From the NCBI GenBank assembly GCA_029851085.1, contig CP100318.1, forward strand, positions 150,001 through 182,000: a DNA stretch of 32,000 nt, given 5' to 3'. The DNA is from Candidatus Saccharimonadota bacterium. GTDB lineage: Bacteria > Bacteroidota > Bacteroidia > Flavobacteriales > Blattabacteriaceae. The notes under the pieces are model-generated. The model was given only the letters and a program-made list of their open reading frames with translations. It was not told the DNA's origin and made no database searches. Shown here one piece after another: positions 1 to 32,000 of this stretch (positions are counted from its first letter, which is position 1; each line of letters starts with the position of its first letter). A program made the translations under genes and the position numbers.

Positions 1-1069
1 TTCTATTGTTAGATAAAGACATATCTATAGCATCAATTACTATAATACCTCCCATATCTCTCAAACGAATTTGTCTAGCTATTTCAGTAGCAGCTAGCAT
101 ATTAATTTCTAATGCTGTATTTTCTTGATTTCCATTAATATGTTTGCCACTGTTAATATCAATAACATGAAGTGCTTCAGTATGTTCAATTACCAAATAA
201 GCACCTTTTGTAAGAGTAACATTCTTACCAAACAAAATTTTTATTTGTTTTTCTATACCATATTTTTCAAATATTGGAATTATACCTTTATAATATTTAA
301 TTATATTAATTTTATGTGGTGCAATAATAGAAATATTAGCCTTTATTTCTTTATAAATAGCTTCATCATCACAAATTATTGAAGTATAATCATCATTAAA
401 AGTATCTCTTAATATACAATAGGCTCTATCTTTTTCACTTAATAGTTTATATGGTTTTTTTGATTTATTAATAATATTAATCACATTATTCCATTTATTT
501 ATTAAATAAATAATCTCTTTTTTAATAGATTCAATTTTTTTTTTAAAAGCTATTGTTCTAATAATAAATCCAAAATTATTAGGTTTTATATTTTTCACAA
601 TAGATATTAATCTATTTTTTTCTTTATTATCTTTAATTTTTTTTGAAATTAAAATTTTATCTGAAAAAGGCATAAGTATTAAATATCTCCCAGCAATAGA
701 TATTTCAGAAGTAAGTCTATGACCTTTATTAGAAATAGGTTCTTTTGAAATTTGGACTAAAATTTGTTGTCCAGGTTGTAATAAATCTGTTATTAATCCT
801 TTTTTAGATAAATTAATTTTTAATTTAAATAAATTAATTGATGATTTAAAAAATTGAGTACCTAAATCTCGATAATGTAAAAATGCATCTTTGGATGACC
901 CAATATTAATAAATGCAGCATTTATACCTAAAGCTATTGTTTTAACTATTCCTACATAAAGATCTCCTACAGAGAATTTATTAATATTTTCATTATGAAG
1001 TTCTATTAATTTTCCTTTTTCTAAAATAGCTATAACAACTCCTTTTTGTGTGCTTATTATTAACTTCAT
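1..1069 (-). CDS. rng: Ribonuclease E/G family protein (RNase G-like), first 356 codons; the 3' end runs off the window start
   Basis: Absent from the ORF track because no stop lies in the window. Reverse-strand ATG at 1069-1067. I checked every codon down to nt 2 and found no in-frame stop. Translation MKLIISTQKGVVIAILEKGKLIELH..VGDLYVGIVKTI (S1-like N-terminus) ..LVIEHTEALHVIDINSGK.. EIARQIRLRDMGGIIVIDAIDM matches conserved RNase E/G catalytic-core motifs. Confidence 0.85.
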   Translation of the reverse strand, partial: MKLIISTQKGVVIAILEKGKLIELHNENINKFSVGDLYVGIVKTIALGINAAFINIGSSKDAFLHYRDLGTQFFKSSINLFKLKINLSKKGLITDLLQPGQQILVQISKEPISNKGHRLTSEISIAGRYLILMPFSDKILISKKIKDNKEKNRLISIVKNIKPNNFGFIIRTIAFKKKIESIKKEIIYLINKWNNVINIINKSKKPYKLLSEKDRAYCILRDTFNDDYTSIICDDEAIYKEIKANISIIAPHKINIIKYYKGIIPIFEKYGIEKQIKILFGKNVTLTKGAYLVIEHTEALHVIDINSGKHINGNQENTALEINMLAATEIARQIRLRDMGGIIVIDAIDMSLSNNR

Positions 1070-1095
1070 TTTCCTACATTAAAAAAAATTTTTTT

Positions 1096-1185
1096 TTACT
1101 TTTTTTTATGTCTATTTTTTCTACTTCTTTTTTTTCTTTTGTGGGTAGCAATTTTATGTTTTTTTCTTTTTTTTCCATTTGGCAT
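1096..1185 (-). CDS. 29-aa lysine/arginine-rich micro-protein; candidate bS22-like (AURKAIP1/COX24-type) small ribosomal peptide
   Basis: Too short for the ORF track. Reverse-strand ATG 1185-1183 to TAA 1098-1096 encodes MPNGKKRKKHKIATHKRKKRSRKNRHKKK. It lies 26 nt upstream of rng on the same strand. The pattern resembles the conserved ~30-aa basic peptide of Bacteroidota as I remember it; this was not searched. Confidence 0.5.
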   Translation of the reverse strand: MPNGKKRKKHKIATHKRKKRSRKNRHKKK

Positions 1186-1297
1186 AATTCAATTCATAGA
1201 TAAAAATGATTAACAAAATAACATTTTTTTTTATTATTTTAATTATTAAAATAACTAAATATACGCTATCATAATATTATACATAATATTATTAATA

Positions 1298-2602
1298 TTG
1301 CTATTATTATTAGCAGCTATAATAGCCGGTGCTGAAATAGCATTTTTTTCTATTAATAAAAAACAACTTGAAAAAGAAAAAAAAAAAGATATTATTAAAG
1401 CTAATATTGTAATTAATATTATTAATAATAGAAAAAAACTTTTAGCATCTCTTCTTATATCTAATAATTTTTTAAATATTGGAGTAGTAATACTTTCTTC
1501 TTTTTTAATAAATAAGTATTTTACTTTTCCAAATATTCATTTATTTAAAATAAATATATCTTTCAAATTTTTATTGGAAGTAGTAGGAATAACCTTTATT
1601 TTACTATTATTTGGAGAAATAATACCAAAAATATATGCTAGTAAAGATAATTTCAAATTTGCGGTATTTATGTCCAAACCTATTTATTTTATTAATAAAG
1701 TATTAAATCCATTGATTTATATTATGATGATAATGTCCAATTATATAGAACAATGGATAAAAAAACCAAAAAAACTTTCTTTATATCAACTTTCACAAGC
1801 TTTAAAAATTACCATAAATAAAAAATATGATAAAGATATGATTTTTCTTAGAAAGATAATTAATTTTGGAAATATTGAAACACGTCAAATAATGACTCCT
1901 CGTATAGATATTTTTGCTTTAAATTATGATACATCTTATGAAGATGTATTAAATATAATTATATCAGAAGGATATTCTCGTGTTCCTGTTTATAAAGAAA
2001 ATATAGATAATATTGAAGGTCTTTTATTTGTTAAAGATCTTTTACCATTTATTAATAAAATAAATTTTAATTGGAATAAACTTGTGCATTTACCTTTTTT
2101 TATACCTGAAAATAAAAAATTAGACGATTTATTAAAAGATTTTAAAGAGAAAAAAATACATTTAGCTATTGTTGTAGATGAATATGGAGGTACTTGTGGA
2201 TTAGTAACATTTGAAGATGTTATTGAAGAAATTATAGGTGATATAAAAGATGAATATGATGAAGAAAATCTTTCTTATATTAAAGAAGATAAGAATAAGT
2301 ATATTTTTGAAGGTAAAATTTCATTAATAGATTTTTATAGATTGATGCAAATAAAAGAAGAAAATTTATTCGAAAAACATAAAGGAAATGCAGATACTTT
2401 AGGAGGTTTTATAATGCAAATAAATAAAAAATTACCTTTAATAAAACAAAAAATAAAATTTTATAATTATATATTTATCATTCAATCAGTTGATAAAAAA
2501 AGAATAAAACGTATAGAAGTAATTAGAAAAACTAATAAGTGGTCTCAGTTGGAATTGAACCAACGACCCCCTGATTATGAGTCAGGTGCTCTAACCAACT
2601 GA
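1298..2602 (+). CDS. gldE: DUF21/CNNM-CBS-CorC_HlyC membrane protein (GldE / hemolysin-like putative divalent-cation transporter)
   Basis: 434-aa ORF with a hydrophobic DUF21-like N-terminus (AIIAGAEIAFFS). It has a CBS pair region (IMTPRIDIFAL..GYSRVPVY..IEGLLFVKDLL..KIHLAIVVDEYGGTCGLVTFEDVIEEIIGDIKDEYD) and a CorC/HlyC-type C-terminus. The start is TTG, and the frame stays open back to 1259 without ATG/GTG/TTG. The last 21 codons (2540-2602) are the antisense of the tRNA gene below. Confidence 0.8.
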   Translation: MLLLLAAIIAGAEIAFFSINKKQLEKEKKKDIIKANIVINIINNRKKLLASLLISNNFLNIGVVILSSFLINKYFTFPNIHLFKINISFKFLLEVVGITFILLLFGEIIPKIYASKDNFKFAVFMSKPIYFINKVLNPLIYIMMIMSNYIEQWIKKPKKLSLYQLSQALKITINKKYDKDMIFLRKIINFGNIETRQIMTPRIDIFALNYDTSYEDVLNIIISEGYSRVPVYKENIDNIEGLLFVKDLLPFINKINFNWNKLVHLPFFIPENKKLDDLLKDFKEKKIHLAIVVDEYGGTCGLVTFEDVIEEIIGDIKDEYDEENLSYIKEDKNKYIFEGKISLIDFYRLMQIKEENLFEKHKGNADTLGGFIMQINKKLPLIKQKIKFYNYIFIIQSVDKKRIKRIEVIRKTNKWSQLELNQRPPDYESGALTN

Positions 2603-2613
2603 GCTATGAGACC
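2540..2613 (-). tRNA. tRNA with CAU anticodon (elongator Met or lysidine-dependent Ile2; not distinguishable by eye)
   Basis: The reverse strand reads GGTCTCA-TA-GCTC-AGTTGGTTA-GAGC-A-CCTGA-CTCATAA-TCAGG-GGGTC-GTTGG-TTCAATT-CCAAC-TGAGACC-A. This is a perfect 74-nt cloverleaf with a 7-bp acceptor stem, a TTCAATT T-loop and no encoded CCA. It is GC-rich relative to its surroundings. Confidence 0.9.
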
Positions 2614-2639
2614 TTTAATATAAAAATAAATATTTATTT

Positions 2640-5255
2640 TTAATTTATTCTTTTTAATTCTTCTTCAAGAAATAAAATTTTATTTGAAATATCAAATTCT
2701 TTTTTACGTTCTAAATCAATTATATTTTTAGGAGCATATAATAAAAATTGGGTATTAAATAATTTATTACGTAATAATGTCAAAAAATTTTTATAAAAAA
2801 TAATTTTTTGTTGTATTTTATTTTTATAATTTTTAATATTTAAATTATAATTTATTGTAATAAAAAATTCATCATTATCTATAATAAATGACAAAAAATT
2901 ATTTTTAGATGGTTTTTTTTGAATAAAGATTATATTATATATATATGCTAATTTTCTAATTATTGGATAATAATATTTATTATTATTTTTTTTTAAAATT
3001 AATAATGAAAATTTATTATATTTTAATATATTTTGCATTGAATGTAAACGTTCAATTATTTTTAATGTATTTTCAAATTTATTTAAAATTAAAATATTAT
3101 ATGATTTAATAATGGGAAATTTTGTAATAATCAATGCATCATTAATTGAACGTTTTTTTAATAACTGCCATATTTCTTCAGTTATAAAAGGCATATATGG
3201 ATGCAAAATTTTTAATAAATATTCAAAATATTTTATAGTATAAAAATATATATTAATAGATATACTATTATTAATAGGTTTAATAATTTCAATATATAAT
3301 GAACAAAAATCTTTCCATATTAATTTATATATTAACATTAAAGCATTATAAATTTTATATTCTTTTAAAAAGAAATCTATTCTTTTTAAAGAAAAATAAA
3401 ATTTATGTTTAAACCATTTAATAGCTATATTTGAATATATATCACACATTTTATATTCAATTTTCCATGATTTAATTAATCTAAAAACATTCCAAATTTT
3501 ATTAGCAAAATTTCTACCTTGAATGCAAATTGATTCATTAAAACATATATCATTTCCTGCATTATTATTTAATAATAATCCTACACGAATACTATCTGCT
3601 CCATATTTATTTATAAGTTTAATAGTATCAGGATAATTTCCCAATGATTTAGACATTTTTCTACCTAAATTATCTTTAATAAGACCTGTAAAATATACAG
3701 TATTAAATGGTTTTTGTTTTCTAAAAGTATATCCTGAAATAATCATTCTAGTTACCCAAAAAAACAAAATATCAGGTGCTGTTACTAAAACATTTATAGG
3801 ATAATAATATGAAATATCTTTATTATTAGGATTACGTATACCATCAAATACTGATATAGGCCATAACCAAGAAGAAAACCAAGTATCTAAAACATCTGAA
3901 TCCTGTTTAAGTTTATTTTTTATATTAGGATCATTGGTTATTCTACTAGCTTTAGATAAAGCTTCTTCAAAATTTTCGGCTACAACAAAATCATTTTTTC
4001 TTTTTCCATAATAATAAACTGGTATACGATGTCCCCACCAAAGTTGTCTAGATATATTCCAATCAGATAAATTTTCTATCCAATGAATATAATTTTTTTT
4101 ATATTTTTCAGGATAAAATTTTATTTCTCCATATTTAACTGCATCTAATGCTGGTTTAGCTAATTTTTTAATTTTAAAAAACCATTGTAATAAAAGTCTT
4201 GATTCAACAATAGCTTTAGTACGTTCTGATAAACGTATTGTATGTAAATAATTTTCTACTTTAAATAAAGAATTGATTTCTTTAAGTTCTTTAATAATTT
4301 CTTTACGAACTTCAAAACGATCTTTTTTATAAAAATGTAATCCATTTTTATTGAAAGTAGCATCTTCATTAAAAAGATCTATAATTTCTAAATTATGAGT
4401 ATCTGCCAATATTTTATCATTAATATCATGAGCAGGAGTAACTTTTAAACATCCAGTTCCAAATGATATATCTACATATTTATCTTCAATAATAGGAACA
4501 GAACGATTAACAATAGGAACTATAACTCTTTTACCTTTATATTTAGTATAACGAGAATCTTCAGGATTTATACAAATAGCAGTATCACCTAAAATAGTTT
4601 CAGGACGTGTAGTAGCTATTATAATAGAATCATTTTCTCCATCAATTTTATATTTAATATAATATAATTTATCATGTCGTTTTTCATAAATAATTTCTTC
4701 ATCTGAAATTGTAGTTTTAGCTTCTGGATCCCAATTAACCATACCATACTTTCTATAGATTAATCCTTTATTATATAATTCAATAAAAACTTTAATAACT
4801 GATTGATATAATTCTTTATCCATAGTAAATTTACTACGTTTCCAATCACAAGAACATCCTATTTTTTTTAATTGATCAAATATTATTTTAATATATTTAT
4901 TAGACCAATTCCATACACGATCTAAATACAATTTTCTTCCTAAAATTTCTTTAGATAAATTTTCTTTTTTTAATTCATAGATAATTTTTGCTTCAGTAGC
5001 AATAGATGCATGATCAGTACCAGGAATCCAACAAGTGTTATATCCTTTCATTCTAGCTAATCGTATTAAAACATCTTGTACTGTATTATTTAATATATGA
5101 CCAATATGAAGTATACCAGTAATATTAGGTGGTGGAATTACTAAAACATATGGTTTTCTATTATCAGGTTTTGAACTAAAATAATCTGCATTAATCCATT
5201 GTTTATAATGTTTAGATTCTATCAATTTGTGATTATATCTAATTGGTAATTCCAT
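2640..5255 (-). CDS. valS: Valine--tRNA ligase
   Basis: 871-aa ORF with class I aaRS motifs: PPPNITGILHIGH (HIGH) and GRKMSKSLGN (KMSKS). An editing-domain-sized insertion and a C-terminal coiled-coil tail are typical of ValRS. Confidence 0.96.
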   Translation of the reverse strand: MELPIRYNHKLIESKHYKQWINADYFSSKPDNRKPYVLVIPPPNITGILHIGHILNNTVQDVLIRLARMKGYNTCWIPGTDHASIATEAKIIYELKKENLSKEILGRKLYLDRVWNWSNKYIKIIFDQLKKIGCSCDWKRSKFTMDKELYQSVIKVFIELYNKGLIYRKYGMVNWDPEAKTTISDEEIIYEKRHDKLYYIKYKIDGENDSIIIATTRPETILGDTAICINPEDSRYTKYKGKRVIVPIVNRSVPIIEDKYVDISFGTGCLKVTPAHDINDKILADTHNLEIIDLFNEDATFNKNGLHFYKKDRFEVRKEIIKELKEINSLFKVENYLHTIRLSERTKAIVESRLLLQWFFKIKKLAKPALDAVKYGEIKFYPEKYKKNYIHWIENLSDWNISRQLWWGHRIPVYYYGKRKNDFVVAENFEEALSKASRITNDPNIKNKLKQDSDVLDTWFSSWLWPISVFDGIRNPNNKDISYYYPINVLVTAPDILFFWVTRMIISGYTFRKQKPFNTVYFTGLIKDNLGRKMSKSLGNYPDTIKLINKYGADSIRVGLLLNNNAGNDICFNESICIQGRNFANKIWNVFRLIKSWKIEYKMCDIYSNIAIKWFKHKFYFSLKRIDFFLKEYKIYNALMLIYKLIWKDFCSLYIEIIKPINNSISINIYFYTIKYFEYLLKILHPYMPFITEEIWQLLKKRSINDALIITKFPIIKSYNILILNKFENTLKIIERLHSMQNILKYNKFSLLILKKNNNKYYYPIIRKLAYIYNIIFIQKKPSKNNFLSFIIDNDEFFITINYNLNIKNYKNKIQQKIIFYKNFLTLLRNKLFNTQFLLYAPKNIIDLERKKEFDISNKILFLEEELKRIN

Positions 5256-5282
5256 ATTTATTAATAATTAACTTAAAATTAA

Positions 5283-5572
5283 GTAGGTCTATAAGCCGGA
5301 TTCTGTATTTATATAAAATATAAATCTTTATCATTTATCTAGGATAATAGTTACCTATTATCTCCAACTGCCTACCATCTGATAATATACGAGCAATATA
5401 ATCAGTATATTTGGCATTTCACCACGTAGAGTTTACCTGATTTCACTACAGCCTTACTGTACTTGCTTTCTGTTGCACTAGTCCTCACCTTTCGGTGTAC
5501 GGGAGTTACCCGTTACGTTGCTCTATGGTGTCCGGACTTTCCTCATCTTTTAGACGCGATAAAGTGACCTAC
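5283..5572 (-). ncRNA. rnpB: RNase P RNA (bacterial type A, reduced size about 290 nt)
   Basis: GC-rich island between valS and phoH. The reverse strand starts GTAGGTCACTTTATCGCGTCTAAAAGATGAGGAAAGTCCGGACACC (universal P4 5' strand GAGGAAAGTCCGG). It ends AATACAGAATCCGGCTTATAGACCTAC (P4 3' strand ACAGAAxCCGGCTTA). The termini GTAGGTC/GACCTAC pair as P1, and the flanks AATTAA/TTAATT (5573-5578 / 5277-5282) could extend P1 to 13 bp. Confidence 0.87.
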
Positions 5573-6505
5573 TTAATTATTAAAATAATATGCTTTAATA
5601 ATTTTATTAACTAAATAATGACGTAAAATATCATTTTCATTAAAAATGATAAATTTAATACCATTTATATTATTTAATATATTCATAACTTCTAATAATC
5701 CTGATTTATTATGATTAGGTAAATCAATTTGACCAGGATCTCCATTTATTATAAATTTAGCATTTTTTCCAATACGAGTTAAAAACATTTTCATTTGAAC
5801 ATTAGTAGTATTTTGTGCTTCATCTAATATTACAAAAGCATTATCCAATGTACGTCCTCTCATAAATGCTAAAGGTGCAATTTCAATAATTTTTTTATCA
5901 AAAAATTCTATTAATTTTTCATATTTAATCATTTTATTTAAAGCCTGATAAATAGGTTGTAAATAAGGATTAAATTTTTCTCTAAGATCTCCAGGAAGGA
6001 ACCCCAAATTTTCTCCGACTTCTATTGCAGGTCTTGTTAAGATAATACGTTTTATAATTTTTTTTTTAAAAGCTTGAACGGCTAAGGCAACACTAATATA
6101 TGTTTTACCTGTTCCTGATGGACCAATTGCAAAAACTATATCATTTGTTTTAATAGCTTCTACTAAAGTTAATTGATTTTTTGTTTTAGTAAAAATGGGT
6201 TTTCCATTAATACAAGTAATAATAGGTTTAGTTTTTATTTCAAAAACATCATTTTCAGATAAAATAATTTCTTCAATATTATATTTATTTAAATAACCAT
6301 TTTGATTAAAAAATTTAATTAAATTGTTAATTTTTTTTTTAAATAACAATAATATATTATTATTACCTATAGCTTTTAATTCATAATCTTTAGCAATAAT
6401 TTTTATTTTTGGAAAATAAGAATTTATAATTTCTAAATTATTATTATTTTCTCCATAAAAATCTTTAATAGAAAAACCAGATAAATTAATTGTTAATTCA
6501 TTCAA
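5573..6505 (-). CDS. phoH: PhoH-like ATPase (PhoH/YbeZ family)
   Basis: 310-aa ORF. Walker A GPSGTGKTY, Walker B/DEAQ-type ILDEAQN, and the conserved RGRTL and GDPGQIDLP motifs of PhoH. Confidence 0.9.
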   Translation of the reverse strand: MNELTINLSGFSIKDFYGENNNNLEIINSYFPKIKIIAKDYELKAIGNNNILLLFKKKINNLIKFFNQNGYLNKYNIEEIILSENDVFEIKTKPIITCINGKPIFTKTKNQLTLVEAIKTNDIVFAIGPSGTGKTYISVALAVQAFKKKIIKRIILTRPAIEVGENLGFLPGDLREKFNPYLQPIYQALNKMIKYEKLIEFFDKKIIEIAPLAFMRGRTLDNAFVILDEAQNTTNVQMKMFLTRIGKNAKFIINGDPGQIDLPNHNKSGLLEVMNILNNINGIKFIIFNENDILRHYLVNKIIKAYYFNN

Positions 6506-6538
6506 TGATATTTAATTTATTATATAATATTAATTAAT

Positions 6539-7551
6539 TTAAACAATTAAAACTTCCCTTTCAAGAAAAATTCCAAATTTTTTATTAACATCATAAATTA
6601 TTTTTTTCGATAAAGTATAAATTTCAATACCAGTAGCTTTACCATAATTAACTATTATGGAAGATTTATATATTCCTACATTACCTATTTTTTTTCCTTT
6701 CCAACCGGATTGTTCTATCAACCAACCAGAAGATAATTTTGTACAATTTTTTGAAAAATAATATCCAATCATATTAGGATTTTTTTCTTTTAAAAAATTA
6801 TAATAATTATTATTAATAATTGGATTTTTAAAGAAACTTCCACAATTTCCAAGTTTTTTAAAATTAGGAATTTTATTTTTACGTATATTTGTTATTGCTT
6901 GTGTAATATCATTAAGTGTAGGTTTAATAATTTTCATTTTTTCTAACTCTTCACCTACTTCTTTATATAAAAGATTGAATTTATGATTTTTTTTTTCAAT
7001 AAAAAATAAATATATAATATAACATATTTATTTTTTAATTTATTTTTAAAAATAGAATTTCTATAATTTAATTCACATGCTTTTTTATCAAAAAAAACTA
7101 TTTTTCCAGTTTTAATTTCATATGCGTATAATCCTATTAATATATCTTTAATTTCTACTCCATAAGCGCCTATATTTTGTATAGGTGCTGCTCCTACAGT
7201 ACCAGGAATTAAAGATAAATTTTCTAATCCACTAAATCCTTTGTTAATAGTCCAAATAACAAAATTTGTCCAAGATTCACTAGCAAAACTTGCTATAATA
7301 ACATAATATGAATATTCTTTAATAATAAATTTACCTTTTAAATTTAATTTAATTATTAATCCATTAAAATTATTTACAAATAAAGTATTACTTCCATTAC
7401 CTAAAATAAATTTAGGTAAATATTTAAATTTTTTATTATTAAAAATAAAATTTAAACTTTTTAAAGTATTTATTTTTATAAAATAATTAGTTTTTACATT
7501 TATTTTAAATGTATTAAAATGCTTTAAACAAACATTTTTTCTAAAATTCAT
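6539..7551 (-). pseudogene. murB: UDP-N-acetylenolpyruvoylglucosamine reductase MurB, split by a frameshift in an A10 tract (T10 on + strand, 6987-6996)
   Basis: ORF 6955-7551 is the FAD-binding N-half (LGNGSNTLF, GLENLSLIPGTVGAAPIQNIGAYG). ORF 6539-6937 is the C-half (LGNCGSFFKNP, SSGWLIEQSGWKG). The frame of the second ORF is open upstream to the homopolymer and reads ..KKNHKFNLLYKEVGEELEKMKIIKPTLNDITQAITNIRKNKIP, the expected MurB linker. One extra A (A11) gives a continuous ..YFLLKKKNHKFNLLYKE.. protein. Confidence 0.88.
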
Positions 7552-7552
7552 A

Positions 7553-8839
7553 ATGAATATTAAAAAATTATATAAACAATATATTATTAGTTCAGGAATA
7601 TCAATAGATACTAGAAAATCAATAAAAAATAAATTATTTTTCGCAATAAAAGGTAAAATTTATGATGGAAATTGTTTTGCTAATGAAGCTATTTTAAAAG
7701 TAGCTTTAGGAGTAGTTATTGATAATAAAAAATATTATTTACCTTTTAAAAATTTTTTTTTAGTAGAAAATTGTATTACTGCTTTACAAGAATTAGCTAT
7801 TTTTCATAGAAAAAAGTTTAATATTCCTTTTATAGCAATTACTGGAAGTAATGGTAAAACCACTACTAAAGAATTACTTTTTACGATATTATCTACTCAA
7901 TATAAAACATTTGCAACAAAAAATAATTTAAATAATCATATAGGTGTACCTATTACTATACTTTCTATTCCAAAAGATACTCAAATTGTTGTTATAGAAA
8001 TTGCTTCTAATTATACAGGAGAAAGAAAATTTTTATGTGAATTAGTTAAACCTAATTATGGATATATAACTAATTTTGGATATGCTCATCTTGAAGGTTT
8101 TTCTAATTTAGAAGGAGTTATTAATGAAAAATCAGAATTATATTCATATATCAAACGTTATGGAAAACTTGTTTTTATTAATGCTGATGATCCTTTACAG
8201 ATACAAAAAAGTTTAGGAATTGATACATATCAATTTTCTAAAACTAATAATTATAATTTATTTATAAAACCAATATATAAATCCAATTATTTTTGTTTTT
8301 TGTTTAAAAAAAAAATTATATATACAAATATATATGGTAAATATAATATTACTAATGTAGCAATAGCTATTGCTATAGCATATTATTTTAATATTTCTAT
8401 AAACAATATTATTAAATCTTTAGAAAAATTTAAAACAATAAATAATCGTTCTCAAATTTTGATAAAAAAACAATTTTATATCATACTAGATGCTTACAAT
8501 GCTAATCCTAGTAGTATGATAGAATCTATTAATAATTTAAATTATTTAAACAAAAATATTAAAAAATATGCTATACTAGGAGATATGTTTGAATTAGGAA
8601 TTCATATGCAATCTATGCATGAATATATAGTAAATATAGCTATTGAAAGTAATATAGATTATATTTATTTAATAGGACATTTGTTTAATAAAATTACTAT
8701 TGATAATAGTAAAATTAAAATTTTTAATAAAAAAAAAGATATAATTATTTATTTGAATAATAATTTAAAAAAAGGAATTCTTTTAATAAAAGGATCTAGA
8801 AAAATGAATTTAGAATATATAGTTGATTATTTAAAATAA
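7553..8839 (+). CDS. murF: UDP-N-acetylmuramoyl-tripeptide--D-alanyl-D-alanine ligase
   Basis: 428-aa ORF. Mur ligase P-loop [12 protein letters not shown], the [10 protein letters not shown] motif and the GDMFELG C-terminal domain motif typical of MurF. Its ATG (7553) is 1 nt from the divergent murB ATG (7551). Confidence 0.9.
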
Positions 8840-10552
8840 ATAATATCTTTGTGTTAAAGGTAATTTATCGGATGGATTAGATAATATTTTTTCATTATTT
8901 ATAGATACTATATGAGATTTAGGATCTATTTCTATTATTGGTATTTCATTATTTAATATAAGATCTTTTTTAGAAATATTTCTACAATTTTTAACTGATT
9001 TAATTTGTTTTTTTACATTTAAATTAAAAATATTACCATTTTCTATAGAAATTTTTGATACAAAAATAGCATTTAATTCAGGATTATTATATCCAAACAT
9101 AGTACGATACATAAATGGTTGGGTAGTAGAAATTGCAGCATTAGGATCTCCTATAATTGCATATGTAATCATACCACTTTTTAATACCAACTCAGGTTTA
9201 GTTCCAAAAAATGATGGTTTCCATATAACTAAATCAGCAATTTTTCCTACTTCAATTGATCCTACATAATCAGATATACCATGTGTAATGGCAGGATTTA
9301 TTGTATATTTTGCTATATAACGTTTTACTCTAAAATTATCATCATCAGATATATTATCATCATTATTATTTTTTTTTAATATTCCATATTCTTTTTTCAT
9401 TTTATCTGCTGTTTGCCATGTACGTCTTATAACTTCTCCAATTCTTCCCATAGCTTGAGCATCTGAATTAATAATACTAATAGCACCTAAATCATGTAAC
9501 ACACCCTCAGCTCTTATAGTATTATTTCTAATACGTGATTTTGCAAAAGCAATATCTTCATCAATTTTATTATCTAAATGATGACACATCATTAGCATAT
9601 CAAAATGTTCTTCTATAGTATTTATAGTATAAGGTAGAGTAGGAGTAGTTGATGATGGTAAAACATTATTATTGGAAATTATTTTAAGTATATCTGGAGA
9701 ATGTCCACCTCCTGCTCCTTCTACATGATATGCATGAATAGTTCTATTATTAATAGATTTTATGGTATCTTCTATATATCCAGATTCATTTAATGTATCT
9801 GTATGAATATTAATTTGTATATCAAATTCTTCAGCTATATTTAAACATTTATCAATAACATTAGGAGTACTTCCCCAATCTTCATGAATTTTTAATGCAC
9901 CGGCTCCTGCTTCTATCTGTTCTATCAAAGATTTTCTTCCTAAACTATTTCCACAACCCATAAACACAAAATTAATTGGTATATTATCTGTAGCTTTTAT
10001 CATTGATTGAATATTCCATATTCCTGAAGTACAATTAGTTGCTAAAGTTCCAGTAGTAGGACCTGATCCACCACCTATAATAGTAGTAGTTCCATTTTCA
10101 AGTGCAATATTAAAAATTTCAGGACATATATAATGTACATGACTATCTACACATCCAGCAGTCACTATTTGATTTTCAGCCGATATAATTTCTGTTCCTA
10201 CTCCAATAAACATACCTGGTGTCACTCCTTCCATTACCATAGGATTTCCAGCTTTACCAATTCCAGTTATTAAACCATCTTTAATACTAATATCAGCTTT
10301 AATAATTCCCCAAGTATCTATAATTATAGCATTTGTTATTACTAAATCAGCTACTCCTTCATTTCGACTAGCCACAGGATGTTGTCCCATTCCACAACGA
10401 ATAACTTTTCCACTACCAAACATACATTCTTCTCCATATGTAGTATAATCTTTTTCAATTTTTATCCATAAAGAAGTATCACCTAAACGTATTTTATCTC
10501 CTACTGTAGGACCATACATACTGGCGTATATTTGTCGATTAATTTTTTTCAT
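8831..10552 (-). CDS. ureC: Urease subunit alpha
   Basis: 573-aa [28 protein letters not shown]-terminus. Nickel-site motifs [22 protein letters not shown] and MMCHHLD, plus the flap region. The convergent 9-nt overlap with murF is at 8831-8839. Confidence 0.97.
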
Positions 10553-11147
10553 TATTTATTGTATTGTTTTTATATATTTCTATTAATGTAACTTCTTTAG
10601 TTTCACCAGGTTCTAAACGTATAGATTTACCAGAAGGTATATATAAACGATAATTATTTGTTCCTTCACGATTAAATTTAATTGCTGAATTAACTTCATA
10701 AAAATTAAAATGTGATCCTATTTGAATAGGTCGTGTTCCAGTATTTGTAATTTTTCTAAAAATTTTTTGTCTATTTGATAAATAGATTATTTCATTTTTA
10801 GAATGTAAATATTCTCCAGGTATAATATCATAATATTTTATAGATTGTATAGGATTACGTATAGTAACTAATTTTGTTCCATCAGGAAATGTTGCTTCTA
10901 CTTGTACTTTATCAATCATTTCTGGAACACCATCCATTACTTTATCATAAGTTAAAATTTGTTTAGATTCTTTAATAATATTTTCAATAGTTTTTTTTCC
11001 CTCTCGTGCACATTCCAAAACATAACATGTAATTAATGCTATAGATTCTGGATAATTTAGTTTAATTCCTCTATTTAAACGTTTTTTAGCTAATTCTCCT
11101 GCTAAAAAAATAAAAAGTTTTTCTTTTTCACAAAAAGTTAAATGCAT
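10539..11147 (-). CDS. ureAB: Urease gamma/beta fusion subunit
   Basis: 202-aa ORF. Residues 1-100 ([56 protein letters not shown]) are UreA-like. The remainder ([46 protein letters not shown]) is UreB-like. It overlaps the ureC start by 14 nt. Confidence 0.93.
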
Positions 11148-11169
11148 AAATTTAATTCATAAATTTTTT

Positions 11170-11192
11170 TTTACGTATAATCTATACGTAAA
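11170..11192. promoter_or_regulatory. Perfect 10-bp inverted repeat TTTACGTATA-atc-TATACGTAAA upstream of ureAB (candidate operator or 5'-UTR hairpin)
   Basis: Read directly: 11170-11179 is the reverse complement of 11183-11192. It lies 23-45 nt upstream of the ureAB ATG (11147, - strand). The function is inferred only. Confidence 0.3.
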
Positions 11193-11305
11193 TATTTTTA
11201 TAAACAATTTAAATATAAATATTTTTTTTATTCTATACGTAAATTTTATATTATTATTTTTTTTATATAAATATTTTTTTTATTTTTAGATATCTATACG
11301 TTAAT
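11181..11305. repeat. Three direct TCTATACGTWAAT boxes (11181, 11232, 11293) in the urease-proximal part of the spacer
   Basis: TCTATACGTAAAT at 11181-11193 and 11232-11244; TCTATACGTTAAT at 11293-11305. Boxes 2 and 3 share 18 of 19 nt (TCTATACGTWAATTTTATA). The spacings are 51 and 61 bp. Confidence 0.6.
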
Positions 11306-11360
11306 TTTATAAACGTTTATTAACGCGGGGTTAACGTTTCGCGGGGTAATTAATAATATA

Positions 11361-11821
11361 TAGCGAACGCGGGGTAATAAATATTATTTTAATAATTATA
11401 TATAATAATTATAATTATATATATTAATTATATATATTAATTATATATAATAATTATAATTATATATATATTAATAATATATAGCGAACGCGGGGTAATA
11501 AATATATAATAATTATATATAATTATTATAATTAATAATATATAGCGAACGCGGGGTAATAAATATTTAATAATTATATATATATATTATATATTAATAA
11601 TATATAGCGAACGCGGGGTAATAAATATTTAATAATTATATATATATATTATATATTAATAATATATAGCGAACGCGGGGTAATAAATATTTAATAATTA
11701 TATATATATATTATATATTAATAATATATAGCGAACGCGGGGTAATAAATATTTAATAATTATATATAATAATTATAATTATATATATTAATTATATATA
11801 ATAATTATAATTAATAATATA
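11361..11821. repeat. Tandem array, G-type subfamily: 6 units ending ..TATATAGCGAACGCGGGGT (unit lengths 121, 61, 62, 62, 62, 93 bp)
   Basis: GCGAACGCGGGG starts at 11363, 11484, 11545, 11607, 11669 and 11731. The three 62-bp units (11545-11730) are identical. The longer units carry extra A/T-only inserts built from TAATTATATATA-like sub-repeats. Confidence 0.9.
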
Positions 11822-12470
11822 TAGCGAACGCGTGGTAATAAATATAATTTATTTTAATAAATATTATAATTAATAATATATAGCGAACGCGTGGTAATAA
11901 ATATAATTTATTTTAATAAATATTATATATATTAATATATAGCGAACGCGTGGTAATAAATATAATTTATTTTAATAAATATTATATATATTAATATATA
12001 GCGAACGCGTGGTAATAAATATAATTTATTTTAATAAATATTATATATATTAATATATAGCGAACGCGTGGTAATAAATATAATTTATTTTAATAAATAT
12101 TATATATATTAATATATAGCGAACGCGTGGTAATAAATATAATTTATTTTAATAAATATTATATATATTAATATATAGCGAACGCGTGGTAATAAATATA
12201 ATTTATTTTAATAAATATTATATATATTAATATATAGCGAACGCGTGGTAATAAATATAATTTATTTTAATAAATATTATATATATTAATATATAGCGAA
12301 CGCGTGGTAATAAATATAATTTATTTTAATAAATATTATATATATTAATATATAGCGAACGCGTGGTAATAAATATAATTTATTTTAATAAATATTATAT
12401 ATATTAATATATAGCGAACGCGTGGTAATAAATATAATTTATTTTAATAAATATTATATATATTAATATA
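11822..12470. repeat. Tandem array, T-type subfamily: 11 units of 59 bp (TAGCGAACGCGTGGTAATAAATATAATTTATTTTAATAAATATTATATATATTAATATA)
   Basis: TAGCGAACGCGTGG starts at 11822 and then every 59 bp up to 12412. The printed 60-nt lines shift by exactly one base per line. Ten units are 100% identical; the first differs only in its A/T tail. The next period (12471) is the genuine tRNA-fMet 5' region. Confidence 0.95.
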
Positions 12471-12477
12471 TAGCGAA

Positions 12478-12549
12478 CGCGGGGTGGAGCAGTGGTAGCT
12501 CATCGGGCTCATAACCCGAAGGTCACAGGTTCGAATCCTGTCCCCGCTA
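12478..12549 (+). tRNA. Initiator tRNA-fMet (CAU)
   Basis: CGCGGGG-TG-GAGC-AGTGGTA-GCTC-A-TCGGG-CTCATAA-CCCGA-AGGTC-ACAGG-TTCGAAT-CCTGT-CCCCGCT-A. It has the initiator hallmarks: a C1 x U72 mismatch at the top of the acceptor stem, and three consecutive G:C pairs (GGG/CCC) closing the anticodon stem. It is nearly collinear with E. coli tRNA-fMet. No CCA is encoded. Confidence 0.93.
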
Positions 12550-12571
12550 CTAATTTAAGTTATTAGTTATT

Positions 12572-12901
12572 ATGATTAATGTATCTGATTCAGCTAAAAA
12601 TCAATTAATTAATATAATGAAAAAAGAAGGGTTATCTACTAATAAATATTTTGTTCGTTTATCAATTACAAATAAAGGATGTTCAGATTTTTCTTATGAT
12701 TTATCATTTGATGAAATAAAAAAAAAAGATGATAATTTATTTGAAAATAATGGAATTAAATTTATTGTTGAAAAAAAATATATATCATATTTAGATAATT
12801 TAATATTAGAATATAATGGTGGATTAAATGGAAAAGGATTTATTTTTAAAAATCCTAATGCTCAACATACTTGTGGATGTGGTAAAAGTTTTTCTATATA
12901 A
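12572..12901 (+). CDS. sufA: Iron-sulfur cluster insertion/A-type carrier protein (IscA/SufA/ErpA family)
   Basis: 109-aa ORF with conserved Cys at ..NKGCSDF.. and the C-terminal CGCGKSF motif. It sits directly upstream of sufBCDS. Confidence 0.87.
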   Translation: MINVSDSAKNQLINIMKKEGLSTNKYFVRLSITNKGCSDFSYDLSFDEIKKKDDNLFENNGIKFIVEKKYISYLDNLILEYNGGLNGKGFIFKNPNAQHTCGCGKSFSI

Positions 12902-12927
12902 CAAAAAAAGTTTTTCTATATAACAAA
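12884..12927. repeat. Perfect 22-bp tandem duplication (AAAAGTTTTTCTATATAACAAA x2) covering the sufA stop codon
   Basis: 12884-12905 is identical to 12906-12927. The first copy encodes the last sufA codons (..K S F S I stop). The second copy fills most of the sufA-sufB spacer. Confidence 0.85.
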
Positions 12928-12929
12928 AT

Positions 12930-14364
12930 ATGAATGAAGATAAAAGTAATAATTTAATTAAAAAAATTACTGATTCTGAATATAAATATGGTTTTTATAC
13001 TAATATTGAATCATATAAATTTCCAAAAGGACTTAATAAAAAAATTATTTCAGATATATCTAAAAAAAATAATGAACCAAATTGGATATTAAATTGGCGA
13101 TTAGAATCATATGATATATGGAAAAAAATGCATTGTCCTAAATGGGCTAATATAAAATATATTGAACCAGATTTTCAAGATATAATTTATTACTCATCTC
13201 CCAAAAAAAAAAAAAAATAATATAGATCCTATATTACTTGATACATTTAACAAATTAGGAATTTCATTAGAAGAACAAAAACATCTTTCAGGTGTTGCTA
13301 TAGATGCTGTAATGGATTCAGTTTCAATAACTACTACATTTAAAAAAAGGTTATCTGAAATGGGTATTATTTTTTGTCCTATTAGTGAAGCTATACAAAA
13401 ATATTCTAATTTAATTAAAAAATATTTAGGAACAGTAGTTCCACAAAATGATAATTTTTATGCAGCATTAAATTCTGCAGTTTTTTCAGATGGATCTTTT
13501 TGTTATATACCTAAAGGTATACGTTGTCCTATTGAACTTTCTACTTATTTCCGTATTAATGAAAGTGGAACTGGTCAATTTGAACGAACTTTAATTATTG
13601 CAGATAAAAATTCTTATGTAAGTTATTTAGAAGGGTGTACCGCCCCTCGTAGAGATGAAAATCAATTACATGCAGCTGTAGTTGAATTAATTGCTTTAGA
13701 AAATTCTGAAATAAAATATTCTACAGTTCAAAATTGGTTCCCAGGCAATAAAGATGGTAAAGGAGGTGTATTTAATTTTGTAACAAAACGTGGTTTATGT
13801 GAAAAAAATGCTAAAATATCTTGGACACAAGTAGAAACAGGATCATCTATAACTTGGAAATATCCTTCATGTATATTAAAAGGAGATTATTCAGTAGGAG
13901 AATTTTATTCAGTAGCACTAACTAAAAATTTTCAACAAGCAGACACTGGTACAAAAATGATTCATATTGGTAATAATAGCAAAAGTACTATTATTTCTAA
14001 AGGAATATCTTCTGATAAAGCTCAAAATAGTTATAGAGGATTAGTAAAAATATCGGCTAATGCAAATAATGCACGAAATTTTTCTCAATGTGATTCATTA
14101 CTTCTTAGTAATGAATGTGGTGCTCATACTTTTCCATATATTGACGTTAATAATTCTTCAGCACTAGTAGAACATGAAGCAACTACTTCTAAAATTGAAA
14201 AAGATCAAATATTTTATTGTAATCAAAGAGGTATTAATTTAGAAAAAGCTATATCACTTATAGTAAATGGTTTTAGTAATGAAGTTTTAAATAAACTTCC
14301 TATGGAATTTGCTATAGAAGCAAGAAAATTATTAGAAATTTCTTTAGAAAATTCTGTAGGTTAA
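12930..14364 (+). pseudogene. sufB: Fe-S cluster assembly scaffold SufB, interrupted by a frameshift in an A15 tract (13203-13217)
   Basis: ORF 12930-13220 is the SufB N-terminus and ends ..[10 protein letters not shown]-stop. The +1 frame is open from 13186 and reads ..[48 protein letters not shown].. into ORF 13312-14364, the SufB core ([32 protein letters not shown]). Loss of one A (A14) yields a continuous ..[15 protein letters not shown].. protein. Confidence 0.9.
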
Positions 14365-14401
14365 TATTTTTTTAGTATTTTTAATACTAAAGTTTATTAG
14401 T

Positions 14402-15154
14402 GTGTTAATAATAAATGATTTACATGTTTTAGTAGGAGAAAAATATATATTACAAGGAATTAATTTAATTATTAATCCCGGTGAAATACATATTATTATG
14501 GGTCCTAATGGATCAGGAAAAAGTACACTTGCTTATATAATTGCTGGAAAAAATGATTATAAAATTATTAAAGGATCCATATCTTTTGAAGGACATAATA
14601 TATTAAAAATGTCTCCTGAAGAACGTGCATATTTAGGAATATTTCTTTCATTTCAATATCCAGTAGAGATACCAGGTGTATCACTTTATAATTTTATAAA
14701 AACAGCTATTAATGCTTTATATAAAGCCCGTAATTTAAATCAAATTTCTACATCTGAAATTTTAAAAAAAATACATAAAACAGCTAATGATTTAGGTTTA
14801 GATAAAGATCTTCTTAAACGTTCTGTTAATGAAGGTTTTTCTGGAGGGGAAAAAAAACGCAATGAAATATTTCAAATGACTATGCTTGAGCCTAAATTAG
14901 CTATACTTGACGAAACTGATTCAGGTTTAGATATTGATGCAATTAATATTATTTATAAAGGAGTAAATAATTTAATTAAAAAAAATAATTCAGTATTAAT
15001 TATTACTCATTATCAAAGATTATTAGAATATATTACACCAAATTATGTACATATTTTATATAAAGGTAAAATTATAAAATCGGGAAATAAAAATTTAGCA
15101 TTAGAAATTGAAAAAAAAGGTTTTAATTGGTTTTTCAAAAATAAAATCCAATGA
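14402..15154 (+). CDS. sufC: Fe-S cluster assembly ATPase SufC
   Basis: 250-aa ORF with a GTG start. Walker A GPNGSGKST, ABC signature FSGGEKKRNE, Walker B LAILDETDSGLD. Confidence 0.95.
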   Translation: MLIINDLHVLVGEKYILQGINLIINPGEIHIIMGPNGSGKSTLAYIIAGKNDYKIIKGSISFEGHNILKMSPEERAYLGIFLSFQYPVEIPGVSLYNFIKTAINALYKARNLNQISTSEILKKIHKTANDLGLDKDLLKRSVNEGFSGGEKKRNEIFQMTMLEPKLAILDETDSGLDIDAINIIYKGVNNLIKKNNSVLIITHYQRLLEYITPNYVHILYKGKIIKSGNKNLALEIEKKGFNWFFKNKIQ

Positions 15155-16437
15155 AAAATTTTAAAGAAAAAATTATTTATACATTTTTAATGTATAAAAA
15201 AAAAAATATTTTTAATTCAGAAGATGAATATATAAAAAATATGCGTAATGAATCAATAAATATGATTAACAAAAATCATTTATTGAATGAAGAAGAATGC
15301 AAAGATTTATTTGAAAAATATAAATTATCTTTTAATAAGAATCATAATAAATCATTTATAACGTATAAAATATTAAAAAATTATTTATTAAAAATAAATG
15401 GTTTTCGTATAGTTTTTATTAATGGAGTTTATAATAAAAAATATTCATATATTAATGAATATATAGATATATTATCTAATTATTTTTATTTAAATAAAAA
15501 TAATAATTTTAAAAAATTTTACAATAAATTAATAAATAAAAATAATATATATAATATACTTAATACTGCTTTTATTCAAGAAGGCATATATATTAATATT
15601 CCTAATAATTTTATTATAAATGAACCTATACATATAATATATTTTTCATATTATGAACATAATAATATTATATTTAATACTAGAAATTTAATTGTTGTAG
15701 GGGAAAATTCTAATGTTAATATAATAGAACAATATCAATCATTAAATGATAATTCAATTATTAATAATTCATTAACAGAAGTTTATGCATTATCTAATAG
15801 TAATATAGAATATTTTAAAATACAAAATGATATTAATTCTTCATTAATTGATAATACTTTTTTTTTACAAAAAAAAAATAGCAAATGTTCAATTTATACT
15901 TTTTCTTTTAAAGGAAAATTAATTAAAAATAATTTAAATATTTCTCAAGATGGACAAGGCATTACCTCTTATTTAAGAGGTATTACAATAGGTAAATTTA
16001 AAGAATCAATATCTCATAATACATTAATAAATCATAAATATCCATTATGTGAGAGTTATGAATTATATAATAATATATTTGCAGATGAATCTAATGGTAT
16101 TTTTAATGGAAAAATATTAATTCATAAAGATGCACAAAAAGTTAATGCTTTTCAGGAAATTAATAATATTATTCTTTCTGATAAAGCACGAATTAAAGCT
16201 ATTCCTAAATTAGAAATTTTTGCAAATGATGTAAAATGTTCACATGGATGTACTATAGGACCTTTAAATAAATCAATTTTATTCTATATACGTTCAAGGG
16301 GACTTTCTGAAAAAAAAGCAAAATTATTATTAATAAATACTTTTTTTGAAGAAAATATAAAATATATTAAATTATATGATTTAAAAAATTTTATTTTATA
16401 TTTAATTAATGAAATAATTAATAGTATTAATTATTAA
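15151..16437 (+). CDS. sufD: Fe-S cluster assembly protein SufD
   Basis: 428-aa ORF between sufC and sufS, with a 4-nt ATGA overlap with sufC. The C-terminal beta-helix region is similar to SufB/SufD (..LEIFANDVKCSHGCTIGPL..LFYIRSRGLSEKKAKLLL). Confidence 0.85.
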   Translation: MKNFKEKIIYTFLMYKKKNIFNSEDEYIKNMRNESINMINKNHLLNEEECKDLFEKYKLSFNKNHNKSFITYKILKNYLLKINGFRIVFINGVYNKKYSYINEYIDILSNYFYLNKNNNFKKFYNKLINKNNIYNILNTAFIQEGIYINIPNNFIINEPIHIIYFSYYEHNNIIFNTRNLIVVGENSNVNIIEQYQSLNDNSIINNSLTEVYALSNSNIEYFKIQNDINSSLIDNTFFLQKKNSKCSIYTFSFKGKLIKNNLNISQDGQGITSYLRGITIGKFKESISHNTLINHKYPLCESYELYNNIFADESNGIFNGKILIHKDAQKVNAFQEINNIILSDKARIKAIPKLEIFANDVKCSHGCTIGPLNKSILFYIRSRGLSEKKAKLLLINTFFEENIKYIKLYDLKNFILYLINEIINSINY

Positions 16438-16442
16438 TTAAT

Positions 16443-17669
16443 ATGTTATCATCAAAAGATATTTTATATATTCGTAAAAAATTTCCTATTTTAAAAAAAA
16501 AAATTTATAATAATCCTTTAATTTATCTAGATAATGCTGCTACAACTCAAAAACCCATTCAAGTAATTAATGCAATTAAAAAATATTATACTACTATTAA
16601 TGCTAATGTTCATAGAGGAGCTCATTATCTTAGTAATATAGCAACCAATGCTATTGAAAATAGTAGATTAAAAATTAAAAATTTTATTAATGCAACATAT
16701 TCAGAAGAAATTATTTTTACACGTAATGCTACAGAAGCTATTAATTTAGTAGCATTAGGAATGTCAGAATTTTTAACACAAGGAGATGAAATTATAATTT
16801 CATATTTAGAACATCATTCTAATATTGTTCCATGGCAAATGCTTTGTCAACGTACAAAAACTTGTTTAAAAGTAATTCCAATTGATAAAGATGGTACATT
16901 ACAATGGGAAGTTTTTGAAAAACTTATTTCAGTTAAAACTAAAATTATTGCAATAACTCAAATATCTAATGTTTTAGGTGTAAATCCACCTATTAAAAAA
17001 TTTATTAAAAAAGCTCATACTTATGGTGCACTAGTATTAATTGATGGTGCACAGGCTTTATCTCACTTAATTATTGATGTGCAAAATTTGGATGCTGATT
17101 TTTATGTATTTTCTGCACATAAAATGTATGGTCCTACGGGTGTAGGAGTATTATATGGTAAAAAAAATAGTTTAGAAAAATTATTACCTTATCAAGGTGG
17201 AGGTGAAATGATTAAAACAGTAACATTTGAAAAAACTATATATGCTGATATACCATATAAATTTGAATCAGGAACACCAAATATAGAAGGTATTGTGGCT
17301 TTTTCTGCTGCAATAGATTTTATAAAAGAAATAGGTCTTAATAATATTATTATATATGAAAAAAAATTACTTGATTATACAACTTATATGTTAAGTAAAA
17401 TTAATGGAATTATTTTATATTCAAAAGATATACCTCGTATTAGCATTATATCATTTAATATATTTAATATTCATCATTTTGATATAGGTATTATTTTAGA
17501 TCGTTTAGGTATTGCTGTTCGTACAGGACATCATTGTTCTCAACCAATAATTGATTTTTTAAAAATTTTAGGTACAGTACGTGTTAGTTTATCTATATAT
17601 AATACTTTTGAAGAAATAGATAACCTTTATAAAGGAATTTTAAAAGCAAAAAAAATATTAAAACAATAA
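16443..17669 (+). CDS. sufS: Cysteine desulfurase SufS (class V aminotransferase, group II)
   Basis: 408-aa ORF. YLDNAATTQKP N-terminus, PLP-lysine motif FSAHKMYGPTGVGVLYG, active-site loop RTGHHCSQP. Confidence 0.93.
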   Translation: MLSSKDILYIRKKFPILKKKIYNNPLIYLDNAATTQKPIQVINAIKKYYTTINANVHRGAHYLSNIATNAIENSRLKIKNFINATYSEEIIFTRNATEAINLVALGMSEFLTQGDEIIISYLEHHSNIVPWQMLCQRTKTCLKVIPIDKDGTLQWEVFEKLISVKTKIIAITQISNVLGVNPPIKKFIKKAHTYGALVLIDGAQALSHLIIDVQNLDADFYVFSAHKMYGPTGVGVLYGKKNSLEKLLPYQGGGEMIKTVTFEKTIYADIPYKFESGTPNIEGIVAFSAAIDFIKEIGLNNIIIYEKKLLDYTTYMLSKINGIILYSKDIPRISIISFNIFNIHHFDIGIILDRLGIAVRTGHHCSQPIIDFLKILGTVRVSLSIYNTFEEIDNLYKGILKAKKILKQ

Positions 17670-20072
17670 TTATTCATAATTTTCTATTATGTCTCCAACT
17701 TGAATATTATTACAATTTTTAATACTTATACCACATTCATAACCTTTGTTAACTTCTTTAATATCTTCTTTAAATCTTTTTAAAGAAGTAATTTCACCAT
17801 CAGATAATATAACAATACCTTTTCTAATAAGTCTTATTTTAGAAGAATAAATTATTTTACCTTTAGTAATTATACATCCAGCAATAATACCTATTTTAGG
17901 TATTTTAAATATTTCTTGTACTTGTGCATTACCAATAATTATTTCTTTTTTATCATTAGATAATAATAATCCATCTATAACTTTTTTAATATCATTTATT
18001 ATATTATAAATAATTGAATATGTACGGATTTCAATATTTTCTTTTTCTGCAAGATTAATAATATTATTATTAGCTGTACGAACATTGAACCCTATAATTA
18101 TAGCATTTGATGCACTAGCTAATAAAACATCAGATTCAGTAATTGCTCCTACATTTTTATAAATAATATTAATCATAATTTTATCTGTAGATTCTTTTTG
18201 CAAAGAATGTACTATAGCTTCTATAGAACCATCTTTATCTCCTTTTATTATAATTTTAATTTCTTTAAAATTACCACCTAAAGAAATTCTTCTACCAATT
18301 TCATCTAATGTTAGATATTTTTGAGTACGAATATTTTGTTCACGTTGTAATTGCATTCGTTTATAAGCAATTTGTTTAGCTTTTTTCTCATCTTTAAATA
18401 CTTTAAATTTTTCTCCTGCTACAGGTGCTCCATTTAAACCTAAAATTATTGCTGGTTTAGAAGGACAAACTTCTTTGATAGATTTACCACGTTCGTCTAA
18501 AATAACTTTTATTTTTCCGTGATAATTACCTGCTAATACATAATCACCTTGTTTAAGGGTACCATTTTGTATAATAACATTAGTTAAAAAACCTCTACCT
18601 TTATCTAAACTTGCTTCTATAATAGTTCCTGTTGCTAATTTATTAGGATTAGCTTTAAGTTCTAAAATTTCAGATTCCATTATTATTTTTTCTAATAATT
18701 TATTTATACCTACACCTGTTTTTGCAGATATTTCTTGAGATTGATATTTACCTCCCCATTCTTCTACTAAAAGATTTATTGCTGCTAATTGTTCACGTAT
18801 TTTTTCAGGATTTGACAGAGGTTTATCAATTTTATTGATAGCAAATATCATTGATACACCAGATATTTTAGCATGACTAATTGCTTCTTTTGTTTGAGGC
18901 ATAATTTTATCATCTGATGCAATAACAATAACAGCAATATCAGTAATTTGAGCACCTCTTGCACGCATAGCAGTAAATGCTTCATGTCCAGGTGTATCAA
19001 TAAAAGTTATGCTTTTTCCATTAATATCAACACTATATGCTCCTATATGTTGAGTAATTCCTCCAACTTCTCCCACAATTAGATTAGAATTTCTAATATA
19101 ATCAATTAATGAAGTTTTACCATGATCTACATGTCCCATTATTGTTACTATAGGTGAACGATTTTTAAGATTTGTTTCAAAATCTTTTTCATCTTGAATT
19201 GCATATTCTAAACCTACAAATTCTACTAAATATCCAAATTCATCAGCAACTAATGTAATTGTATCAGCATTCAAACGTTGATTCATTGTTACCATAAGAC
19301 CTAATGACATACATGTTTGTATAATTTTAGTTTCAGAAACATTTATCATAGCAGATAATTCATTAACTGTTGCAAATTCTGTTATTTTAAGTAATTTTTT
19401 ATTGGTTGTTGGTGTTGGTTGATTAGTTTTAGTGTATTTATTATTTTTTTTATTAATTTTTTTATTTTTTAAAGTTTTGTTAACATTTTTAAATTTATAA
19501 AGATTATTATTTCCTAATGTTTTGTGAGATTTATTTTTTTTAAATTTATCAAGATTATTATTTCCTAATGATTTATCAAATTTATTTTTTTTAAATTTAT
19601 CAAGATTATTATTTCCTAATGATTTATCAAATTTATTTTTTTTAAATTTATCAAGATTATTATTTCCTAATGATTTATCAAATTTATTTTTTTTAAATTT
19701 ATCAAGATTATTATTTCCTAATGATTTATCAAATTTATTTTTTTTAAATTTATCAAGATTATTATTTCCTAATGATTTATCAAATTTATTTTTTTTAAAT
19801 TTATCAAGATTAATATTTCCTAATGTTTTGATATTTATACGTTTATAATGTATTATATCAGGTTTTTCTTTATTTTCCTGTTTTTTATTTTTGTTATTAT
19901 GATTATTTTGCATATTATTATCATATTTAAATTCTTTTATTAAAAGTTTATAAATATTTTTTTCTAATTTTAAATTAGGATTATATTCAATTTGAATGCC
20001 TTGAGTTTGTAAAAAATCAACAACTCTTTTAAGAGAAATATTAAATTTGGTTAAAATTGTTTTAAATCTCAT
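17670..20072 (-). CDS. infB: Translation initiation factor IF-2
   Basis: 800-aa ORF. G-domain motifs GHVDHGKTS, DTPGHEAF, NKIDK. IF-2 N-terminal domain (MRFKTILTKFNISLKRVVDFLQTQG). Its stop codon abuts the convergent sufS stop with a 0-nt spacer. Confidence 0.96.
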   Translation of the reverse strand: MRFKTILTKFNISLKRVVDFLQTQGIQIEYNPNLKLEKNIYKLLIKEFKYDNNMQNNHNNKNKKQENKEKPDIIHYKRINIKTLGNINLDKFKKNKFDKSLGNNNLDKFKKNKFDKSLGNNNLDKFKKNKFDKSLGNNNLDKFKKNKFDKSLGNNNLDKFKKNKFDKSLGNNNLDKFKKNKSHKTLGNNNLYKFKNVNKTLKNKKINKKNNKYTKTNQPTPTTNKKLLKITEFATVNELSAMINVSETKIIQTCMSLGLMVTMNQRLNADTITLVADEFGYLVEFVGLEYAIQDEKDFETNLKNRSPIVTIMGHVDHGKTSLIDYIRNSNLIVGEVGGITQHIGAYSVDINGKSITFIDTPGHEAFTAMRARGAQITDIAVIVIASDDKIMPQTKEAISHAKISGVSMIFAINKIDKPLSNPEKIREQLAAINLLVEEWGGKYQSQEISAKTGVGINKLLEKIIMESEILELKANPNKLATGTIIEASLDKGRGFLTNVIIQNGTLKQGDYVLAGNYHGKIKVILDERGKSIKEVCPSKPAIILGLNGAPVAGEKFKVFKDEKKAKQIAYKRMQLQREQNIRTQKYLTLDEIGRRISLGGNFKEIKIIIKGDKDGSIEAIVHSLQKESTDKIMINIIYKNVGAITESDVLLASASNAIIIGFNVRTANNNIINLAEKENIEIRTYSIIYNIINDIKKVIDGLLLSNDKKEIIIGNAQVQEIFKIPKIGIIAGCIITKGKIIYSSKIRLIRKGIVILSDGEITSLKRFKEDIKEVNKGYECGISIKNCNNIQVGDIIENYE
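19462..19826. repeat. In-frame 51-bp (17-aa) tandem repeat inside infB, about 7 units
   Basis: CCTAATG recurs at 19513, 19564, 19615, 19666, 19717, 19768 and 19819 (period 51). The protein reads TLGNINLDKFKKNKFDK, then (SLGNNNLDKFKKNKFDK) x4, then SLGNNNLDKFKKNKSHK, then a degenerate TLGNNNLYKFKNVNK. The central units are identical at nucleotide level. Confidence 0.9.
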
Positions 20073-20077
20073 TTAAT

Positions 20078-21112
20078 TTAATCTTTTAAAATATTTATTT
20101 TATAACCTGTTAATTGTGTGGCTAAACGAATATTTAATCCTCCTCGTCCAATAGCTTTAGATATTTCTTCCATTTTTAAATAAACATTAGCTAATTTATT
20201 TTTTTCATCTATTTTAATCATAGCAATTTTGGCAGGACTTAATGCTCTAGTAATATAAAGTTGAATATTTGTTGTATAATTAATTATATCAATATTTTCA
20301 TTTTTTAATTCTCTTATAAGAGAATGTATTCTTGATCCTTTAATACCTACACAAGCACCTACTGGATCTATACGATTATCAGAAGATTCAACAGCTATTT
20401 TAGCCTTTTCTCCAGGAATACGTACTACTTTTTTAATTTTAATTGTTTTATCAGCTATTTCAGGTATTTCTAATTCAAAAAGTTTTTCTAAAAATTTTTT
20501 ATTAGTTCTAGATAAAATAACTATAGGTTTACCATCTATCCAAGATATATTTTTTACTAATGCAATAACATTATCACCTTTTTTAAAAAAATCACTAAAT
20601 ATTTGTTCATTTTTAGGTAAAATCATTTCATTTTGTTCCTCATCTCTCATTAGAATATGTTGAGATAGAATGTGATATACTTCAACATTAACTATTTCTC
20701 CAATTTTTTTTTTTAATTTATTATATCTATTTATAGAGTATAAATTTTTTATTTTTAATAAAAAATTATTTTTTAGATAAAAAATAGCTCTTCGTCCTAA
20801 ATTTTTTAATTCAACTTTTTCAGTAACTTCTTCTCCAATTTCAAAATCTGATTCTATTTTTCGTGCAATTGAAAGTGCTATTTCTGTATTTAAATTTTTT
20901 AACATATTATCATGAACAACAATACGATTTATCCAAATTTCTATATCTACTTTATCTGGATTTACGATAATATCATAATTTTTTGAATTTCCATATTTTC
21001 GTTGTAAAATACTTCTTATAGATTCTTCTAATATAAACATTAGATTTTCTTTGTCTATATTTTGGTGTTTTATAAAATCCATAAAAGAATCTATTAAAGA
21101 TATGTTATCCAT
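20078..21112 (-). CDS. nusA: Transcription termination/antitermination factor NusA (short form, ends after KH2)
   Basis: 344-aa ORF immediately upstream of infB. It has an N-terminal RNAP-binding domain, an S1 region and two KH domains (PGEKAKIAV..DPVGACVGIKGSRI; KAIGRGGLNIRLATQLTG). Confidence 0.93.
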   Translation of the reverse strand: MDNISLIDSFMDFIKHQNIDKENLMFILEESIRSILQRKYGNSKNYDIIVNPDKVDIEIWINRIVVHDNMLKNLNTEIALSIARKIESDFEIGEEVTEKVELKNLGRRAIFYLKNNFLLKIKNLYSINRYNKLKKKIGEIVNVEVYHILSQHILMRDEEQNEMILPKNEQIFSDFFKKGDNVIALVKNISWIDGKPIVILSRTNKKFLEKLFELEIPEIADKTIKIKKVVRIPGEKAKIAVESSDNRIDPVGACVGIKGSRIHSLIRELKNENIDIINYTTNIQLYITRALSPAKIAMIKIDEKNKLANVYLKMEEISKAIGRGGLNIRLATQLTGYKINILKD

Positions 21113-21437
21113 TATTTTTTTATTTTTTATTAGAAAATTTTTTATTTTTATTATTTTACATTATATTTGAACAATATAAATATTAGATAATATAAAACAA
21201 TATTGGAAAGATTTATTATTAAATAATAAACTTTTAGAAAGTTTTGTTAGTTGTTTAATTTTAATATTATTATTAATAATTATTAATAATTTTTTTCAAT
21301 CATATAAATTATTAATTTTAATTATAAAAAAAACATCTTATATACTTTTAACATTAATATTTTTACAAATTTTATTTAGAATTAATAATTGGATTATACC
21401 AATAATTACTAGAAATAATAATTATGAAACAGTTGCA

Positions 21438-22208
21438 TTGCGTTCTTTTTCACAATTAATTAAAATAATTTCTGTTGTATTTTGTATAATAATGATTATA
21501 TCAATATTAACAAATAATCAACCAGGTACTATTTTAACAAGTTTAAGTACTTTAACAGCTATTATTATATTGATTTTTAGAGATATTATTTTAGGGTTTG
21601 TTTCTGGTATACAAATTGCTACTACAAAAATGGTAAAAGTTGGTGATTGTATTGCTATTCATAAATATAATATAAAAGGTATTTTATTAGAAATAAATAT
21701 TAATTTGGCAAAAATAGAAAATTTTGATAAAACAATTACTACTGTTCCAACTTATTATTTTATGTCTACAGCTATAACAAATTATGAATTAATACGTAAT
21801 TTACGTTTAATAAAAAAACATATAATTTTTAATATTAAAACTTTACAAATTTGTAATACTTTAAATAAATATAAAAAATCATTTTTAATAAGTGATTTTA
21901 TTAAAAATAAAGAATTAGAAATTGAAAATAATAAAACATTATTTAATAATAATAAACAAATAATTACTAATATTGGTATATATAGTGAATATATTCTGTT
22001 TTATCTTAAACAACATCCATTAATTTCTAAATCAGAAAAAATTATAGTTAAACAAATTGAATATACTACTCCTATTACTCCATATTATGGATTACCTATT
22101 GAAATATCTTGTTTTTGCAATGACAATAATAATAAAAAAATAATAGATGATATATTTTATTATATTATTATAATAGCTCAAGAATTTGATTTGGAAGTTA
22201 TGTTATAA
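21438..22208 (+). CDS. Mechanosensitive ion channel (MscS) family protein; true 5' end uncertain, frame open from 21180
   Basis: The 256-aa track ORF starts at a TTG. It has an MscS TM3/beta-domain signature (LTAIIILIFRDIILGFVSGIQIATTKMVKVGDCIAI..ENFDKTITTVPTYYFMSTAITNY). The 86 codons upstream (21180-21437) are stop-free and hydrophobic (..FVSCLILILLLIII.., ..ILLTLIFLQILF..) but contain no ATG/GTG/TTG. Confidence 0.75.
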   Translation: MRSFSQLIKIISVVFCIIMIISILTNNQPGTILTSLSTLTAIIILIFRDIILGFVSGIQIATTKMVKVGDCIAIHKYNIKGILLEININLAKIENFDKTITTVPTYYFMSTAITNYELIRNLRLIKKHIIFNIKTLQICNTLNKYKKSFLISDFIKNKELEIENNKTLFNNNKQIITNIGIYSEYILFYLKQHPLISKSEKIIVKQIEYTTPITPYYGLPIEISCFCNDNNNKKIIDDIFYYIIIIAQEFDLEVML

Positions 22209-22248
22209 TAATATTGTATAATATACAATAAAACAAAATAACAAATAT

Positions 22249-22446
22249 ATGACATATATGACATATATACTATATATCATATTAATATTTTTATTAAAAG
22301 AATCTTTAATAAAATTAAATTTATTTTTTAAAAAAAAATATAAACAAAAAGAAGAAACAATTATTATTTTTAATAGACCTAAAAAGAAAAAAATAAAGTC
22401 AAAAATTTATGCAGAAACTATTAATTATGAAGAAATAAAAGAATAA
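22249..22446 (+). CDS. Small membrane protein, possibly DUF4834-like
   Basis: 65-aa ORF with an N-terminal hydrophobic helix ([10 protein letters not shown]), a basic middle and an acidic C-terminus (INYEEIKE). That C-terminus resembles the ..Y.DYEE.. ending I recall for DUF4834. The evidence is weak and not searched. Confidence 0.4.
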
Positions 22447-22465
22447 TTTTAATATTTTTTATAAA

Positions 22466-22807
22466 ATGGCATTAAAAATAACAAATGAATGCATAAATTG
22501 TGGTGCTTGCGAACCTGAATGTCCTAATAAAGCTATTTATGAAGGAGGAAAAGAATGGAAATTATCTGAGGGTACATCATTAAAAGGAATTATAAAATTT
22601 AAATCATTAATAGATGCTGATAAATTTCAAGTTCCTAAAAGTAAAAAAGTATATTTTATAGTAACAGAAAAATGTACTGAATGTATAGGATTTAATAATG
22701 AACCTCAATGTGCATCCGTATGTCCTGTTGATTGTTGTATTTTAGATAATATTGAATCGAAAGAAGAATTACTTAAAAAGAAAAAAATGTTACATAATGA
22801 AAAATAA
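22466..22807 (+). CDS. 4Fe-4S dicluster ferredoxin
   Basis: 113-aa ORF with two cluster motifs: [12 protein letters not shown] and [22 protein letters not shown]. Confidence 0.88.
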
Positions 22808-22840
22808 TGTTTTTTAGAAAAAATTAACATAAAATATATT

Positions 22841-23809
22841 ATGAATAATAATATTTTTTATCAAAAAAAATTACGTCCTATAAAATTCTGTGAATTTATT
22901 GGTCAAAATAAAATTATAGAAAATTTAAAAATTTTTGTTAAAGCAGCTAAACAAAGAAAAGAAGCTTTAGATCATGTTCTTTTATATGGTTTACCTGGTT
23001 TAGGAAAAACTACATTAGCTTATATAATAGCTAATGAATTAGGTGTAAATATGAAAATTACTTCTGGACCTGTTTTAGAAAAACCAGGTGATTTAGCTGG
23101 TCTATTAACTAATTTAGAAATAAAAGATGTACTTTTTATAGATGAAATTCATCGTTTATCACCTATTGTAGAAGAATATTTATATTCCGCTATGGAAGAT
23201 TATAAAATTGATATTATGATTGAATCTGGACCTAATGCACGTTCTGTGCAAATAAATATAAATCCATTTACTCTTATAGGTTCTACAACTCGTTCAGGAT
23301 TATTAACTGCACCTCTGCGTTCTAGGTTTGGTATTAATTGTCATTTAGAATTATATTCTATAATTTATTTAAATAATATTATTATGCGTAATGCTAATCT
23401 TCTTAATATTTCTATTGAAAATGATGCAGCATTAGAAATTGCTTTTCGTAGTAGAGGAACTCCTAGAATTGCTAATATATTACTAAGACGTATTCGTGAT
23501 TTTGCTCAAATAAAGGGTAATGGAAAAATAGATATATCTATATCAAAACTGTGTCTAAAATCATTAAATGTTGATATTAAAGGATTAAATGAAATAGATA
23601 ATAAAATTCTTAATATTATTATTCAAAAATTTAATGGTGGACCGGTAGGACTTAATACTATTGCTGCAATCATAAATGAAAATCCTATAACACTTGAAGA
23701 AGTATATGAACCTTTTCTTATTCAAGAAGGATATTTAATACGAACAAATCGTGGTAGAGAAGTAACAAAATTAGCATATAAACATTTAGAAATAAAAAAA
23801 ATTGATTAA
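22841..23809 (+). CDS. ruvB: Holliday junction branch migration helicase RuvB
   Basis: 322-aa ORF. AAA+ Walker A GLPGLGKTTLA, Walker B LFIDEIHRL, sensor motifs TTRSGLLTAPLRSRFG, and a winged-helix C-terminus (LIRTNRGREVT). Confidence 0.95.
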   Translation: MNNNIFYQKKLRPIKFCEFIGQNKIIENLKIFVKAAKQRKEALDHVLLYGLPGLGKTTLAYIIANELGVNMKITSGPVLEKPGDLAGLLTNLEIKDVLFIDEIHRLSPIVEEYLYSAMEDYKIDIMIESGPNARSVQININPFTLIGSTTRSGLLTAPLRSRFGINCHLELYSIIYLNNIIMRNANLLNISIENDAALEIAFRSRGTPRIANILLRRIRDFAQIKGNGKIDISISKLCLKSLNVDIKGLNEIDNKILNIIIQKFNGGPVGLNTIAAIINENPITLEEVYEPFLIQEGYLIRTNRGREVTKLAYKHLEIKKID

Positions 23810-24764
23810 TAAAAAACATTTTTTAACTGAAGATTTAGTATCAAATCAAAAACCAAAATGGTGTATTGGCTGTGGTAATTATTCTATTTTAAAACAAGTA
23901 CAAGAAATTTTACCTATAATTGGTGTTAGTAAAGAAAATATTGTTTTTATTTCTGGAATAGGATGTTCGTCTCGTTTTCCATATTATATGAATACTTTTG
24001 GTTTTCATGGGATTCATGGTCGTGCACCAGCAATTGCTACAGGAGTAAAATTAGCTAATTCTAAATTAAATATTTGGATTATTACAGGAGATGGGGATAG
24101 TTTAGCTATTGGTGGAAATCATTTAATACATTTACTTAGACGTAATATTAATTTGCAATTATTACTTATAAATAATGAAATTTATGGTCTAACTAAAGGA
24201 CAACATTCTCCTACTACAAAAATAGGTAAAAAAAATAAAATTGATAAACCATTTAATACATTAACTCTAGTTTTAGGAGCTGGAGGATCTTTTGTTGCTA
24301 GATCTATAGATAGAGATACTGAACATCTAAAAAAAATGCTTATAAGATGTTATAAACATATAGGAACTTCATTTTTAGAAATATATCAAAATTGTAATAT
24401 TTTTAATGATGGTGTTTTTAATCATTTTACAGACAAAAAAACAAAATATGATAATACAATATTTTTAGAACATGATAAACCATTAATTTTTGGAAAAAAT
24501 TATAACAAAGGAATATTACTTGATGGATTAGAACCTAAAATAGTTTCTTTAGAAGAAACTACTTATTCTATTCAAGATTTATGGATACATAATGAAAAAG
24601 ATCGTACTAAAGCTAATATATTAGCAAGATTTTCTGATAAAAATGATTTCCCATATCCATTTGGAGTATTATTTAATGAAATAATTCCATGTTATGATCA
24701 ACTTTTTGAAGAAAAATATAAATCAAATAACGAAAATTATACTTTTGACGGATTTATTTTGTAA
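23802..24764 (+). CDS. korB: 2-oxoacid (2-oxoglutarate):ferredoxin oxidoreductase subunit beta
   Basis: 320-aa ORF with a TTG start overlapping ruvB by 8 nt. KPKWCIGCGNYSILKQV N-terminus and a TPP-binding fold (GIGCSSRFPYYM..GIHGRAPAIATG..ITGDGDSLAIGGNH..NNEIYGLTKGQ). Confidence 0.87.
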   Translation: MINKKHFLTEDLVSNQKPKWCIGCGNYSILKQVQEILPIIGVSKENIVFISGIGCSSRFPYYMNTFGFHGIHGRAPAIATGVKLANSKLNIWIITGDGDSLAIGGNHLIHLLRRNINLQLLLINNEIYGLTKGQHSPTTKIGKKNKIDKPFNTLTLVLGAGGSFVARSIDRDTEHLKKMLIRCYKHIGTSFLEIYQNCNIFNDGVFNHFTDKKTKYDNTIFLEHDKPLIFGKNYNKGILLDGLEPKIVSLEETTYSIQDLWIHNEKDRTKANILARFSDKNDFPYPFGVLFNEIIPCYDQLFEEKYKSNNENYTFDGFIL

Positions 24765-25417
24765 TTTTTTAAATAAAAAGGTTCAAAATATGTTATATCT
24801 TGGTAATCTTTTTTTTCAAAAAGTTTTTCAGAAAAAAATACCATATTTTTAGCAGAAGGATAAGCATATATAAAATGTTTAAAATTTGTTAAAAACATTT
24901 TACATTTATTTTCATTTTGAATTTCATTTGAAATACATATTTTTTTATATAAATAATATTCTTTAAATAATTCTTTATTAAAAAATTTAGTTGTAATGGG
25001 TATCAACATTTTATATTTATTATTAAATAATGTTGTATAAACTTCATTATTACAAGTATTTATCATTGGAATAATAAGTTCATTTTCAACAATATTTAAA
25101 TCAATTGATTTAATCAAAATTGATAAACTATCTATAGATAATAATGGAATATGTAAACAATAACAAATACCTTTAGCTGTGGAAACTCCTATTCTAAGAC
25201 TAGTATAAGAACCTGGTCCTTTACTAACACAAACAGCATTTAAATTTTTTATTTTAAAATTAGCATTTTTTAAAGCATTATTTATAAATAAATGTAATTT
25301 TTCTGAATGAATATATTTTTTAGTATTTTCTTCTATTAAAGATAATAATTTTCCATTTTTAGAAATACTTACTGAACAATTTGTAGTAGAAGTTTCAATA
25401 TTAAGAATTAAGGCCAT
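24737..25417 (-). CDS. tsaB: tRNA t6A37 biosynthesis protein TsaB (YeaZ)
   Basis: 226-aa ORF. ILNIETSTTNCSVSI N-terminus and the GPGSYTSLRIGVSTAKG motif of the TsaB/YeaZ family. It overlaps the convergent korB by 28 nt. Confidence 0.87.
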   Translation of the reverse strand: MALILNIETSTTNCSVSISKNGKLLSLIEENTKKYIHSEKLHLFINNALKNANFKIKNLNAVCVSKGPGSYTSLRIGVSTAKGICYCLHIPLLSIDSLSILIKSIDLNIVENELIIPMINTCNNEVYTTLFNNKYKMLIPITTKFFNKELFKEYYLYKKICISNEIQNENKCKMFLTNFKHFIYAYPSAKNMVFFSEKLFEKKDYQDITYFEPFYLKNYKINPSKV

Positions 25418-25740
25418 ATTTTAGATATTTGTGCAAATTTTTGTCCAAAATTATAAATTTCAATAGCAATATTATCATTTGATGTAGCACGTTTATATGT
25501 ATCTGCCATTGAAATAAAAATTTGATAAAAAAAGAGATTCATATCTACTAAAAGCATTTCTTTAGTCCATAAATCTATTCTATAAGAATCTTTTTTTTTA
25601 AAATTCCATAAAGAAAGAATAAAAGCATTACAAGGTTCTTTTATAATATTACCATCTTGTGCAGTCCAATTAATAATTTCAGGTATATTATTTTCATCTA
25701 AACATATATTAATTTGAATATATGTTTTTTTTTTAATCAT
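25408..25740 (-). CDS. gldC: GldC-like protein (gliding-motility-associated family)
   Basis: 110-aa ORF. LDENNIPEIINWTAQDG, RIDLWTKEM and FFYQIFISMADTYKRAT match the conserved blocks of flavobacterial GldC as I recall them. Confidence 0.72.
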   Translation of the reverse strand: MIKKKTYIQINICLDENNIPEIINWTAQDGNIIKEPCNAFILSLWNFKKKDSYRIDLWTKEMLLVDMNLFFYQIFISMADTYKRATSNDNIAIEIYNFGQKFAQISKIWP

Positions 25741-25759
25741 ATTTTTTAGTTTTTGTACG

Positions 25760-26185
25760 TTATAACGTAGTTTTTAAATTAAAAGCAATTGCATATAATT
25801 TTATAGTTTTAAACATTTCTAACATTCCATTAGCACGTCTAGGAGATAAAAAAGATTCTAAACCTATTGTTGAAAAAACATATTTATTTGAATTAATAAT
25901 TTCTTTAGGCTGTCTTCCAGAATATAAACGTAACATTAAAGCAGCAATACCTTTAGGCAAAAGAGCATCACTATCAGCTTGTAAAATAATATATTTATCT
26001 ATTAATTTAGCATTTATCCATACTTGAGATTGACAATTTTTAATTAAAGTATTTGCATTTTTATCTTTTGAAGACATAGGTTTAAGTTTTTTTCCTAATT
26101 CTATTAAGTATTCATATTTGTCTTCCCAATTATTTAATTGTTCAAATTCTTGAATAATTTCTATTTCTATTTTTTGTAATGTCAT
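25760..26185 (-). CDS. sufE: SufE-family sulfur acceptor protein
   Basis: 141-aa ORF. NWEDKYEYLIELGKKL, active-site region IKNCQSQVWI, and DSDALLPKGIAALM blocks typical of SufE/CsdE. Confidence 0.85.
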   Translation of the reverse strand: MTLQKIEIEIIQEFEQLNNWEDKYEYLIELGKKLKPMSSKDKNANTLIKNCQSQVWINAKLIDKYIILQADSDALLPKGIAALMLRLYSGRQPKEIINSNKYVFSTIGLESFLSPRRANGMLEMFKTIKLYAIAFNLKTTL

Positions 26186-26195
26186 ATAGAATTAT

Positions 26196-27404
26196 TTAAT
26201 AAGGATATTTATAATATTTACTTTCATTAAAAAATGGATTTCCTTTTGGATCAAATTCCATTTTTCTTAATGTTTTTTGTATTATAAATATAAAAAATCC
26301 CATCATAAATAAAAATGAACCAATTTCTAAAAATCCAAATCCATAAAATTTATATACACTACTAGGCATAATCATATTATATATATCAATATAATGTCCT
26401 ATTATAATAATAAATCCTATTATAGTTATTACTTTATAATTTCTTTTTATATTACTACTTATTAATCCTAATAAAGGGATTAAAAAATTAGGAATAAGCA
26501 TCCATAAATAAATATTATTATATTCTTTTGATCTATTAAAAAAATAGATAACTTCTTCAGGAATATTTCCATACCAATATAATAAATATTGTGCAAACCA
26601 TAAATATGACCATAATAAACTAGTAGCAAATATATATTTAGCTAAATCATGTAAATGATTATTATTAAATAATGGAATATAACCTTTATTTTTTAAATAA
26701 ATAGATATTAAAGTTATAGTAGTAATTCCTGTTACTACATAACTACTTAATATATACCAACTAAATAAAGTACTAATCCAATTTATGTCTAATGACATAA
26801 TCCAATCCCAACCCATAGTTGTAGATGTTATAGCAAAAAATATTAAAAATATTACATTTACTTTATAAAGTTTATTATAATATAATATATTATGTGTTTT
26901 ATCTAATTTTTTAGATAAATTTTTGATATATATCATAAATATAGTCCATCCTACTAAATATATAATACTTCTTATAAGAAAAAAAACTTTGTTTAAATAA
27001 GGTTGTTTATTAATTATTATTTTATCTATTGGATTTAAATCCATCCAACTAAATATATGAATATATCCTATACTATTTAATACTAAAATTAAAATAATTA
27101 TTATTCCTCCATAAGGAATAAAAGAAGCTATTCCTTCCATTATTCTAATAATTACTATTACCCATCCTGCCTTTGAAACATATTGTATTCCTAAAAAAAA
27201 TAAAACGCCTAATGAAATACTAGTAAAATAAAATGCTGCTATATATAAAGCTGACCAAGGTCTATTATAAATTTTATTTTTTAAATATGAAATATTTTGT
27301 TCTAATTTTATTTCATTTTTTTGAATCGATAAATTTTGATAAAATCCTATGCTAAATAGCATAAATCCTATAATTATAAATATATAAGTAACATATTTGT
27401 ACAT
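26196..27404 (-). CDS. actF: Alternative complex III subunit ActF-like polytopic membrane protein
   Basis: 402-aa highly hydrophobic ORF with about 10 predicted TM stretches. It is the last gene of the actB-C-D-E-F string and shares 1 nt (TAATG) with actE. The assignment rests on position and architecture. Confidence 0.7.
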   Translation of the reverse strand: MYKYVTYIFIIIGFMLFSIGFYQNLSIQKNEIKLEQNISYLKNKIYNRPWSALYIAAFYFTSISLGVLFFLGIQYVSKAGWVIVIIRIMEGIASFIPYGGIIIILILVLNSIGYIHIFSWMDLNPIDKIIINKQPYLNKVFFLIRSIIYLVGWTIFMIYIKNLSKKLDKTHNILYYNKLYKVNVIFLIFFAITSTTMGWDWIMSLDINWISTLFSWYILSSYVVTGITTITLISIYLKNKGYIPLFNNNHLHDLAKYIFATSLLWSYLWFAQYLLYWYGNIPEEVIYFFNRSKEYNNIYLWMLIPNFLIPLLGLISSNIKRNYKVITIIGFIIIIGHYIDIYNMIMPSSVYKFYGFGFLEIGSFLFMMGFFIFIIQKTLRKMEFDPKGNPFFNESKYYKYPY

Positions 27405-27982
27405 TATTTATTTTTTTGTAATTCTTTAACATATAAAGCTATTTTCCAACGATCTTCTGTATTTAATTGAGAAGCATATGATCCCATATTATTTTTTCCA
27501 TACATAATAACATGATATATACTACCTATAGTTAAATTAAGATATTTATAATTAGGTACACCTAATATTTTTTCTTTTTTTACTAAATATCCTTCTCCAT
27601 TACCATCATTATTATGACATATAGCACAATATATTATATACATTTCTTTACCTCTTTTTAAATTAACTATTTTTTTATTTGGATCCATAGGTGAAATAGT
27701 AATTTTTTTGGATGCTTCATAACCTTCCTTAGTATTAGGTAACATATAAGGTAAAAATCCATTTTCATTTCTTGGAACAGTACCAGGAACTGGAATAAGT
27801 GAGGTAATTCTATTCTTAAAAAGAATAATATTATTATTTTTTTTATAAGGTTTTATAGCATCAGAATATGGTTCATAAGCTTCAGAATAATACATATCAG
27901 GCATATATACAATTTTAGGATATCTTTTAGAACAAGAAATAAATAATAAGACTATTGTTAATAGTATATGAAAATTTTTCAT
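27404..27982 (-). CDS. actE: Alternative complex III subunit ActE, monohaem cytochrome c lipoprotein
   Basis: 192-aa ORF with a lipoprotein signal peptide and lipobox (LLFISC) and a single CXXCH haem motif (CAICH). Confidence 0.8.
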   Translation of the reverse strand: MKNFHILLTIVLLFISCSKRYPKIVYMPDMYYSEAYEPYSDAIKPYKKNNNIILFKNRITSLIPVPGTVPRNENGFLPYMLPNTKEGYEASKKITISPMDPNKKIVNLKRGKEMYIIYCAICHNNDGNGEGYLVKKEKILGVPNYKYLNLTIGSIYHVIMYGKNNMGSYASQLNTEDRWKIALYVKELQKNK

Positions 27983-27995
27983 ACAAAAATATTTT

Positions 27996-28511
27996 TTATT
28001 TTACACTAATTTCTATAGCACCACTGTTTTTTAAAACAGTTATTAATTCTTCAATATTTGTTTTATTTGTACGTATTTCTATCATAAATTTATCATCAGT
28101 TGTACGTGGATCAGGATTTGTATTTTTAGCACATGGAAAAAGTTTACAACATATAAAATATGTAATACATATAAAATTAGCCGAACAAAATATAGTAATT
28201 TCAAATATTATAGGTATATAAGAAGGTAAATTTAGGAACCATAAATTAGGTTTTCCTCCAATATTTTGTTGATAATTCATAGTATACCATGTAATTAAAC
28301 ATCCTATAATAGTTCCTATTAACCCATAAATAAATGCTAATTTAGATAAATTAATATTTTTTTTTAATGATAAAATTTCATTCAATCCATGTATTGGAAA
28401 AGGAGTATATACTTCATATATTGATATTTTTTTTTTTTTTAAATAATTAATTCCTTGTAATAGCATATTATCATCATCATATAATCCATATATAATATTA
28501 TTTTGATACAT
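27996..28511 (-). CDS. actD: Alternative complex III subunit ActD (DUF3341)
   Basis: 171-aa ORF. N-terminal soluble part (YGLYDDDNMLLQGINYLKKKKISIYEVYTPFPIHGL) followed by two TM helices, positioned between actC and actE. It contains an in-frame A14 tract (T14 at 28427-28440). Confidence 0.8.
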   Translation of the reverse strand: MYQNNIIYGLYDDDNMLLQGINYLKKKKISIYEVYTPFPIHGLNEILSLKKNINLSKLAFIYGLIGTIIGCLITWYTMNYQQNIGGKPNLWFLNLPSYIPIIFEITIFCSANFICITYFICCKLFPCAKNTNPDPRTTDDKFMIEIRTNKTNIEELITVLKNSGAIEISVK

Positions 28512-29856
28512 TTGATTTTAAAATGGTTTTTAATTCAGCTTGTGCTATTATAGGAAATGTACGTGCATATAAAAGATATAATACAAAAAACAATCCTATA
28601 GTACCAATAAATATACCAATATCTACAAAAGTTGGTAAAAATCCTGTCCAAGAAGATGGAAGATAATCATGACTTAAATTTAAAACAATAATATTAAAAC
28701 GTTCAAACCACATACCTATATTTATAAATATAGAAATTACATATGACCATAAAAAATTTTTTCTTATTTTTTTAAACCATAAAAGTTGAGGTATTAATAT
28801 ATTACATATAATAAGAACCCAAAAAGCCCAACTAAATGGTCCTGTAGCTGCTCCAGAAGATAAATATGTAAAATCTTCAAAAATATTTCCAGAATACCAA
28901 GACATAATAAATTCTGATATATAAGCTAAAGTTACAATACCACCCGTAACCATAATAATAATATTCATATTTTCTATATGTTTTATTGTTATATAAGATT
29001 CAAGATGCAAAACTTTACGTGCTACACCTAAAATAGTTTGTACCATAGCAAAACCTGAAAAAATTGCTCCAGCTACAAAATAAGGTGGAAATATTGTACT
29101 ATGCCATCCTTTAATAATTGAAGTAGCAAAATCAAAAGATACAATAGTATGTACTGAAAAGACTAATGGTGTACATAAACCTGCAAGTATTAAAGATATT
29201 TCTTCAAACATATACCAATGTTTAGCTTTTCCACTCCAACCAAAACTTAATATACCATAAATTTTTTTTTTAATAGGATTTTTTGTATGATCTCTAATCA
29301 TAGCAAAATCTGGTATAAGTCCTATAAACCAAAATATTAGTGATACAGAAAAATATGTACTAATTGCAAATACATCCCATAGTAATGGAGAATTAAAATT
29401 AGGCCAAAGTGTACCTAATTGATTAGGTATTGGAAATACCCAATATGCATCCCAGGGTCTACCCATATGAATGATAGGAAATAATCCAGCTTGAATAACT
29501 GCAAAAATTGTCATAGCTTCTGCTGAACGATTAATAGATAATCTCCATTTTTGACGGAATAATAATAATACTGCAGAAATTAATGTTCCTGCATGACCTA
29601 TACCTATCCACCATACAAAATTAGTTATATCCCAAGCCCAATTTATTGTTCTATTTAATCCCCAGACACCAATTCCAGTAATAATAGTATATATTATGCA
29701 TGCTATACCTAATAAAGTAGCTATTATTGCTATAATAAAAGCTATCCACCATAATTTACCGGATTTAGTTTCTATAGGATGTAAAATATCTTGTGTAAGA
29801 TTATTATAAGTTTTTGAAACTATCAACTGATTTCTAATAGAAGATTCATTGTACAT
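28498..29856 (-). CDS. actC: Alternative complex III subunit ActC (NrfD/PsrC-family quinol-interacting membrane protein)
   Basis: 452-aa polytopic ORF with NrfD-like blocks (WGLNRTINWAWDITNFVWWIGIGHAGTLISA, GRPW, STYF). It follows the Fe-S subunit gene. Confidence 0.9.
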   Translation of the reverse strand: MYNESSIRNQLIVSKTYNNLTQDILHPIETKSGKLWWIAFIIAIIATLLGIACIIYTIITGIGVWGLNRTINWAWDITNFVWWIGIGHAGTLISAVLLLFRQKWRLSINRSAEAMTIFAVIQAGLFPIIHMGRPWDAYWVFPIPNQLGTLWPNFNSPLLWDVFAISTYFSVSLIFWFIGLIPDFAMIRDHTKNPIKKKIYGILSFGWSGKAKHWYMFEEISLILAGLCTPLVFSVHTIVSFDFATSIIKGWHSTIFPPYFVAGAIFSGFAMVQTILGVARKVLHLESYITIKHIENMNIIIMVTGGIVTLAYISEFIMSWYSGNIFEDFTYLSSGAATGPFSWAFWVLIICNILIPQLLWFKKIRKNFLWSYVISIFINIGMWFERFNIIVLNLSHDYLPSSWTGFLPTFVDIGIFIGTIGLFFVLYLLYARTFPIIAQAELKTILKSNVSK

Positions 29857-29859
29857 AAT

Positions 29860-32000
29860 TTATTTATTTAAATTTCTAATTTTTACTTGATAAGTAACAT
29901 TAGGTCGTGTACCTAAAAAATCTAATAATTTATATGTTCTATTATTTTTTAATTGTTGTTTTATTTCACTTTTATCATCATTAATATCTCCAAAATATAT
30001 TGCACCAGTAGGACATGCTTTAGAACATGCTGTATTAAATTCTCCATCTTTAATTATTCTATTTTCTTTTTTTGCTTTTAATATTGTTTCTTGTGTCATT
30101 TGTATACACATTGAACATTTTTCCATTACTCCTCTTGTACGTATTACTACATCTGGATTTAAAACCATCTTACCTAAATCATTATTCATATGAAAATCAA
30201 ATTTTTTATTTTCTACATAATTAAACCAATTAAAACGTCTAACTTTATATGGACAATTATTTGCACAGTACCGAGTACCTACACATCTATTATATGTCAT
30301 CATATTTTGACCTTGTTTTCCATGTGATGTAGCTGCTACTGGACAAACAGTTTCACATGGAGCATTATTACAATGTTGACACATAATTGGTTGAAAACGA
30401 ATTTTAGGATTATTTTCAGGTTTTAGTAAATAATTATAAATTTTAGGTTCAGAAATATTTTTTTTATGCAAAGTTTTAAAACTTTCTTTAGTAGAATAAT
30501 ATCTATCAATACGTAACCAATACATATCACGAGAATTTCTAATTTCATTTTTACCAACTACAGGAACGTTATTTTCAACATTACAAGCTATTACACAAGT
30601 TCCACACCCAATACATGCATTTAAATCAATAGAAATATTAAAATGATGACCTGTATTATTATCATTTTCTTTCCATAAAGAAATTTTTTCTAAAGGTAAT
30701 TCACCTTTTGAAGAAGTAATTTTTTCTTCTTTATTCCATTTTTCTTTTGTAAAATTTAAAAAAGTATTTAAATCAGTTTCTTTAGCTATTATATCATCTC
30801 TACCTACCATAGTATTTTGCAATTGTATACTAGCAAATTCATGAATTCCTTCAGTTTTTTTTATTATTACGTTATAATGTATTAAATTAAAATTTTTGTA
30901 AATTAAATATGCATTAATTCCACTACTATGTGTTGCAACTTTACCTTTGGTATGTCCATATCCTAAAGAGAGACCAACTGATCCTTCTGCTTGTCCAGGT
31001 TGAATAAATATTGGAATATTTATTATTTTTAATCCATTAACAATAATATCAACATAGTTACTATTAATTGCTCCAGTAGCAGTATTCCAGTTTTTTATAC
31101 CTAATTTTTGTGCATCTTTTAATGATATTGTTAAATAATTATCCCAAGATATACGTGTAATAGGATCTGGTAATTCTTGTAACCAAGGATTATTAGCTTG
31201 TGTACCATCTCCTATACTAGTTTTAGTATATAATCTTAATTCAAAATTGTCTATATTATTGTCTATATTATTAATAATAGAATTTAAATAATTTTTATTA
31301 TAATAACATTTATTGGTATGAATTTCATTGGTATGAATAAAACCATTAAAAAGAGCTATATTAAATGATTTTATATTTGATTTAGATAAAATATTTTTTT
31401 CCCAAAAATTTCTTAAATAATCATAATAATTGTTTATATAATTATTATTATAATATTTATATCCTACTGATATATCAGCTGGATTATTGGTATTATTAGC
31501 TGGATTATTGGTATTATTAGCTGGATTATTGGTATTATTAGCTGGATTATTAATAGAATGAATTTTATTTTTCCATATAATCAAAGAATTTTGAAATTGT
31601 CTAGTATTAAATAAAGATTGTATAGTAGGTTGTATAAGTGTATATATTCCTGTCATAGGATGGGTATCTCCCCAACTTTCTAACCAATGAGGTATAGGTG
31701 CAAAAACTTTTATTAATTTAGATGTTTCATCTTCCTTCATAGCAAAAGAAATACTTAAATCAAGTTTTTTTAAATAATTTTCTAATTTTAGAATACTAGG
31801 AAAACTGTATACAGGATTTACATTATAAAGTAATAAAGCTCCAACATTTCCTATTTTAAGGTCATTAATAAATTGATTAAAAATAATATTATTACTTTCT
31901 TTAGAAAAAAGAAATTTTTTATATGATAAAGCTTTGCTTTTAATTTTTAAATTAATAATTAATGATAAAGCATAAATTTCTTTACTACCATCAGCTAATA
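29860..32000 (-). CDS. actB: Alternative complex III subunit ActB (molybdopterin-oxidoreductase-like domain fused to a 4Fe-4S ferredoxin domain); 5' end beyond the window
   Basis: The track starts at M 31740, but the same frame is stop-free up to nt 32000 (..LADGSKEIYALSLIINLKIKSKALS..GALLLYNVNPVYSFPSILKLENYLKKLDLSISFAMKEDE..). The C-terminal half carries Fe-S motifs CIGCGTCVIACNVEN, CQHCNNAPCETVCP, CVGTRYCANNCPYKVRRFNW and CSMCIQ. Confidence 0.9.
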   Translation of the reverse strand, partial: LADGSKEIYALSLIINLKIKSKALSYKKFLFSKESNNIIFNQFINDLKIGNVGALLLYNVNPVYSFPSILKLENYLKKLDLSISFAMKEDETSKLIKVFAPIPHWLESWGDTHPMTGIYTLIQPTIQSLFNTRQFQNSLIIWKNKIHSINNPANNTNNPANNTNNPANNTNNPADISVGYKYYNNNYINNYYDYLRNFWEKNILSKSNIKSFNIALFNGFIHTNEIHTNKCYYNKNYLNSIINNIDNNIDNFELRLYTKTSIGDGTQANNPWLQELPDPITRISWDNYLTISLKDAQKLGIKNWNTATGAINSNYVDIIVNGLKIINIPIFIQPGQAEGSVGLSLGYGHTKGKVATHSSGINAYLIYKNFNLIHYNVIIKKTEGIHEFASIQLQNTMVGRDDIIAKETDLNTFLNFTKEKWNKEEKITSSKGELPLEKISLWKENDNNTGHHFNISIDLNACIGCGTCVIACNVENNVPVVGKNEIRNSRDMYWLRIDRYYSTKESFKTLHKKNISEPKIYNYLLKPENNPKIRFQPIMCQHCNNAPCETVCPVAATSHGKQGQNMMTYNRCVGTRYCANNCPYKVRRFNWFNYVENKKFDFHMNNDLGKMVLNPDVVIRTRGVMEKCSMCIQMTQETILKAKKENRIIKDGEFNTACSKACPTGAIYFGDINDDKSEIKQQLKNNRTYKLLDFLGTRPNVTYQVKIRNLNK
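31478..31551. repeat. In-frame 21-bp (7-aa) tandem repeat inside actB, about 3.5 units
   Basis: GCTGGATTATTGGTATTATTA at 31478, 31499 and 31520, plus a partial unit at 31541. It encodes NNPANNT x3 followed by NNPA. Confidence 0.88.

Follow-up and report, generated by a model that had tools for sequence, protein, structure and literature searches.

A probably young, lineage-specific minisatellite reiterating the start of the initiator tRNA gene in 'Candidatus Bostrichicola ureolyticus' LBRU

The window, a stretch of 32,000 nucleotides analysed as a whole, derives from 'Candidatus Bostrichicola ureolyticus' LBRU, an endosymbiont from the Flavobacteriia whose host is the beetle Lyctus brunneus and whose genome of 337 kb has about 20% G+C and encodes only about 324 proteins. 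At the locus described here, a long spacer is flanked on the left by a fused urease gamma/beta gene, ureAB (10539..11147, minus strand; protein WGH28016.1), which is transcribed away from the spacer and whose product carries the Pfam domains Urease_gamma and Urease_beta and shares 96% identity with the Bostrichicola urease P0001. On its right lies the only complete copy of tRNA-fMet (12478..12550, plus strand), annotated as tRNA-Met(CAT) by ARAGORN, matched by the Rfam tRNA model (68.4 bits) and folding into a cloverleaf; it is read as the initiator because C1 stands opposite U72 and the anticodon stem holds three G-C pairs. The gene beginning 21 nt past the tRNA is a sufA-like Fe-S assembly gene (12572..12901, plus strand; PF01521), the first of a sufABCDS cluster, and with 0 predicted terminators, tRNA-fMet and the suf cluster are probably co-transcribed. 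Outside the spacer, LBRU has private slippage products as well, namely 22 nt perfectly duplicated where sufA and sufB meet and, in infB, a 51-bp coding array; a homopolymer of sufB reads A15 in LBRU vs A11/A12 in the other strains. The ureAB / tRNA-fMet / sufA locus was compared among five strains, namely LBRU, LCAV (symbiont of L. cavicollis), LAFR, DPOR and DMIN.

The spacer contains a tandem array which repeats the DNA just upstream of tRNA-fMet together with tRNA nt 1-8, 17 times, a copy number counted in a single hybrid Nanopore/Illumina assembly (MaSuRCA/Geneious, 55x coverage). Indeed, the core GCGAACGCGKGG has 18 matches, all on the plus strand, vs 0.00 expected (100 shuffles): six of GGGG type (starts 11363, 11484, 11545, 11607, 11669 and 11731), eleven of GTGG type (starts 11824 to 12414, step 59) and an eighteenth (start 12473) that belongs to the real tRNA-fMet gene. 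The core spacings of 121, 61, 62, 62, 62 and 93, then 59 x 11, are exactly those listed, with the G/T partition, in an earlier sequence-only reading of this DNA, and ARAGORN and Rfam agree with its assignment of the last core to the tRNA gene. The tandem array of 1.3 kb that it described is real, with the correction that the array proper measures 1.14 kb within a 1.33-kb spacer; TRF delimits it at 11349-12485 (period 59, 18.4 copies), with 99% identity over 11834-12485. Outside the cores, roughly 900 nt of array hold no G or C. A minisatellite is defined by head-to-tail units of about 10-100+ bp repeated far beyond chance, and the array conforms to this.

From ureAB towards the tRNA, the spacer begins with a non-array part (11148..11323, no strand assigned), whose first ~100 nt align with LAFR and which contains an LBRU-private tandem duplication of 52 nt (11181-11284; TRF period 52 x 2.0), this segment being single copy in LAFR. 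It is followed by two truncated seeds (11324..11347, plus strand), read as CGCGGGGT-TAACGTTT and then a second CGCGGGGT; both degenerate CGCGGGGT copies, at 11324-11331 and 11340-11347, had been noticed in the sequence-only reading, and judging from their sequence they appear to be where tRNA nt 1-8 was captured earliest. The element TAACGTTT is homologous to the single-copy TTAACGTTT of the LAFR spacer, and the LCAV counterpart of the seed is the decayed ACGCTTGGTAAT. The array is graded, with diverged distal units and a homogeneous proximal block. The distal, older block (11348..11836, plus strand) comprises a 28-nt unit and then units of 121, 61, 62, 62, 62 and 93 nt; it holds six GCGAACGCGGGGT cores and terminates in the first GTGG core, units 3-5 (62 nt) are mutually identical, and the 121- and 93-nt units contain nested A/T sub-duplications of 32/45 nt. 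The proximal, young block (11837..12426, plus strand) consists of ten 59-nt units ending in CGCGTGGT, nine of them identical (units 8-16) and one, unit 7, differing internally. The last, unit 17 (12427..12485, plus strand), is formed by the real gene's own upstream 51 nt and tRNA nt 1-8 and matches units 8-16 at every position but one, G5, where they have T.

The LBRU array is missing in the relatives that share the same ureAB / tRNA-fMet / sufA synteny. The spacer measures 1330 nt in LBRU, 554 nt including a run of N in LCAV, 189 nt in LAFR, 848 nt in DPOR and 208 nt in DMIN; the core GCGAACGCGKGG occurs once in LCAV and is absent in LAFR, DMIN and DPOR. Compared with the window, the flanking genes show identities of 99.0-99.6% in LCAV and 97.0-99.2% in LAFR, and tRNA-fMet is 100% identical in both. 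As in a VNTR, unit composition and copy number thus differ among relatives whose flanking genes are 97-99.6% identical. The array is lineage-specific and turns over rapidly, and on the choice between conservation and strain variability in related endosymbionts, raised in the sequence-only reading, the comparison comes down on the side of variability. The instability is specific to this locus, the neighbouring spacers being 2-47 nt long and stable in 5/5 strains, and the ureAB / tRNA-fMet spacer being the only unstable one in the comparison. Units were compared between strains by their G/C landmarks, since the DNA is about 95% A/T and a MAFFT alignment of the units was uninformative. The LCAV spacer carries a microsatellite with GGTAATTA as its 8-bp unit, and also a few array units that have decayed; the repeats are AGGTAATT x 13.6, a gap, and x 10.0, with 60-nt GGTAAT units x 2.6. 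GGTAAT occurs 26 times, ACGCTTGGTAAT is present as a relic, and the leader GCGAA|CGCGGGG is that of LBRU; the relics and the common leader point to a shared origin of the LBRU and LCAV arrays, followed by divergent turnover. The spacers of LAFR and DMIN are plain and that of DPOR is a different A/T expansion. In LAFR, the LBRU/LCAV leader ATATAGCGAA has its reverse complement, TTCGCTATAT, 24 nt upstream of the tRNA within CTATAT-tt-ATATAG; the 5-mer alone has a chance of 0.02 of appearing. As about nine to ten 59-nt units show zero substitutions (590 nt for ten) vs gene differences of 0.4-1% between LBRU and LCAV, the 59-nt amplification would post-date the split of these two. Blattabacterium has no ureAB/tRNA-fMet/sufA synteny and is therefore uninformative for the spacer, and a metagenome scan gave no match to the array unit.

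Inside the array there is no ORF of 20 aa or more, which rules out a coding array and agrees with the earlier description of the units as non-coding. A structured RNA is ruled out likewise, by folds no more stable than those of shuffles (z-scores +1.17, +0.20 and +0.89) together with the lack of any Rfam match in the region besides the tRNA. The locus is not a CRISPR, as the inter-core segments are identical (units 8-17 and 3-5) and the flanks are without cas genes, nor is it an att-site duplication by an integrase: no integrase gene lies in the flanks, and it is the 5' 8 nt of the tRNA that have been captured, 17 times. Integrases normally duplicate tRNA 3' ends, and once.

Since near-identical sister strains live without it, the array is most likely a young slippage product and not a working device, and the explanation that we hold to be probable is that of a young, lineage-specific, hypervariable minisatellite without a function of its own. 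The comparative evidence thus favours the slipped-strand, neutral VNTR which the sequence-only reading had kept as its fallback. We infer slippage as the mechanism, neutrality from the non-conservation of the array, and the following order of events. The first step, in the ancestor shared by the symbionts of L. brunneus and L. cavicollis, would have been a small inversion or a template switch at a quasi-palindrome immediately upstream of the tRNA, and a tandem duplication with its right breakpoint after tRNA nt 8 would then have created the junction CGCGGGGT|AAT. The duplicated segment, pure A/T with many TA palindromes and anchored by a G+C core of 13 nt, may have been expanded, contracted and overwritten through replication slippage or unequal exchange. 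In LBRU, the six older GGGG-type units would have come first, after which one copy may have undergone a G-to-T change and been recently amplified, giving eleven units of 59 nt that are nearly identical; in LCAV, it is the junction motif that would have expanded, into the (GGTAATTA)n microsatellite. Selection would keep G5 in the last copy, the sole one continuing into a complete tRNA; the proximal upstream copies carry T. If the tRNA/suf promoter lies in the upstream 51 nt, the array would incidentally have copied it 11 to 17 times, and RNA started further upstream would extend into the tRNA, with RNase P trimming it. Such reiteration of a promoter is logically possible as a side effect, and nothing indicates selection for it.

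Two observations speak against this account. Independent expansions of this spacer are seen in two clades at least, LBRU/LCAV and DPOR, and its neighbours have not expanded, which points to a locus-specific factor that slippage alone leaves unexplained; the factor could be the stalling of forks at a highly transcribed tRNA gene, the divergent promoters or a replication landmark. Furthermore, deletion bias is normally strong in a genome of this kind, and 1.1 kb of array weighs heavily on 337 kb of DNA with spacers of 2-47 nt.

Among the alternatives, the hybrid assembler could have made the array, or most of its copies, out of noisy long reads. The sequence does come from one MaSuRCA/Geneious hybrid assembly at 55x, the same window holds the frameshifting A15 run, possibly a long-read homopolymer error, at which a short-read contig breaks, and the LCAV assembly has its unresolved run of N at the array locus. 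Such an artefact is nevertheless very improbable, because the Illumina run SRR19201365, made from the same strain, yields a Logan contig (L088) that agrees letter for letter with positions 2831-11378 of the window and stops 1 nt past the first non-unique 31-mer (ending at 11377), where a break of a k=31 graph is predicted; this break implies at least two different contexts of that k-mer in the raw reads. The distinct unit types, the nested structure and the consistent G/T partition are also atypical of collapse or expansion artefacts, and the short-read contigs of LCAV and DPOR likewise break within their spacers. From the right, no short-read contig entering the array was found, the next one (L089) beginning at the sufB A-run. 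Assembly error seriously threatens only the count of the identical 59-nt units. As a functional alternative, every unit could be a tRNA-fMet/suf promoter with its start site, so that 11-17 tandem promoters load more RNA polymerase on the sole initiator-tRNA gene and on the suf operon. The real tRNA's upstream 51 nt are identical to units 8-16, the tRNA promoter most likely lies within the unit, since ureAB is divergent and the array has to be followed upstream for more than 1.1 kb before other DNA is reached, and the array has no terminator-like site, which would allow read-through to the tRNA. However, sigma-70-like sites, with two hexamers 16-18 nt apart, are depleted over 11100-12600 (5 vs 22.5 +/- 4.7 in shuffles) and number 0 in the eleven 59-nt units. 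The sequence-only reading had taken each unit for a complete promoter of -10 element and GC-rich discriminator, a consensus that is wrong for the phylum, since Bacteroidota use -33 TTTG / -7 TAnnTTTG; this motif, too, is missing from the spacer in exact form, and from the unit even when 1 mismatch is allowed; the unit can hold no TTTG outside the core because it has no G there, and window-wide the motif occurs at chance frequency (29 and 30 vs about 32 expected). Furthermore, LCAV manages with one copy before an identical tRNA, and LAFR and DMIN with different, unrepeated upstream DNA; tandem promoters can also occlude one another. A functional promoter array is unlikely.

A set of iteron-like binding sites for a putative DNA-binding protein that recognises GCGAACGCGKGG would account for a G+C island of 12-13 nt that recurs, evenly spaced, 18 times amid pure A/T, and for the palindrome ACGCGT which the GTGG variant creates. 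It is scarcely credible, as the core is not kept in the other strains (once in LCAV, otherwise absent), no rep-like or regulator gene adjoins it and the genome has so few proteins; the core sequence is explained by descent, being the tRNA leader plus nt 1-8. The A/T-only spacer could instead be the chromosome origin or terminus, comparable to the A+T-rich control region of insect mitochondria, with the repeats as a consequence or substrate of initiation or fork arrest. In favour of such a replication landmark are the restriction of instability to this spacer, an array interior of 100% A/T between divergent genes, a position 47.9-48.7% along the sequences of LCAV, DPOR and DMIN as these are numbered in their records, and a weak, non-significant GC3 side effect of origin-type sign (0.072 +/- 0.043, corrected for gene orientation over 32 kb). 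Nevertheless, the corresponding all-site skew term is 0.011 +/- 0.013 and skew in the window follows gene orientation; the DnaA box TTATCCACA, allowing up to 1 mismatch, is absent from the spacer and not enriched in the window (8 vs 11.6 expected); no initiator gene lies next to the array, the flanks being ureAB and sufA; no repeated element is conserved between strains; and the spacers of LAFR and DMIN have only 189-208 nt. The Bostrichicola genome paper nowhere mentions skew or an origin. We regard this landmark as improbable, and the origin and iteron alternatives of the sequence-only reading gain no support: the spacer lacks DnaA boxes, and the array is not conserved among strains whose flanking genes are 97-99.6% identical. 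A wider version, in which the spacer is an organelle-like control region, that is an A/T-only replication origin or terminus and perhaps also a divergent promoter hub for urease and initiator-tRNA/suf, would explain by recurrent fork initiation or arrest at a highly transcribed tRNA why LBRU/LCAV and DPOR expanded independently with neighbours remaining at 2-47 nt; it has little probability, marginally above that of the landmark as such.

If the minisatellite reading is true, slippage remodels a spacer fast in a supposedly static endosymbiont genome, with three architectures at one spacer among strains whose genes are 1-3% different, and the locus would be a ready-made strain-typing marker for Lyctus symbionts. 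Symbiont genomes presented as 'closed' may be wrong or gapped here, as the run of N in LCAV suggests. If the units were active promoters, the locus would be one of the rare bacterial cases of a promoter array made by nature and give an unusually direct handle on promoters in a genome of about 20% G+C without a recognisable consensus.

Several known systems resemble the array in part. Animal mitochondrial control regions contain length-variable tandem repeats that extend partway into a neighbouring tRNA gene; like the LBRU array, these are A/T-rich, non-coding, hypervariable, next to a tRNA and in a reduced genome, and are attributed to slipped-strand mispairing, but they lie in a proven replication control region, whereas an origin function is unsupported in LBRU. 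The spacer promoters of eukaryotic rDNA (Drosophila 240-bp repeats, Xenopus) also reiterate a promoter-proximal region and the first transcribed nt upstream of a stable-RNA gene, with an origin by unequal exchange and a variable copy number. They are experimentally active Pol I promoters/enhancers conserved at their locus, unlike the LBRU units, which have neither a consensus promoter nor conservation in sister strains. In E. coli tyrT/tyrV (rttR/tpr), for which a literature search on the repeats found no relevant paper and the locus was checked directly, a 178-bp unit occurs 3.1 times at 95% identity, the copies starting with ATCCTTCCCCCACCACCA, the tRNA-Tyr 3' end. As in LBRU, the tandem array is bounded inside a tRNA gene and every unit repeats a piece from one end of the tRNA; however, E. 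coli has captured the 3' end, downstream, in three long units of normal G+C that are transcribed (sRNA RttR, protein Tpr), and LBRU the 5' end with upstream DNA, in 17 short units that are A/T outside the core and without ORF. Finally, Portiera of the B. tabaci lineage combines repeat-expanded spacers with the loss of replication and repair genes (Sloan & Moran 2013; PMC3673631). Like Bostrichicola, it is an insect endosymbiont with a tiny, A/T-rich genome in which lineage-specific tandem repeats inflate spacers, its sister lineages are compact and its repeats vary between close strains; in contrast, its repeats are mostly 7-bp microsatellites over many spacers, with documented losses of dnaQ, mutL and other genes (PMC3673631), whereas in Bostrichicola LBRU a single spacer carries a minisatellite of 59-121 nt that includes the 5' end of a gene.

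Within the window, the spacer between ureAB (10539-11147, minus strand, forming its left end) and the initiator tRNA gene tRNA-fMet (12478-12550, plus strand; detected by ARAGORN and by Rfam at 68.4 bits) is 1330 nt long and contains a tandem array (11349-12485; period 59, 18.4 copies according to TRF), the proximal part of which (11834-12485) shows 99% identity. The tRNA sequence bears the hallmarks of an initiator, namely a 1:72 mismatch and three anticodon-stem G-C pairs. The core GCGAACGCGKGG occurs 18 times, on the plus strand only, versus 0.00 expected, with successive core-to-core spacings from the ureAB side of 121, 61, 62, 62, 62, 93 and then eleven times 59 nt. When units are delimited as AATAAATAT...GCGAACGCGKGGT, no difference is seen among units 3-5 (62 nt each) or among units 8-16 (59 nt each), and unit 17, which is the gene's true upstream region plus tRNA nt 1-8, differs from units 8-16 solely by a G in place of T. 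Two truncated seeds, CGCGGGGT, are located at 11324 and 11340, and the array outside the cores (about 900 nt) includes no G or C. The sequence-only reading was thus right in all countable details.

On the evidence of UreAB, UreC and SufA, the window (proteins WGH28015-28017; contig of 337,436 bp) comes from 'Candidatus Bostrichicola ureolyticus'. It belongs to strain LBRU, the symbiont of Lyctus brunneus (CP100318), for which a 55x hybrid assembly was built from Illumina (SRR19201365) and Nanopore (SRR19201357) reads. It was compared with LCAV from L. cavicollis (L086; CP100320, Illumina only), LAFR from L. africanus (L081; draft of 171 contigs, Illumina only), DPOR from Dinoderus porcellus (L082; CP100319, complete) and DMIN from D. 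minutus (L091; CP100321, complete), strains being assigned as in the supplementary tables accompanying the genome paper (PMC10284843). Since the words 'tandem' and 'intergenic' are absent from its main text, that paper apparently does not describe the array. The Logan contig L088, assembled from the Illumina reads of LBRU itself, matches window positions 2831-11378 exactly and stops 1 nt beyond the window's first repeated 31-mer (which ends at 11377), a break point that matches the behaviour of a k=31 graph at a true repeat; raw short reads thus back both the existence of the array and its left boundary, the count of identical 59-nt units coming from the hybrid assembly alone. The companion contig L089 ends at about 19558, within the other large tandem array of the window, in infB, and the short-read contigs of LCAV and DPOR likewise break within their spacers. 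In the 'complete' LCAV genome, 93 consecutive N interrupt the (GGTAATTA)n array of this spacer midway (L086 5496-5782), and the GenBank records of LBRU, LCAV, DPOR and DMIN all exceed the size tabulated in PMC10284843 by exactly 100 bp.

The gene order ureC-ureAB (minus), tRNA-fMet, sufABCDS (plus; Fe-S assembly cluster) is kept in all five strains, flanking genes share 99.0-99.6% (LCAV), 97.0-99.2% (LAFR) and 83-93% (DPOR) identity with the window, and the three Lyctus strains share the same tRNA sequence. The comparison with related endosymbionts proposed in the sequence-only reading revealed that the array is not conserved and that the spacer differs sharply among strains. Indeed, in addition to the 1330 nt of LBRU, it measures (i) 554 nt including 93 N in LCAV, with (AGGTAATT)n in 13.6 copies, a gap and 10.0 further copies, as well as 60-nt units of GGTAAT plus A/T (2.6 copies) and a relic ACGCTTGGTAAT, (ii) 189 nt in LAFR and 208 nt in DMIN, both repeat-free, and (iii) 848 nt of nearly pure A/T in DPOR, with a 132-nt duplication of its own. 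A leader ...TTAGCGAA followed by CGCGGGG is common to LCAV and the window. As a control, five other gene junctions showed, across all strains, either a variation range of 2-47 nt or a constant overlap. Short palindromes of the AAAC/GTTT type also recur in these spacers, as TTGTTTTAAACA several times in DPOR (L082 5330-5620) and DMIN (L091 4180-4250), and as AAACGTTT / TAACGTTT twice in LBRU (window 11313-11339) and LAFR; these may represent an operator or promoter element conserved at the divergent genes, or mere chance in A/T-rich DNA.

The non-coding nature of the units was borne out, as no ORF of at least 20 aa was found in the array. The unit folds no better than shuffled sequences (z-scores +1.17, +0.20 and +0.89), the tRNA is the only Rfam match, and no terminator is predicted in the array region. 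Sigma-70-like sites are depleted (5 versus 22.5 +/- 4.7 in shuffles) and absent from the 59-nt block. The host being a Flavobacteriia symbiont, the relevant promoter consensus is that of Bacteroidota (-33 TTTG / -7 TAnnTTTG), which was found neither in the spacer nor, with one mismatch allowed, in the unit; since this motif occurs at chance frequency across the whole window, such a search is low-powered in the LBRU genome. Overall, the array lacks the tested defining features of a sigma-70 promoter, a Bacteroidota promoter, a DnaA/iteron origin, a CRISPR array and a structured RNA, and displays those of a minisatellite.

The array is probably a hypervariable minisatellite. That it is a selected array of promoters, each unit carrying a -10 element and a GC-rich discriminator as initially proposed, seems unlikely: neither consensus is matched in the 59-nt units, and the same tRNA is expressed in LCAV, LAFR and DMIN without any such array. 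Because ureAB is transcribed divergently and more than 1.1 kb separates the tRNA from the closest upstream DNA outside the array, the promoter of this essential gene, and probably of the suf genes starting 21 nt downstream of it, most likely resides inside the unit and would hence be reiterated as a by-product, which would not in itself point to a benefit. A role as a replication landmark is more doubtful still, although it stays alive because this spacer, unlike its neighbours, underwent independent expansions in at least two clades and, in the three other complete genomes, lies at 48.7% (DPOR), 47.9% (LCAV) and 48.2% (DMIN) of the record coordinates, approximately opposite coordinate 1, the choice of start not being stated in the paper. 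Against the origin envisaged by the first reading, the spacer contains no DnaA-like box. When strand skew within the 32-kb window was regressed on both gene orientation and position left or right of the spacer, orientation accounted for the skew (the side term was 0.011 +/- 0.013 with all sites and 0.072 +/- 0.043 at third codon positions). An assembly artefact is very improbable given the exact match of L088 and its break at the first repeated 31-mer, and protein-binding iterons are the least credible reading.

Regarding the history of this minisatellite, the tRNA 5' end was probably first captured in the common ancestor of LBRU and LCAV, once LAFR had split off, because the junction of GGGGT (tRNA nt 4-8) with AAT (start of the next unit) and the GCGAA leader are present in LBRU and LCAV and absent from LAFR, DMIN and DPOR. 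In LAFR (L081 3321-3345, set against window 12463-12477), the sequence TTCGCTATAT, 24 nt upstream of the tRNA and within the quasi-palindrome CTATAT-tt-ATATAG, corresponds in reverse complement to ATATAGCGAA, the leader of LBRU and LCAV; GCGAA or its complement arises by chance in 2% of shuffles of the LAFR spacer. This suggests a small inversion (about 24 bp) via template switching in the LBRU and LCAV ancestor, just before or with the duplication. The latest amplification would be younger than the LBRU/LCAV split, since ten 59-nt units show no substitution over 590 nt despite a divergence of 0.4-1% between LBRU and LCAV genes. The G-to-T change, found in all 11 proximal copies and not in the gene itself, is what amplification of a single mutated upstream copy would produce, with selection removing any replacement of G5 (tRNA nucleotide 5) in the only initiator tRNA.

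Besides the array, slippage products private to LBRU include a 52-nt tandem duplication near ureAB (11181-11284; TCTATACGTAAAT... in two copies, 81% identity; single copy in LAFR), a 22-nt duplication at the end of sufA and an A15 run in sufB. The perfect 22-nt duplication (12884-12928; AAAAGTTTTTCTATATAACAAA twice) repeats the terminal 18 nt of sufA together with 4 further nt and is the second tandem duplication of LBRU to capture a gene end; the sufA-sufB spacer is 28 nt long versus 6 nt in LCAV and LAFR. The A15 run (13203-13217) splits sufB into two ORFs (12930-13220 and 13312-14364), the frame being shifted by 4 additional nt; the run is A11 in LCAV and A12 in LAFR, where the genes are intact (476 aa), and L089 begins right at it (13201). 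Three explanations are conceivable, namely a homopolymer error of the long reads, a recent pseudogene, or a genuine frameshift that transcriptional slippage might rescue. The infB array (19486-19829; 51 bp, 6.7 copies, 97% identity), in minus-strand ORF 17673-20072, is in-frame (17 aa per unit) and lies towards the N terminus of translation initiation factor IF-2, whose length varies by strain (757 aa in LCAV, 708 aa in DPOR). Furthermore, murB (6542-7551) is broken into two ORFs, one of them 198 aa long (Logan gene calls give 198 + 132 aa), is 339 aa long in DPOR and DMIN, and is lost together with murF from LCAV, which fits the erosion of peptidoglycan genes reported in Lyctus symbionts (PMC10284843). 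A 21-bp tandem repeat of in-frame length (TATTAGCTGGATTATTGGTAT; 31473-31551, 3.8 copies, 98% identity) was also detected in minus-strand ORF 29863-31998.

In summary, the array is a real and striking structure, most probably non-adaptive, and a fresh example of an already known phenomenon. Spacer promoters of rDNA and VNTRs of mitochondrial control regions resemble it by function-like analogy only. In biological context, the nearest parallel is Portiera, the symbiont of Bemisia tabaci: in one of its lineages, tandem repeats multiplied in intergenic regions alongside the disappearance of genes including dnaQ and mutL (PMC3673631). Structurally, the nearest bacterial analogue is the tyrT/tyrV locus of E. 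coli, where, as checked directly, a 178-bp unit is repeated 3.1 times and every copy opens with the terminal ~18 nt of tRNA-Tyr; there, it is the 3' end of a tRNA that is captured and the array sits downstream of it, whereas the LBRU array captures the 5' end and sits upstream.
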